A DNA stretch of 64,000 nt from contig NC_043021.1 of the NCBI RefSeq assembly GCF_006345805.1, positions 28,334,001 through 28,398,000 on the forward strand, read 5' to 3'. This stretch comes from Octopus sinensis. Its lineage: Eukaryota. How positions within the stretch are numbered: position 1 is the first letter of the stretch; each line of letters opens with the position of its first letter. Of the stretch, positions 1 through 64,000 are shown one piece after another. Under the pieces are notes generated by a model. It did not search any database. It was not told where the DNA came from and saw only the letters and a list, made by a program, of their open reading frames with translations. The translations under genes and the position numbers were made by a program.

Positions 1-110
1 TGAGTGTTAATTGAGCAAAAACACCTAAGCTCCACGGGGCTCCGGTGGGGGTGGGGTGAACCCCGCTGCACTCTTTTACCACTACTTTCTCTCTTACTTC
101 CTACTTCTGC
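1..110 (+). mobile_element. SINE family C fragment (body only, 5' end outside window)
   Basis: ttgagcaaaaacacctaagctccac...ctccgg...gcactcttttaccac aligns with the body of the SINE at 10119-10315. Confidence 0.6.
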
Positions 111-1019
111 CACAAAGTAGAGGAACCATGGTGTAACCCACTATGGTGTGGTAAACTTTCAGATCCTAGTCTAGATTGCGAATCCTCTGTACCCCAGGAT
201 GGTTCAGCTCTCCACCCGTTAAAAAGCCACCGTTTACGTAATGAGGATAACAACGTAGCTTTCTCGCCCGTGCAACCGCCGGTCTATCGCGTGTGGTGGA
301 TGGATCTTCAAGTTGCCACACGCATTCTTAGTAGCTTAGGGTAGGCTCCGATTAGAGATTATTCTTTGTGGCTAATGGCGTGAGTCCTGATTGGGAGAAG
401 AAGAAGAAGACGAAGACGAAGACGACGACGACAACAACAACAATCCTCAAACATTAAGCATGCGATTACCAAAAGTATCAATTCACTACCATCAACAACA
501 ACATCAACAACAGGGCCACCACATCCCCCGCTAACACCACTCATATCACCAGCATCACTACCAGCAACATAAGTATGGGAGCGTTTTTGCCAAATGCATA
601 GAGCTAACAGTGGCGTATTCGTTTGAAAAAACAAAAGCGCAGGGAGTTCATATAAGCACATAGAGACGGAAAACCAGTGGTGATAACGACGATCCCTCTG
701 GGAGCATGAATAAGAAAAGCAAGTGCTTTGAGAACATTAAACAAGGAACTAAACAACAAAATGTCGGCGAGATTTATGAAATTCCGTATGAATTTTCAGA
801 AAAAGTAAAAAAGGTTTGAATGGAAGAATGCTAGTTTTATACCTGGTCGAAGAGAAAGCCATAAAAATAGCTGCAAAAACACGCTTCTCTCACGAGTATT
901 TTCTTGCCAGTATTCTCTAGAACTGAGAGGAAACAAAGCACCACTCACCAATTAGTGTTTTCCTGGTTATCACACCTCAAATTTATCAATTTAGTTCTTA
1001 TTGCTGTTGTTATTGTTGT

Positions 1020-1052
<33 letters not shown>

Positions 1053-1669
1053 CGATGAGGATGGTGATGATGAGGATGGTGATGATGAGGATGGTGATGA
1101 TGATGATGATGACGATGAGGATTTATTTGTTGTTTCGTTCTGGCATCGTTATCGTTGTTGTCGTTGTAGTTCCTAAGTCTCAGATCACCGCTGAACGTTT
1201 TTAAAAATGCAAAGCAAACTGGGGTGTGATTTAAAAATGATATAGCAACTATTACTAGCAGTTAGAAGTATACTAAGTTAGAAAAAGCAATAACTGAATC
1301 AAAATAAATAAATAAATAAATAAGCAGGAAAATTATCTGAAACGAAACAAATAATTGAAAATACAAAATTGCAAACGAAACGAAGCTAGTTAAGCAGTTT
1401 GTAAAGCCAATAGTAAGTAACATTGATCGTAACTGGATGATCACAGAGCTTGGTTAGATTTCTCTATCATTATATAAAAAGGGTTGTTGAAAAACGTAAA
1501 TAGAATATTTTTAAAAAGTCGAGCCTAATATATATATATATATATATCTTGAAATGAGTCAGAAGGGGAGTATTGGAAGTGTGGCTTGAAAGTTTCAGTA
1601 ATTTATTGCGAGATTGCAGAAAGACTATCTCAGTAAAGAATACAAAAGATTTAAAGAAAGAAACATATA

Positions 1670-2072
1670 GGCGCAGGAGTGGCTGTGTGGTAAGTAGCTT
1701 GTTTACCAACCACATGGTTCCGGGTTCAGTACCACTGCGTGGCACCTTGGGCAAGTGTCTTCTACTATAGCCTCGGGCCGACCAAAGCCTTGTGAGTGGA
1801 TTTGGTAGACGGAAACTGAAACAAGCCCGTCGTGTATATGTATATATATGCGTGTGTGTGTTTGTGTGTCTGTGTTTGTCCCCCTAGCATTGCTTGACAA
1901 CCGATGCTGGTGTGTTTATGTCCCTGTAACATAGCGGTTCGGCAAAAGAGACCGATAGAATAAGTACTGGGCTTACAAAAGAATAAGTGCCGGGGTCGAG
2001 TTGCTCGATTAAAGGCGGTGCTCCAGCATGGCCGCAGTCAAATGACTGAAACAAGTAAAATAGTAAAGAGTA
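1670..2072 (+). mobile_element. tRNA-derived SINE family A, full length
   Basis: ggcgcaggagtggctgtgtggtaag (A box) ... ggttcagtacc (B box), internal (TA)/(TG) tract, 3' ggcggtgctccagcatggccgcagtcaaatgactgaaacaagtaaaa tail; more than 15 homologous copies in the window. Confidence 0.9.
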
Positions 2073-2204
2073 TATAATGATGGCGATACTATGGCTTGTT
2101 AGTCGGTATTCAGATGATAAGTAGACTAGAAAACTATTACGAAGCATCCACTGCAAGACGGACAGAAATACCTAATGAAATGAAAACGAATCTGTTATGT
2201 TTTA

Positions 2205-2555
2205 TCTTTAAATTGTTTCAGTCATTTACGGCCATGCTGGGGCTCTGCCTCGAAGAATTTTTTGTCATATGAATCGACCCCAATACTTGCGTATTTTTTT
2301 TCTTTTGCTAAACCAAGTACTTATTCTCTCGGTCTCTCTTGCCGGCTGCTAAGGCACAGGGATGTAAACATACCAGTACCGGTCGTGAAGAGGTAATGGG
2401 AGACAAAAACATACATATATATTTATGTATGTTTCTCCCAGTTTCCATCTACCAAATCCACTCACAAGGCTTTGGTCGGCTCGAGGCCATAATAAAAGAT
2501 ATTGGCCCTAGGTGCCACGCAGTGGGACTGCAGAATCATGCGGTTAGGAAGCCAC
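2205..2555 (-). mobile_element. SINE family A, diverged copy
   Basis: tgtttcagtcattt..ggccatgctgg and caaatccactcacaaggctttggtcggc..ggtgccacgcagtgggactg are the reverse complement of family A. Confidence 0.8.
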
Positions 2556-2679
2556 GTCAGTAAAATAAATTTTCTATAGAAATTTAAAAACAAAGGAAAC
2601 ATGTAAAGAGATGAAAAAGCAAAAGGAAGAAAAGAAAGAAAAAGGGTGGGGTAAAGCAGCAGAAGCTAGAGGGGGAGGT

Positions 2680-2860
2680 GGCGATGAGCCACATGGCCCA
2701 GAGCCAACGGCGTGCTCAGCCGCACCTCATGGTTATCATCGCGATGGCGGCATTGCCGTGGAAAATGCTGAAAGAGACTCGCTGCAGCAGCCTTTCCGCC
2801 TCACGGTTGGAACTCGACAGAACATGTGCATTTGGTAAATTATGATCTGAGGTTTAGCAA
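2680..2860 (-). pseudogene. 3' remnant of a CRE-like (restriction-like endonuclease) non-LTR retrotransposon ORF
   Basis: Minus-strand translation SSNREAERLLQRVSFSIFHGNAAIAMITMRCG* resembles the C-terminal xLFQRxSxxxQRGNAA motif of CRE-type elements. Confidence 0.55.
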
Positions 2861-2874
2861 TGACAACGACGACA

Positions 2875-3780
2875 ACAAGGCCTGCAATGTTAGGGGAGCA
2901 AGGGGTTAGTCGATTGCATCGACCACAATAATTGATTGGTACTTTTTTAAATCGAACGCCGCAAGGGTAAAAGTAAACTCGATCTCAGAGGAATTCGAGC
3001 TCAGAACATAAAGAGCCGGAAGAAATGCTTCTAAACACTTTTGTTCGACGCGCCAATGATTCTGTCAGCTCACCGCATTACAATAGTAAGATAACGGTTT
3101 CAAATTTTGATCAAGAGGCAGAGTAGGTCGATTACACCAACATAAGTGCTCAACTACATTTATTCTTTTCTACTCTATGCACAAGGCCCGAAATTTTTTG
3201 GGGAGGGGACCAGTTGATTAGATCGATCCCAGTGCACAACTACTACTTAATTTATCGACCCCGAAAGGATGACAAGCAAAGTCGATCTGGGCGGAATTTG
3301 AAGTCAGAACATAAAGACAGGCGAAATATCAATTTCTTTACTACCCACAAGGGGCTAAACACAGAGAGGACAAACAAGGACAGAAAAACGGATTAAGTCG
3401 ATTATATCGACCCCAGTGCGACCCCGAAATAGTGAAAGGCAAAGTCGACCTCGGCGGAATTTGAACTCAGAACGTAACGGCAGACGAAATACCGCTAAGC
3501 ATTTCGCCCGGCGTGCTATCGTTTCTGCCAGCTCGCCGCCTTCAACTAATATTTATTTTATGAACTAAGGAGGCGGGCTGGCAGAATCTGTAGCAGAGCG
3601 GGCAAAGCGCTTAGCCGCATCACGTTCATCTTCACGTTCTTTGTTCAAATACCGCCAGCGGCGACTTTGCTTTTAATCCTTTCGGGGTCGATAAAATAAG
3701 TACCAGTTTAATACTAGGATCGAAGCAATCGACTTAACCCCTCCTTGAAAGGGGTGGCCTTTTGCCAATATTTGAAATAA
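2875..3780. mobile_element. Cluster of four SINE family B copies (2875-3077 -, 3164-3330 -, 3332-3541 -, 3568-3780 +)
   Basis: Consensus ggcggcgagctggcagaa..ttagc..gagttcaaattccgccgaggtcgactttgcctttcatcctttcggggtcgataaa..aagtaccag with A/B-box-like head; repeated at 34749, 53056 and 56451. Confidence 0.85.
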
Positions 3781-4132
3781 ATCTTTATTTTATCAGCTCT
3801 TAAAAAGACGGACACAAAGTTGACCTTAGCTTACCAAATTTTACACATGGTGTCAATACAATTTCATTCAAAATTTCGATCCCCTTAAGGTTTGGATAGA
3901 GGACCATTGGCTTCATGATTCCAAAGACAACCACTCAGCCATCTCTTCACGCTGGGTGTGTAGGACCGAAGCAACCATGGATTACCGTTTCTGTCCCAGG
4001 CTCAGCACGTCTGGCAACTGACTTTCACCATAACTCCGAGTCGATTCATTCTATGTTAGTAAAATTGCAATAAAGGGCAATAAGTAGCACATACATACAT
4101 ACATGCACATATAAACATTTATATGTATGCGC

Positions 4133-4169
<37 letters not shown>

Positions 4170-4173
<4 letters not shown>

Positions 4174-4350
4174 TACTGTATTCGTTTCCCGCTGCTGTTT
4201 GGCAACCGTTGTTGGTTTGTTAGCTTACTTCTAACGTAGCGGTTTGGCAAAAGTGACATACAGAATAAGTACCAGACTTACAGTCGACTAAACCCTTCAA
4301 GGCAGTGCTACGGGAGAGCTGCAGTCCAAAGACTGAAATACTTTAAAGAT
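4170..4350 (+). mobile_element. SINE family A, diverged 3' half
   Basis: ggcaaccgttgttggtttg..tagcggtttggcaaaag..agaataagtacc..gcagtccaaagactgaaa after a (TG)n tract. Confidence 0.65.
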
Positions 4351-4439
4351 ACTCATAAACACACGTGTTTGCACACGTATACGCAAAAATCGTATCCTTT
4401 TCTGACAATGCGCTAAAGGTACAATAAGAGTAATAATAA

Positions 4440-4845
4440 AGGTTTCAAATTTTGGCTCACCAGCATTTTCCGGGGAGTAGTTAAATCAATACAACGACCC
4501 CAGCGTGCTGCTGGTACTTATTTTATCGCCCCCTAAATGATAAAAAGCAAAGTCAGCCTCGCTGGAATGTGAACTCAAAACAAAGACTGACTAAACATTT
4601 TGCCCTGTGTCAACGATTCTAGTGGCTCGCTGCCTTAATAATAATGATTTCCAATTTTTGCACAAGGGCACAATTTCGGGAGAGGAGTTGAGTCGTCTAA
4701 CATTGACCCCAGAGGTCGATTGGTACTTATTTCATCGACCCCACCAAAAGATAAAAAGCAAATTGGGCCTAGGCACAATTTGAAATCCAGAATGCCGCTA
4801 AACATATACCCCAGCGTGCGAAACATTTTGCTAACTCGCTACCTG
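4440..4845 (-). mobile_element. Two tandem diverged SINE family B copies
   Basis: tttcaaattttgg..gaccccag..tggtacttatttt atcg..aaagcaaagtc..gaactca..ctcgctgcc pattern occurs twice. Confidence 0.75.
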
Positions 4846-4851
4846 AATGAA

Positions 4852-4925
<74 letters not shown>

Positions 4926-5494
4926 TTTCTTAACGCTTTTATTTATTTGCGATTTCGAAGCGATCGCCATAACTACACGGCCAATTTTCAGACTCAGGAG
5001 TTTACGTAGTAATTACAGTTTCTTTGCACGCTACATTAAAGTTACCGACACATAATTCCCCCTTTTATTAGCCCTATTATTTCTTCAGAAATTGTTATAC
5101 AAAGAAAATGACATAGAGTCATGATATTCTTCCAGGGAATTGAGTCTTTTTGAGCTGGTCCGATTCCGATTCCGATTTAAAATCCTTTTCTTTCACGACT
5201 GTGTCGTTATCTCACTCGTCGAAACTTTAAAATATTTGAATAAATACTGAAAAATAAGTTTCTTTTTTAAAACTACTTGAAAATGCGTATTAACTAAAGC
5301 TGTCTGGCATTTATTATGATTCGTATCTTGTAACGAAAACATTGGAAATGAATAGTTACCAATGTCAGACACAAAGAAAGAAACGAACGCTTAGGAGAGC
5401 TTCTGTTCATTACTTGAAATGTCAGCCAAGATTCCCTAACATGAAATCATACAGTGTTAAGTTTGCATTCTAAAATATAGCGCAAGGACATAAG

Positions 5495-5648
5495 TTTTAG
5501 TACTTGACTGATACTTATTTTATCGACGTCGAAGGGATGAAGGGTAGACTAGACTCCGGTGCGATTTGAACTCAGAACGTGAAGATTGTAAAGAAATGCC
5601 ACTAAACATTTTGTCCTGCACGCTTATCATTCTGTTAATACGCTGCCA
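5495..5648 (-). mobile_element. SINE family B fragment
   Basis: tacttattttatcgac..ggatgaaggg..atttgaactcagaacgt..aaatgccactaaacattttgtcc. Confidence 0.7.
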
Positions 5649-5984
5649 AAGGTAGAGCAAAAGGGACACAAAGCCGACGGTTCAATTGGACGCCATTTAA
5701 TCCTTGTACTGCATGGTTTGGTGAATGCCCAACAACGACGAAACACGCAACAAGGGTAACGTGTGAGAAGCAAAAGTACACGATTTATCATGAATTAAGA
5801 AGGAGAATGTAAAGCAAAATCCTGTAAACAATATGCTGTTGCAAAGAAACCTCTGGGGATCGAATATCGTATCAGAAGGCGCCTTCTGTGTGGGCTGGGC
5901 CCAATAATCTCACCGTCGTTATCTGTATAAGAGATGGATGCCGGCGGGAGCACTAGTTTGCTGTTGTTGTTGTGGTTGTTTAGA

Positions 5985-6155
5985 TGCAGGTTACTTCTCA
6001 GTATGGAGACTCACAACCAAATGGTCACAGACCAGCCGAAAACATTCAGTCTCTAAGAAGAGAAATAATTCATCTGAATCATGTGATCGTGAGTATTTTA
6101 AAACGGCGCAAGGTTACGGTGTTATGATTCGAAATATATGGCTAAAAATAACCCA
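5985..6155 (+). repeat. About 170-bp repeat, inverted copy at 7705-7870
   Basis: acttctcagtatggagactcacaaccaaatg...aatatatggctaaaaataac vs gttattttcagccatatatt...catttggtagtgagtatccatgctgagaagt. Confidence 0.75.
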
Positions 6156-6217
6156 CTAAATGCATACTCATACACACACACATACACACACACACACATA
6201 CACATACACATATAGTA

Positions 6218-6630
6218 AATCCAAAAACGAAGAACAAACACAAGAAAAACACAACAACGCAAGCACGTAGTACATGTAAAGTATTAGCAGACGCTCAGGG
6301 AAGGAAAGAAAGATGGTTTAACGTTTCGAGCAAAGCTCTTCGTCAGAAACAAGAGACGGAGGAAAGTCCAAGAGAAAAGGAAGACAGAAGAAAAAAATAG
6401 TCAACGATCCACATGTAGTCACTTTAAAGTATAACCTCATGTGGATCGTTGACTATTTTTTTCTCCGTCTTCCTTTTCTCTTGGACTTTCCTCCGTCTCC
6501 TGTTTCTGACGAAGAGCTTTGCTCGAAGCGTAAAACTAAGTTTCTTTCCTTCCCTGAGCGTCTGCTAATACGCTGCATGTACCACGTCCTCACGTTGTTG
6601 TTTTTTCTTGTTGTGTTCGTTCTTCGATTT
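6218..6630. mobile_element. Head-to-head inverted pair of Penelope-type terminal repeats, each with a minimal HHR motif
   Basis: Arms about 6218-6416 and 6438-6630 are reverse complements; CTGACGA-agagc-ttt-gctc-GAAAC-GT at 6321-6350 (-) and 6506-6531 (+, GAAG variant). Confidence 0.8.
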
Positions 6631-6819
6631 CTTCTTTTTTGGGGGTGGGGTGGGGATTCACTATTTATCGCACGCTTACAAGGACCACCGCCCTTCCGAC
6701 TGACTTTGGAGTACCTAATTCGCGGAATTCTTTCTACCCTCAGATTACATTACCTTGTTCATTCGGAATACACCATTTCTGCAGCTTGGTTGTCATATAT
6801 ATATATATATGATTCAAAA

Positions 6820-7030
6820 TGTGATCGCGTGTGTAGGGTTGGCGATTTTTTTCCCTCTGTCTTCCCTTCTCTGGATCTTTCCTTTTCCTATGTTTCTGAC
6901 GAAGAGCTCCGCTCGAAACGTAATATCTCTCCTTCTTCCCTTCCTTCATGAGCGTCCAATAATACTATATTTGTTCCACGTCCTTGCGTTGTTGTGTTTT
7001 CTCTTGGTGTTTTCATGTTTGGATAAGCTT
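6820..7030 (+). mobile_element. Solo Penelope-type terminal repeat with minimal hammerhead motif
   Basis: tttCTGACGAagagctccgctcGAAACGTA (6893-6922); near-identical to 17318-17523; ends in (TA)n. Confidence 0.8.
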
Positions 7031-7060
7031 TATATATATATATATATATATATAATATAT

Positions 7061-7570
<510 letters not shown>

Positions 7571-7571
7571 A

Positions 7572-7630
<59 letters not shown>

Positions 7631-7704
7631 TGTATGTATATATTTATATGGGTATGCATTTATATACACAAATGTGTGTCTGTGTCTGTGTGTGTGGAGA
7701 AATG

Positions 7705-7870
7705 TGTTATTTTCAGCCATATATTCCTAGTCATTACACCCGTAAACTTTCCCCCTTTTAAAATCCTCATGATTACATTATTTAAATGAATTACGTTGTT
7801 TCTTTTAGACTGAATGGTCATGGCTGGACTGCATTTGGTAGTGAGTATCCATGCTGAGAAGTTGCCTGGG
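7705..7870 (-). repeat. About 170-bp repeat, inverted partner of 5985-6155
   Basis: Reverse complement aligns along its length with 5985-6155. Confidence 0.75.
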
Positions 7871-7909
7871 AATAAACAACTACACAAATATATTATAAAC
7901 ATACACACA

Positions 7910-7991
7910 CAGATAGATATATTAGACAGGCAGACAGATAGACAGACAGACATACAGATAGACATACAAACATACATACATACATACAGAT

Positions 7992-8088
<97 letters not shown>

Positions 8089-8151
8089 GTGCGATCTGAA
8101 TTTTCACCGAGGTCAATATTGCATTTCACATAGCCCAGTTTTTAGACTGGC

Positions 8152-8194
<43 letters not shown>

Positions 8195-8195
8195 C
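7910..8195. repeat. Compound (GATA)n/(GA)n/(TC)n microsatellites
   Basis: Directly visible tandem repeats. Confidence 0.95.
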
Positions 8196-8427
8196 TCGCT
8201 CTCCCTCTTTTTCTCTCGTTCAAACTCGCTTTCGCCACATTGATAACTGCAGCAATTACAACACTGCACCAAGTATGCTTTATATTCTAATGTAAAAAAT
8301 GATTTTCCTGGATATAAATGTAAAAGCGAAATTCAACTTTATAATTTATCATCTTTGCCATTTGTCACAGGTCTTCGAGATTTAGATGGATTGCAATTAA
8401 TTGACTTATTCGAAAGTGATTGATCAC

Positions 8428-8527
8428 NNNNNNNNNNNNNNNNNNNNNNNNNNNNNNNNNNNNNNNNNNNNNNNNNNNNNNNNNNNNNNNNNNNNNNNNN
8501 NNNNNNNNNNNNNNNNNNNNNNNNNNN
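8428..8527. other. Assembly gap (100 N)
   Basis: Run of n characters. Confidence 1.
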
Positions 8528-8724
8528 AAAAAATATAATATATAATATATATATATTATATATATATATATTATATATATATGTATGTATATATATATGA
8601 AAAAAAATTTCTATTGACTATTTTACATGCCAGGCCACTGGCGGAAATATTTCTATAATTTTCCTACCCTGTATATATATATATATACATATATATATAA
8701 ATGGTAGATCGTTAGCCTCTACAC

Positions 8725-8885
8725 ACATTTTTTTCTCTCCTTGTTTTCTGTGTTGCTTTCTGTAGAAGAGCGTAGGCTCGAAATGTAAAAGACTTTTTCT
8801 ATTCCTGAGCGTTATACTAATACATCTGCTTGTTTTTTACACCACCTGTCATCGTCTTTTGTTGATTTTTTGTAAACTCTCCCTG
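8725..8885 (+). mobile_element. Solo 3' terminal repeat of the Penelope-like family at 13250-16405, with HHR-like motif
   Basis: ttCTGTAGAagagcgtaggctcGAAATGTAaaagacttt matches 16282-16320. Confidence 0.75.
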
Positions 8886-8887
8886 TA

Positions 8888-9894
8888 TCTTTATATATAT
8901 AAAACTGAGAATGTGTGTCTGTCTGTGTGTTTCCCTAAAACTTGAGAACTACACAACCAATTTCATTCAAACTTTGCACATGCCTTACTTAGGGTCCATG
9001 TGGTTTCATGGGCAAAAAAAAAGTTCAACTTCTTGCCTAGAGCGAGCCCATAGCAATATCATATCTTCTCTACTATTTCAGTATTACGCGTTAAAAGTGA
9101 AACAAAAACATTTCTCTATTTTATGTCAGATACTTTCACTTTAACAATAAAAAATAATAATAACAATTGAATTATATGTAGTAAGTAATAATTAAAATCA
9201 AACTAAAGTAGAATTTAATCGTAACATTAAAAAAAAATTAAAATAGCAATTGGTATAAAATTACATCAATGACTTGAACTTGAATAAGTGGTTTCACATG
9301 AATGGGAATAAAATTAGCGTGCAGAAATGGAATAGACCAGATGGATAATAAAAAATTAAATTAAAGAAAAAACTATTGTCTATAAAGTATACAATGTAGA
9401 GAAAAAAGAAGATTTGAACACATGGAGGAAAGCACCTTCGAAAAGTGTCTTGGTGCGACTATGAAAGCCATCTAATCAGAGGCGTAAATTCTTCACAATA
9501 GAAGCAAGTTTCAAGTCAAGGGAGTACTCGACTCGAACTTGCAAATTGGAAATATTTTATTTAAATACCTTTATATATAGGACGTAGGACGTCCCGGAAA
9601 AAAATTTAAAATGCCCCTCCCCGAAGTAGAGGTAGGCTGGATTGTAGCCACACTTCTATATAAGAGGGAGGACAAGATACAATTGATCGAAATTACAAGA
9701 GACGGGCTAACAATTCCAGTCTGTTATATATTTTGAGTATTGTTATCACTAGCGATATCAAGATATAACTTTCTATTTTGTATTTTATGTGTAGATGTAG
9801 ATATATAGATGTACATGTAATATGTACACATATATATACACATATATACATGCACTAGCACTATGACCCGGCAACGACGGGTCTTTAATGCTAG
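8888..9894 (+). mobile_element. Non-autonomous Helitron
   Basis: a|TCtttatatatataaaa 5' end, (GTCT/GT) subterminal tract, 3' hairpin gacccg-gcaacga-cgggtc then CTAG|t; inserted at A/T without TSD. Confidence 0.75.
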
Positions 9895-9926
<32 letters not shown>

Positions 9927-10118
9927 AAGATACATACATACATACATATATACATAATACATACATAATACACACATACATACATACATACATACATACA
10001 TACATACATACATACGTATATACAGTGTTTGAGGTGATGTACAGATATCGTAATATTGTATATTAAAAAGGACGCAGTCAGAATTCTGACTGATATTCTA
10101 GATATAAACGTATATATG

Positions 10119-10315
10119 TGGAGGCGCAATGGCCCACTGGTCAGGGCAGCAGACTCTCGTTCGTTGGATCGCGGTCTCGATTCTCAGACCGGGCGTTATG
10201 AATCTTTATTGAGCGAAGATGCCTAAAGCTCCACAAGACTCCGGCAGGGAGTGGGTGTATCTTGCTGTACTCTTTCACCACGATATTCTATTACTCTTTC
10301 TTCCTGTTTCTGCTG
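10119..10315 (+). mobile_element. tRNA-derived SINE family C
   Basis: ggaggcgcaatggcccactggtcagggc (A-box-like) ... ggtctcgattctc (B-box-like); body shared with 1-110. Confidence 0.7.
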
Positions 10316-10320
10316 TATTT

Positions 10321-10444
10321 CAAGGATTTGGTTGGTCTGAGGCTATAATAGAAGACACTTACCCAAGGTGCCACGCAGTGGGACTGAACTCGGAACCATG
10401 TGGTTGGTAATCAAGCGACATACCACACAGCCTCCCTTGCACCT
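10321..10444 (-). mobile_element. SINE family A 5' part
   Basis: gaagacacttacccaaggtgccacgcagtgggactgaactcggaaccatgtggttggtaa. Confidence 0.8.
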
Positions 10445-10469
10445 ATATATATATATATATATATATATA

Positions 10470-10852
10470 CTAGCAGTATCGCCCGGCGTTGCTCAGGTTT
10501 GTAAGGGAAATAACTATAAAGCATTTTTAGAGAGTAATAGCCAAAAAATAGCAAAAAAATGGAAAAAAATGACGGTAAATTTTTTTTTGAGATTTAAAAA
10601 GGTTGGAGTTGCGTCCCCTAGACAGTTTGTGGTTCGTGTTTCTGATTCTCGACCCCATGTCGAATTTATCGATTTTTTCAGAATGGGGGAACTTTTCAAA
10701 ATTTTCGCTGCGGTTAGTTTGAATTATGACATGGGCTATGTGTGTGTCAAGTTTCATCAGAATCGGTTGAAAGCCGTGGTCAGGGTGAGGGTACAAGCAA
10801 ACAGGACACACAGAAACACGCACAGACAAACTGCCGTTTATATAGAGAGAGA
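10470..10852 (-). mobile_element. Non-autonomous Helitron (short)
   Basis: Minus strand starts a|TCtctctctatataaa and ends cctgagcaacgccgggcgatactgCTAG|t; internal caaccgattctgatgaaacttg motif resembles 8955-8980. Confidence 0.8.
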
Positions 10853-10854
10853 TA

Positions 10855-10866
10855 TAAATATGTATG

Positions 10867-10900
<34 letters not shown>

Positions 10901-11018
10901 TGTATGTATGTATGTATGTATGTATATATATAGAGAGAGAGAGATAAATAGATACATAGATAGATAAATAGATAGATAGATAGATAGATAGATGATAGAT
11001 AGATAGATATATAAATAT

Positions 11019-11053
<35 letters not shown>

Positions 11054-11075
11054 TATAGATAGATGGATGGATATA
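10855..11075. repeat. (TATG)n/(GATA)n microsatellites
   Basis: Directly visible tandem repeats. Confidence 0.95.
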
Positions 11076-11402
11076 CACTCACATATGTATATATTTATGT
11101 ATGTAAGCCTGAATGTATCTAATTCATCTGTGTAAGCGTGCATGTGTATGTGTGCATGCGTGTGTGTGTGTGACTATTTTTGTGTCTGTTTTTGTCCATC
11201 GATTTAAGACCGATTTTGGTTCGGCAAAAAATGCTGATGAAATAAGTATCGGACTAAAAAGAATAAATACTAGGATCAAAATGTTTGACCGAACAAGAAG
11301 TAAAAGAATAATATACCATATATATATATATATAATATAATATATTATATATTATATATATATATATATTATATATATTACATACACACACGCACGCACA
11401 CA

Positions 11403-11445
<43 letters not shown>

Positions 11446-11840
11446 CGGGTTTCTTTTAGTTATATTGCGTGTTTTAACATGAATTGCTTTATCTAATGTG
11501 TCAGCATATGTATGGTAAGAGCTGACTATTAGAAAATATTTTTCCTGCTATTTCTAAATACGTCGAATGACCTGCTAACTACAGCAGGTTTCTGCACTTC
11601 CCCCTTGACCACTAACAAGTATATACATAGGTTAATTCAATCAATTTTTACATTTCCCTGCGGTAAATTATTTTGACGTGAAAGTATGTCGAACACAAAC
11701 GAAAAGATAAAAAAACAACGCAAAAACCGAAATCAATAAAACTGTGACATAGATCTATGCTTGACCTAATTTAGATCTCATGTTTTTATGTCCAGCTGTT
11801 TGGTCTCTCAAAGCAACCTATACACACATGAATGTATGTT

Positions 11841-11913
<73 letters not shown>

Positions 11914-11981
11914 CATATATATGTATATATGAATGTGTATACATATATATATATATTGAATGTTCATACTACATATATATG

Positions 11982-12016
<35 letters not shown>

Positions 12017-12432
12017 GTGTGTGGTGTGTTTATATACATGCATACATACATATATATACATGCATACATACATATATATACATGCATACATACATATATA
12101 TACATATACATATATATATACACATACGTACTAACATATGCATTAAGTATTTATAAGACAATATAAATACAATCTTATGAATTTATGGACGTGCGAGCAG
12201 AGACGTGTAGAGATGTAGATATATATACGAAAAATGTAGATATGTATTGTTTGTGCTATCCACAACATGTTTCTTTGGGGACGTTCACTATTACTGTGTT
12301 CGCGTGTCCGCCAAATCCTTCGACGTGTAAGTGTACTCAGCTGATAGAAAACTCTACATGAACCTGTAGTACAACACATATGTACGTATGTAGGTGTACA
12401 GGTATGATTTTAAGTATATTTTTATTGATAGA

Positions 12433-12595
12433 GGCTGGCATGGGTGTGTGTTTAAGAAACTCGGAGTGGAGCCACGCGACTTTGAGTTCAGTCTCACTGT
12501 GCAGCAACTTGGGCAAGTGTCTTCCACTAAAACTCCAAAATGCACGATGCCTTGTCAGTGAATATTGTCAACGGAAAGTGTGTGGAAGCCAGTTA
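12433..12595 (+). mobile_element. SINE family A diverged head
   Basis: gagttcagtctcactgtgcagcaacttgggcaagtgtcttccacta. Confidence 0.6.
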
Positions 12596-12601
12596 TATAT
12601 A

Positions 12602-13250
<649 letters not shown>

Positions 13251-13384
13251 ACCCCCCAGTCTCCCCTCCTTCCCCCTCATCCTCACCCCAACCCGTCTGT
13301 TATTCCAACCCCTCTCTCTCCTCCCAACTTTCCATTACCCCACCACCCACCCACATCTAACTTTTCCACCCCTCCCCACTTTAG

Positions 13385-15480
13385 TCTGTTGTTATCATTC
13401 CTCCTGATCTTCCCCTCTCTAAAGCTGGGCGCTCAATTCTCAGCAGGGGTCCAGTTACTGCATCCAGTAACGAATTTCAGACCCGTGCTGATATTCATAG
13501 CTTTGTGCGCCGTGTCAGGTTATATTCACTATTGCACAACGCTTCCCCTGCATCCAACGAAGAGGATCGCTTCACCAACTTGGGCCGCCGACCATTCCAC
13601 TGAACGCCAGCTCCTGGCCAATTCCAAGCAGTCGGTCATTTTGCAGGCATCTGCCAATGTGTTGTGGACCGGTTTAACTTTCGCAGGGGTCTCCGACATC
13701 TAGAGTTCTCCCCGACCGAACTCTAAACTCTTCGATGTCTCCGACGCTGCAAAGACATTATCATAAAACTACAAGGCTGGAGCCGTGGTGGTGTGGTGCG
13801 CAGACCTCTACAAAGCTGAAGGTCTCAGCCAACTTCAAGACACCTACTTCTATTACTCTCTATCTTCAACCCCCACGCCTAGATACCAAATGACTGTGTC
13901 TTTCACTTTCGATGACCTCAGCTCTTCCTCCCCATCTTCCTCCCACCACCCCCAATCTCACTATACGCACTCCACGCATCCCCACCATTTACTCCCTCTC
14001 CAAAATCCACAAGCCCATGAAACTTGACGGCCCCATCGTCTCCGCCTGTAACTGTCTCGCGGAACTGATATACGTCGACCGTGTCCTTGCCCCCTAGTGG
14101 CTTCCATCCCCGCCCACATCCATGACGCTAACCATGCTCTCCGTCTTTCTCCTTCCCTAATGGACCCGCTAAACTTCTCTTCAATATTAATATCAAAAGT
14201 CTATATACGATGATCCCACACACCAAAGGACTTCGAGCCCTCAAACACTTCCTACACCTTCGACCTAACCCCCAACTTGACACGTCTATACTGCTTCGTA
14301 AGGCCGAACTTATTCTCTCCCTCTACTGCATCTCCTTCGCGGGGAGTTTTACCAACAATTTCGGGAGTGCCCATGGGAACGAGAATGGGCCCCAACTATG
14401 CGAAACTGTTCGTTGGCTACGTTGAAGCCCAAATATTTTCAAGATTCACGGGCCAAATCCCGAACAATATGGTCGTTATATTGATGACCGTATCGGTGCG
14501 ACCTCGCTCTCCTGCAAACAACTAGCCTCCTTCCTCTCTTATTTCCATTCTTTCCATCCTACCCTCGAATTCACCTGCACTATTTCGAACACTTCCACTG
14601 CCTTTCTCGACATTTCGGCCAACATACACAACTTCGCTCTCACTACCTCCGTCCACTACAAGCCTACCCACTCACACTCATACCTCAACTTCTCCTCCTC
14701 CCACCATACCCACGTGAAGCTCTCCATCTCCTACTCCCAATTACTCCGTCTGCGCAGGCTCTGCAGTGACAACCATGACTTTGAGACTCAGTCTCAACTC
14801 ATGGCTCGCTATTTCAGCCTTCGTGGATATACCCTCACGTATATATAACCTCGTGGATATACCAGAGCACGTTCTGTGGACCGTTCCGCTACGCTCCTCT
14901 CCCCGCATACGCCTCAAAGTTGCCCGTCTTCCGTTACCCCTCACTTACCACCCTCCACCCTGTCTTTCCAACGCACTTTTCTCCTAGCCTTCCGGCGACA
15001 CTAGTGCGACCACTCCACCTCACACATCTTCCCCAACCTACGCCTTTCCTCCTTCAAACGAGCCCACAACCTACGTGACCTCCTGGTCCACAATTTCTTC
15101 CCTAACCCCACCTCCCGACCTCGCTCGTTCCTTTGCTTCCGCACCTGCCCCTACATCACCAACATCACCATCTTCACAGGCACCCATCATCGTCCCTATT
15201 ATATCACTGACTCCTTTACCTGCACTTCTAGCAGCATCATTTACTGCATCTCTTCCTGTTTCTTCCCTTCTCTGTACATCGTTCAAGCGGGACGCCGCTT
15301 GGCTGACCGGTTCGCGGAGCACCTCCGAGATATTGGACTCGGCAAGGAAACCCCGGCTTCACACCATTTCCGCTCTACCGGTCATTCATTACAACACCTG
15401 TATTCGGTTTGTCTTTGCACAGAGGCCATCCAGATTCCCACCTTCTCTCTTTGTCCTTTGCGTTACATGGGCTCAACTAC
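13385..15480 (+). pseudogene. Penelope-like RT/GIY-YIG ORF, multiply frameshifted
   Basis: Motifs above are spread over several frames with in-frame stops. Confidence 0.85.
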
Positions 15481-16279
15481 CCTCCCCTCTTCCACTGACT
15501 CCCCTCCTCCCCTCTCTTCATCTGACACATACTTCTCTTCAGTCCTACCCACCTCTCCTCACTTCTTCTCTTCATTCCTATCCACCTACTCCCTTCATTG
15601 GTACTCCCTTACATCCACACCCCAAATATTCTACCCCCACATACCCCACCCTATCCCTACACCTCGACCTCAACACCCACGTCCTCACCCCACCCCCACA
15701 TCTCCACTCCACCCCCACATCTTCACCCCACCCCACATCTTCACCCCACCCCACATCTTCACCCCACGCCCATATCCTCACCCCACCCCAACATCCTTAC
15801 CCCACCTATATCCTGCCCCATCCCTACATCCTCACTCCTACATCTTCACTCACACATCCTCAAGCTAAACCCACACCCCACCCACACATCCCATACTCCC
15901 CACACAGACGACATCCCCTCTCTCCCACTCCCCCACACCACACACCACCACAATACATCACACCACACCACTCCACCCACATTAGCACTGACCACTTTCC
16001 AGCACCCACACCATCATCTACACACCCACACATTAAAGTCGCACACACAAACACGCACACAGCCACACGTCAAAGTCACTAGGTCCTACCACACGCCCAC
16101 ACTTACACACTCTCACATGCACACGCACGCACACCTTCGTTTTGGGATCACCAGTACTTTATTATCTCCCCTTTTCCCTAATTCCTGTGTCCAGCTACCT
16201 TTTCCCAACCACTCGCTATGAGTGATCGCTAAATCCACAAGTTTTTTTTTATTCTATCTCTGTTTATTTCCTTGCATTC

Positions 16280-16316
16280 TTTTCTGTTGAAGAGCGTAGG
16301 CTCGAAATGTAAAAGA
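16280..16316 (+). ncRNA. Minimal type I hammerhead-like motif (variant core CTGTTGA)
   Basis: tttt-CTGTTGA-agagc-gtag-gctc-GAAA-TGTA-aaag at the Penelope 3' end. Confidence 0.55.
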
Positions 16317-16434
16317 CTTTCTCACTTCCACGAACGTCAAACTAATACACTTCCTTGTTGTTTATACACCTGTCTGTGACTTTTATTTTTCTGTAAATTT
16401 CAACTATACATACATACATACATACATACAATAT

Positions 16435-16524
<90 letters not shown>

Positions 16525-17256
16525 TATACTGTTGTGTCTGGGGAGAGTCATTTTCTTTTTGTGCCTTATAATTTAACACACCCACCGGTAAAATTTCCAC
16601 TTATTATTTTTATTTTCCTAAAATTTTCGTTGCCTCTTGCAAACACACGAACTCATATACAGAATCTTGCAAACCAAATCCCAAAACGAAATATATATAT
16701 ATTCCCGATTTCGTGGAACGCCTTTTATGAGGAAGAGTTCTTCCTTATTAGGTGGAAGGAATAATCTACAATTACTACACCAGATATTCTATGTGGTGAG
16801 TTATTCCAACTGGTATCTCATTGACTGTCTTTCATAGGGGTCGTAATGCGTTGTCTGTTCTGTTTAGTAAGGATTTTGTGGAAGTGCCAAACATATCTTT
16901 GAAGGAATGTCAATAATCTGGATATGATAAAAATTAATATAGTGACGAATTTCTCTTCTCTGAAAAATGTCCATTTATCTTGTATGAAATCTTTAAAACA
17001 AATATCCTTAATAATAAATATAAATTTAAAACGCTTGTGATTGTAACACGTATCATAAGATATATGTTACTAATCGAAGAGAAATTTAGGCACACACACA
17101 TAGGGGCGCGCGCGTGTCTGTGTGGCTATGTATTAATTCATACATATGTATGTGAGGGTGTGCATGTGTACATATGTACACATGTATATATGTACACCTA
17201 AACAGACATATATACATATACTATTGTTCATAAGTTATGTGCATCTATGTATATGA

Positions 17257-17317
<61 letters not shown>

Positions 17318-17321
<4 letters not shown>

Positions 17322-17523
17322 ACCTCGTGTGTACCGTTGGCGATTTCTTCTCCTCTGTCTTCCCTTCTCTGGATCTTTCCTTCTCCTATTTTTCCGATGA
17401 AGAGCTCCGCTCGAAACGTTAGACACTCCTTCTTTCCTTCTTTCCTGAGCGTCCAATAATACTATATTTGTTCCACGTCCTCGCGTTGTTGTGTTTTTTT
17501 GTGTTTTCTTGTTTGGATTAACT
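17318..17523 (+). mobile_element. Solo Penelope-type terminal repeat with HHR motif (CCGATGA core)
   Basis: ttCCGATGAagagctccgctcGAAACGTTaga; matches 6820-7030; flanked by (TA)n on both sides. Confidence 0.8.
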
Positions 17524-18092
17524 ATATATATATATATATATATATAAACGTATATATGCATATACAACATAGATACACGTATACATATAAACAAATATAT
17601 ATATATGTATTTGACTATTTGTATATACATGTATATATATATGAGCGTTTGTGTGTTTCTATGTGCGTTTGTCTGCGTACCCATTTCACATACTCATTAA
17701 TTTATGCATCAGATATGCTGAAGAGATTGCTTATGTTTCCGGGTATGTAAACACATTGTGTATGTATCCATAGGAAAGCTAATTAAAGCACAGTAGAGGT
17801 CTGTGAACAATAAACCTTGGCTCGAACTCAAGAGAGGTTGCTGATTTTCTTCCTTGTGCGTTTCCCCAATGTCTGCTGTTTATTTGAAAGCTACTTTATA
17901 TTAAATATGCAACTGTATTCAAAGTTATCCACGTGTTTTGGCAGTTTCACCCGCAAGCAAATTTTTGTTTTGTTTTGTTTTAATAAGCATCAGGTTCATG
18001 CACAAGCTGTAATACTTTCACCAAATAATTATATGTATATACATATCTCTATATTAGAGCATGCATTTATGTATGCATGTATGTATGGATGC

Positions 18093-18129
<37 letters not shown>

Positions 18130-18364
18130 ATATATATATAATATATATATATATAATGTATATACATACATACATACATACATACATACATACATACATA
18201 CATACATACGTACATACATACATATAAATGTACATAAATATGTATATACGTATATAAATATATATATATATATATAATGATATATATATGCATATATATG
18301 TATATATTTGTATACATATACATAAACATATATATATGCATATACATACATAATATGCGTATAC

Positions 18365-18670
18365 TTATGTATATAGATGTGGGGACGGGGGAGAAACTTG
18401 TGTGTGGGCGTCTTTAGGGAAAAGTGTTTTCAAAGAAATACCTATTATTATCGAAAATACGATTATGATCAAAATTTAGACGCTTCTATTAAGAATTTCT
18501 CAGCACTCCTCGTGTGGTTTTATGAATTGCAATCCCTTCCGTTTGCTTTATGCTTTGTAGGGAAGAATAACCTTCTTTCACATTCGGGCCCACTGATGCC
18601 CACACACAATCACATACACCGGTACTCACAAATAGATATCTACACCAATTCACTGTACACCGTTTGCGTA
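18365..18670 (+). repeat. About 300-bp inverted repeat, left arm (partner 21395-21670)
   Basis: tttagggaaaagtgttttcaaagaaatacc..aagaatttctcagcactcctcgtgtggttttatgaattgcaatcccttcc..caaatagatatctacaccaattcactgtacaccgtttgc; reverse complement found at 21397-21665. Confidence 0.9.
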
Positions 18671-19263
18671 TTTTCCAGAAGCTTCGGGTACCGCTGAAAT
18701 CATCCTATATGCATTTACTGATTCCTCTCGTACACAATAATGGTGTATATTGATTTGTTTGGTATATTAAAATTTCTGCTGCCTATGGGCGCGCATTTTA
18801 CACACAAACATGAATAAACGCACGCAAACATATCTTTAAATTTATATAGATATATATATAAACACATACATAAAACGAAAGTGATACATGCATACATGTA
18901 TAGAGAGAGGTATGGTGAGAGTACGACACCCGTTGACAGAAATATACGGCTCCACTACATACAAATGATAGCGGTCTGGCGTAGTCGGCAGTTCATAATT
19001 TGGTCTTTTCGCAGTTCGAGTTAGTGTGTTGGACATATTGATTGTTGGTTCGTTGCGTGTTTGCTACTGCCGCTGTTTCTATTTTGCATCGTTGTAACAC
19101 TGTTACTGTGTATTCTTTATCTAACGTTGACAATATCAACCGTACTACGATAATATGGACGTAAGGCTATATAACAGAAAGAAACCGACGGAGGGAAGGA
19201 AAGACAACGTGTGTGTGTATACTACCACTACTACTACTGCTGCTGTTGCTGCTGCTGCTACTG

Positions 19264-19305
<42 letters not shown>

Positions 19306-19326
19306 ATAATAATAATAATAATAATT

Positions 19327-19370
<44 letters not shown>

Positions 19371-19885
19371 GATGATAAATTTCTTAAGTAAATAGTAGAT
19401 GGATTTGGTATGAACCTTTATTTTGTACAAGGGTCGTTTTGACCCATCCTGCTACTGTCCCTTATTACGGGTGGGACTCCGTTCAACATGTGTTGCATCC
19501 ATTTTGCAGTCTGGGTCTCATCAGGTACATCCATACTTAAAATTATGCCTCGCTAAAGATCCTGAGTTTTGGCTGTCATGTTGTTTATATGCCCGTCTGA
19601 TTAGGGGGGTGAAACATTGCTACAATTTTCAATTACTATTAACTTCCTATAAGAATTGCAAACATTCGTAAATATATAGAAATAGCTATTGATGAAAAAC
19701 AAAAACTATTGGGGAAGTGAATGGATGGACAGGGATGGATTGAGTTAAATTGCGTTTAAGGCATTTATCCACCATCTCTCATTAGGGAATTAGTTAAGAA
19801 CATTTCGGCCAGAATATCTAGATTATCCGCCAACGAAGATATACTCAACAAACATGCACCCTATTATAACGCCTCTCTGGCTACG

Positions 19886-20358
<473 letters not shown>

Positions 20359-21394
20359 ACACTGCTCCGGGAATAACCCCACCAAACACGACACTAACCA
20401 TACGTACAACGTTCAAAACCTGCATAAAATTATCCCAAACCATAAGAATAGGGAAATCAGTTGGTACATGAGATCCAATAATGCGATAGAGAACAGAAGC
20501 AACACTCCAGCCCAGTTAAACAGAGGAAATCACAAAATATCAACACCACCCCAGCATCCGAGAAATAAATACGAAAAATACAAGCATGATATTTTCTAGT
20601 ACAACGCGATCTGGGGCTCGAACATCTCATCCACGATCGGGAAATAGCTCTTCGCAGCTCTCAATCGCTGCTTCCCTAAAAACGTACAGCCAGCTGTACT
20701 ATGTGTATGGTAGTGTAAAACCATCATACGCATCGAATAAGAAGCGTCACGTTCATAGAATTAACAACTGCAAACTAAAGCAGCATGCAGGCAGCATCGA
20801 AAATAGGCCCTCAAAAATTGACGGTGACACATATAACAACTGTGCAAATACCGACCACGTAACGCATCACAGCGTTAAGACTCGAACAATAACACTAACC
20901 AGCAGAGGGAAAACTGCAACTACATTACTAACCAACCAACACATGATAGCCACAACAAATCAAAGAACAACACAAACACACCTAGAAAAATTAAAATAAT
21001 AATAGTGTAACCACGAGCACGAATGTAAATAGAACCGGCAGGAACCGTTCGAAATGTTCTCTGGGTAACCAATGCAAGATATAAAATGTCGTGTACAAGT
21101 GCACCGCAAATAATGGAGGAGATACCTGAGTACATATATGTTCATCGGTTTCAAAAAATAGAAACCACATCGCCAGCTTTCGGAAAATTCTTGGCCGGCA
21201 CGCAACATCATTAGCTGATTTCCGTTGGTGACTCAAGGAAGTGAAGGTAAAATACGACCTGATCTGGTCAATAATTAGACACGCGAGTCCCTACAATACA
21301 CTATCCCGGAAATACCGGCTATATTCCGAGGAATCGCTTTTAATTTTGTTGACAAAGAGCGAACTATTAATTGATTTGCGGAACGACTGTCCTG

Positions 21395-21670
21395 ATGCAA
21401 ACGGTGTACAGTGAATTGGTGTAGATATCTATTTGCGAGTATCAGTGTATGTGGTTGTGAAAAGAACGTTTGGACTTTTATTCTTCCCTACAAAACATAA
21501 AGCGAATGGAAGGGATTGCAATTCATAAAACCACACGAGGAGTGCTGAGAAATTCTTAATAGAAACGTCTAAACTTTGATCATAATCGTATCTTCGATAA
21601 TAATGGGTATTTCTTTGAAAATACTTTTCCCTAAACCCGCGCGCACACACGCCCCCAACATCTATATACA
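21395..21670 (-). repeat. About 300-bp inverted repeat, right arm
   Basis: Reverse complement of 18365-18670. Confidence 0.9.
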
Positions 21671-21775
21671 TATATATAAATACAAATATATACATACATA
21701 TATATATATATATTATATATATATATATTCATACATATATACATATATACATGTATATATACATCCATATATATG

Positions 21776-21811
<36 letters not shown>

Positions 21812-21857
21812 AACACACATACGCGCATATATATATATATATATATATGTGCATATG

Positions 21858-21893
<36 letters not shown>

Positions 21894-21918
21894 TACATAT
21901 AAATAAATATATATAAAT

Positions 21919-21950
<32 letters not shown>

Positions 21951-23659
21951 GTGTGGGTTTGTGGGTTTGCGTACATATATATAGTTATGACCTTTTATGG
22001 CGTACTTTTCATTTATCCGTGTTGCTCTGTGATATTTCTGATTCCTTATTATATATTCATGCATTTACTATTTGACAGAAAACGTGGTCATTTGTATAAA
22101 CACATTCACACACGTACTCCTACTCATACTTAGTCATATATACAAATATATATATATATATACATACATACACACATACATACATACATATATATATGTG
22201 TGTGTATGTACATATGTACATATGTATGTATGTATGTGCGTATGTATGTATGTATGTATGTATGTATGTATGTATGTATACATGCACATATAGATGCATA
22301 TATATACATATATTGACATGACATACAAATATAGTAACTGATGGGTCTCTCTCTTTGTTCTTTTTCTATTATTTTGATTTTATATTCTATTTCAAGTGCT
22401 GTTTCAAATTTCTGGGCCCGTTCCCGTTTGTGTGTATATCGAGGAAGATCATGCAGCATGATTTCCTTTTTTGATGCCAGGTTTTTGCCCTGCCGAAATT
22501 TTACAATTTCTTCTAAATCCGCTCTCGAATTTGCCCCAGATCATGAGGTACATTCTAAATGGCATTGTTGATTATATCTTCAAAATTTGTTCTGGCTATT
22601 ACGTTGATGGCTATATACGTTGATGCGATCACGTTGTTTGCATCCGAAGAATTGCTCGCGATGGAGGAATACTGCGATTGCATTCTCGCTTTGCACAGTG
22701 CTCTCATACAACACACATTTCTGATCATCTTTACCATCTCTGCGATCTAAATTTTTCTCTTTTTGTGCACCTGCTGATGGATCTACATTGCAAAATTCTA
22801 TATCATCTTCCACGTTATCTACATTTACGTTACTACTACAAAATCAATATTTGCTGTTGGTTATAGTGATATTACACTCATGCTAAGTATAATATATTTA
22901 GCAAGGTCTCACAGTTCGTTGCAGTCATTGATTCTGCTGAGAAGGTCATCAGCGTTGTCTCAAAAAGTGAGAAACTTTTCTTTATTTTACTAGGCCCTGT
23001 GGTCGCTGGAGATATTGGCAACACAAACTGTTATGGCTGGAGTTCTTGTGATCCTTCTTGAGTGCGTAAAATCAGGTTCACCGTTCTTTACTCGCGGTGT
23101 GTCGTCTTTGTTGGAGGATGTTATCTCGTGTTTCGATGCGGGCTTTAAGGCATCTTTCCCATATTTCCCATATCTCGCGTTGTTCCTTCTTTTATATCAC
23201 TAATGTATAGCTTCAACAAGACTGTGTTTGGCAAACTATCTACAGACATTCTGACAGAATTGCCTCTGGAAACGTATTTTCGCATTTCTAATACGTATTC
23301 TCAGTTTTTTATAGGCCTGCAAAACCAAGTTAAATTAACCAACACACACACACACGTCTTCTTCAATTGGCAATAATAATAGAAAAAGCAAAAATATAAA
23401 TAATTAGATAAATGAAAATATTATCAGCTAACATGCTGGCCACTGTCAGAAAATTGAATACATTATTTGGGAAATCTGCACCCTTTGAAAGTTCCCGTGG
23501 CTGAAGTGTATTTTTGTGGACGAAATGTACTTTTGGAAGATAATCACAAATAATGAAGCCTTATATAAAATTAAGAAACAATATACTGAAAACCATTACG
23601 TTGGGGTTTTATGAATATTGGCAAATTAAGAGGCCCCCTCAGCTCTAGTTTAATCGATG

Positions 23660-23990
23660 TCTGAATCGAGGCTTAGCGATTATGGTATTTGGCTCACAAT
23701 CTCAATGTCTTGAGTTCGATTCCTGGCAGCTCTTTCTGTCCTAGATCAAGACACTATCTCACGTTGCTGCGGTTCACTGAATAGCCAAAACGGAGTTGCA
23801 CTTGTCATTAATTGATTCAAAGGGCCAGTCTTTTCACATTCTGTGTGATGCGGAATTTCCCTGAGAACTATGTTAAGAACAGGTGTGTCTGTGGAGTTCT
23901 CAGCCACTTGCACGTTCATTTTCCGAACAGGCTGTTCCGTCGATTGGATCGACTGGGTCTCTCTTCGTTGTAACCGACGGAGTGCCAGCT
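23660..23990 (+). mobile_element. tRNA-derived SINE family D-like, diverged
   Basis: ggcttagcgattatgg (A-box-like), gagttcgattcc (B box), caagacacta..tcacgttgctgcggttcact central domain similar to 60362-60615. Confidence 0.65.
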
Positions 23991-24294
23991 AGTTTGACTT
24001 TACAAAATTAATCAATTGATCTAAGGAAATTCAAACAAATGAAAGAGCGAATGAATGTGGGAATACAGGAATGCCTCCAATAATGGAAGAAGATATTAAA
24101 ACCAAACATGTAGGATTGTTTATAGCAATCCATCAGAACCTGTATGAGAACCGCCTGGAAATGTTCTCTTACGCAAGCCTTTTATTTTAAGGAGACCTAT
24201 TTTTAAAACCGTTCATTAAAATGTCATCTCGGTTTATTATGTCGGAAGCACTATCTTAATGAGACAGTTCTTTTTCTAAATTGTCTTTATCTTT

Positions 24295-24690
24295 CATCTT
24301 TTACTTGTTTCAGTCATTAGATTGCGGCCATACTGGAGTACCGCCTTCAAGGTTTTCACCGAAAAGATCTCCCCTAGTAATTATATATTAATTATATATG
24401 TCTGATCGGTATTCTATTGGTCAATCCTTTTCGGATCACTAAGTTATGGTGTCGCAAACAAAGCAGGATCTGTTGTCAAGCGGATGGGCGGTGGGGGGAT
24501 GGGGTAAAATACAGACGCGAAGACACACATGCACTCACATATATGCATATGTTTCAATTTCACACAATCTCTGTCTACCAAATTCACTCACATGGCATTT
24601 GTCGGCCCGGGGCTAAAGGAGGAAGACATTTGCCCAAGAAGCCGTGCAATGAGACTGAACCGGAAACCACATAATTGCAAACGAGCTTCG
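24295..24690 (-). mobile_element. SINE family A, diverged
   Basis: ttttacttgtttcagtcattagattgcggccatactggagtaccgcc ... gactgaaccggaaaccac. Confidence 0.8.
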
Positions 24691-24811
24691 TAAATTTTCA
24701 AAATTAATTTCAACAAACTTAGAGTATTTGAACGGAAATACTTTAGCAAAGTGGTTAAAAAAAAAAAAACCTTATAGGCGCAGGAGTGGCTGGGTAAGTA
24801 GCTTGCTTACC

Positions 24812-26814
24812 CGCACATGCGCGTTGGTGTTGCTTATTACAGAGAACCGAGGTGGACGTGAGTGTGTTGGCTCTTGTCCAATACTGAACTGAAAGAAAAC
24901 ATCAGCATAAGATGGAGGTGGATTTGTTTTCGTTTGAGCTGGGTGTAATTTGTCAAATAGTAATTGTTTGTTTGTTGATAAATTTCGCCCAGCTCCGTGG
25001 CAATTCTGCCTGCTGTCGGCGGCTGCTGCTTGTTGTTTTGTTGTATTGGGGGGAAAAGGGGTGGGGGTATATCCTCGCTCGAACTTACTGGATTTTGCCA
25101 TTGAAACTTGTTGGATTACCATTGAACCTACGAAGTTGGCCAGGAGTACCTGTTGGCCATTGATGTTTGCTGTGTGAACCGGTTTTTCTTTTCTCTATCT
25201 TTCTATGTTTCTTTTTGGAACTGTTTTTGCGTTTCTTTTGGATTTTATTTTTTATTCATTTTTTGAACTGACTTATTTATTTCTTTTTGGACTTCTTGTT
25301 AACTTATTTGGACTTTCCTTTTTCTTTTGAACTGACTTTTAACATGGCAAAGGCAAAAAAGTGCCTTACAATGGGAGGTGGTCCCATCTAAGTAATGGAT
25401 TACAAACCGTGAGAGAAGAACGGTGGTACGACGGATCTATTCTAGGTCACGTGATGCCATCGCCCTCCTCGACAAGGGTATCATTAATAAAGAGCTGGCA
25501 AAATATTTGCCAGCCAAAAATTATTATATAACCAGGGGTGTCAAATACGCCACAGCGTGGCTGCTTTTTGACACCCCTGAGGAGGCTTGCACTGTGGCAG
25601 GCTAGCCCTTGGAAGGGGAGGAGATTTTTGCTTGTTCCCACATATCGTGGGAAGAAGGTAATAAAGGCCTGGGTAAGTGGTCTGCCCCCGGGCACCGAAG
25701 CGGGGTGGATTGCAGATGCCATCCGGAGGGGCCTGGGGAATAGTGGGCCCAGGCTCTTAAATATAGAGATAAAGCCTGCGGTCGACTGGGAGCAAAGGGT
25801 ACAAAGGCGACTTTGACCCTATGGACTCCAGTGGCAGCGGGTGAAATGACTTTCCTTGACTTTTTGAAAATGGATGGCTCAAGGTATCCAGTGATACTTG
25901 AGGGTCGCCCCACCCAAGTGTCACTCGTGCCTGGAGTTAGGCCACATTAAGAAGGACTGCCCCGGGGCCGTCCGCTCTCCCATTGCTGGGAGAAACAGAG
26001 GAAGTCGTTGAGGCATCGGCCTCAACGAGAATGAAAAGAAAGGTGAGAAACAATGGTTGCTCACCAACAGAGGCGCAGGTTGCGGGAGACGCGGAAGACC
26101 CCCCCCCCCGAGTGTGTCACCGGAGGCCCCGACTCCCGCAACCGTAAGAAGGAAAAAGAGGAGGAAGAGAAACGGGAGACGGTCGGCGGATGTCGCTGTG
26201 CCGCCGACCGAACCCGATGCTACTCCAGTTGAAGGTGCAGCACTGGAGCGAGAGGTTCTGTCAGTTGGAATTGTACCACTGACAGAGCAGGCTGAGGCCT
26301 CTTCCCGTGAAGAGGAGTTGAAACCCGTCATTTTCTATCTCAGGGGAGGTCCTGTCGAGTAGTGCTTGGACGGTCTTCCAGGCCGAGAACGATTGTCCAG
26401 GCTGGCCTCCGCAGGTGGCTGCAGAGGTCATGAGTCAGAAGGAGCTGTTCCAGGTCTTGGTGACCTGTAATAAGGAAGATTTTACTTTCCTCTTTCCGGG
26501 CCCCTACCTGCAGGCGGCGGGTCATTTGCTTGGGGGCTCCGATGAGGAGGATTGATCTTATAGATTGTGTGTATATTGAACAATTTATTGTATATATTTG
26601 TAAAGGACTGTTAAGTCCAATAATTGTAAAAACTGTCGTTGCTGCTTGAAAAAAAAAACAATGTTTTAGAGAAGCAGAAAATCGGCGGACGTTTTCTGCC
26701 CTCTCTCATCAATATCATCCTTGTTTCATCATTCACCTCATCAATGTACATGTCCAGCCTGCAAGCTACTCTTTGTAATGCCTTTATATCAAATCTTAAT
26801 GAAATAATGAAATA
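24812..26814 (+). mobile_element. ORF1-only non-autonomous non-LTR retroelement (Tx1/L1-type, HAL1-like), element 1
   Basis: Perfect 16-bp TSD at 24796-24811 and 26815-26830; T-rich 5' UTR; decayed gag-like ORF with CCHC knuckle; A-rich tail taatgaaataatgaaata; no EN/RT motifs seen. Confidence 0.85.
25343..26560 (+). pseudogene. ORF1/gag-like protein: RRM-like repeats, CX2CX4HX4C knuckle, basic then acidic tail; frameshifted
   Basis: RIYSRSRDAIALLDKGIINKELAKYLPAKNYYITRGVKYATAWLLFDTPEEA..LVPTYRGKKVIKAWVSGLPPGTEAGWIADAI..YPVILEGRP..CHSCLELGHIKKDC (about 25919-25960)..RRKKRRKR. Confidence 0.8.
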
Positions 26815-27635
26815 AAGTAGCTTGCTTACCAACCACATGGTTCCGGGTTCCGTCTCACTGCGTGGCACCTTGGGCATGTGTCTTCTACTATAACCTCGGG
26901 CCGACCAAAGCCTTGTGAGTGGATTTGATAGACGGAAACTGAAAGAAGCTTTCGTATATATGTATACATATGTATGTGTGTGTATATGTTTGTGTGTCTG
27001 TGTTTGTACCCCCAACATCGCTTGACAACCGATGCTGGTGTGTTTACGTCCCCATAACTTAGCGGTTCGGCAAAAAAGACCTATAGAATAAGAACTAGGC
27101 TTAGAAAGAATAAGGGATGGGGTCGGTCTGCTCAACTAAAGGTTGTGCTCTTGCAAGGCCGCAGTGAAATAACTGAAACAAGTAAAATAGTAAAAGAGTA
27201 TCGAAAATAATGAATTAATAAATGAACGAATGGCTAAATGATAGAATGATAGAATGATAGAATGATAGAATAGACGGAGCTGTCGTTGATTAATGTTATA
27301 AGTTAAACATCTAAATTCAAATGATACAAACTATCAAAATTAGCGAATTAACAAATCGAATAGAATGGATGCTGGAATAAAGAATATGTAACCGAGGATT
27401 CATAGAACAAGTAAATTAAATGACACTTTACACGCTTGTCACCGCAGAGTAACCTTGGAGAAAACGATTCATACCACAACTAAAAATGTATGGAAAAAGA
27501 ACACCCAAAAATCTACACCACGCATCGGAAACTACGAAGAAAGCCAATAGCTTCGATGGAGCTGTTATCATATATAATATATAAGTCGGTGCTCTTTGAC
27601 TGAAACAAGTAAAAGAATATACATACATACATACA

Positions 27636-27693
<58 letters not shown>

Positions 27694-27729
27694 ATGCACA
27701 TATGTATGCATACAGCATGAAGTATAAAT

Positions 27730-27975
27730 GTTTTATTTGTTTCAGTTATTTCACTGCGGCCATGCTGGACCACCGCCGTTACATGAGCAAATAGACCCCC
27801 AGGACTTATTCTTTGTAAGCCTAGTACTTATTCCATCGGTCTAATTTTCTGAACCGTTAAGTTACGGGGATTTAACACCCAGCATCGTTGTCAAGCGATG
27901 TTGGGGGGGACAAACACAGACACACAAACATATACACACACACACATGCATATATATATATATATATATATATGC

Positions 27976-28009
<34 letters not shown>

Positions 28010-28086
28010 ATATAATATATATATATATTATATATGTATATATATATATATATTGCATATATACATATGTATATAATATATATATA

Positions 28087-28161
<75 letters not shown>

Positions 28162-28360
28162 TGCATATATATATATTATATATATATATACATATTACGA
28201 CAGGCTTCTTTCAGTTTCCGTCTACCAAATCCACTCACAAGGCATTGGTCGACCCGGGGCTATAGCAGAAGACACTTGCCCAAGATTACACGCAGTGGGA
28301 CTGAACCCGGAACCATGTGGTTGGTTAGCAAGCTACTTACCACACAGCCACTCCTGCCCC
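27730..28360 (-). mobile_element. SINE family A with expanded internal (TA)n
   Basis: 3' half about 27730-27935 and 5' half about 28195-28360, separated by about 260 bp of TA repeat at the usual internal tract. Confidence 0.85.
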
Positions 28361-28367
28361 TACATAT

Positions 28368-28502
28368 GAACGGCAACGTGAAACTCAGAGTAACAGGTTT
28401 TGTAGAATTTTCTGCTGCTTTAAATAAAGCATATTACTCTACCACTGGTATTTGAGTACTCTTTTTTACCACCTTGTTTCACATTTATGTGCTTACTCCG
28501 GT
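28368..28502 (+). mobile_element. Penelope-type terminal repeat fragment (same family as 32672-32820)
   Basis: gaacggcaacgtgaaactcagagtaaca..taaataaagcatattactctacc..tttatgtgcttactccggta. Confidence 0.75.
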
Positions 28503-28524
28503 ATATATATATATATATACACAC

Positions 28525-28604
<80 letters not shown>

Positions 28605-29015
28605 ACAAATTGAGATAGGGGTTGTAAATGCAACCCTCTATGGGATAACGTATATCCAAATACTGTTAATGAAGTACCCAACAAAGTTAATACATAAATG
28701 TTAATGATTGCGATGCAATCAATTCATTCACTGTATTATATGGCCAAAGGTAAAATGATTTACCACAAATACAAGATAAGAAAATGGAGAAATACATCTA
28801 AATCAAATATCAATTACCAGATAATACTCAATCACATACTTTATTAAACCACCACATAAGAGACAGTAGGGTTAAATATAAAAAGCAGAACAAATCAGTG
28901 TACATAATGGAATGTACATAAAAAAGTGTACATAAAAGAGTAATGTATAATAAGTAGAATATATATATAAAAGAGAATATAAATACAAGTAAATATAAAT
29001 ATAAGTATAAATTAG

Positions 29016-29141
29016 ATCTTACAGCTGTTTCGGCCATGTCGATAATTATGTCTCATTTTACCAATATTAGCCCTTTATGGTTGGTCAATATATAGATATA
29101 AATGAGACATTAACAAAATATCACAAGGCCTCTTCGGAGAT
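29016..29141 (-). ncRNA. Type I hammerhead ribozyme motif with long stem II
   Basis: Minus strand atct-CCGAAGA-ggcc...ggcc-GAAAC-agct-GTA-agat; stems I, II and III all pair. Confidence 0.7.
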
Positions 29142-30441
29142 TATGTAATATAACTCAGTCTACATATATACCCACATGGTGTGGGTGCGTACCCACAATA
29201 CAACATATATATATACATATGAGTGCATATACTCACACTCCTATACATATAAAAATATACATTTACATAATGATATAAATAAATAATATAAATTAGTAAA
29301 CATATATATGTGTTCCACACTCAATGTCTCAGTTTTTCGACTTAATACTGTGATATTAAACATACGCAAATTAATACCTAGATGCAAATATACATAGTCA
29401 ATAGTACATTATATTACTTCATAATAGTTTCTAAAGTGTCATTAAAGTTAGTATCATTATCGTTGTCATTACAATTAATGTTATCATTGTTATCATTCAT
29501 AATTTTATTAATAACTCTTACATTATGATCCAGAGCTGAATATATGTCCGTGTTCCAGTTAATAATTTTCCTTATGGCATAAATACACTATTGGATTTGA
29601 ATTTAAAATTATCATTATCTTCCTCACGGTTGGTCAATTCAGAACCGCCCGACCTCCACCACACCGTACAAGCAAAACATACACATCCACATCTAACCCT
29701 AAACCCATACATCCACACAGAGAATCACACACACATGTACACACGCATGAATACACCCCGACACATCTTTACAATAAATTGGAGAGTGCGTGTCTGTCAT
29801 CGTATGGCTTATAGACATATCAGTACAGGCAGCAGTGTCTAACACTAACACACACACTCACACGCACATCCGCATATACGCATAAATATTAATACACTTT
29901 CCTATACTGTGTCAGGGAACTTTCGCACACACACATATATATATATATATATTTTTTAAATATATATCTGCGCACTCATACGTACAAATAAAACCCATAT
30001 TTATATCTACCCATGAATGAATATTCGCATATACATATATACACATCCAAGTACGCACCTGCGTGCTTATATGTGTAATAAAAACATACATCCGTACCTC
30101 CACCCACGATCATACCTATATGTACAAAAACATATATACTTACACATACACATTTTCACACACCTACAGGGGTTAACCCTACAGTCTCTTATGTGGTGAT
30201 TTAATAAAGTATGTGATTGAGTATTATCTGGTAATTGATATTTGATTTAGATGTATTTCTCCATTTTCTTATCTTGTATATATATATATGTATATACATA
30301 CGACAGGCTTCTTTCAGTTTCTGTCAACCAAATCCACTCACAAGGCTTTGGTCGGCCCGAGGCTATAGTAAAAGACAGTTGCCCAAGGGGCCACGCAGTG
30401 GGACTGAACCCGGAACCATGTGGTTGGGAAGCAAGCTTTTT

Positions 30442-32195
30442 TATTGAGTGAAATTTGCCATGAATTCCTGCCATAGAGGTGACAGCACAAGTTGGGGACA
30501 AAAAAAAATAGAATGGAAAGAGTGAATTAATATAATGAAATATGAAATGAAGCCGTTCGGCTCCACCTCCGAGCGACTTCATTGAACCTGTTCATACCAC
30601 CATTATAAACTAGTTTATAATGTTTTTTTTCTATTATTATTAGCGACGCCTAATTACCACACTTCCGAAGAATGTTTACATTATATTCTTTTAAAATATC
30701 CTGAAAACTTACTTGTTTCGGCATTGAACTGGTTTCGAATTTCTTGACCCACCAATTATAGTCCTGATTTACCTCATGGTCCTTCACTTCCAACATATAT
30801 TCAGGGTCTGCCATTACACAGCGAATGTACTCGGGCACCCTTTCACTCCTGATACAGCCACTTTTATAGCATTATCCCACAAGTCTATCTTTGTCATATA
30901 GTTCTTCGTTTCGCCATTGTACAATATAAGGGCGAGGGTGGGGAAATTTGGGGCTCCTGCGTGCTTGTGTTTGTCTTCATGTCAGGTGCGGCATAATGAG
31001 GGCTGGTGTCTGTAGGAGGTGGTTAGGGGTAAAGTGGGTGTGGGTGTGGGTGCGAGTCGGGTGGGTGTGAGTGGGAATCGGATGGGAGTCGGGTGGGGAT
31101 GGGATGGGGTTCGTCATTTTCAGTGTGTGCCTCTTTTCTCATTGCTTTCTTTCTCCCAGCTGTTTCCCATTCATTGTCCATCTCCTCTTCTTCGACGGTA
31201 GTACTGGTCTTTGTCTGTGGTGCCACTTCACTCTCCCTTTTCACAACCTCCACGGGCAGTGGAGCACCAGCCACTTTCTGACTCTCTTGTCTTTCCTTAG
31301 CTTCCTCAGGTGGTGGAGAACAATCTGCTCTAATGTGGCTTTTTAGGCCACATTTATAGTACCGCGAAATCCTTCCATCCACTCTGACTTTCAGTGTTGC
31401 GTCTCCGACCGTAATAGTCTCTACCATATTTTCGATATCTTCCACGGCAACCTGTACCACCATATCGAGGCTTTGTCCTTGCCAGTTCCTGTGGGATTTT
31501 CTAGTGGCCTGGAGGACCACCACCTTCTCCTCCTTACTTAACAGTATGGCAGCTACCAGCCAGGCTACATCCACTTCAGGGGGGTATGTCTTTTACCCTA
31601 ACACTGGAAGCACATCTCTCACGGTATACAGAGAGAAGCACCACTTCATCAGTTCTCAACTATGTTGCTGAGGGCAGCCTGGCAGTAGCTACCTCCCGAA
31701 ATCGCTCCTCCACTCTCCCAAATTTTCTTCCTCTGGCAAAGTAGGAAATTCCTGGCCAGACTAGTTTAAGCGCCCTTTCTACTTGAGCCGTCGTCAGGAT
31801 TTCAGTCTTCCGAGCTGCTACCGAGTACGTTCTGTAAATTATTTCCTTTAACCCTTCTTTGGGAGGGGAACACCTTTACATTGTACCCCTCCCTTTTAAT
31901 CATTTCCTTGAATTTGCTTGTATCCTCCAGCCACATGTCTTCCCTTCTTTCTTTGTTGCCTCTGCATAATTTTTAGACTCCATCCTCTTCAAACACTCCA
32001 CCATTTCTTCCTCAGATGACACACAGTCTGAAGAAGGATAGTTCAGAAAGTCTGAAGAAGAAGAATTCAAAACTTCACAACTCCTCGCCCGACGCCTCTC
32101 CATTAAACAAGAGGGAAAATGTTGCACCGCCAAGGCAGCAAACAAAAGACGGTGTTACACTCAAAACCAACAATTCGACTGACAAACGCTATACC
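30442..32195 (-). mobile_element. ORF1-only non-autonomous non-LTR retroelement (Tx1/L1-type, HAL1-like), element 2
   Basis: Imperfect about 15-16-bp TSD (gggaagcaagcttttt 30426-30441 / ggtagcaagcttctt 32196-32210); decayed gag-like ORF; 3' end ..cactcaataa; no EN/RT motifs seen. Confidence 0.8.
30650..32103 (-). pseudogene. ORF1/gag-like protein homologous to 25343-26560; frameshifted
   Basis: NYAEATKK..YRTYSVAARKTEILTTAQVERALKLVWPGISYFARGRKFGRVEERF..VLLSVYRERCASSVRVKDIP(fs)PEVDVAWLVAAI..LKVRVDGRISRYYKCGLKSHIRADC..EWETAGRKK. Confidence 0.8.
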
Positions 32196-32463
32196 GGTAG
32201 CAAGCTTCTTAGCACACAGCCACTCTTGCGCTTATATATGTATGTGTATATATATATACACACATTTATAAATGCATGTGTGCTAATTTACGTGCATACC
32301 TCTCCTGTTATGTAACTATAAATATTCATATGTATATAAGTATATGTGTACATATATATATATATACTAATACAATTGTTTGTTTGTATTCCACCTGCCT
32401 TCGTCTTTTGTTTATTTCCGTAAACCTGCCTTCGTCTTTTGTCTATTTTCATAAAGCTTCCCG

Positions 32464-32569
<106 letters not shown>

Positions 32570-32571
32570 CT

Positions 32572-32818
32572 ATTTAAAAGCCGCAGAAATTTCACAAAAA
32601 ATGTTACTCAGAGTTTCACGTTCCCGTTCGTCGGACAGTTTTTTTGGAATATTGTGGTGGTGCATTCTAACGAAACTGTCCGACGAACGGAAACGTGAAA
32701 TTCTGAGTAACAATTTTTTGTGATATTTCTGCTACTTTTAAATAAAGCATATTACTCTACCTCTGGTATTTTAGTACTCTTTTTTCCACCTTGTTTGATA
32801 TTTATGTGCTTACTCCGG

Positions 32819-32820
<2 letters not shown>
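32572..32820. mobile_element. Inverted pair of Penelope-type terminal repeats with HHR motif in each arm
   Basis: Arms about 32573-32641 and 32673-32741; tgt-CCGACGA-acg-ggaa-cgt-GAAA-ctc-t-gag-TA-aca. Confidence 0.75.
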
Positions 32821-32859
<39 letters not shown>

Positions 32860-32863
<4 letters not shown>

Positions 32864-34620
32864 CATTTTTCCTTCGACAAGCTAAGTAACATTTTATTGA
32901 GTATCTATATTATTTGGATTTTGAATAGTTGTTTGAAATTATTATTATCATTGTTTTTGAAATAATATTATTTATTTATAGTTTCTTGATAGTTATTAGT
33001 TACGATCGTTTTTAGTTATGATATCTATTTATTTTTATAAAGGGATTTAACGTATTACATATAATTTAATTTGTGAATTAGTTTCGTTAGACTGTACATT
33101 ATTTAATAATTAGGTAATATTTTTATTAAGTAGTATTACATTTAAGTAAATTAATTTTTATATTAATTAATATTGTGTTCAACTATATTATCGTGCGAAA
33201 TATAAAATCTATACAGACTACATATATATTAATAATATAGTTAGTTTATATAATGGGTATATATTTGAACCATTTCCTATTTTTGACTGTATTATTCATG
33301 ACCAGTAATAGCATTGGGTATATTAATAAGACGCTAAAACATATTTTTATACAATTAAAATCCAGATAGATCAATTTAATCGATAAACTTCGTAACATTG
33401 TTTGTTTATCAATATTATTTGGATCTTGTATTTTATTGAATTTGGTTGTTGTTGTTATTATTATTATTGTTATTGATTGGATTTGTAGTAAACTGTCGGT
33501 TGTAGTTGAATGTCTTCATAGTGTATTGTTAATTTGTTCTAATATTTTTTGCACCTTTCTTTAATTTATGGGGCTTAGATGTTTTTGTTATTTTTCATTA
33601 GTAAATAATTTTCGCCATTATATCATTTTTATATTGATAGTTAAGTTATGATAGTTATTAATTAATTATTATATCTATCTATTTAGAATGATTTGTTATT
33701 ATTTTTATAAAAAGATTAACGTATTACATTTAATTTAATTTGAGAATTAATTTTGTTAAACAATATATTATTTAGTAATTAGGTGGTATATTTATTAAGT
33801 AGTATTAAATTTAAGTAAATTAGGTTTTATATTAATTGATATTTTGGCCAACTATATTATTGAAGGATATATTAAATCTATAGAAACTACACATATATAT
33901 TAATCATATATAGTTAGTTTACTTAATGAGTGTGTCTATATTTGAAACATTTCTTATTTTGATTCCAGTATTAATAGTTTGTACTAGCATTGTGTACATT
34001 AATTAATTTTAAGGTTTTAGTATTAATTGCTTAATGGGTATTAGACTGTATTTGGATGTTTATTAGATAAGTATATTAATTAATAATCTAATTTAATGTA
34101 TATAATTTAAAGTATTGTATTTAGTTTTCACTTAATGTATATTTAGTATCTTACATATATATATATTTTAAAGAATATATTTATCTTTTAAAAGATTATT
34201 TACGTATATTTATTAATTAATTATTTTATTATTGTAGTTTATTTTGAACCTGATGAGTAGCTATATTTATATTGAAGTAATTTTACTACGACTACTAATT
34301 TTTTTTACTATAATCATTTCTTAAATATAGCCACGAAACACGTGTCGTTATTCTACCAAATATATACGTTTTATTTATTATTTTGCACATTACTTAATCA
34401 TCGGTATATTATTGTCATTTTATATTTAATATTTCTATTCTATTATATGAATTTTTCTTGATGGTGTAATTTAACTGTTCATTTTGAATTGAAAAAACGT
34501 GTTTTTTCTAATTTTTATATATATATTATATTTTGTGAAATTTGATTTAGTATTTCTAACTTGAATTTTTCACTGTAAGTTAGGAATAATGTTCCCTCAA
34601 ATTATTATTATTATATTATT
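32860..34620 (+). repeat. Extremely AT-rich segment with an about 330-bp diverged direct duplication, ending in an HHR
   Basis: taacgtattacat..tttattaagtagtatta..tttaagtaaatta..caactatattat..aaatctata at about 33030-33300 and 33700-33990. Confidence 0.7.
34246..34350 (+). ncRNA. Type I hammerhead ribozyme motif
   Basis: aac-CTGATGA-gtagctatattta...taaatatagccac-GAAAC-acgt-GTC-gtt. Confidence 0.75.
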
Positions 34621-34673
34621 ATTATTATTATTATTATTTATTATTATTATTATTATTTATTATTATTGTTATT

Positions 34674-34712
<39 letters not shown>

Positions 34713-34748
34713 ACATACATATACAGTAAAACATATATGTATGTATCT

Positions 34749-34958
34749 TTTTTACTCTAGACACAAGGCTCAACATTTTTGGAGGAGGGGCCAGTCGATT
34801 AGATCGACCCCGGTACGCAACTAGTGCTTAATTTATCGACCCCGAGAGGATGAAAGGCAAAGTTGACCACGGCGGAATTTGAAATCAGAAAGTAAAGAAA
34901 GACGAAATACAGCTAAGCATTTCACCCGGCGTGCTAACGTTTCTGCCAGCTCCCCGCT
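34749..34958 (-). mobile_element. SINE family B, near full length
   Basis: ttttactctagacacaaggc..ccagtcgattagatcgacccc..ggatgaaaggcaaagttgacc..tttctgccagctccccgc. Confidence 0.85.
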
Positions 34959-35444
34959 TTGTATGTATGTATGTATGTATGTATGTATGTATGTATGTAG
35001 GTATGTATACAAACTCAGTCACAGAAATACTCTGAGACTGAGTATATATATGCACAGAGTGAGACACACAGACATACATTAGGTGGATATGTTTTACGAA
35101 GTCAACTGTACATAGATATATCACTAGCATCAGTAAACAGACACATCAAATTATGAGATCAAATCTCTGCAACGCTTAATTGCTGTTGTTGTGTTAGTCG
35201 TTGGTGCCGATGTACTGATAATAACATTAGCAGAAATTCTCAAGCGTGGTGGTATTAACTATATATATATATATATAAATTTCCTTTCCTGAGCGTCCAA
35301 TAACACTATACTTGTTCCACGTCTCCACGTGATTGTGATTTCTCTTTGTGTTTTCATGTTTGGATTAACTATATATACATATAGTTATATATTAACTACC
35401 TTATATATATATGTATATATATATTAATATATTATATATAATAT

Positions 35445-35495
<51 letters not shown>

Positions 35496-35662
35496 ATATA
35501 TATATATGTATGTATAAATATATATGTGTGTACATATATACTCATATTATTTATATGCATATATATATAGATATATATAGAATCATACATATGTATATAT
35601 ATGTGTGTGTGTTTGTGAGTGTGTGTGAGTGCGTGTGTGTATGTGCGTGTGTGAGGGTATAT

Positions 35663-35693
<31 letters not shown>

Positions 35694-36133
35694 CATATAT
35701 GTGCGTATTTACATACATATATACGTATATACATTTATAAAAATGTGTTTATATATATATATATATATACACATACATATATGCGTATATATTATATATA
35801 TATATATATAAGTACATATACATATAACCATATATATATATATTATATATTAATATATATATATATATATATATATATAATAATAATATATATATATATA
35901 TAACATACATATATATATGCATACACATATATCCATATATACATATATATATATATTTGAATGTGTTTATACGTACATATATATATCGTTTAGTTTCATA
36001 CATCATCTCACCATAGATATAAAAAGAGAAAAGAGCATAAACATACACAGGCACACACGCACGCATACGCCCACACACACATATACATGCACGTGCACCC
36101 TCCACCTAAGTATATATATATATATATTATATA

Positions 36134-39100
36134 TAAATCCTTAAATCCTTAAAAATGTTTTAGCCCGAAGGCCGCGGCCATGCTGGGGCACCACCGCTGA
36201 ATGAGCTACACTAATTTGTGAATCCACCTCTGATACGTGGCACTTGATCAACAAGGGAGTTCGATGCTGCTGCCCGCATCCGCGTCTCCTGTCGTGAGGT
36301 AGGTTCATATGGGACTCCCGACAAGAAGAGATCCAGTTTAGTTTTAAAGAAACCCACATCCACACCATGTAAGTCTCTCAGGCATTTAGGGAGGATGTTA
36401 AAGAGCTGTGGTCCTCTGAAACCCAAGCTGTTGCAGTATCTGGACCTGTATTTTGATGGTGATGTTGGAATCCTTGGCACCATGCAGTGGTGCCCCGTTC
36501 TGCGGTTGGAGTAACTTTGAATGCCAAAGTTTGGGACAAGACCCTCCAGGATTTTCCAGATGTATATCACCACATATCTCTCCCGCCTCCGCTCTAGGGA
36601 GAAGAGGTTTAATACCTTCAGTCTTTCCCAGTAGCTGATATTTTGCATTGAGACGATTTTCTTTGTGTAGCTTCTCTGAATTGCTTCGAGTTCTGTTGTT
36701 AGTTTTATATTGTGTGGTGACCAAAGTTGGGAGCAGTAGTCCAAGCGGCTGAGGACGAATGTTTTCCATAGGACCATCAGTGTCTCCTTCTCTCTTGTTC
36801 TGAAAGTTCGGAGAATCCATCCAGCTAGCTGTCTGCATTTTATCACCAGATTAGCAATATGCATTTGGAAAGATGCATCATTGCTCATGTCAATGCCCAG
36901 GTCACGCACTGATTTTGACTCAGGGATTGCAATTCTTCCTGGGCCAGTGTATCCAGTCTTCACGTCATTTACCTTTGTGTGCCAGTAACGCAGGGCCTGG
37001 AACTTACCTGCATTAAACTGCATGTTGTTGTCCTAAGCCCACCTGTATATTGTGTCCAGCTCATGTTGCAGATGCGCAATATTTTCAGGGTTTTGTATTG
37101 CGTGGGAGACTTTTGTGTCATCTGCATAGCTAGCAAGGGTGGTCATCGTAGCAACTGAAGGCATGTCTGAAAGGGCCACTATGAACATCAGTGGCCCCAA
37201 GACAGTGCCCTGTGGGACACCGCTTGTTATTTCCGTTTCCTTGGAGGTGGCTCTATTGCTCACAACTACCTGTTTTCTGTCTTTTAGGAAGTTGTGCAGC
37301 CACTCTCCAAGTTTCCCGCCTATGCCGAGACCACGCAGTTTGTGACAGATCATACCATGGTCGACTTTATCAAAGGCTTTTGCAATGTCGAGATATATTA
37401 CATCCACATTTGAGCCATTTAGTAGCTGTTTCAACACCCAGTCATAGTGTTGCAGGAGCTGTGTTAGGCAGCCTCTACCTGGTCGAAATCCATGTTGGGT
37501 GTCAGACAGCAACTCATTTTCTTCAAGGAACATGATTAGTTTCTTACGGACTATTCGTTCCATGACTTTGCTGATGTGTGAGGTCAGAGAGATAGGCCTA
37601 TAATTTTTAGCATCTGCTCTGCTACCTCCCTTATGGGTAGGGCATATTACCCCCTCTTTCAATTTGACTGGGAGCTTACCACATGCAAGAAAGCTCTGAA
37701 AAAGAATCTGTAGCGGTTTTGCAAGGGCTCGTTTGCACGATTTGAGAAGGATCGCTGGGAATCCATCAGGTCCAGCAGCTGAGTTTGTGTCAATCTCATC
37801 AATGGCTAGTGTGATATCATCATCTTCGATGTTGATGTACTCAATTTTTGTCTCTTTGGCCGCAGGTAAAGTGGCAAAGAATTCTTCTGGGTTGTTTACT
37901 TGCCTGTGTCCTAGAGATGTAGTAAACACACTTTGGAACTGTTCGTTCAGTATTTCACTTATCCTCGTGGGATTTCCTGTGAGAGAGCCATCTTTTTGAA
38001 AGAGAGGTCCTATTCTCTGGTGCACTGTGGCTGTCTCTTTGGCAAACTTAAAGAAAGCTTTAGGGTTTGATTTTCTATTTTCTATTACCCAAGCTTCTTT
38101 ATCTGCTCTCTCCTTTTCATGGGACTGATGTAGACTTTTCTCAGTTTCCATTAGCATTCTTTCGAGCCGAGACTTCTCACCACTTTTGGTGTGCTTGCTC
38201 AGGCGGTTTGCAATCCTTGTCCGTTGTCTCATAAGAATCCTCCTTTCTCTAGGGATCCTGTTTTTGTTCTTGTGTGTGCTGGCCCTGCACACTGGGACAT
38301 ATTTGTCACATATGGCTTGTATTATGGACATGAAGTGTTTGTGTTTCATGTTTATGTCCGGTGTGGAGAGACATTCAGGCCAATCCTGTTTGAGGATATC
38401 TTTCTCAATCAACTTCCAGTTGGCTTTATGAAAGTTTAAGTTGGAGAGATGGTGGGTGCTTCGTATAGGCTGTGAGCCTACGGGGGCTTTTGTTCCATAC
38501 ATAGACAACTCTATTATGTTGTGATCCGAGATCATTGTCGGCATCGCATTAACATTATGGATAATATCCATATTGTTTGTGAAGCAGAGATCCAGTATAT
38601 TATCTGCCCTTGTTGGTTGCAGAACTATTTGCTCCATGAAAGAGGCATTTGTGAGATGGAGCAGGGACTCCACCTGTGCCTGCTGATGGTGTGTCATCCC
38701 TGGGAGCATCTGCCCCACCAGGCCATTCCACATTGGGGAGGTTAAAATCACCCATGAAGAATACACTGTTGTGCTGTTCAAGGTTGGTGAGGACTTCTCC
38801 TATTTTTGTTAGGCAGTCTTCAAACATGCCTGAGTGTTTTGGGGCATCTGGTGGGCGATATGTAGTGCATATGACGATATTCAGTTGCCTTATGTGTACA
38901 ATTTGAGTTTCACATACTGAGTTTGAATATGACAGCAGGACCTGGGGCGTGAGGTCATCTCGGATGTACATTGCAATTCCACCATGGCTCCTCCCTTTTC
39001 TATCTGTGCGTATGACTGCATATTGCGGCATGTGTATTTCTGCATCACCTATATCGGGTCCAAGATGCGTTTCTGTGAGTGCCATGCATATAGCTTGATT

Positions 39101-39180
39101 GCATGTCACAAGGTCTCTCAGGAATGAAATTTTTTTTTACAGTTTCCGCGCAGCAGCCCTCCTACATTCAGTAGAAAGAA
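36134..39180 (-). mobile_element. CR1-group LINE, 5'-truncated at the start of ORF2 (APE endonuclease + reverse transcriptase), inserted in (TA)n
   Basis: APE motifs ALTETH, GGIAMY, YRPP, GDFNLP, NILDL, ISDH; RT motifs AAGPDG, NYRPISLTS, QHGFRPGR, YLDIAKAFDKVDH, GVPQGTVLGP, YADD, DLG; short 3' UTR with stem-loop and 8-bp terminal repeat (TTTAAGGA)2. Confidence 0.95.
36211..39175 (-). pseudogene. LINE ORF2 (EN-RT) with one in-frame TAG (37033-37035), a frameshift near 38720 and another near 39130
   Basis: ORF-track segments 38600-39109, 37033-38781 and 36211-37023 join into one EN-RT protein. Confidence 0.9.
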
Positions 39181-39240
39181 ATATTTTACATAATATATAT
39201 ATATATATATTATTGGAGGTTTGGCGATGATGTACAGGAT

Positions 39241-39525
39241 TATATATTAGAAGAAATGAGGTAATCAGAAGATCGGATGGTTTATATTTACAGATATTTA
39301 TTTATATATTACATTTTTTATATATATATATCATATCAGTTAGATTATTAGCGCTTTCTCCCATTCTAGTGGGGTTTTCAAATCAAAATAAGTTCCTTTG
39401 TGAGGAATCTTAATCATTTTATAGAGTTTCGTAGTGGTGGGGAGGAATATAAGACAGTACAAGAGGGTGATGTGGATGAGGAGAAAGTGAGAGAGAGAAC
39501 ATGTGTGTATGTGTATGTGTATGTT

Positions 39526-39561
<36 letters not shown>

Positions 39562-39739
39562 CACCAATATTAAATGTTCTACTATATTATATTGTAAATC
39601 GAACGACACCTCTTTCAGGAGGTATATGGAAAAATATTTCATAGCTAAGTTCTCCCCCAAATTAAATGGCTGAAACTTTTCTCATCATACATTGAAGGAC
39701 AAATCTTTAGATTTACAATATAATATAGTAGAACATTTA

Positions 39740-39771
<32 letters not shown>

Positions 39772-40894
39772 TGTTGGCATCCTTTTTGTCTCGGGAGACA
39801 ATGGAGTTGCGCATAAAGTAGTCTAGTCCGGCTTTTACATTTCATGTCCTGATATATTTCCTGCTGTGGCTGTGTAGTCCTATCCTGGACAAACACACCC
39901 TCTATTATTTTTGTAATTTACTTGATCTTTACTTGCCAATTGTCATTCTAATTTTAACCTTCCTATGATATGCAATTTTCAAGATGGTTGTATGTGATGT
40001 CTTGATTGATGGTTCATTTGAATCGATAGAAGGTGTTTTTTCTAATATTTCATGTATAAGCATGTGATATATATATAGTGACATTGAAGGACACATCTTT
40101 CGATTTACAATCTAATATAGTAGAACATTTAGTATATGTCTGAATATGTATATATATATGTGTGGTGTGTGTGTATATATTGCCTGTTATATACATTATA
40201 TTATTTTTATAATTTACTTATCTTTACTTTTTATTGTCACTTAATTTTAACTTTCCAATGATATACAATTTTCAAGATGGTGTAATTTAGTTGTTCATTT
40301 TGAACCGATAAAAGTTTTTTTTCAAATATTTCATGTATAAGCGTGTATATATATATATAGAGAGAAATTCGGGGTGAGTACTTGATAATTATAAGCACCT
40401 GTGTATACCGTTTGGTGGTGTAGGTGGTGGAGTAAATTGATCAAAATAAAAACATGATGCGAAGGATTCAGCGGTACATATGTTTCGGGCCTTTATTAGA
40501 CAGATTTATAACAATGCATAATGTATGTCTGTGGCCTTCTTCAGCCGCGCACAACAGCTTCCACAAGGACATGTGTTACATCAAAAATTCTTGGTTGGGG
40601 ATGCAAATCCTCTCATTCGCGTACGACATAATGCGGCAGCAGCATGGAATTGAAGCGTCCATCTCTTTCTTGGACGCTTCAATTCTATGCTGTTGCCGCA
40701 TTATGTCGTACGTGAATGAGAGGATTTGCATCCCCAACCAAGAATTTTTGATGTAACACATGTCCGTGGAAGCTGTTGTGCGCGGCTGAATGAAGAAGGC
40801 CACAGACATACATTATGCATTGTTATAAATCTGTCTAATAAAGGCCCGAAACATATGTACCGCTGAATCCTTCGCATCATGTTTATATATATAT

Positions 40895-40969
<75 letters not shown>

Positions 40970-41384
40970 GTATAAATATCAACACAATTTTTTTACCCTC
41001 CTCCTTATTTTTTTTCTTTTTTGTCTCTCTCCCCTTCTCTAAACACACAGACACATGCACACGCACACACACACACGCACACACACACACACAAACACAC
41101 ACGGACACACACACAGACACACCTCCACAAAACGATCATAAAAAGTGGAATGAATTCTTAAACCCAAAAAGACATTTAACCATTCTCACAATGATAAAAG
41201 GAAATATAATTTATGGCCTACCTCCCCGCCACCACACACTCAGTGACACTGTGAAGTGGTCAAAGCTGAAATTCTTAGAACCCCCCCCTGGAGTCAATAT
41301 TCTGTCCAGCAGACCAAAAAAAAATTATTTCCTCTCTTCCCTCTCCCTTCCCCTCTTTCTCTTTAGCTCTCACCTCAGATACAA

Positions 41385-41416
<32 letters not shown>

Positions 41417-41672
41417 ATACACACATGTTCTCTCTCTCTCACATTCTCCTCATCCACCTCACCCTCTTGTACTGTGTTATTCCTCCCCACCACTACGAAG
41501 CTCTATCAAATGATTAAAATTCCCCACAAAGGAACTTATTTTGATTTGAAAACCCCACTAGAATGGGAGAAAGCGATCATAATCTAAGTGATATGATATA
41601 TATATAAAAAATGTAATATATAAATAAATATCTGTAAATATAAACCATCCGATCTTCTGATTACCTCATTTC

Positions 41673-41685
<13 letters not shown>
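39241..41685. repeat. About 320-bp inverted repeats (39241-39560 / 41385-41685) enclosing duplicated segments and a palindrome
   Basis: tattagaagaaatgaggtaatcagaagatcggatggtttatatttacagata...ctttctcccattctagtggggttttcaaatcaaaataagttcctttgtg; reverse complement at 41525-41680. Confidence 0.9.
40450..40884. mobile_element. Near-perfect palindrome (about 212-bp arms, 9-nt spacer) with HHR in each arm
   Basis: Minus arm gcgg-CTGAAGA-aggcc...ggccc-GAAAC-atat-GTA-ccgc (40471-40548); plus arm carries a tgaa duplication in the core. Confidence 0.85.
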
Positions 41686-41704
<19 letters not shown>

Positions 41705-41866
41705 GTAATAATTGAGTAGTTGAATTAATTATCTTATTATGGATAATTCGGTTAACCGATACCTGGGTAGCAAATTCACGTCAGAAAAACACGATTGAAG
41801 CTACATGCCTAGGGCAGAGATCACGTGCTATCGTGTGGAAATTTGTGTATTTTTTTAAATACAAAT

Positions 41867-42252
41867 AAATGAAAGAATGGAGTTAAAGGACGAATTAACA
41901 AAATTCCTTTATTTTATTTTCGACATATGTTTCGAAGGCTACATATTCCTAATTTCGAAGGAATAAGGGGTGCATTATGCCGCCTTCTCATCAGGAAAAA
42001 CAAGGAACTTATGTCAGCATCAAGATGCACAAAAACTTTTAGATGGCTGCCCACACGGAGCCTATAGCGATATTATCTAAAAGTTTTTGTGCATCTTGAT
42101 GCTGACATAAGTTCCTTGTTTTTCCAGATGAGAAGGCGGCACAATGCACCCCTTATTCCTTCGAAATTAGGAATATGTAGCCTTCGAAACATATGTCGAA
42201 AATAAAATAAAGGAATTTTGTTAATTCGTCGTTCAACTCCATTCTTTCATTT
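41867..42252. mobile_element. Near-perfect palindrome (about 178-bp arms, 30-nt spacer) with HHR in each arm
   Basis: Minus arm ttttc-CTGATGA-gaaggc...gccttc-GAAAC-atat-GTC-gaaaa (41917-41999); plus arm has CAGATGA. Confidence 0.85.
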
Positions 42253-44844
42253 TATATATATATATAGTGTTATATTTCCTGCTTTTCAGCACGAAACGTC
42301 TATGAGAGATGCTGCCTCAAGGCAAATACCCTTAAGTTTTGTGGCTTTATGCAGTATTTGCTCGTATATAACTGTACAGAATGCTATTTTGACCTAAGAG
42401 TACTTTCATCGTTGGTAACAAATATATGTACAAGTACGTCCGTACTTATCGGTGCGTGTGTTAACTAGCCTGCGTCCTTTTTGTTTCAGAGTCTGACAAA
42501 TGGCGTCAATTTGTATTGAATTGACTTTGCGATTTGGCGCACAAGGACCAATTTACAGGATGTTCCTGCATCGCATTTGCGAGTAAACACATAAGATCAC
42601 ACACATACACATGACACACACATACACATGACACACACATACACATGACACACACATACACACAAACACAGGTATGTATTAGTACATACACTCACACACA
42701 AGTCTGTTTGTATCAGTGTATGTAAGCATGTAAGTATGTATGTATGTATTATAGAGTGAGTGTGTAATTCAGAGAAGTGCTCAAATGAGCGTGAACTTAA
42801 ATTCCATGTTTTCCATGTCCCATGACATCGAAAGAAACTTAAAGGGCAATCTAAATCAAACTCTTATAAGGGTGGTAAGATAGAAAACCCAGTTTAGCAT
42901 GAGACGCATATTTACATAGAGCAAAAACTACAGACTATGAAATAAAGAAAAATAAACTATGTAATGAAAAACATTTTGTAATGTCTAACAACTGTTTCCG
43001 GAGGCCAGACTTACGGAATAAACATATTCATCAGTGATATGTGCATGGTGTATGTGTGCGATCATTGACCAAAACAGAACAGATTAAATTGTTCGGTAAT
43101 TTAAGTCTCCTTGTTTTAAAGAAGAGAGTGTTTAATAATATTTACAATTATAAAGATTTAAAGGGAAGAGAGAGGGATACGGGTTGAGGGAAGTGGACGG
43201 AGTGAGAGAAAGAGAGAGGGGGAGCTAGCTATGAGGCTAGGCAGGATGAAGCACAATGAAACAAATATCAGATATAAAAAAGATAAAGTTAATAGCTAAG
43301 CGAAAGAAATTGTAGTCAGATCAACCTGACAGGGATCAAAGTAATCGTACTTCGATAATAAAAAAAGTGGGGTTAAAGTTCTCAGAAGCAATAGACGTTG
43401 AGGTATTGGAAGATTAAGTGTAGAATAGTAACAGAGAAGAGAAAAGAATTTTAGAAAAGATGAAGAGTTATTAAAATGACTTTACATAATGAGCAAAGGT
43501 GTTAATGAATTTGTGTCTGCATGAGATTACGTTAGAGAATCGATGAAGTATTGTTAGCGATTTCTGGCAGTTGTAATTTATAAACGCAAAGGTTAACGTT
43601 GTATGGGGCTTCACCACAAACTACTGACCAGCCTTAGATATACGATATGTCCTGGGATTTGGAGCGGTGTATATAGGCGGCTAAGGACGTAGATATTTTT
43701 AGAAGCCCAATTTGAGAAGGAGCGCTGCTAAGCAACGTAGTATCGCTTGAAGTCGATGACACGCCCTCAGAAAACCATAGCCTGGTGAGACCATGGAGTT
43801 GTGACCAGACATTTATATACCCATTTTAAGGAATTTGGAGGGAGACTCGCAACTACAAGTTGTCGAGTAACCTACGCTGCTCATTCAATACGATCGCTTA
43901 TATTAGAGGTAAGGACAGGGATGTTCTACTACGTCTCAACTTTAGAGGTAGGAGGAGTTTGATGATCAGGGAAAGGTAAATCTAGCTTGTAGTTTTAGCC
44001 AATAGGCGGACCTAGTTGATATCGGTTACCTTGGGTAGTATTTATATCGGGGGCGCGGCTACTGAGGTTAGGAAGAACAGGACTTCGAAGATCAGTATTA
44101 GAATTCATTGCTATATAATACAAAAGTAGTACGAGGATTTCGAATGTGGGTTAAAATCCTCTCTGATTAGGCTATATATGAGTTAATGGAAGTATTCATT
44201 CGCAAGGATTACAGCAGTTTATGCCGCTGATTGCAAGGGCATTCGTGTCATCCCCGATATTGCAATGCTAAGCAGGATTTCCCAAAATTATGGTGTTATT
44301 ATTGACTTGGTTGAGGTGAGGGCCAATATGGTTGATTCAGCGGACTCGTAGTCAGTAGGTTAATTTTGCGTCTGTTAGAAGCTGAAATCTCAAATACGAT
44401 GTTAGGGAAGATGAAAATTTAACCAATGGCTTGTTTAAAATGTAATAAGAATTATGGTAGGGTGGGAAATTGAGCATCCGGTTTTAAAGAACACTACGCG
44501 AACAATGGGATCTCACATTTTCTCCCGTGAAAGGTATTACTATTTCTGTGTGGGTAGGCTGGTTTGGCTGGGTTTCTCGGAATTTATTCGACCTCAGGGC
44601 TGGCCGGTGTAGTGGTCCAGTGTTAGACCCGAGGAACCTTACTACAATTGTAATGTCTTTGTCTACTTTACTACATCTATATATGTATCATATGTATGTG
44701 TGTCTACACAGGCACACACACGCGCACACATATATGTATGTGTATATATATTATATACACTATATATATATACATGATGTGTGATGTATAATGTATAAGA
44801 TATATATATATATATAGAAAGAGAGAGGGAGAGATACATAGAAA

Positions 44845-44878
44845 GTTGGATAGATGATAGATAGATAGATAGATAGAT

Positions 44879-44953
<75 letters not shown>

Positions 44954-45235
44954 TGAATACATATATTGATAAGTGCCGCCAGAGTTCCGTCGGATGTTTC
45001 CTTCAAGCTTAACGAAAAAAAAAAAAAAAGAATACTCCATATCTCCAGCAGCAAAATCCTTCGAAGTCACTGTTTCTTTTGTCACATTACCCTCTCCAGT
45101 ACAAGACTTCACAGATATTACACTCTATCTTCAATCTCATATTAACTAAATCCTCGACGTTTTAATACATAGAAAATACATGTCTATATATTCATGCATA
45201 TAGGGTTATACATATGTTCTGTGTGCGTGTCTGTC

Positions 45236-45326
<91 letters not shown>

Positions 45327-46088
45327 GTGTATGTGCGTGTGTATGCGTGTATATGTGTATGCATACATTGTGTATGTATGTATATGTGTGTATATATATA
45401 TACATATGTACATACATATATATATACATATATATATGTATATCCATATATATATTAGTATATACACACAGACATACGCACATATATATCTGCATAAACA
45501 CATATATACATGCAATCTTACATACATATATATACTCACATGCGTGCGGGCGACACACATACACACACCACACACACACATTTATATATACGTGGAAGTT
45601 AATGAGAAAAAGACAGAGACTGTATACACTTGTGTATGTCTGTATGTTTGTGTGTGTATGTATCTGTACGTTGCAGCGTATACGCGCACGTGTGTATATA
45701 CGCGCGCGCTCGCGTGAGGAGAGGGCAGAGGAGGAAAAAGAAGGAGTAACATTAAAAGATGGAAAGACAAGGAAGAAAGTTAAACAGAAAGGAAGAGTAC
45801 GACGTGGATCGAACACTAAACGGCATGTTTACGACTGCCACCACCTGTAATAAAGCCTAGGCACCTTTTCCTCCCATCAACTTTTGATCCTACTCCGAAC
45901 AGGCATCGTTTACCCATCACCTTTTCAATGGTTGAATGGTTTTATTAGGAATTCTGTTGTTTTTTGTCAATTAGGATTGACGCGTTTCATTAATTATAAT
46001 TTCCACGCACTTGTTCCATCGCTACCACCCCCTCCACCGTAACTCCCACTACTGCTGTCACCTACTCTGTGCGTTTATCTACTGCATG

Positions 46089-46122
<34 letters not shown>

Positions 46123-47490
46123 GGGAAAGATAACGTGTGGGGTTGTGTGAGTGTGTGTGTGTGCGTGTGTTATGCATGTGTGTGTGTGCGTGTGTGTGCG
46201 TGTCTATCTGTTCGTGTGTGTGTGTGTGTGCGTGTGTATGTTATTGTCTCTGGCTCTTCGACTTCAATTTTTTTCTGTTCTCACTGCTTCCCTCCCACCA
46301 TTACTCCCAGACTGACTCTCTCCCTCTCTGTCATATTCTGTAGCTAATCTCCCCCTCTCTCTCATCCCGACTACCTCTCTCCTTCTTTCTGTCGTTCTCC
46401 CTCTGTCACCATCCCAACGTCTCTATCTTTCTCTATATCTATCTATCTATCTATCTATCTATCTCTATATCTCTGTATCTTCTTCAATCTCGTTTTCTTT
46501 TTCATTACTTCCTCTCTCTCTGTTCTTACCCTCCTTCTATTCTCTCTGTCTGCCTCTCTCCCCCCCTTCTCTCCATCTCTCTGTCTTTCTTGATATTTGT
46601 CTCGTTTGTCATCCCTTCCCACTCTCCAAACATCTCTCTCTCTCTCTCTCTCTCTCTCTTTCATTCACTCTCGTTTCATGATCGCTCTCCTCGCGCTCTC
46701 CCTCCTATAACATAACTTTCTCTATTATCCGCTTCATCTCTCTAAACGCCTCCCTTTTCCACTCTCCCTCTCCTGCTCTCCATCACTCTCAATACTCACC
46801 TCATTTCTTACACATTCTCTCTCTCTCTCTCTCCCTCTCTCTGTTGTCTCTTTGTGTTATTATCATTATTATTACTATTATTATTATTATTATCACAACT
46901 TGTCATTTGTCTCTGCTATATTTATCAACTCTACGGATTCTGGGGACGACAAAAAACAACAACAACAACAACAACGCAAACCAGCGGTAGGACCACGTTT
47001 CATTCTTAAATTCGCATATTTATTCACTATATACGCATATATATATATATGCATAAATATTTATGTGCGCGTGTATGCGCGTGTGCGCATGTGTGCGTGT
47101 GTGCGTATGTGTGTGCGTGTTCGTGTGTGTGCGCGTGTGTTCGTCTACAAATAATATATATGTAATATACATGTATTATAGAGATGGTAACAATATATAT
47201 ATATTATATATATATATTATATATATATATATACATATATACATACATATATATACATATATACATACATATATATACATATATACATACATATATATGT
47301 ATGTATATATGCATGCATGCATCGCATAATATATATATTGTGTGCGTGCTTGTATGTATGTGTTATATGTAATTATGTGCACTTCCATTTTAGCCCTTGC
47401 AACTATAAACAACACACACACACACACACACACACACACCACACCACACACACATATCTATAAACGTATATATTATATAATATATTATAT

Positions 47491-47544
<54 letters not shown>

Positions 47545-47768
47545 ATAATATATATATTATATATATATTATATTATATATATATATATGCACATATGCAT
47601 CTAAGCATAAATACATACATTTCTATGTAAACAACTTACATACACTACAGAAAGCGCGCTCTCAACAAGCCGTTTATCGTAAAAATTTTGATAAATTTCT
47701 TAATTTGAATGAAAATTTATTATCATTATCCTTAAAATAATAATAAAATGATAATAATAATAATAATG

Positions 47769-47811
<43 letters not shown>

Positions 47812-47868
47812 TAATAAAAATAATAATAATTATTATTATTATTGTTATTATTATTATTATTATCATCG

Positions 47869-47932
<64 letters not shown>

Positions 47933-48119
47933 TACTATTATTATTATCATTAATATTATTATAGTTATTGTCATCCGCCTCATCATCATCATCACACCGT
48001 CATCCTCATCCTCTTCATCACCGTTACCTTCATCATTTTTCTTACAGCACGTTCTCGTTTATACATGCGCACACATACATACTCGCATACACATATATGT
48101 TTATATTCAAATGTATATA

Positions 48120-48189
<70 letters not shown>

Positions 48190-48330
48190 CGCGTGTGTGA
48201 GACTGTGTATGTGTATATATGTATATATATATATATATATATAAGTACACATATACATATATGTAACATACATTTATTATTGAATAGGTAACACTATATA
48301 TATATATACATACATTCATGCATGCTTATA
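44845..48330. repeat. Dense low-complexity block: (GATA)n, (TA)n, (TG)n, (CT)n, (AAT)n/(ATT)n
   Basis: Directly visible tandem repeats interspersed with short unique segments. Confidence 0.9.
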
Positions 48331-49655
48331 TGTGTGTGTATGTTTGTTTGTTTGTATGCGTATATATGTAATTAGGCACGCATTCATTTTAGTCCTGCAT
48401 ACATAAACGTATATACCCGCATATACACCCATTTATTCACAGCTGCATAGATGCATACCTACATATAAACAAATTTGGAGATTAGTCTTCCGGTGTCAAT
48501 GATATAAACTGCAGCTGTAATCTGTGGTCGGTTGAATTGTCTGTACTCAGCCACCATAGACAATTTTCCTGGTGGCTGAGTACATGTTGTTATTATCATT
48601 GTTGTTTTTATAATTATTATCATTCATCCGGCTTTGTGCTAAAATTTTAAATCATCATCATTATCATTATTTATACATTCATCGTCGCTGTCGTCGTCAT
48701 CGTCATGAGGATAGTGGCTATCGAAATTTAAAAGGTACACAAATGCACTTCATATTGGTATCCTGTCAATTTCTCCGTAGATTCTGTTCTTCAAATGTTT
48801 TTATATTTTACCTTAACTGGATAAATACGCGAATAGTACAGAGGGCGTTTAGCTGATTAATACGAATATGCACCACACCACTCTTACCGAAATTTCTGGT
48901 AACATGCGTGATCCTTCAGATTGGAGAACAACAGATGGTTGAGGGATTTTGCCTTTAATGGTCAGATTGATGTTGTATCCCTAAGGTTCTGTGTTTGGCT
49001 CTAAAAACTATCTTTTATCAAGAGGGCGGCATAATCTTTTCATCTATGTGTAAATATATCACGCCTGTGCTCCTGCTATTTTTCTTGTCTGATATTCCGT
49101 AAAGGCTTACCCAAATTAAAACATGTTTGGCAATGCTCCCATCACCTGACGGCCTATCTTTACAAATAAACAGAAATCATTCTCTTATATGTTGGTTATG
49201 ACTAAGGCAAGATGAGAGTGAAAATTTAAGAAGGCTGAAATAATTTACAGAATGACTTTCATCTCCGGTCAAATCGTATTCCAATTATTTTATGTTCCAG
49301 AAGCAATGGAAAAGAAGGATTGATAAGGAGAGCTCTGGGCTTATGTAACTGGAGCAGTAATAAGCATGCGCATGTAGATTGGCGAACAACTGTTACGCGA
49401 GGGATCGTACTCTGCTCTTCGTGGTCAGGGTAGACCTCTTCTGGATCCGTGGGGCAGGAATCCTTGATTGGACATAGCTAGATGTTCGCCTCCCTCTGGA
49501 GAATTGAATTATTTAGTGTTAGCGTTTTATGTATATTAACAATACCTTGATCCGATTTCTCACACTGCTCTCATGTTCCTTTCACTAGTTTTTAGGTAAA
49601 CCCAGCACAAATTATAAGTTGCCCTTATGTCCGCTATATGTGGGAAATCAAAGCA

Positions 49656-49739
49656 ATCATCATCATCATCATCATCATCATCACCATCATCATCATCACC
49701 ATCATCATCATCGTCATCATCGTCATCATTATCATCACC

Positions 49740-49791
<52 letters not shown>

Positions 49792-49880
49792 CTATCATCA
49801 TCATCATCATCTTCTTCTTTTTCTTCTTCTTCTTCTTCTTCTTCTTCTTCTTCTTCTTCTTCTTCTTCATTGTCATCACC
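49656..49880. repeat. (CAT)n/(CTT)n microsatellite
   Basis: Directly visible. Confidence 0.95.
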
Positions 49881-50325
49881 ATAAACAGTGGTATCGACAT
49901 TATTCTTATTTCATCCTCGGTCCGTGCAGACACCACCGTCAGAATTAGAACCTGAAAAAAAAAAAAAAAAGACTCGACAATAGGAGAATAATTCTTAAAT
50001 GTCAGTTGTTATTGATTTCACCTCCTTTAAACCACACCTGTGGTCTTACTCTACCTTAGCAAATGTTCTTTTCTTATCTTCATAAGTTGCATACAATATT
50101 TCTCATTTCCATTTCTCTCTCTGCATCTCTCTGTCTGTGTATAAATATATGTCATCTCTCTCTCTCTCTCTCTCTTTCTCTCTTTCTCCCTCTTTCTCTA
50201 TCTATCTATCTTTTGTACGCTCTTTCTTTCTTTCTTTCTCTCTCTCTCTCTCTCTCCTCTTTCTCTCTTTCTCTCTTTCTCCCTCTTTCTCTATCTATCT
50301 ATCTTTTGTACGCTCTTTCTTTCTT

Positions 50326-50368
<43 letters not shown>

Positions 50369-50562
50369 ATATGTACATATATACACTTACACACACACCT
50401 CTGTTATTTTTAATCGGCAAAATAATCTTAGGTGGCGAGAGTACTGAGTGTGTATTCTGGTTCGAACGCTCAGCCCTTGATGCACTTTTACGACTCGCAA
50501 CCCACTAAAGATATCGAAGAGGAGAAACATGCATATACTGGGTGTTATGCACGTACGCACAT

Positions 50563-50611
<49 letters not shown>

Positions 50612-50667
50612 ATATGTATATATGTATGTATACATGCATACATACATACATACATACATACATACAT

Positions 50668-50748
<81 letters not shown>

Positions 50749-50814
50749 TATATACACACATATAAACGCATACATAATGTTTGCAGAGATACACATACTC
50801 ACAAGTATGTATCT

Positions 50815-50939
50815 GTAGCTGTACGGTAAGAAGCTTAACTCCCAACCACATCGTTCCAGGTTCAGTCCCCTGCCTGGCACCTGGTGCAAGTCTCTTCTAC
50901 TAAAGCCTCTGCCCATCATAGGAAACCCGGAAACCCGTC

Positions 50940-50973
<34 letters not shown>

Positions 50974-51004
50974 CAGAGAGAGAGGGGTGGGGAGGATTGA
51001 TAGA

Positions 51005-51074
<70 letters not shown>

Positions 51075-51457
51075 TGATTGATTGATAGATAGATAGATCG
51101 ACGTTGAAAATGCACTGAGAATAGTTAACATTTCCTTATATTATCATATAATAAGATTATATTTTATTATACTTAAGACAGTTGCGGCATAACCGACGTC
51201 TTTCTATCTCAACTTTTGAAAATCAGTGTAAAATGTGAAACCAGTTAAATCATTAAATATAATAAAAATAATTTTAGCTATTCACAATGCTTTTCCAACT
51301 CCTATTTTTTCTATATTTCAATCCATGTGGAATAAAATAACTTTATTTTCCCTACACATACATACACATGCATGCATACAACCATACATACAAACATACA
51401 CATACATACATACATGCATACATTCATACACACGCACACATACATACATGCATACAT

Positions 51458-51496
<39 letters not shown>

Positions 51497-51507
51497 CATA
51501 CATACAT

Positions 51508-51538
<31 letters not shown>

Positions 51539-51662
51539 TACATACATACATACATACATGCATACATACATACACACACACACATACATACATACATACA
51601 TACATGCATACATTCATACACACGCACACATACATACATACATACATACATACATACATACA

Positions 51663-51694
<32 letters not shown>

Positions 51695-51910
51695 AATGTG
51701 TATGTGTCACTGTGTATGTTTCCCCAGCAATTTGAAAACCCGGTGTTGGTTTGTGTATGTCCGAGTAGCCTAACGGTTCCGCAAGAGAGCAATGAAAGAA
51801 GCTTCAGGTCCCAAAAAAGTACTGGGGTTAAATTATTTGAGCAAAAACACTTCAAAGTGCAGCCCCAGAATGGCCGCAGTCCCATGACTGAAACAAGTAA
51901 AATATAAAAG
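50815..51910 (+). mobile_element. Diverged SINE family A: head 50815-50940 and 3' half 51695-51910, separated by microsatellites
   Basis: ggtaagaagcttaactcccaaccacatcgttccaggttcagtcccc; tggccgcagtcccatgactgaaacaagtaaaa. Confidence 0.65.
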
Positions 51911-52082
51911 TTTATGTGTGTGTGTGTGTGAGTGTGTGTGTGTATGTATAACAAATAACGATATATATATATATGTGTGTGGGTGTCTGTGTGTATACAT
52001 GTGCATATATATATATATAATATATATATATCCCCATGTATCTATCTATTTATCTATCAATCTTTATAACAACAACAATAAC

Positions 52083-52151
<69 letters not shown>

Positions 52152-52724
52152 TATGATGCAACTCAGAAAATCTATCTCACTAGTTAGTATCGATAAAACG
52201 GTACCCAGCATAATGAAATAGTAGCTTTATTTGCACACCCGTAACGCTATCTAAACGAATTGCATATATATATACACACACTTTCTTTCTATAAGTAACA
52301 AGTAATCGCTAAGCCGTGCTCTAGTATCCCATAGGAAAACTCCTCCACATACACAACTCCATAGTAATTGCATAGCTTTTCGCACAAACACCCTGCGACT
52401 AACAGACGGATATAGACATTACAAAGCTCCACAGCATTGCATGTGTATGCAATGCCTCACACAAAGCAAGTTTCTCACAACCACATTCACTTCTAACTGA
52501 CAACTGTAATTCATACGCAGACACATGATGAGAAAAACATACTCCATTCGCTCCCATCTTCCATCAAGAATTTACTTGCACACATCGTCTGGCACCGGTT
52601 CAGTTTTGAACTTCTATAAAATTATATTTTGACCATAACCTTACACTAACTTTAAATCTGTGACCATAACTGTCCGTTTGTGCTGGTTAGTGTATACATA
52701 CGAACGTACATACACACAGACATA

Positions 52725-52787
<63 letters not shown>

Positions 52788-52971
52788 TATATATACATAT
52801 ATACATATACATATATATGTGTGTACATGTGTGTATATATATATATACATATACATATATATGTGTGTACATGTGTGTATATATATATATACATATATAC
52901 ATATACATATATATACATGTGTACATACATAAATAATATATATATATATATATAATATGTATGTATGTATG

Positions 52972-53030
<59 letters not shown>

Positions 53031-53055
53031 GTATGTATGTATGTATATATATATA

Positions 53056-53265
53056 AGGCGAACTAGCAGAAAAGGTAGCGCACAGGACGAAATGCTTAGC
53101 GATATTTCGTCTGTCTTTACGTTCTGAGTTCAAATTCCGCCGAGGTCGACTATGTCTTTCGTCCTTTCAGGGTCGATAAATTAAGTACCAGTTGCGTACT
53201 GTAGTCCATGTAATCGACTGGCCCCACCTCCGCCAAAATTAGGGGCCTTGTGCCTAGAGTAGAAT
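53056..53265 (+). mobile_element. SINE family B, full length
   Basis: aggcgaactagcagaa..ctgagttcaaattccgccgaggtcgac..cctttcagggtcgataaattaagtaccagttgcgtact..ccttgtgcctagagtagaa. Confidence 0.9.
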
Positions 53266-53414
53266 ATTTATATATACGTGCGCGTATGTGTGTGTGTGTG
53301 CGTGTGTGTGAGAGAGTTTATATATATATATATATAGTGATATGCGATATTTGCACATTCACATAGATAATATATACATAATTTTGTAGATATATTCAAC
53401 ATATATACATGCAT

Positions 53415-53555
53415 TCGGCAAGAGTGACCGATAGAATAAGTACTAGGCTTCTAAAGAATAAGCCCTGGTGTCGATTTGCTCGACTAAAGGCAATGCTCCA
53501 GCATGGCCACAGTCAAATGACTGAAAAAAATAAAAGAAAGTAAAAGAAAGAAAGT
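53415..53555 (+). mobile_element. SINE family A 3' fragment
   Basis: ccgatagaataagtactaggctt..gctccagcatggccacagtcaaatgactgaaa. Confidence 0.8.
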
Positions 53556-54289
53556 ATATATATACATACATATATATATATATATATGCTTGCACATATA
53601 TATCTGCATACATATGTATATATATGCATGTATATATGCATTTCTGCATGTGTGTGTGTATTTTATATCAATATGCGTAAACGTGTGCAATATGTTAACA
53701 AACGTTCATTGTTTTCCTGTGAGTGCATTAAACACATGTATGTAAACGCTTTTATAAATTCACATATTGCCGATAAATATTCAGGTACGTATAATCAAAT
53801 AGATACATCTTATACGCATATGCATTATGAACCTCACCCATGATTGTTGCACTAAAGTAAATGCGTGTGCTTGCGTATAGTTCATTGTACGTTAGAGTAA
53901 TATTAACATATATCGATTTGATGAATTGGTGCTGAGCCATACATTTCGTTTGAGAGCCAGAGTCGATTAAATTGACACAAACATGTGATCAATAGATCTT
54001 TCATTGGCCCCCAGAGGATAAACGACAACGTCAATCGCCGATGTAATTTGAACGCCTAACACAAATAACCGTGACAGAGCAAATCATTTTACCAACGCTT
54101 CAGTGATTCTGCGCGTAAGTAAAACCCTTAAAACGAGGGGACAAATAACCTGCCTTCTTACCTACAATGCCTTAATGCTAATAATAATAGATAGTATATA
54201 AATTCTTAGGAGAAAAAATTTGTCGTGAAAGTAATAACTGTTTCAGTAACTGTGTTTCAGTATCTCAATTAACGACTTAGATAAACTGA

Positions 54290-55260
54290 TATGCGAAAAC
54301 TGCTGGAAGAGAAAGATGGGTCTGAGCATTGCGTAGATTGATTATCAGTAGGCAATTGCAAGATAATTAGTCATCTCTTATACGTGGATGATCTCATGAT
54401 ATAAACGGCAAGTGATAAAAAAGTAGAAACCTTCCTGCAGATAGTACACGGATTCACCCAAAAAATAAATATTAGTTTGGAGAAATGCGCCCAAGCAACT
54501 TTGAAGGAAGAAAAATTGATTAGATATTATGCTAGATACAGAAATGCAGATACGATAATTAGCTCCAACATATACATGTAAAAGAGACATACTTAGGTAT
54601 TAATGTACTAGAGTGTGTCAAAGAGGCAGAAATGAAAGAAACACATTGGAAAGGACTATTGTTGATCCATTACCTGAATATCTAAAACGGCTAAATGCAA
54701 AAAAATAAGAAAATAAAAGATGATAACAGGCACCAGTAATTTAGCTGCCGTAATAATAGGTTGTTGTAATATTCTACACGAGCTAGCAAAACGGAAGAAA
54801 AACTGGAAGACTAATCACTATATTTAGAATAATCCTACGCGAAAGATTATGTTTACAACTTGAACAGGTTGACAGAAGACTTATGCAGTTAGAAAACTAT
54901 GATAGATTATCCTTTGAAGCCTGCATATACTATTCAATAAAGAATAGCTTACAATTAGTAGAAATAACTACAAAATGCAATTAAAATCCTTTTTAGTTCT
55001 GCCGGGAAGCCAAAAATGCAAAACAAAAGGTGAAATGAGAGATACACGTGGAAAACAAAAAAGAAAAAGGAGATAATACCAGAAGTTCGGACAATTCTAA
55101 CTTTTAATCTACAAATTGGGGAACTGAATTCTATAATGAAACTACGGGGGAAAATACCTAATATGTCAAGTAGCTGAAGAAAAATGACTGAGTGGAAACA
55201 GACAATTGGTCTTCGTTAGACGGGTGATAAATGGCGAGAATCAATGCTGGAACGAGATGT
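54290..55260 (+). pseudogene. Heavily decayed RT of an R4/Dong-like RLE retrotransposon
   Basis: ISHLLYVDDL (about 54367-54396), LEKCAQATLK, decayed YLG, RRLMQLE in the order expected for R4-clade RT. Confidence 0.65.
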
Positions 55261-55325
55261 TACTCATATTCTTGGAGCACAGGAGAGTTGTCAGTAGTGG
55301 AATGAAAGCTTGAAATAAAGGTAAA

Positions 55326-55363
<38 letters not shown>

Positions 55364-55455
55364 CGCTAAGCATTTTGTCCGGCATGCTAACAATTCTGCC
55401 TGCTCTCCGCCTTAACAAAAACAACAACAACAACAACAACAACAACAATAATAAC

Positions 55456-55500
<45 letters not shown>

Positions 55501-55502
<2 letters not shown>

Positions 55503-55725
55503 GACAAGGGGATGTCTGAAGAATCTAAGCAACATCTCAGGAGAACCATGTCTCAGAGAAAAGAAACTGTTCTGACAAGTACTGGCCACATCCTTAGAAA
55601 ATCCCTGCCTCGTCCCTTCCCAAGCCTTCAGTTATACTGTAAGATTACTTATCCTTCACTTGCCCTTGGGTGCTGGATGTGTCTCGGCAAGTGACTGCAA
55701 CAAACATGCAGATTAAAAGTAACAA
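55501..55725 (+). mobile_element. Short 3' fragment of an R4/Dong-like element between trinucleotide tracts
   Basis: ISGEPCLRE..ETVLTSTGHILRKSL is homologous to IPGNRKMAEIQKIVLMGTAHILRKIL at about 58982-59060; preceded by (AAT)n. Confidence 0.65.
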
Positions 55726-55766
55726 TAGCAACAGCAACAACAACAATAATAATGATGATGATGAAA

Positions 55767-55811
<45 letters not shown>

Positions 55812-56450
55812 GTGATGATGATAACATCATTTTTTTCCTGTTCAGAATACCCATCAATGGTTTTCAATCCCACACAAGTAATAACTCGGCTTTTTGCCCA
55901 GCGCTTACACATTTACTTACTTTTCTGTCTGGCCATGGAGTACAACTCCGTGATTGACGGATGAATGCATCAGTACATCTGTATACACGCATAGTAATCC
56001 CCAGAACATGTTGCTGCGGGTCACTATTGCGCTTACTATATATGCGTTACAGCGCTTCAAATATGACGCTAAGCAAGTGTCAACGTCTGTACCAAAATAT
56101 TTGCTCATCACTATTATATTTCCTTTTGTGCTGCGACGCTAATCCGTGACAAGATGTGTGGAACACCACCTCGACGTGTTTCCTCTCCACATCCACGGCT
56201 TAGACACAGGCATGTATTTCCATAGAACCTCTTCCGATGGCTAGAACACATATCCTGCTACAATATTCAGAGACCCTTCAAATTCCTCTTTCTGGAATAT
56301 ATGGGAGAAGTTCACCTTTAAGATGATAAAACAGTGATATGTGACGTTCATCCTCGCCTTTCGCTGGGAAAATTCCTGGGGGTAATAATGGGCTCTTTGT
56401 TATATCTCATCAGCGCTTTTCCTCTTTCTGCATTTCATAGACATTTATCT

Positions 56451-56665
56451 ATTTCTTTACTACCCACAAGGGGACAAACGGATTACTACCCACAGAGGAC
56501 AAACGGATTAAGTCGATTGTAACTGGTACTTAATTTATCGACCCCCGAAAGGATGAAAGGCAAAGTCGACCCCGGGGGAATTTGAACTCAGAACGTAGCG
56601 GCAGACGAAATACGGCTACGCATTTCGCCCCCCGACGTGCTAACGATTCTGCCAGCGCGCCGCCC
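56451..56665 (-). mobile_element. SINE family B (variant tail shared with 3332-3541)
   Basis: atttctttactacccacaagggg..cggattaagtcgatt..ggatgaaaggcaaagtcgacc..ttgaactcagaacgtagcggcagacgaaatac. Confidence 0.85.
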
Positions 56666-57144
56666 TGTCCATAGATATTTATCAATCATTTTTGGCAATG
56701 GTATTGAAAATTTACTTGCTACTTTTGTAGCTGCTGGATTTGCCTACTGCTGCTGTTGTTGTTGTTGTTGCTGGAGGTGATTGTGGTGGTGGTGATTTGG
56801 CTATTCTCATTTTAATTTGCATTTTCCCCGCATTTTTCTGTTGCCCTTGAAAAGTTATAACAACGTGTATCACTCACTGTTGTCCTATTTATTAATCCTC
56901 ATTCATCTTTCTGCTTGTCCCCAGTGTTTTCGTTTCTTCTATCTTTAGGTTTATTAGCTCCTTCCACTGCCTTACAGAACTGGCGATGTTAATAAACAAA
57001 GCAAAATGTTTATTTTTCAGAAATGCATGCAAAGGAGTAAAGTATCGCTGGAAAACCTTTTCGCTGTACTGGCATTGAGTTAGACGTTCAAATATGCCAA
57101 ATTTATTGAGGACGGGAGGATAAAGACATTTCTTTTATATTTGA

Positions 57145-57420
57145 TCTTTATTTTACTCGTTTTAGTCATTAATCTGCATCCATGCTGGGGTACTACCATA
57201 AATAATTGTTAGTCGAATGATTCGACCCCAGTACTTCCTCTCTTTAAAAGCTTGGTACTTATTCTTTCGATATGCCTTGCCAAACCGCTATGTTACGGGA
57301 GTGTAAAGGTACCAACACCGGTTTTTAAGCGGGACAAACACAGACACAAAGAAACACACACACAACACACACACACACACACACAAGCACATACACAAAC
57401 ACACACACACATATGCATAT
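57145..57420 (-). mobile_element. SINE family A diverged 3' half
   Basis: ttttactcgttttagtcatt..ccatgctgggg..tcgaccccagtactt..tgccaaaccgcta..ggacaaacacagacac. Confidence 0.7.
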
Positions 57421-57464
57421 ATTTAATTAATGGGAGACACGCAATATGGAGGATACGAGAATCT

Positions 57465-58212
57465 GTATTGATTACTACAATTGTTTCGATCTATCTAGCA
57501 TCCATCCCTCGGCTGGTGGTATTCTGAACATCTGGTTTAGGTGTGTCCCGCGGTGTAGATGTGTCTCCTCGAGTGATTTCAGTAAGTATCACGTTAAAAT
57601 AAACTCTGTTTCGCAAGATTTTTCTTAGTCTTCGTATATGGAAGTGATAAATTAAGCTATACAGCTTCATTTTTATAGAAGATCCATTACAAATAGTGGA
57701 TACAAAAAACAAAAAACAAATAAGCAATACAGCGAACAAAGTATTAGATATAAGCGTTAGTAGATATGGCTGTAGAAACGCCCACACATATGTGGTCTGA
57801 CGCACATACACTCGCTCGTAGAAAAAGCACACGGTCATACAAGCAGATATACACGCGTGGTTTGGCGCATCGTTTGGCGCACACGCTTGCACACAGAATT
57901 AAGTAGATATTGATAAAGTCAATGCCTCTTACTGGCTAGCGATACGACTCCGGTTGGTGAAGAGTCACAGATTTTGTATCTGATATTTGTTATATATATT
58001 CTATAAGCATGCAGCTGTACACCTTAATTTGTCATTTCAATATAGGGAGACCAAGAAGAAATCTTGCGAAACAGAGTTTATTTTAAAGAGATACCTATTG
58101 AAATTACTTGAGAAGACACGACTACACCAAAAGATGCATTTAAACTAGACATTCAAAATCTCACCCGCGAGGAATCATTGCTAGAGTGTATATCGTTTAT
58201 TAATCAAATACC
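57465..58212. repeat. Diverged about 210-bp inverted repeat (57465-57680 / 58000-58212)
   Basis: ttaaaataaactctgtttcgcaagattt vs aaatcttgcgaaacagagtttattttaa, with similarity extending on both sides. Confidence 0.75.
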
Positions 58213-58271
58213 CAACGGACACTGAGGCAGTGAACGTGATTTACCAGAGAAATACCGGCTTTATACCATAC

Positions 58272-58272
<1 letters not shown>

Positions 58273-58302
<30 letters not shown>

Positions 58303-58722
58303 TGATGATGATGATGATGATGATAATAATGATGATGATGATAATAATGATAATAATAATAATAATGATGATGATGATAATAATGATAATAATAATGATG
58401 ATGATGATGATGATGATGATGATGGTGATGGTGGTGGTGGTGGTGGTGGTGGTGGTGGTGGTGGTTGTGGTGGTGGTGGCGATGATGATGATGATGATGG
58501 TGATGGTGATGGTGGTGGTGATGGTGGTGGTGGTGATGGTGGTGGTGATGGTGGTGGTGATGGTGGTGGTGGTGATGGTGGTGGTGGTGTGGTGGTGGTG
58601 GTGGTGGTGGTGGTGGTGGTGATGATGATGATGATGATGGTGATGGTGATGGTGGTGGTGATGGTGGTGGTGGTGGTTGTGGTGGTGGTGGTGGTGGCGA
58701 TGATGATGATGATGATGATGAT
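58273..58722. repeat. Compound (ATA)n/(ATG)n/(GTG)n microsatellite
   Basis: Directly visible. Confidence 0.95.
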
Positions 58723-59267
58723 AATTCAAACTGACAGAAAGATAGATGCAAATAGGCCAGACATCATATTGAAAGACTTCAAACAAAGAACATGCCTCCT
58801 CATTGATATGACTGTCCCAATCGATATAAACGTATCTGTCAAGACCTACCAGAAACTGGGCAAATATAAAGATCTTGAAATAGAAATCAGCAAAATGTGG
58901 AACCTGAAGACTAAAACAATACCAGTTGTCATAGGTGCCCTGGGAATGATAGCAAAAGGGGCTGATTGCTACCTAACTCAGATACCAGGAAACCGAAAAA
59001 TGGCAGAAATTCAAAAGATAGTGCTCATGGGAACTGCTCATATCCTACGCAAAATACTTTCTATGTAATCTCAAGTTTTAAAACAAACATAAATTTGTTT
59101 TTTTTTTTACATTCCCTAGTACAACACTAAATACAAAACCAAATATATGGCACACTAAGCATAACAACATCACGAACTTCCAACCTGTTGTCTCTTGAGG
59201 TCTCTGGGTAAGACATGGAGCCAACTTGTACAGATATAAAGCAAAAGTCAAACATAGAATAATAATG

Positions 59268-59340
<73 letters not shown>
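58723..59340 (+). mobile_element. 5'-truncated R4/Dong-like non-LTR retrotransposon: RLE domain, 3' UTR and (AAT)n tail
   Basis: Open IQTDRKIDANRPDIIL..CLLIDMTVP..KLGKYKDL..IPVVIGALG..IQKIVLMGTAHILRKILSM* (PD..D RLE) to 59068; (AAT)n from about 59258. Confidence 0.9.
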
Positions 59341-59745
59341 CAGGAGTGGCTGTGTGGTAAGTAGCTTGCTAACCAACCACATGGTTCTGGGTTCAGTCCC
59401 ACTGCGTGGCACCTTGGGCAAGTGTCTTCTGCTATAGCCCCGCGCCGACCAATGCCTTGTGAGTGGATTTGGTAGACGGAAACTGAAAGAAGCCTGTCGT
59501 ATATATGTATATATATGTGTGTGTGTGTATGTGTTTGTGTGTCTGTGTTTGTCCCCCTAGAATTGCTTGACAACCGATGCTGGTGTGTTTACGTACCCGT
59601 CACTTAGCGGTTCGGCAAAAGAGACCGATAGAATAAGTACTGGGCTTACAAAGAATAAGTCCCGGGGTCGATTTGCTCGACTAAAGGCAGTGCTCCAGCA
59701 TGGCCGCAGTCAAATGACTGAAACAAGTAAAAGAGTAAAAGAGTA
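59341..59745 (+). mobile_element. SINE family A, near full length
   Basis: caggagtggctgtgtggtaagtagcttgctaaccaaccac...gactgaaacaagtaaaagagtaaaagagta, inside (AAT)n. Confidence 0.9.
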
Positions 59746-59781
59746 AATAATAATAATAATAATGATAATAATAATAATAAT

Positions 59782-59839
<58 letters not shown>

Positions 59840-60330
59840 TCATGTACATTGTTTTGTCTTGGTATAAAAGATGGGCTACAGCAAATATTCTGCTCAATAC
59901 CACAGATTTGCTTGCCAGTTGTTTGACCTTAACCAGTTGACCATGTCCCTTAGTGGCTGACGATATGTGCGTCTCTGATCACGAGCAGAAGTAGTGGGGG
60001 AGCATCATAGCCATGTGTTGAGAGGGATTCTTTGGGGTTTGAATAGTTCACCTCTGGAAACATGGGTGGTTCTTTCAACTTCCTTAAACAACCCTTATTC
60101 AGGGACCGTTTGAGCGGGATGGGCTACTCAACCTGAAGAAAATTCAAACTGGGCCCCACCTGCAAGGTCATGTGCTGTTTATCTTGGTATAAGATCACCA
60201 TGTCGCGCACATATGGTTGTGATGCATGTGCCTGGTGTACCCTTCTCAGACGGGTAGTCATGATGGGTATATTGGGCTTCGTATATTTTACCCCAGTATC
60301 ACTTTGATGGCATGAACTGCTCTCTCACTC
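59840..60330 (-). mobile_element. About 490-bp non-coding element bounded by (AAT)n/(ATT)n tracts, possibly an R4/Dong-associated non-autonomous element
   Basis: GC-balanced unique segment with sharp trinucleotide-repeat boundaries; minus strand begins (att)n-gagtgagagagcag. Confidence 0.45.
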
Positions 60331-60361
60331 AATAATAATAATAATAATATATATATATATA

Positions 60362-60615
60362 TGAAGACGCATGGCTCAGTGGTTTTAGCCGTCGAGGTTA
60401 CGACCGTGAGGTTGTGAGTTCGATTCCCGGACCGGGCTGCGTGTTGTGTTCTTGAGCAACACACTTTACTTCGCGTTGCTCCAGTTAACTCAGCTGTAGA
60501 AATGAGTTGCGACATCACTGATGCCAAACTGTATCGGCCTCATTGCCTTTTCCTTGGATAACATCAGTGGTGTGGAGAGGGGAGGCTAGTATGCATAGGC
60601 AACTGCTGGGCTTCC
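60362..60615 (+). mobile_element. tRNA-derived SINE family D (V-domain-like core)
   Basis: tggctcagtggtt (A box), gagttcgattccc (B box), cttgagcaacacactttact..tgctccagttaactcagctgtagaaatgagt. Confidence 0.8.
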
Positions 60616-60915
60616 ACAATTTTATGAACATGTCAACTTATTTATTTATTAAACTGATAATTATTATAACATACATTCATATAGCATATTATTCATTACA
60701 TATAAGATATACATATAGTAATATATAAATATACCAGTAATTATTATAAAAAAACCTGAATGTAAATTGGTAAAATAACTTACAGCTGTTTCAGCCAATA
60801 GATTAAAACACCTCATTCTACCTATATTACTCAGGTGGATTGATGTAATAGGTTGATGAACATGAGGCACTTGTATATATCTCTAGGCTTCACACACACA
60901 CACACACACACACAC

Positions 60916-60962
<47 letters not shown>

Positions 60963-63154
60963 TATATATATATATATGTATATATATATGTATATATATA
61001 TATATATATATATTTATAATGATATATATATATATAAGATGGATACGTAGAGGAGAATACATAATGATTGACAATAGAAAAGGGAGTGAGAAGTAGGAGT
61101 AATAATAATGGTACAGGTACAGAGTGGAAGGATTAGAGAAAAAGAGGGAGAGAGGGGGGAGTCAGATGATGCGTAGATCCGCAAGTTGCACATGAGTGAA
61201 GGAAGAAAGAGTAAAAATACTTGGAGGTATATGTTGGGTGAGGAGGAAAGATGATTCTTTCTCCGCATCAGACTCCATACTTAGGAGTAAATCTTGGCAA
61301 TGCTGTTTCAACTCATAGTTGAAACCACATCACTTTCAAAGCGCGCCCATCTACAAGGCATCGTGCATTCACAGCACAACGTCAACGACCCCGTAGGGCA
61401 GAACATTAGGTGGAGGACATTTATGCTTTCTGAAATAAGGAAAATAAACAAATGCAACAAAGTGAAGCAAACGATTTTATTGAACAGTTTATTTATTCCC
61501 ATATAAGGAAATGTAATTTATATTTCAAGTTTCTATCGGTTTATTTGATCTATGTGTACATACGTACGTTGTGTCTGAGTCCGCACGCTTGTATGAGTGT
61601 GTGTGCGTGTGTGCGTTTTATTTTATGTGAATACACGTTTGAACAAGTATATTTTTCAAAGGTCGCATGTATTCAAAACAAGCATAAACATATAGTTACA
61701 TATATATACAAATACGAACGTTAATGCATTCGCACTCATATGCATACACAAACACACGTACAAACATGCTTTTGCATACATACATATGTATATGTGTATG
61801 TGTATATATATATATATATATAATATATATATATATATATACACATACTCACACATTCAATAAAATCCACAAAATACCTCATGAAATACAGCCACCTAGC
61901 GCTTCCTGGCCAAAATATCAATTTATTTTCCCACCTGTCAAGCTATTAATAACACGATGCTTTAGTAATATCCTGGTTACTAAACCGTCTTGTTGTTTTT
62001 AACAGCTTGATACAAGGCTAATTCGATTACTATTTCGGTTAGGAAGCCCTGAGTGTTCGCATTTCACAAGGTTTTGATTATAACGATATCATTATTCTCT
62101 TAACTGATCGTGTGCTCTAATACTTGGGGAAAATCATACCACACAATCACACTTGCGCCTACGTACATACATACATACATACATACATACATACATACAT
62201 ACATACATACAAACATACGTGTGTCCATCCGTACGTATGGTATTCAGCGCATTTGTGGGAGTTACATATCTATTTTGAAATGCCAGTTTGTTTAAGCTCC
62301 ACCTGGCTTAACGTTTCGTAAATGCGTACGACACGTCCATCTCGTCTGACCAAACTTGAGCCTTGCGAAGCTGACTAAAACTAATAACGTATATATCGTT
62401 TCCTTTTAAACAATTCTTCACGTTGTAGCTCCTTGCGTTTATGTTTTCTCAATGCCCCCCCCCCCTTGTGATCCAATGTGGAATCCCTATAAGTAGTCTG
62501 GAAACATACTTGAAATAAATTTCAAATCTCTTCTCCATGACACCTCTCACACCTTTAAAAGAAGGACATAAAGTATCTCTGAAAAGACAGGATGATCGTG
62601 GATGAAATTCTTTCATTATAATTTTGCCCTTTCCTGAGCTGACCAGGGGTTCAACGACAAACTTCTTTCTTTAATGAGCCAATGGAAATGGATTTCATGT
62701 ACGTTGTTGTTGCTGTTTTCTTCATTCACAATATACAGCTGAGAAAACAGAGCTACAATTAAAACATTTCAAACGTGACCATGCAATGTTTTACCTTTAT
62801 ACAATAATCTCAGGAATACGTTTTCCAAGTCTTCTTCTCTAAGACTGATGAAGTTATGATCTGAGGTATAACTGGTTTCTGTTTCTTGTTGCTCAAGCGA
62901 CCATGTAGTTTTTTACTTCATGAGCAAGGCCTACGTGATTACATCATTGTGGTCGCTCTTAATGCTATACATACATACATACATGCATGCATACATACAT
63001 ACATACATACATACATACATTCATTCATTCATACATACATATGCTCGAAATGAGGAGTAGATAGACAGCCGGCAACTGATGAAGGGTCCTTCCTCTGTGG
63101 TTACTTATCCTGTTTTCCATTTTCTTCTCTCGTTGTTTACGTATATATTATATT

Positions 63155-63602
63155 GTCAAACAAGTGTGGCGTCCCACACGGGACAGTGCTACTGACGTTT
63201 ATAGCCCCAGGAAGAGGTCTCTTCCAGCTGGCTAACGACACATATTCTGTGTCCGATTAGTATTTGCGAGGAGAGGTCATCGCTCCCATCCTAAGCTTTA
63301 CGTGATACACACGGACTCGAGTTTCTGGTTGGTTACCCGTCCTCAGCATGTGTTAATCACCAGCTAGTAATGAAAACTCACCCCACTCGCAAAATACTAT
63401 ATGCTTTTTCCAGCGACGAACCATCGCTGATCTCGAAAAAGGAGAAATAAGCTATATTAAATCTCTGAGAGTGATGTAAACAGTAGCAATACGAAATCGT
63501 GACAAGCAAATGCCAACCAAGTGTGGCGTCCTATACAGTGCCACTGACGTTTATAGCCAGCTGGAAGACATCTCTTCTAGCTGGCAAACGACACACATTC
63601 TT
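63155..63602. repeat. About 90-bp diverged direct repeat (63160-63250 / 63518-63602)
   Basis: caagtgtggcgtcc..acagtgc.actgacgtttatagcc..ggaaga..tctcttc.agctggc.aacgacaca.attct occurs twice. Confidence 0.8.
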
Positions 63603-64000
63603 AACAAAATAACCAGAGGTTTACCGCATGGATAAATCAAGGACACGACAGAAAGAAAACAACAAGCGGAAATCTAACAAAACTTAGCATGCAGAAAAAT
63701 TCACGATAATATAACGAACGGTAAACAGGATAAAAACAATATACATGGATCTTCAGTCAGTGTCCGGAAAGTCCTTGCAGTTCCGCACATTTTTATCACT
63801 GAGACTGCTCGAATCCGGCAAGTGCCGGAAACTTAAGCTAAAAGCATTAAGCCTCTGGAAAAAAGCGAATTATTGAGTACAAGAACGGAAAAGAAAAGAA
63901 AGAAAGTTAGAATTCTACCCTTACAACAGATAAACGCCTTTCGGCTATACAAGAGAAGGAAAAAATTGTGCATTTACAAATGCAAATGAAAAATATAACA

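Follow-up and report, generated by a model that had tools for sequence, protein, structure and literature searches.

What placed two inserts that share no evident DNA similarity at the same point of a SINE, on opposite strands of one octopus chromosome? Both lie in the window analysed here, a 64,000-nt stretch of Octopus sinensis contig NC_043021.1 (positions 28,334,001 to 28,398,000). A preliminary description of this DNA proposed that a Tx1-type endonuclease recognizes the SINE site and that several old ORF1-only families exploit it.

Two interrupted SINE copies

The first insert lies on the plus strand. The 5' part of its host SINE head (24777-24795), which carries an A-box-like motif and lacks 3 nt, is followed by a 16-bp target-site duplication (24796-24811), element 1 (24812-26814), an exact second copy of the duplication (26815-26830) and the remainder of the SINE with its B-box-like motif, body and tail (26831-27200). 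Element 1 is a decayed ORF1-only non-LTR retrotransposon of a lineage designated group I. Its ORF1 remnant (25344-26555) is broken by stops and frameshifts and is predicted to encode tandem RRMs, a CCHC knuckle (at about 25922-25960) and a basic low-complexity region. The element ends in a 3' tail shared with other families (26772-26816), which has a decayed hairpin and a terminal AATAAA and lacks poly(A); its last two A's (26815-26816) overlap the 3' copy of the duplication.

The second insert is on the minus strand. Here the 5' part of the SINE head (32232-32211) is followed by a 15-bp duplication (32210-32196), element 2 (32195-30442), the 3' copy of the duplication with two mismatches (30441-30427, 13/15 identical) and a SINE remainder comprising the B-box-like motif and the first part of the body (30426-30284). 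Element 2 is likewise decayed and ORF1-only, and belongs to group II, whose ORF1 is nearer to that of the autonomous element described below. Its broken ORF1 remnant has approximate limits of 32050-30650, with the knuckle at about 31358-31320. The preliminary description was thus right that both inserts occupy the same SINE site, are bounded by duplications and are co-oriented with their hosts. The five uninterrupted SINE copies that it named (1670-2081, 7211-7564 and 59341-59760 on the plus strand; 12593-12983 and 27731-28360 on the minus strand, the latter with an expanded (AT)n middle) all display the unfilled site.

BLASTN between the inserts gave a best E of 0.43, in keeping with the claimed lack of DNA similarity, and TBLASTN with two full ORF2 proteins gave a best E of 0.73, in keeping with the claimed absence of endonuclease and reverse transcriptase from both. 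The proteins had been said to align throughout. Direct TBLASTX of insert 1 against insert 2 was not significant, the frames being too decayed, and homology emerged via less decayed relatives (183-198 aa aligned at about 25% identity, with E values from 1e-11 to 2e-18), where it covers the N-terminal half only. The Cys knuckle reported for both inserts holds for insert 1; in insert 2 its first Cys reads Tyr.

Public contigs from two runs with different organism labels span the unique left flank, the SINE head and the start of insert 1, so this junction is not an assembly artefact. Contig joints that skip the insert were considered as an empty allele and rejected, since their sides are short and derive from other SINE copies.

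Site choice across the genome

The host SINE is a non-coding interspersed repeat of about 400 bp, with 28,247 exact genome matches to a 33-nt head motif. Judged by eye against the general A- and B-box consensus, its two box-like motifs stand at tRNA-like spacing. ARAGORN called 0 tRNA genes in the head, and Rfam and phage BLASTN searches gave no tRNA match. Insertion does separate the A- and B-box-like motifs, which the preliminary description took to break the Pol III promoter, but because only about 1% of the exact sites are filled (327 versus 28,247) any consequence for the SINE family is minor. The SINE may act as a safe harbour for the elements.

Site choice was measured from the element side using queries without SINE sequence and the 29 best copies per family. 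For family 1, 16/16 intact 5' ends and 19/21 intact 3' ends were at the SINE site, and the other two 3' ends enter the SINE body past a deletion. For family 2 the counts were 17/17 and 18/21, with a non-SINE 3' flank in two copies. The choice of a single SINE site, proposed from two inserts, therefore extends genome-wide (33/33 intact 5' ends), and several distant ORF1-only families were found at it. A pattern for the tail only gave 784 genome matches. Among the first 100 of these listed, 92 were at the SINE site; by hand count 72 continue into the exact target, 20 do so with one mismatch, 5 have two mismatches or an indel and 3 are unrelated. Reversed-pattern controls for the site and tail searches gave 0 matches, which excludes chance, and random insertion was rejected in view of this near-absolute site choice.

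The 3' junction is fixed just past the A-box-like motif, and the short duplication results from a 5' junction about 8-17 nt beyond that point. Near the 5' junction the duplication copies are unequal in several members of family 1, which blurs the start of the element. Among 79 junction loci, filled sites held ORF1-only elements in 41 cases versus ORF2-bearing elements in 10, and in 30 of the loci no SINE head was found within 6-8 kb; 4 further loci were false matches.

An autonomous element and ORF1-only families

A 5-7-kb member carrying APE and RT was found, as the preliminary description had expected: a young 5.4-kb element encoding ORF1, APE, RT and a zinc finger, with the SINE target at the 3' end in 26/26 sampled copies chosen by ORF2 similarity. 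Exo_endo_phos, RVT_1, zf-RVT and zf-CCHC all scored above the Pfam cut-off. L171, the only sampled copy with both frames open, has a 467-aa ORF1 frame with zf-CCHC and an ORF2 in one 1130-aa frame (PF03372, 3e-11; PF00078, 5e-27; PF13966, 7e-9). A stretch of about 33 ORF2 residues in L171 departs from L092 as if by two offsetting frameshifts, so no demonstrably functional helper was found. The best PDB matches of ORF2 were human L1 ORF2p (2e-33) and then R2 (3e-17). The copies show the marks of target-primed insertion, namely a fixed 3' end, variable 5' truncation and a short duplication. No sequence was found in common between this element and the SINE, and the LINE is therefore not obviously the SINE's own helper. 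A sister lineage with 64% ORF2 identity is located in (TC)n in 14/14 copies.

The autonomous element is a non-LTR retrotransposon of the L1/Tx1 group. Judging from its sequence features, it likely belongs to the Tx1 clade: it has a type I ORF1 (RRM and CCHC), a type that in non-mammalian animals has been tied to Tx1 (partial text of PMC5203782), and it combines an encoded APE with sequence-specific integration. Fish ORF2 homologs are fused to ZCCHC3-type RRMs. Homolog searches, cluster look-ups and the ESM Atlas returned no named Tx1 reference protein.

The ORF1-only families are many, multicopy and 1.5-2.3 kb long, with LINE-type ends and no ORF2. Intact 2.25-kb copies (L215-L217) have frames of 416-422 codons. 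The families had been described as old, which does not apply to one subfamily, whose 46 copies are 94-100% identical in amino-acid sequence and include some in which ORF1 is intact. A structural model of ORF1 shows two RRM-like domains and the knuckle, matching tandem RRM proteins; in Pfam scans only the knuckle was matched, and Transposase_22 was not. HAL1 proper has a Transposase_22 ORF1 and a poly(A) tail, and on both counts we rejected an assignment of the octopus elements to it. Between group I subfamilies dN/dS was 0.09-0.29 at dS 0.85-2.1, showing that ORF1 is under purifying selection. In a quick, midpoint-rooted tree with several long rows, group I formed a long branch of its own, and group II ORF1 fell closer than group I to the autonomous ORF1. 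L044 and L019 carried an ORF2 label in this tree merely from a match in the locus, which for L044 belongs to a tandem neighbour. L211 was considered as an autonomous group I element and rejected, its RT match being a nested unrelated LINE. Copies of ORF1 carry host-gene annotation in several octopod genomes.

What the autonomous and ORF1-only families have in common in their DNA is a 3' tail of about 30 nt with a hairpin (66 distinct tails) and no poly(A); no wider DNA similarity was found. The hairpin has 4 bp, lies about 15 nt from the element end and shows compensatory changes. With the hairpin defined on the same related sequences that were used to score it, pairing was 92% of cells versus 80.4% in shuffles and at most 52% in slid controls. 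Double-sided changes numbered 26 versus 4.6 in shuffles, but the number of hairpin pairs that carry double changes (3/4) was not above shuffles (207/500).

Proposed mechanism, alternatives and known systems

The 5.4-kb element and the ORF1-only families very probably form one system built on one site in the SINE head, in which the site is likely recognized and nicked by the ORF2 endonuclease, while the 3' hairpin likely lets the ORF1-only RNAs make use of ORF2. ORF2 would nick the bottom strand at the site, and reverse transcription would be primed there on the 3' end of the RNA, where the poly(A)-less element ends in an AA matching that of the target. The shared 4-bp hairpin may be the recognition signal for ORF2. 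Each passenger would need its own ORF1, the conservation of which was observed, for packaging its own RNA. The duplication restores the cut site, and elements of other families have later stacked in tandem. The at least about 28,000 SINE copies, presumably dispensable, would provide a large target of low cost.

Could the head, insert and SINE body instead have spread as a composite, arising from a few chance insertions and copied whole by the helper LINE of the SINE or by segmental duplication? SINE sequence stands on both sides of nearly every copy, each family tends to one SINE variant, and three copies (L050-L052) are identical duplicates, all as a composite would have it. Yet inserts of 40 to 5471 bp, that is with variable 5' truncation, all adjoin the same SINE head, and an A/T variant within the duplication has the same letter on either side in 45/45 cases (31 T/T, 14 A/A). 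Mixed tandems occur, such as the autonomous L171 directly followed by the ORF1-only L218. These three observations indicate separate insertions. In addition, the 3' UTRs of 13 young copies agree at 99.0% and their host SINEs at only 89.4%, the SINEs being more diverged in 78/78 pairs, and the upstream flanks of 45 loci gave only three short pairwise matches of 25-47 bp. The composite is largely refuted, and we regard it as scarcely credible. A second doubt concerns the passengers, which might be dead-end internal deletions that recur from autonomous copies. L132 and L165 are indeed copies of autonomous type that have lost most of ORF2 by deletion, and the closeness of group II ORF1 to the autonomous ORF1 fits such an origin. 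This reading is very improbable, given that ORF2 is missing from 43/43 group I ORF1 rows, which sit on their separate branch, that it occurs in 0/34 junction loci with group I ORF1, that the sole RT match at a group I locus is the nested LINE, and that the subfamilies show purifying selection and include the one with 46 young copies.

Two further alternatives concern the source of the specificity. Tethering by a Pol III factor, or pairing of read-through RNA with DNA, might set the site in place of sequence recognition by the endonuclease: the site adjoins the A-box-like motif, transcripts without poly(A) may extend into the downstream SINE, and target cotranscription has been discussed for R2 and SINEU (in part of PMC4494074). 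However, the 3' junction is precise to the base and one-directional, the matched duplication variants speak against a 3' copy brought in with the RNA, and a target dictated by the enzyme would account for the location of the sister lineage in (TC)n; we consider this explanation quite unlikely. It is unlikely as well that the endonuclease arose as an enzyme for a tRNA gene, or for an ancestral tRNA-like repeat, and that the SINE head is a look-alike which now absorbs the insertions. By sequence inspection the site is placed where the D-loop/anticodon arm of a tRNA would be, tRNA genes are among the targets of other non-LTR elements (partial text of PMC4640811), and the group I subfamilies are synonymously saturated and perhaps older than the present SINE subfamilies. 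Against this, the readable sampled 3' flanks were all SINE or tandem element and none was a recognized tRNA gene, and the SINE head itself was not called a tRNA. Being about origin, this alternative can hold alongside the mechanism proposed above.

Identity between group I ORF1 and the autonomous ORF1 is just 27%, and with 138 of 30,618 candidates scored the group I helper could be an unsampled lineage. We tentatively suggest, short of calling it probable, that group I may be an ancient self-perpetuating ORF1-only lineage that split off before the SINE- and (TC)n-targeting autonomous lineages parted, survived through a 3' hairpin matched to successive helpers and now outnumbers them in SINE heads. 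HeT-A occurs as tandem arrays at sites of one fixed kind; the octopus elements would then be a HeT-A-like, three-layer parasite system (SINE, LINE, passengers) at dispersed sites, with sister endonucleases that switched target.

Each ingredient is already known. Among the closest counterparts, Tx1-Mar/SINEU-3 of crocodilians also has an APE-type LINE that prefers another abundant transposon, with non-autonomous passengers at the same target, a duplication of about 16 bp and tandems flanking a duplication, but its target is a Mariner DNA transposon and its passengers are non-coding snRNA-derived SINEs, whereas the octopus passengers encode ORF1 (partial text of PMC4494074). Tx1 of Xenopus (in Tx1D), Keno (U2 snRNA) and Kibi/Koshi ((TC)n/(TTC)n) are likewise sequence-specific APE-encoding elements in multicopy targets, and the passages of PMC4494074 on these elements name no SINE target; the octopus sister lineage resembles Kibi in its (TC)n target. 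HAL1, HeT-A and Ag-Sponge similarly encode ORF1 only and depend on an autonomous partner, and in the relevant passages of PMC5786205 and PMC5753468 they derive from L1 (vertebrate L1 for HAL1), Jockey and CR1, none from Tx1. The octopus passengers differ from these in having tandem RRMs and CCHC in place of Transposase_22, no poly(A) and an internal 16-nt site. L1-Tx1 families have been counted in automated or curated annotations of octopus genomes, and for O. vulgaris the number is 80 consensus families, of which 13 were recently active (parts of PMC13282606 and PMC8967140). The main text and supplement of PMC13282606 lack the words target, nested and HAL1, and no target analysis was found. 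Within the papers searched and the supplement of PMC13282606, the combination of a SINE-head target and ORF1-only passengers was not found.

The SINE head thereby joins the known targets of sequence-specific LINEs, and the passengers form an ORF1-only class separate from the listed L1, Jockey and CR1 examples. Of practical note, ORF1 copies figure as host genes in the annotation of several octopod genomes. Two sister enzymes, one at a 16-nt SINE site and one in (TC)n, make a change of endonuclease target testable. The system is also of relevance to tools for site-specific gene insertion, as its predicted integrase is compact and base-precise and would rely on a short RNA signal. Finally, purifying selection over many subfamilies together with young intact copies makes it testable why non-autonomous elements keep ORF1.

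Insertion of the two inserts and their families at the SINE site

Insert 1 (24812-26814, plus strand) is flanked by identical 16-bp copies of the SINE site, a target in the tRNA-like head of an abundant octopus SINE, and insert 2 (32195-30442, minus strand) by 15-bp copies with two mismatches. The preliminary description had placed both inserts and their duplications correctly, and the unfilled site is visible in all five SINE copies that it named as empty. Its statements that the inserts lack evident DNA similarity and that neither carries EN or RT also held (BLASTN best E 0.43; no ORF2 remnant, best E 0.73). Homology of the insert proteins was recovered via less decayed relatives, at ca. 25% identity over 183-198 aa, but direct alignment of the broken ORF1s was not significant. 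Public contigs of two runs, which carry different organism labels, join the unique flank, the SINE head and the start of insert 1.

DNA searches of the 2.72 Gb genome, using queries without SINE sequence, gave 1,562 first-look candidates for family 1 (relatives of insert 1) and 450 for family 2 (relatives of insert 2), of which 40 each were scored. Among the 29 top-scoring additional copies of family 1, 16/16 intact 5' ends and 19/21 intact 3' ends lay at the SINE site; the remaining two continue, past a deletion, into the SINE body. For the best copies of family 2 these values were 17/17 and 18/21, three copies being identical duplicates. By these counts the families are multicopy with one target, and random flanks were not borne out. 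A 3'-tail-only pattern, which left out G at the seventh flank base, matched 784 times versus 0 in the control. In a hand count of the first 100 matches listed, the tail was followed by the exact target in 72 cases, by a target with one mismatch in 20 and with two mismatches or an indel in 5, and by unrelated sequence in 3. At least 327 exact filled 3' junctions compare with at least 28,247 exact empty sites, so that about 1% are filled. The A variant of the site occurred in 30 of the first 100 filled junctions versus 8 among the first 100 empty sites, a sample taken from the initial 20 Mb of a single contig; an older SINE subfamily or a preference may underlie the difference. At G000:C1:114496027-114496106 two element tails lie ca. 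15 bp apart on opposite strands and possibly belong to a palindrome.

The window contains other repeats. An unrelated, fairly intact LINE (36214-39136, minus strand) carries frames of 178, 588 and 273 codons for endonuclease and RT. Decayed frames at 14426-15865 (plus strand) resemble by eye part of a Penelope-type element (RT end and nuclease), with no Pfam match above cut-off. There is a near-perfect palindrome at 41867-42252 (178-bp arms, 98% complementary, 30-bp spacer), and inverted pairs occur at 18399-18570/21478-21649 and 39285-39449/41478-41642.

Separate insertions

The copies at the SINE site are separate insertions and not a moving composite. Copying of head, insert and SINE body as one unit is extremely improbable in view of the 45 loci at which a credible head was identified (after 4 false matches were dropped; 30 further loci had no head found): insert lengths span 40-5471 bp, the 5' ends are many and varied, and the A/T variant inside the duplication matches on both sides in 45/45. 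Of 17 young autonomous copies, 4 were set aside because their SINE flanks were tandem or damaged; in the remaining 13, the 3' UTRs of the elements were 99.0% alike whereas the host SINE bodies were 89.4% alike, the element being closer in 78/78 pairs. Upstream flanks are essentially unique. Different families also form tandem stacks with a duplication between each, as where the ORF1-only copy L218 comes after the autonomous copy L171. Three loci on small contigs (L050-L052) are identical, due to either assembly redundancy or recent duplication, and after each comes a gag-like frame belonging to an LTR-type element.

The autonomous element and the ORF1-only elements

We retrieved 6-8 kb upstream of 79 of the first 85 listed junctions; the other six were four with short inserts and two at loci covered before. 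Of these 79 filled junctions 10 had ORF2 sequence, 41 had ORF1 without ORF2 (34 group I, 7 group II, the two branches of ORF1-only elements) and 28, short or decayed, had neither. Three were full-length autonomous copies of 5371-5471 bp (L092, L106, L109), so the predicted 5-7-kb member with APE and RT exists at the SINE site. In its ORF2 the APE, RT and zf-RVT domains score above the Pfam cut-offs, and the closest solved structures are those of human L1 ORF2p. In a protein search with the ORF2 C-terminus (138 of 30,618 candidates scored) the best 34 hits were 96-100% identical; the SINE-targeting autonomous lineage is therefore young. The SINE site was present in 26/26 3' flanks of ORF2 hits (the top 18 below the query itself plus 8 at 76-89%). 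L171 encodes an ORF1 of 467 aa and an ORF2 frame of 1130 aa, one stretch of which appears shifted and then shifted back. Two autonomous-type copies (L132, L165), in which most of the RT is deleted, retain ORF1 together with a portion of the endonuclease and the end of ORF2; they could be steps on the way to ORF1-only elements.

A sister lineage, 64% identical in ORF2, was located in (TC)n in 14/14 copies read, out of 18 listed, which is like the targeting by Kibi. Its young LINEs (L172, L173, L191-L202, e.g. G000:C6:112872100-112878300) have ORF2 frames of 1135-1138 codons, and some are in tandem. A large group of ca. 1150-aa ORF2 proteins on metagenome contigs (P0005-P0031, P0331-P0347), 39-47% identical to the octopus ORF2, is nearer to it than named fish or lancelet elements.

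Every family ends in AATAAA without poly(A), preceded by a 4-bp hairpin. Over 66 distinct tails, 92% of cells were paired versus 80.4% in shuffles, with 26 double-sided changes versus 4.6; slid controls were at most 52% paired. Three of the four pairs covary, a count no better than in shuffles, and the structure was read off the same related tails. The 5' UTRs vary widely among families (L100-L169, L215-L218), and many begin with CTTCCG- or CGCATGCG-like words, which we take to resemble ETS and NRF1 promoter motifs; this variety with common start words suggests repeated promoter swapping.

The ORF1 model (pLDDT 75.5) shows two RRM-matching domains and then a CCHC knuckle (best Foldseek E of 4e-5 against tandem-RRM proteins; VIA Z about 8 with 2-3 Å rmsd for each domain), and Atlas look-alikes include ZCCHC3-type RRM proteins at 0.90. 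A quick tree built from 77 ORF1 segments places group I, which contains insert 1, on a long branch (SH-aLRT 100; 43 rows, none with ORF2); under midpoint rooting the (TC)n lineage is closer than group I to the SINE-targeting ORF1. Group II, with the relatives of insert 2, is nearer the autonomous elements. Between group I subfamilies dN/dS was 0.09-0.29 at dS 0.85-2.1, and among decayed copies of family 1 it was 0.60. Several old ORF1-only families had been proposed; distant families do share one site, but not all are old, one group I subfamily comprising 46 copies of 94-100% identity. All three of its copies retrieved for an open frame were 2.25-kb elements with intact ORF1 and both junctions. 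All members of a set of 8 retrieved loci ended at the SINE site. An RT match at one of these (L211) was rejected as its own ORF2: it belongs to an unrelated RTE-like LINE of 3.2 kb (L211:1875-5051 in minus-strand numbering), which has a (GAT)n end and interrupts ORF1 of the ORF1-only element; the latter itself lies in a SINE, giving nesting three layers deep. In Octopus sinensis, O. vulgaris, O. bimaculoides and Argonauta hians, the ORF1 relatives that annotation presents as host proteins (P0177, P0179, P0182, P0183, P0185, P0199, P0218, P0219) are probably transposon copies in gene models.

Classification and proposed mechanism

The autonomous element falls in the L1 group and, judging from ORF1 type and target specificity, quite likely in the Tx1 clade. 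The passengers are ORF1-only non-autonomous LINEs and are not HAL1 proper. The SINE head may derive from a tRNA: A- and B-box-like motifs stand at tRNA-like spacing by eye, and ARAGORN and Rfam gave no tRNA match. According to the available text of the sources, the targets of Tx1-clade elements include other transposons, snRNA genes and microsatellites, and Tx1-Mar brings SINEU passengers into Mariner (PMC4494074); ORF1-bearing non-autonomous LINEs are on record from Jockey, L1 and CR1 as HeT-A, HAL1 and Ag-Sponge (PMC5786205, PMC5753468); and ORF1 with RRM and CCHC is associated with Tx1 in non-mammalian animals (PMC5203782). In the parts available, the target classes of PMC4640811 name no SINE, the octopus repeat papers count L1-Tx1 families with no target analysis (PMC13282606 including its supplement; PMC8967140) and PMC4758252 has nothing on a SINE-targeting system. 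Searches of the open full-text literature yielded no description of a SINE-targeting LINE or ORF1-only Tx1 derivative in cephalopods; the octopus families may already be catalogued in subscription papers, Repbase Reports or Dfam.

We favour target-primed reverse transcription, carried out by a sequence-specific APE-RT that would nick just after the A-box-like motif, with a second break 8-17 nt further. ORF1-only RNAs likely recruit ORF2 via the hairpin and are likely packaged by their own ORF1; we infer cleavage, trans-mobilisation and the need for ORF1. That a tRNA gene was the original target is unlikely, and tethering or RNA pairing in place of enzyme recognition slightly more so, while repeated dead-end deletions as the source of the ORF1-only copies seem very improbable. 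The SINE-site system is well supported as real, genome-wide and a variation on known kinds. Insertion puts kilobases between the A- and B-box-like motifs, and this separation would silence the SINE copy that is hit, but it concerns only about 1% of sites.

Follow-up and report, generated by a model that had tools for sequence, protein, structure and literature searches.

The 64,000-nt stretch of Octopus sinensis DNA analyzed here (the window) contains a 2-kb insert with a LINE-type ORF1, a 3' tail and a flanking duplication, and with no ORF2. It was proposed in the first-pass annotation that this insert (element 1) was retrotransposed as an ORF1-only unit. The locus raises the question of whether this is so, or whether the layout arose by loss of ORF2 from a larger LINE or by the joining of two RNAs, and what directed the insert to its site.

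Borders and layout of element 1

A 16-mer is found identically at 24796-24811 and 26815-26830, with no extension possible on either side, and 2,003 bp lie between the two copies, in agreement with the perfect 16-bp target site duplication (TSD) and the insert length first reported. The insert is single-copy inside the window, and all its features are on the plus strand. The 5' UTR (24812-25343) is T-rich as described, with 41% T across 24812-25344 and 56% T across 25150-25344, its second half. It is followed by a decayed, gag-like ORF1 (25344-26555) that lies in pieces over three frames, and we infer its ends from the first ATG and the last stop. Visual inspection suggested a common C-terminal domain of ORF1, but BLAST gave it no support among 16 relatives, and the 3' end of the ORF1 is therefore among these inferred limits. 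Four in-frame stops (25393, 25603, 26009, and 26360) and at least three frameshifts (the homologous stretch shifts frame near 25625, 25803, and 25912) break the reading frame, so that the gag-like ORF of the first description is not a single ORF, although its zinc knuckle CHSCLELGHIKKDC (25919-25960) and its RRKKRRKR stretch (26147-26170) are both in place. The knuckle matches Pfam zf-CCHC above the family cut-off (E=4.4e-5); the basic RRKKRRKR stretch is, from its sequence only, a putative NLS-like signal. Element 1 is a dead copy carrying the remnant of a LINE ORF1.

No endonuclease or reverse transcriptase (RT) match was obtained with six pieces of the ORF region and six stop-free 3' pieces of element 1, and only ~260 nt are left between the last ORF1 stop (26553) and the TSD. 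As had been claimed, ORF2 is absent from element 1, and there is no room for one. Downstream of ORF1 an AT-rich stretch (26556-26658) ends in an internal A10 run (26649-26658) and is followed by a 3' tail module (26659-26814) that ends in two TAATGAAA units, with AATA directly before the TSD. The A-rich tail described earlier stands as far as the TAATGAAA repeat and the AATAAA at the junction are concerned, but it is not a poly(A) tail: the 3' junction carries no poly(A), and the internal A10 run is the sole A run. The last two A of the AATAAA belong to the TSD, so the length of the TSD is 14-16 bp. Conserved structure in the tail is unsupported (z -1.07 and -0.95). With 5' UTR, ORF1 remnant, tail and TSD all present, element 1 is not a 5'-truncated LINE, and on this point the earlier argument is sound.

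The SINE target site and a second insert

When the flanks of element 1 were analyzed we observed that they are the two halves of one ~400-bp repeat, a SINE, with the 5' head and its A-box-like part at 24777-24811 (carrying a 3-nt deletion relative to other copies) and the remainder, from the B-box-like part onward, at 26815-27221, both on the plus strand. In the head of an empty SINE copy there are motifs that we take to be A-box-like and B-box-like; a search of the SINE head for a tRNA gave no Rfam match and no ARAGORN gene. Read from these motifs, the putative tRNA-like head of this abundant SINE contains the target base, which separates its A-box-like part from its B-box-like part. SINE copies are 89-95% alike over 140 nt, and their depth in sequencing runs is 6e6-5e7, as fits a short, non-coding, dispersed repeat of very high copy number. 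OR1, OR2, OK, and Twitch are names of octopus SINEs. The OR2 SINE is named in PMC4758252.

The 16-mer of element 1 recurs with one or two mismatches at four more places in the window. Despite this recurrence the duplication is a true TSD, because SINE head and remainder rebuild one intact SINE when the 16-mer is counted once, and because in each of four sequencing runs ~1,500-2,300 contigs go left from 26815 into the SINE head, which is the empty site; the empty sites join the head exactly before 26815. Nine SINE copies with the target site are present in the window (a diverged SINE-like head at 62159 on the minus strand, which is without a 3' half, is excluded from this count), seven of them empty and two filled.

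The second filled site holds element 2, a 1,754-bp ORF1-only insert of another family (30442-32195, minus strand), 3.6 kb from element 1 and with the same layout: a 5' region, a decayed ORF1, an internal A8 run (30623-30630), and a ~180-nt tail ending in AATA plus A's. Its longest stop-free ORF1 piece (31026-31592, minus strand) encodes 189 aa, and the first knuckle Cys is changed to Tyr. The head of the second SINE copy with the left TSD is at 32196-32232 (TSD 32196-32210, 15 nt), and the right TSD (30426-30441, 16 nt, degenerate) with the matched SINE remainder is at 30282-30441, both on the minus strand; this degenerate 15/16-nt duplication is in register with that of element 1. The two inserts have no DNA similarity (best blastn E=0.43) and share no tail sequence beyond the TSD, which indicates independent insertion events. 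Neither filled site contains any ORF2 remnant (2/2), and in both elements an A run followed by C lies between ORF1 and a tail of 156-180 nt.

Both full elements occupy the same SINE base in the SINE sense orientation with a TSD of 15-16 nt (2/2). This coincidence bears on whether there was any targeting. The two inserts could have nested by chance in an abundant SINE, or one SINE-plus-insert unit could have hitchhiked; SINE-like sequence makes up 4,498 of the 64,000 bases of the window (7%), only two inserts are at hand, and a third fragment of the ORF1 family (9565-9703) is outside any SINE. We regard this explanation as highly improbable, as it would require the same base, orientation and TSD length for two inserts unrelated in DNA, a crude estimate puts at 2e-4 the probability that a further independent insert would hit this base in this orientation (n=2), and hitchhiking is unable to yield two unrelated inserts. 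The target had also been described as quasi-palindromic. The inverted repeat GGTAAG...CTTACC is indeed there, but a palindrome or hairpin as the target signal was rejected: two empty sites fold like shuffles (z -0.37 and -0.20) and the element 2 site is without a perfect inverted repeat. The SINE head struck twice at one base is a more informative feature of this locus than the ORF1-only layout itself.

ORF1 family, other copies and the origin of the ORF1-only layout

Proteins related to the two ORF1s were collected with a 101-aa piece of element 2, which matched 147 proteins (E up to 0.001). Element 1 was matched by 24 of the 147 without composition correction (best E 9e-10, 21% over 276 columns) and by 17 under default statistics, and a profile built from 55 of them scored 15.7 bits on element 1 at 25610-25741, compared to at most 2.2 bits for 600 shuffled frames. 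These comparisons place both ORF1s in one predicted RRM-RRM-zinc-knuckle family, of which element 1 is a distant member: it is 21-24% identical to its best full-length relatives, while the same relatives are 27-43% identical to element 2. Among 10 relatives looked up, six are from Octopus bimaculoides, O. vulgaris, or O. sinensis and four are without an organism. None of the 147 is an intact protein from the family of element 1 itself (none at >=50% identity over 30 aa). Word-indexed protein searches gave no match for the element 1 piece (longer, near-length) or the element 2 piece (longer), both weak negatives; DNA pattern scans of metagenome, prokaryote genomes and viral contigs were empty, and a related-locus scan of metagenomes gave 225 candidates with none confirmed.

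The zf-CCHC domain is present in 23 of 78 relatives, and the Pfam families Transposase_22 and ZCCHC3 are absent among 25 of 31 families listed; ZCCHC3-like clusters in the ESM Atlas (score 0.90) are a lead only. A model of relative P0042 computed from 78 sequences (pLDDT 82.5) contains two beta/alpha domains and the knuckle. With this model Foldseek returned tandem-RRM proteins at low TM-scores, and VIA-align paired the first domain with the La RRM (Z 9.1, rmsd 2.6, 82 aligned) and the second with ACT/ferredoxin-like folds (Z about 8); L1 ORF1p is not among the fold matches listed, and a PDB sequence search gave knuckle and low-complexity matches only. In element 1 the first RRM-like region is thus predicted at 25396-25625, from homology to P0057 (148-222), from a match at E=0.004 and from the P0042 model, and the second beta/alpha (RRM/ferredoxin-like) region at 25631-25911, from the above profile score. 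The piece at 25804-25911 was assigned to its domain by motif likeness alone, and the piece at 25744-25947 gave no alignment with P0104. An ORF1 with RRM and CCHC belongs to type I, which is described as compatible with the Tx1 clade in animals other than mammals (PMC5203782). An L1/Tx1 origin would fit the modeled domain set and also the target preference, with its TSD of 15-16 nt, seen in two elements. This domain set is not exclusive to Tx1, and since tandem RRMs are common folds the clade is not fixed by them.

Other copies of element 1 were examined in sequencing runs. Fifteen listed runs contained part of the element, none with at least half of its words, and the best 4 of the 15 were used (X1-X4). 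All 30 bins of element 1 were covered in 4/4 runs, and a single ORF site was covered by as many as 48 contigs. A single-copy sequence would have spoken against an ORF1-only family; element 1 is multi-copy in every run used. Expressed as multiples of single-copy depth, the medians were 11-20 for 3 sites of the 5' UTR, 17-24 for 29 ORF sites, and 200-330 for 4 tail sites, contig depth not being equal to copy number; the last ~160 nt are ~10x deeper than the body. The stop at 26360 is absent from most other contigs, and the extra bases at 25625 and 25912 are absent from many. Among 27 ORF differences (from 40 of 420 differences listed) 7 are synonymous vs. 7.3 expected. The differences of this copy look neutral, which suggests that it decayed after insertion.

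The weak point of the ORF1-only family reading is the join between body and tail, seen at only 0-4 copies' depth. At 26641/26647, in the AT-rich stretch, the depth is 0, 4.6, 160, and 48-54 across the runs, equal to 0-4 single-copy equivalents; among the 40 listed sites this depth ranks last in 3/4 runs and second to last in X3. Contigs at a depth of 10-20 copies end at 26617-26625 in 4/4 runs. Judged by the from_end values of the contigs, an X2 contig at ~13 copies' depth appears to span about 26537-26625, and three variant-bearing X3 contigs appear to span 26610 to at least 26684; together they would give a gapless path from ORF1 to tail. Some records leave element 1 altogether: one of ~1.8-2.0 kb (X1, X3, and X4) matches 26019-26255 and then diverges for 1.6-1.8 kb, one X1 record diverges likewise after 25910, and a few among the matches listed leave the alignment for 0.8-1.8 kb.

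These data bear on two further explanations. In the first, the two inserts derive by internal deletion from ordinary full-length SINE-targeting Tx1/L1 LINEs, as single copies or as small deleted subfamilies. ORF2 would have disappeared in the course of insertion or later, possibly at the internal A run, and the extra tails would be 5'-truncated LINE ends. The depth step and dip at the A10 run, the multi-copy contig ends just upstream of it, and the records that leave the alignment for >1.5 kb would all be accounted for. We consider it unlikely nonetheless. Both filled sites have lost all of ORF2 with no remnant and with layouts alike, and the three variant-bearing X3 contigs appear to cross the ORF1-to-tail join. 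Ordinary LINEs would be expected to leave mostly 5'-truncated ORF2 ends, and neither filled site holds one.

In the second, each insert is a template-switch chimera: the RT would first have copied the tail, as the 3' end of the RNA of an abundant site-specific LINE, and would then have switched to the poly(A) end (A10 or A8) of an ORF1-only or prematurely polyadenylated transcript. This would explain why both elements carry an A run and C ahead of the tail, and why the depth step falls at the A run with the join rare; template-switch chimeras of snRNA with L1 fragments have been described (PMC4494074). Such an origin seems to us quite improbable, because at least three distinct X3 contigs appear to have the same join, whereas independent chimeras should vary, because contig breaks at this position can result simply from A runs of varying length and from branching of the graph, and because dips nearly as deep occur within the ORF (25970).

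We therefore return to the ORF1-only reading. It is strengthened by an element that is multi-copy and not 5'-truncated, and ORF2 would be absent from most copies of the family, as the original claim implies. Elements 1 and 2 are probably non-autonomous, HAL1-like ORF1-only elements moved in trans by the ORF2 of a SINE-targeting L1/Tx1 LINE. An intact master copy would be transcribed and would make its own ORF1 RNA chaperone, while ORF2 (endonuclease and reverse transcriptase) would be borrowed from an autonomous site-specific L1/Tx1-type LINE. The borrowed enzyme may first cut the bottom strand at the TSD's left border, releasing a TT end able to pair with A's at the 3' end of the RNA; the RNA would then be copied by target-primed reverse transcription and the top strand cut 16 nt further on. 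By analogy with the short C-module of TRE5-A.2 discussed below, the ~160-nt tail is the likely recognition module and address for the enzyme, and may be common to the partner or to sister families. The SINE, at 7% of the window, would be an abundant and harmless landing site. More tentatively, octopus genomes may possess a whole guild of deeply diverged ORF1-only elements, all without ORF2 and all sent to one base of a young, very abundant SINE by a shared site-specific endonuclease. This enzyme might first have targeted the parent tRNA gene; the SINE would serve as a landing pad across the whole genome, and the short tail would act as an address label that can be swapped.

The search for an autonomous partner was negative. 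The RT-bearing LINE of the window (36211-39136) was rejected for this role, having neither a tail nor ends in common with element 1 or 2. At its end this LINE has short tandem repeats that adjoin a run of TA. Partner candidates exist in principle among octopus L1-Tx1 LINEs, of which O. vulgaris has 80 families, 13 of them recently active (PMC13282606); the accessible part of that paper makes no mention of targets or ORF1-only forms.

If the trans-mobilization reading is true, target choice would be set by the borrowed ORF2 and not by the passenger, as unrelated families arrive at one base. The elements would then offer a natural system for asking which features of the RNA tail and of the DNA the enzyme recognizes, and why the passenger keeps its own ORF1, and a class of octopus gene models named 'CCHC-type domain' would be transposon ORF1s.

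Comparison with known systems

HeT-A of Drosophila telomeres is also gag-only, targeted, and dependent on the RT of another element. It differs from elements 1 and 2 in its telomeric location, its long UTRs, its clade and its lack of a TSD. Non-LTR elements that target tRNA genes and other TEs are treated in general terms in PMC8869645 (further general background in PMC4758252, PMC3747384, and PMC8967140). In the literature searched, which lies outside Repbase, Dfam and the Zenodo library of PMC13282606, we found no SINE-targeting Tx1 element and no ORF1-only family in cephalopods. ORF1-only LINE derivatives and target-specific Tx1 elements are known separately; their combination was not found in the literature covered here.

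HAL1 (half-L1) of mammals is a non-autonomous, ORF1-only LINE derivative with several independent origins (PMC5753468), and elements 1 and 2 resemble it in being ORF1-only and probably non-autonomous. The octopus ORF1, however, is of type I with RRM and CCHC (PMC5203782), whereas that of HAL1 is of type II with Transposase_22, and element 1 differs further in its fixed target site and invertebrate host. A strict mammalian L1-derived HAL1 was thus rejected on the CCHC knuckle, the Octopus relatives and the missing poly(A) tail. Target preference is seen in the Tx1-clade elements Tx1-Mar, Xenopus Tx1L, Keno, Kibi, and Koshi, which share with elements 1 and 2 insertion at a set place in another repeat (PMC4494074). 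Their targets are DNA transposons, LTR elements, snRNA/5S genes, satellites, and microsatellites, and not the head of a tRNA-type SINE. Tx1-Mar of crocodilians carries non-autonomous SINEU passengers into set places of other repeats, and the expected TSD of SINEU-3 is also 16 nt; the SINEU passengers are non-coding, in contrast to the ORF1-bearing elements 1 and 2 (PMC4494074).

TRE5-A.2 of Dictyostelium has kept ORF1 with ORF2 largely deleted, and a short 3' module allows the full-length element to mobilize it in trans (PMC3159450). It shares with element 1 both the ORF1-only layout and a target related to tRNA genes. TRE5-A integrates ~50 bp upstream of tRNA genes via contact of ORF1 with TFIIIB (PMC3159450). 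Element 1, by contrast, sits at a fixed sequence within a putative tRNA-like head, and no cognate full-length element was found for it. Element 1 is a real but dead ORF1-only retroelement copy, inserted where a SINE is targeted and accompanied nearby by a second, independent insert, and by analogy it would work like HAL1 or TRE5-A.2 carried by a targeting enzyme of the Tx1 type.

Junction and tail features of the two ORF1-only inserts

At the 5' junction of element 1, the decayed ORF1-only insert that lies within a copy of the abundant tRNA-type SINE, the initial bases of the insert (CGCACATG; junction region 24785-24820) are similar to the SINE continuation AACCACATG. Together with a 3-nt deletion of the host SINE, these first bases lengthen the inverted repeat of the target into a hairpin (z -2.8). 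The likeness, which is a post hoc observation, could reflect either a TSD of greater length that has since mutated or bases that were templated at the 5' junction. Immediately upstream of this host copy, and inverted relative to it, we observed an older SINE relative (24300-24669; about 68-82% alike). A diverged SINE-like head at 62159 (-) stops near the target site, and no 3' half for it was found within the window. In the tail of element 2, the second ORF1-only insert, a 22-nt perfect palindrome (30601-30622) lies directly past the A8 run.

The RT-bearing LINE, inverted repeats and window composition

At 36140-39160 (-) lies a decayed LINE in which parts of an endonuclease and an RT are still recognisable (Pfam RVT_1, E=4.6e-26); the terminus of this LINE consists of short AAGGATTT repeats adjoining a TA run. 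We presume it to be CR1-like, as a candidate clade label. Two long inverted repeats, one at 41867-42252 (arms of 178 nt, 98% complementary, spacing 30 nt) and the other at 39285-41642 (arms of 165 nt, 87% complementary, spacing 2 kb), are possible MITE or DNA-transposon ends. Microsatellites are very plentiful across the window, and an assembly gap of 100 N is present at 8428-8527.

ORF1-family relatives and a Helitron-like unit

The ORF1 family, the RRM-RRM-zinc-knuckle proteins common to elements 1 and 2, also includes the O. vulgaris protein P0017, whose source name, 'EPM2A-interacting 1-like', is probably a misannotation. After elements 1 and 2, a third family member in the window is a frameshifted fragment at 9565-9703 (+) (21.6 bits), located outside any SINE. 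This fragment is enclosed by a Helitron-like unit at about 8885-9895. Helitron helicase domains are combined with ORF1-family sequence in another relative, the gene model P0070. The hairpin and CTAGT ends of the unit at about 8885-9895 look like those of a non-autonomous Helitron.

Follow-up and report, generated by a model that had tools for sequence, protein, structure and literature searches.

Element 2, a 1,760-bp insert in the genome of Octopus sinensis, is probably a dead, ORF1-only, HAL1-like non-LTR retrotransposon that was moved by a site-preferring partner, most likely of the Tx1 type. It has a target-site duplication, a polyadenylation signal and a recognizable ORF1 architecture, is homologous to a second insert (element 1), and lies within 0-4 nt of the same site of the same repeat, in the same orientation. 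This reading rests on two insertions within one window, the window being the whole stretch of DNA analysed (64,000 nucleotides of contig NC_043021.1, positions 28,334,001 to 28,398,000).

Element 2 is nested in a SINE-like repeat

The insert extends from 32198 to 30439 on the minus strand and splits a SINE-like repeat into a 5' part (32234-32199) and a 3' part (30429-30282). The host repeat and the duplication are delimited as follows:

32199..32234, minus strand: 5' part (head) of the host SINE-like repeat, ending in the upstream duplication copy (blastn, alignment to intact copies)
30282..30429, minus strand: 3' part (body) of the host SINE-like repeat, ending at a TA tract (89% over 146 nt)
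32199..32207, minus strand: target-site duplication, upstream copy, 9 bp exact (longest common substring)
30430..30438, minus strand: target-site duplication, downstream copy, 9 bp exact (longest common substring)

When the insert and one copy of the duplication were excised, the host repeat rejoined as 166 nt without gaps. All four intact copies with which it was compared aligned along its length: three were identical to it at 152/166 (the copy at 1668, the best match), 147/166 and 147/166 positions, and the fourth at 142 positions with 4 gap positions. Element 2 is a genuine nested insertion. The first-pass annotation, which had proposed an ORF1-only minus-strand insert of about 1.75 kb in a SINE, was borne out by the measured length, by the gap-free rejoining of the host and by the fact that no ORF2 was found.

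The repeat is about 400 bp long and has many copies in the window, nine of which retain the head region; two of these nine are split at the site, one by element 1 and one by element 2. The host repeat of element 2 stops at the TA tract, without the further 3' part present in other copies. The window as a whole is repeat-rich DNA with microsatellites. We call the repeat a SINE from its size, its copy number and two motifs that we take to be A-box-like (in the head, 32199..32234) and B-box-like (in the 3' part, 30282..30429). The head is presumably of tRNA origin, and the Octopus tRNA-derived families OK and OR are, we assume, candidates for the host repeat. Scans of the head with ARAGORN and Rfam detected no tRNA, and no folding signal was found in the SINE (fold z-scores -0.37 to 0.35). 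An OR2 SINE is named in PMC4758252. The earlier suggestion that the host of element 2 belongs to a SINE subfamily other than that of element 1 is plausible from the A and TCCC variants that it has in common with the copy at 50815, although these are few sites.

The decayed ORF1 and its relatives

The coding part of element 2 comprises the following features:

31146..32103, minus strand: decayed ORF1 with an N-terminal motif, two RRM-like domains (about 31870-31380), one knuckle, an acidic stretch and a basic motif
32104..32198, minus strand: putative 5' UTR of about 95 nt (the frame holding NYAEATK has its first ATG at 32103)
31951..31971, minus strand: NYAEATK motif (a similar motif in 4/6 long relatives checked)
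31320..31361, minus strand: single CCHC knuckle YYKCGLKSHIRADC, with Tyr at the first Cys position
31146..31169, minus strand: WETAGRKK motif

The NYAEATK motif, the degenerate knuckle and WETAGRKK, all of which had been pointed out in the first reading, are present, NYAEATK in a different frame from the other two. Frameshift-aware alignment placed a stop near 31660 and frameshifts near 31952, near 31870 and near 31581, some of which may be errors of the assembly.

An exhaustive search returned at least 154 relatives of the element 2 ORF1 at E<=0.001, the close ones 52-66% identical and the best 61-66%. The family comprises at least 154 clusters that share less than 50% identity, most of them fragments, and its radiation has little supported branching order. 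Given this result, the outcome of a word-based homologue search for longer proteins (0/156 candidates) is a false negative. Six of the seven matches of a profile search were named Octopus vulgaris or O. sinensis proteins. The comparisons omitted eight of 150 listed relatives, namely six multi-stretch knuckle matches and two long chimeric models, and covered the other 142; 60 relatives were aligned, and 31 entered a tree of 34 rows. In this tree element 2 groups with five database proteins (support 97/94), and element 1 forms a long branch without firm placement. A third relative present in the window falls into another supported group than element 2:

9277..9721, plus strand: third ORF1 relative, more decayed, ending before the knuckle, outside the SINE

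It is a shortened piece inside a repeat that we take to be Helitron-like from its terminal hairpin and CTAG end. Two long database relatives are likewise pieces in gene models, one in a Helitron helicase and one fused to SNF2. No EN or RT domain was detected in any of 14 long relatives scanned, which is weak evidence, ORF1 and ORF2 being separate frames. Other families of the group may have other targets or none.

With the profile built from the 60 aligned relatives, two collinear pieces of element 2 scored 93.7 and 144.5 bits, and a frameshift-aware alignment to the relative P0016 gave 89/254 identical residues. Among the relatives that have the rest of the knuckle pattern, the first position is Cys in 49 of 56, and all 49 with an intact knuckle carry a single one; zf-CCHC was found in 20/60 aligned relatives. 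A W-x2-(V/A/I)..KK pattern occurs in 10 of the 25 relatives having 60 or more residues past the knuckle. Pfam assigned no family to the 189-aa stop-free ORF1 core of element 2, and the matches of a PDB sequence search with the family profile were limited to the knuckle and low-complexity sequence.

The fold was approached through P0016, whose AlphaFold model has an overall pLDDT of 76.7; most of residues 90-280 exceed 85, and within 100-280 most are higher than 90. A fold search with this model matched 82 PDB chains at E<=0.001, those listed being tandem-RRM proteins, and ferredoxin-like folds came out tied in a wide fold search (best Z 8.5, rmsd 2.6 over 79 residues). L1 ORF1p was absent from the listed fold matches, although it may yet be akin. 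Atlas neighbours at 0.90-0.93 carry the zf-CCHC, RRM_1 or ZCCHC3 RBD families. Type I ORF1 proteins are defined by one or more RRMs directly upstream of a CCHC knuckle, and type II proteins, those of mammalian L1, by a coiled coil, one RRM and a CTD (Transposase_22). P0016 has the tandem RRMs of type I, and element 2 is collinear with it, its knuckle being degenerate; Transposase_22 matched 0/60 relatives. By this model, the element 2 ORF1 belongs to type I, having two RRMs followed by a single CCHC knuckle, and is probably not of the mammalian L1 type II.

RRM/CCHC variants of ORF1 are known for Tx1 (PMC5203782), and the element 2 family has this combination, which is a Tx1 trait without being unique to Tx1: type I ORF1 proteins are found as well in elements of the I, Jockey, R1, Tad1, plant L1, L2 and CR1 groups (PMC4120745). 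The first-pass description of the protein as typical of L1/Tx1 ORF1 was right as to an ORF1-type protein with an RRM/CCHC combination that occurs in Tx1, but overstated, as type I spans many clades. For the same reason, assignment to a clade needs an RT.

Elements 1 and 2 are distinct insertions of related families

Element 1 lies 3.6 kb from element 2:

24812..26814, plus strand: element 1, an insert of 2,003 bp whose decayed ORF1 is homologous, in a copy of the same repeat and in the same orientation

Direct comparison of the inserts by plain blastn and tblastn turned up no significant match within them, and element 1 was matched by 16/142 relatives, whereas element 2 was matched by 137/142. 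The family profile matches element 1 in collinear pieces (E 1e-4 to 5e-4). In a read-through alignment with X at the breaks, 36/173 residues (21%) are identical between the two elements. The score of 86, as compared with a shuffled mean of 29.7, was reached by 0/1000 shuffles, and so was the score of 70 obtained without the knuckle; the read-through sequences were guided by the relatives, which may inflate these scores. Homology between the two elements, which had earlier been left to a pairwise protein alignment, was thus found when the alignment was run. The view that they represent different families also held, in the light of the 21% protein identity, the lack of a nucleotide match and their separate positions in the tree. 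Judged by these comparisons, elements 1 and 2 are homologous yet belong to separate families.

The host flanks of the two elements are 91% identical. Flanks so alike around inserts without a nucleotide match argue for two independent insertions. A single insertion ancestral to both (spread within a SINE-plus-insert composite or by a local duplication), or alternatively a host RRM-CCHC gene copied as a retrogene, is extremely unlikely as the source of the inserts, although the distance of 3.6 kb would suit the former and the latter might be suggested by the annotation of some relatives as Octopus genes and by a ZCCHC3-like cluster among the Atlas neighbours. Flanks far more alike than the inserts, which match at 21% of residues, led us to reject a single origin, and the at least 154 clusters below 50% identity, in a radiation, fit mobile elements.

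It had also been proposed that element 2 is the older of the two. This could not be upheld: in the best core alignment both elements carry three frameshifts and one stop, the bodies of their host repeats are equally diverged from other copies (89-93% and 90-94%), and the mismatches in the duplication vanish when it is taken as 9 bp. An age order from duplication mismatches and ORF decay was rejected, as it depends solely on the longer, imperfect form of the duplication.

Position of the insertion site and odds of coincidence

The duplication of element 1 is an exact 16 bp (24796-24811 / 26815-26830), and the 9-bp duplication of element 2 falls within this stretch. The latter can be stretched to 12 bp with one mismatch, or to 15-16 bp if two mismatches and a 1-nt gap are allowed; the imperfect flanking duplication described in the first reading therefore exists as this longer version, but the longest exact one is 9 bp. 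Depending on the version, the 3' junction of element 2 is at the position of that of element 1 or 3 nt inside, and its 5' junction either coincides with that of element 1 or stops 4 nt before it. Both elements are sense to the repeat head. Of the 'identical SINE position' claimed for the two inserts, the same repeat, the common orientation and a nearly identical site stand. Since the exact duplications measure 9 bp in one element and 16 bp in the other, and the junctions are 0-4 nt apart, 'identical' applies only approximately.

Counted on both strands, the window contains 2811 TAA, 385 TAAG and 23 TAAG[A/T]AG sites, and SINE heads account for 8/23 of the last. Under a generic preference the odds of hitting a SINE-head site are about 0.3% (9/2811 TAA) to 2% (8/385 TAAG) per insert, and under the 7-nt motif TAAG[A/T]AG they are about 35%; these values are simple arithmetic on site counts, in a window that was picked for the very coincidence. 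The figures for TAA and TAAG make a loose coincidence unlikely. That two insertions, unrelated and each with a loose preference for TAA, met at the same repeat position by chance is very improbable, the odds for the second being about 0.3-2% once the first is in place; on the side of chance are the abundance of the SINE, the selection of the window after the fact and the location of the third relative elsewhere.

The values for the 7-nt motif bear on another explanation, namely that the partner endonuclease prefers only a short motif (about TAAG[A/T]AG), or aims at tRNA genes, and that the SINE is simply the commonest carrier. Two SINE hits would be expected about 12% of the time if 8/23 motifs are SINE heads, the junctions may differ by 3-4 nt, and retrotransposons targeting tRNA genes exist (PMC4640811). 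Taking into account that both insertions have a further stretch of the target and the orientation in common, and that none of the window's 15 motif sites outside SINE heads is occupied, we consider this explanation unlikely. It differs from the preferred reading, a site-preferring partner, in degree and not in mechanism, and a short motif preference could be doing much of the work at SINE heads.

Sequences downstream of the ORF1 core

The 3' part of element 2 contains:

30950..31120, minus strand: His/Pro-rich low-complexity tract, 58% GC, whose frame ends at a stop at 31023-31025
30650..30981, minus strand: two overlapping coding-like pieces (30981-30814, 30871-30650)
30601..30622, no strand assigned: perfect 22-bp palindrome
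30439..30445, minus strand: AATAAA signal and very short A tail at the 3' end (from the sequence)

No other palindrome in the insert has arms of 6 or more. The 3' end of element 1 likewise has AATAAA with a minimal A tail, and its last A's overlap the target. The two coding-like pieces are possibly a C-terminal domain of ORF1. No EN or RT domain was detected in any of six pieces of the 3' part, a scan that short decayed ORF2 remnants could escape; in an unrelated LINE at 36211-39136 of the window Pfam does detect RT and EN.

These results bear on the alternative that element 2 is a two-ORF, Tx1-like element whose ORF2 was deleted in this copy, and not a member of an ORF1-only family. One copy cannot separate such a family from a later internal deletion, and the core ORF is indeed set apart from the 3' part by a frame break and the low-complexity tract. 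We nevertheless regard a deletion as quite improbable in view of the equally short build of element 1 (2,003 bp) and of the lack of an EN or RT remnant in the pieces and, as weak evidence, in the 14 long relatives. The ORF2-deletion and short-motif explanations both overlap with the preferred one.

The piece 30656-30868 was analysed separately. Its Atlas features gave 0.95/0.94/0.94 to viral clusters with 157-167 features in common, two of these clusters containing Pox_D5 (in 18% and 50% of members), and its model (pLDDT 56) has the order helix-strand-helix-helix-strand, weakly resembling a winged helix. Searches with the piece gave no Pfam match, 0/2 candidates in the homologue search, one PHROG of unknown function (E 0.012), a best PDB sequence match at E 0.78 and phage tblastn matches at E 0.3-1; the fold search was empty (best Z 2.3), and no similarity was seen to the tails of 14 relatives or to that of element 1. 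A winged-helix domain in this piece is an unconfirmed lead from the model.

Proposed mechanism and related systems

We envisage that element 2 RNA was transcribed and then packaged by its own ORF1 protein, and that an autonomous partner supplied the ORF2 by which a copy would have been inserted through target-primed reverse transcription. The endonuclease of this partner, most likely of the Tx1 type, would cut at or just inside T/AAG(A/T)AG (the slash marks the cut), between the A- and B-box-like motifs. As ORF1-only elements have no endonuclease, the shared site would reflect a shared or related partner and not a property of each family. Insertion would place the promoter boxes 1.8 kb apart, and a SINE copy cut between the box-like motifs should lose its promoter and be silenced. 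Tx1 is the likeliest clade for the partner because its endonucleases can be sequence-specific, as that of Tx1L is (PMC1950540), because Tx1 families target other transposons and pass this choice to non-autonomous riders (PMC4494074), and because O. vulgaris has 80 L1-Tx1 families, 13 of them recently active (PMC13282606).

Against this reading stand the duplication lengths (9-12 bp in element 2 versus 16 bp in element 1, which agree only if three changes are supposed), the third relative outside the SINE and the fact that no RT ties the family to Tx1. In PMC4494074, Tx1 families count as target-specific when over 20% of their copies are flanked by the same repeat; in the window two of the three relatives are SINE-embedded, each of a different family and with one copy per family. 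The earlier claim that the target preference persisted across families is consistent with the two families found at nearly the same site of the same repeat, but the order in time that it implied is unsupported.

HAL1 derives from mammalian L1 and has a type II ORF1. HAL1 (half-L1) elements are ORF1-only and non-autonomous (PMC5753468). Element 2 resembles them in these respects, as well as in its polyadenylated end (AATAAA with a minimal A tail), in having its own 9-bp target-site duplication and in needing the ORF2 of a partner. It differs in its type I ORF1 (two RRMs and one knuckle), in its occurrence in octopus and in its apparent site preference, and it is not a HAL1 proper of mammalian L1 origin, its named relatives being Octopus proteins and its architecture type I.

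Target-specific Tx1 families include Tx1L in Tx1D, Tx1-Mar in Mariner-N4 and Keno in U2, and also Kibi and Koshi (PMC4494074). Like these, element 2 occupies a fixed position inside another multicopy element. The Tx1 families have an ORF2, whereas element 2 has no RT by which it could be placed, and the targets listed in the same paper are DNA transposons, LTR elements, snRNA and 5S genes, satellites and microsatellites, with no SINE among them. A closer parallel is SINEU-3, a non-autonomous element carried by Tx1-Mar that shows the target choice of its Tx1 partner (PMC4494074), although SINEU is short and non-coding and element 2 encodes its own ORF1. By this analogy, element 2 would work like the rider of a target-specific Tx1 element, of which group it is a candidate member only. 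Dada transposons, and NeSL/LIN elements in tRNA genes, also insert within or next to the A box of polymerase III units (PMC3706591, PMC4640811), but these use different enzymes, and their targets are genes and not SINEs; the word 'SINE' is absent from the main text of two papers on Dada, one of them PMC3706591.

Significance

The literature searched, octopus repeat papers included, contained no SINE-targeting and no ORF1-only Tx1-like element of octopus, though Repbase, Dfam and other papers could already contain such families. ORF1-only elements and the nesting of Tx1 in transposons are already known; a SINE target was not found in that literature. If the pattern fails genome-wide, element 2 is an ordinary nested insertion. 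A bolder and rather doubtful extension is that octopus harbours an ORF1-only radiation, of which at least two families, about 21% alike, all insert between the promoter boxes of a common SINE and silence it as a safe target, a winged-helix domain perhaps having been added behind ORF1.

If the pattern is true genome-wide, SINE heads would join the multicopy targets of site-specific retrotransposons, and ORF1-only elements would join the Tx1-like world. With SINEs making up 11.6% of the O. vulgaris genome (PMC13282606), the target would be nearly unlimited. Each hit should kill a SINE promoter, so that one non-autonomous parasite would be preying on another, and the site preference would point to an undescribed sequence-specific endonuclease in octopus.

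Coding-like pieces and a palindrome in the nested elements

Elements 1 and 2, the two inserts with homologous decayed ORF1s, are nested in two copies of the same SINE-like repeat, 3.6 kb apart (24796-32210) and in opposite orientations; an intact SINE copy (28362-28182) sits between them. The following features were found in them.

26312-26552, plus strand, coding-like piece of element 1, after a low-complexity linker
30656-30868, minus strand, coding-like piece of element 2, putative Pox_D5-type winged-helix resemblance
30601-30622, element 2 (3' part), palindrome of 22 bp with no mismatch

The winged-helix resemblance is unconfirmed. The element 1 piece is unrelated to its counterpart in element 2 (683 of 1000 shuffles scored as well), and Pfam and PHROG scans with it gave no match. 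The palindrome could form an RNA hairpin.

Other repeats and retroelement pieces

36211-39136, minus strand, unrelated LINE ORF2, endonuclease and RT (RVT_1, E 4.6e-26)
41867-42252, inverted repeat, 178-nt arms, 98% complementary, 30-nt spacer
14214-15868, 19760-21000 and 58640-59068, all plus strand, additional coding pieces resembling decayed retroelements, by visual inspection of the ORF list

The LINE ORF2 is interrupted by one stop and one frameshift, and the inverted repeat is MITE-like. For two of the three decayed pieces Pfam was consulted, with no meaningful match.

A third ORF1 relative and Helitrons

9277-9721, plus strand, third ORF1 relative, stops short of the knuckle

This relative is enclosed by a repeat (~8890-9895) with a terminal hairpin and a CTAG end, features from which we take the repeat to be Helitron-like; 10445-10487 is similar to its end. 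The relative may be a fragment captured by a Helitron or an insertion into one. Among the database relatives, one bears the NCBI name 'EPM2A-interacting 1-like', probably a misannotation. P0068 and P0084 hold pieces of this ORF1 family, in one case within the gene model of a Helitron Rep/PIF1 protein and in the other at the beginning of a GRF/SNF2 model.
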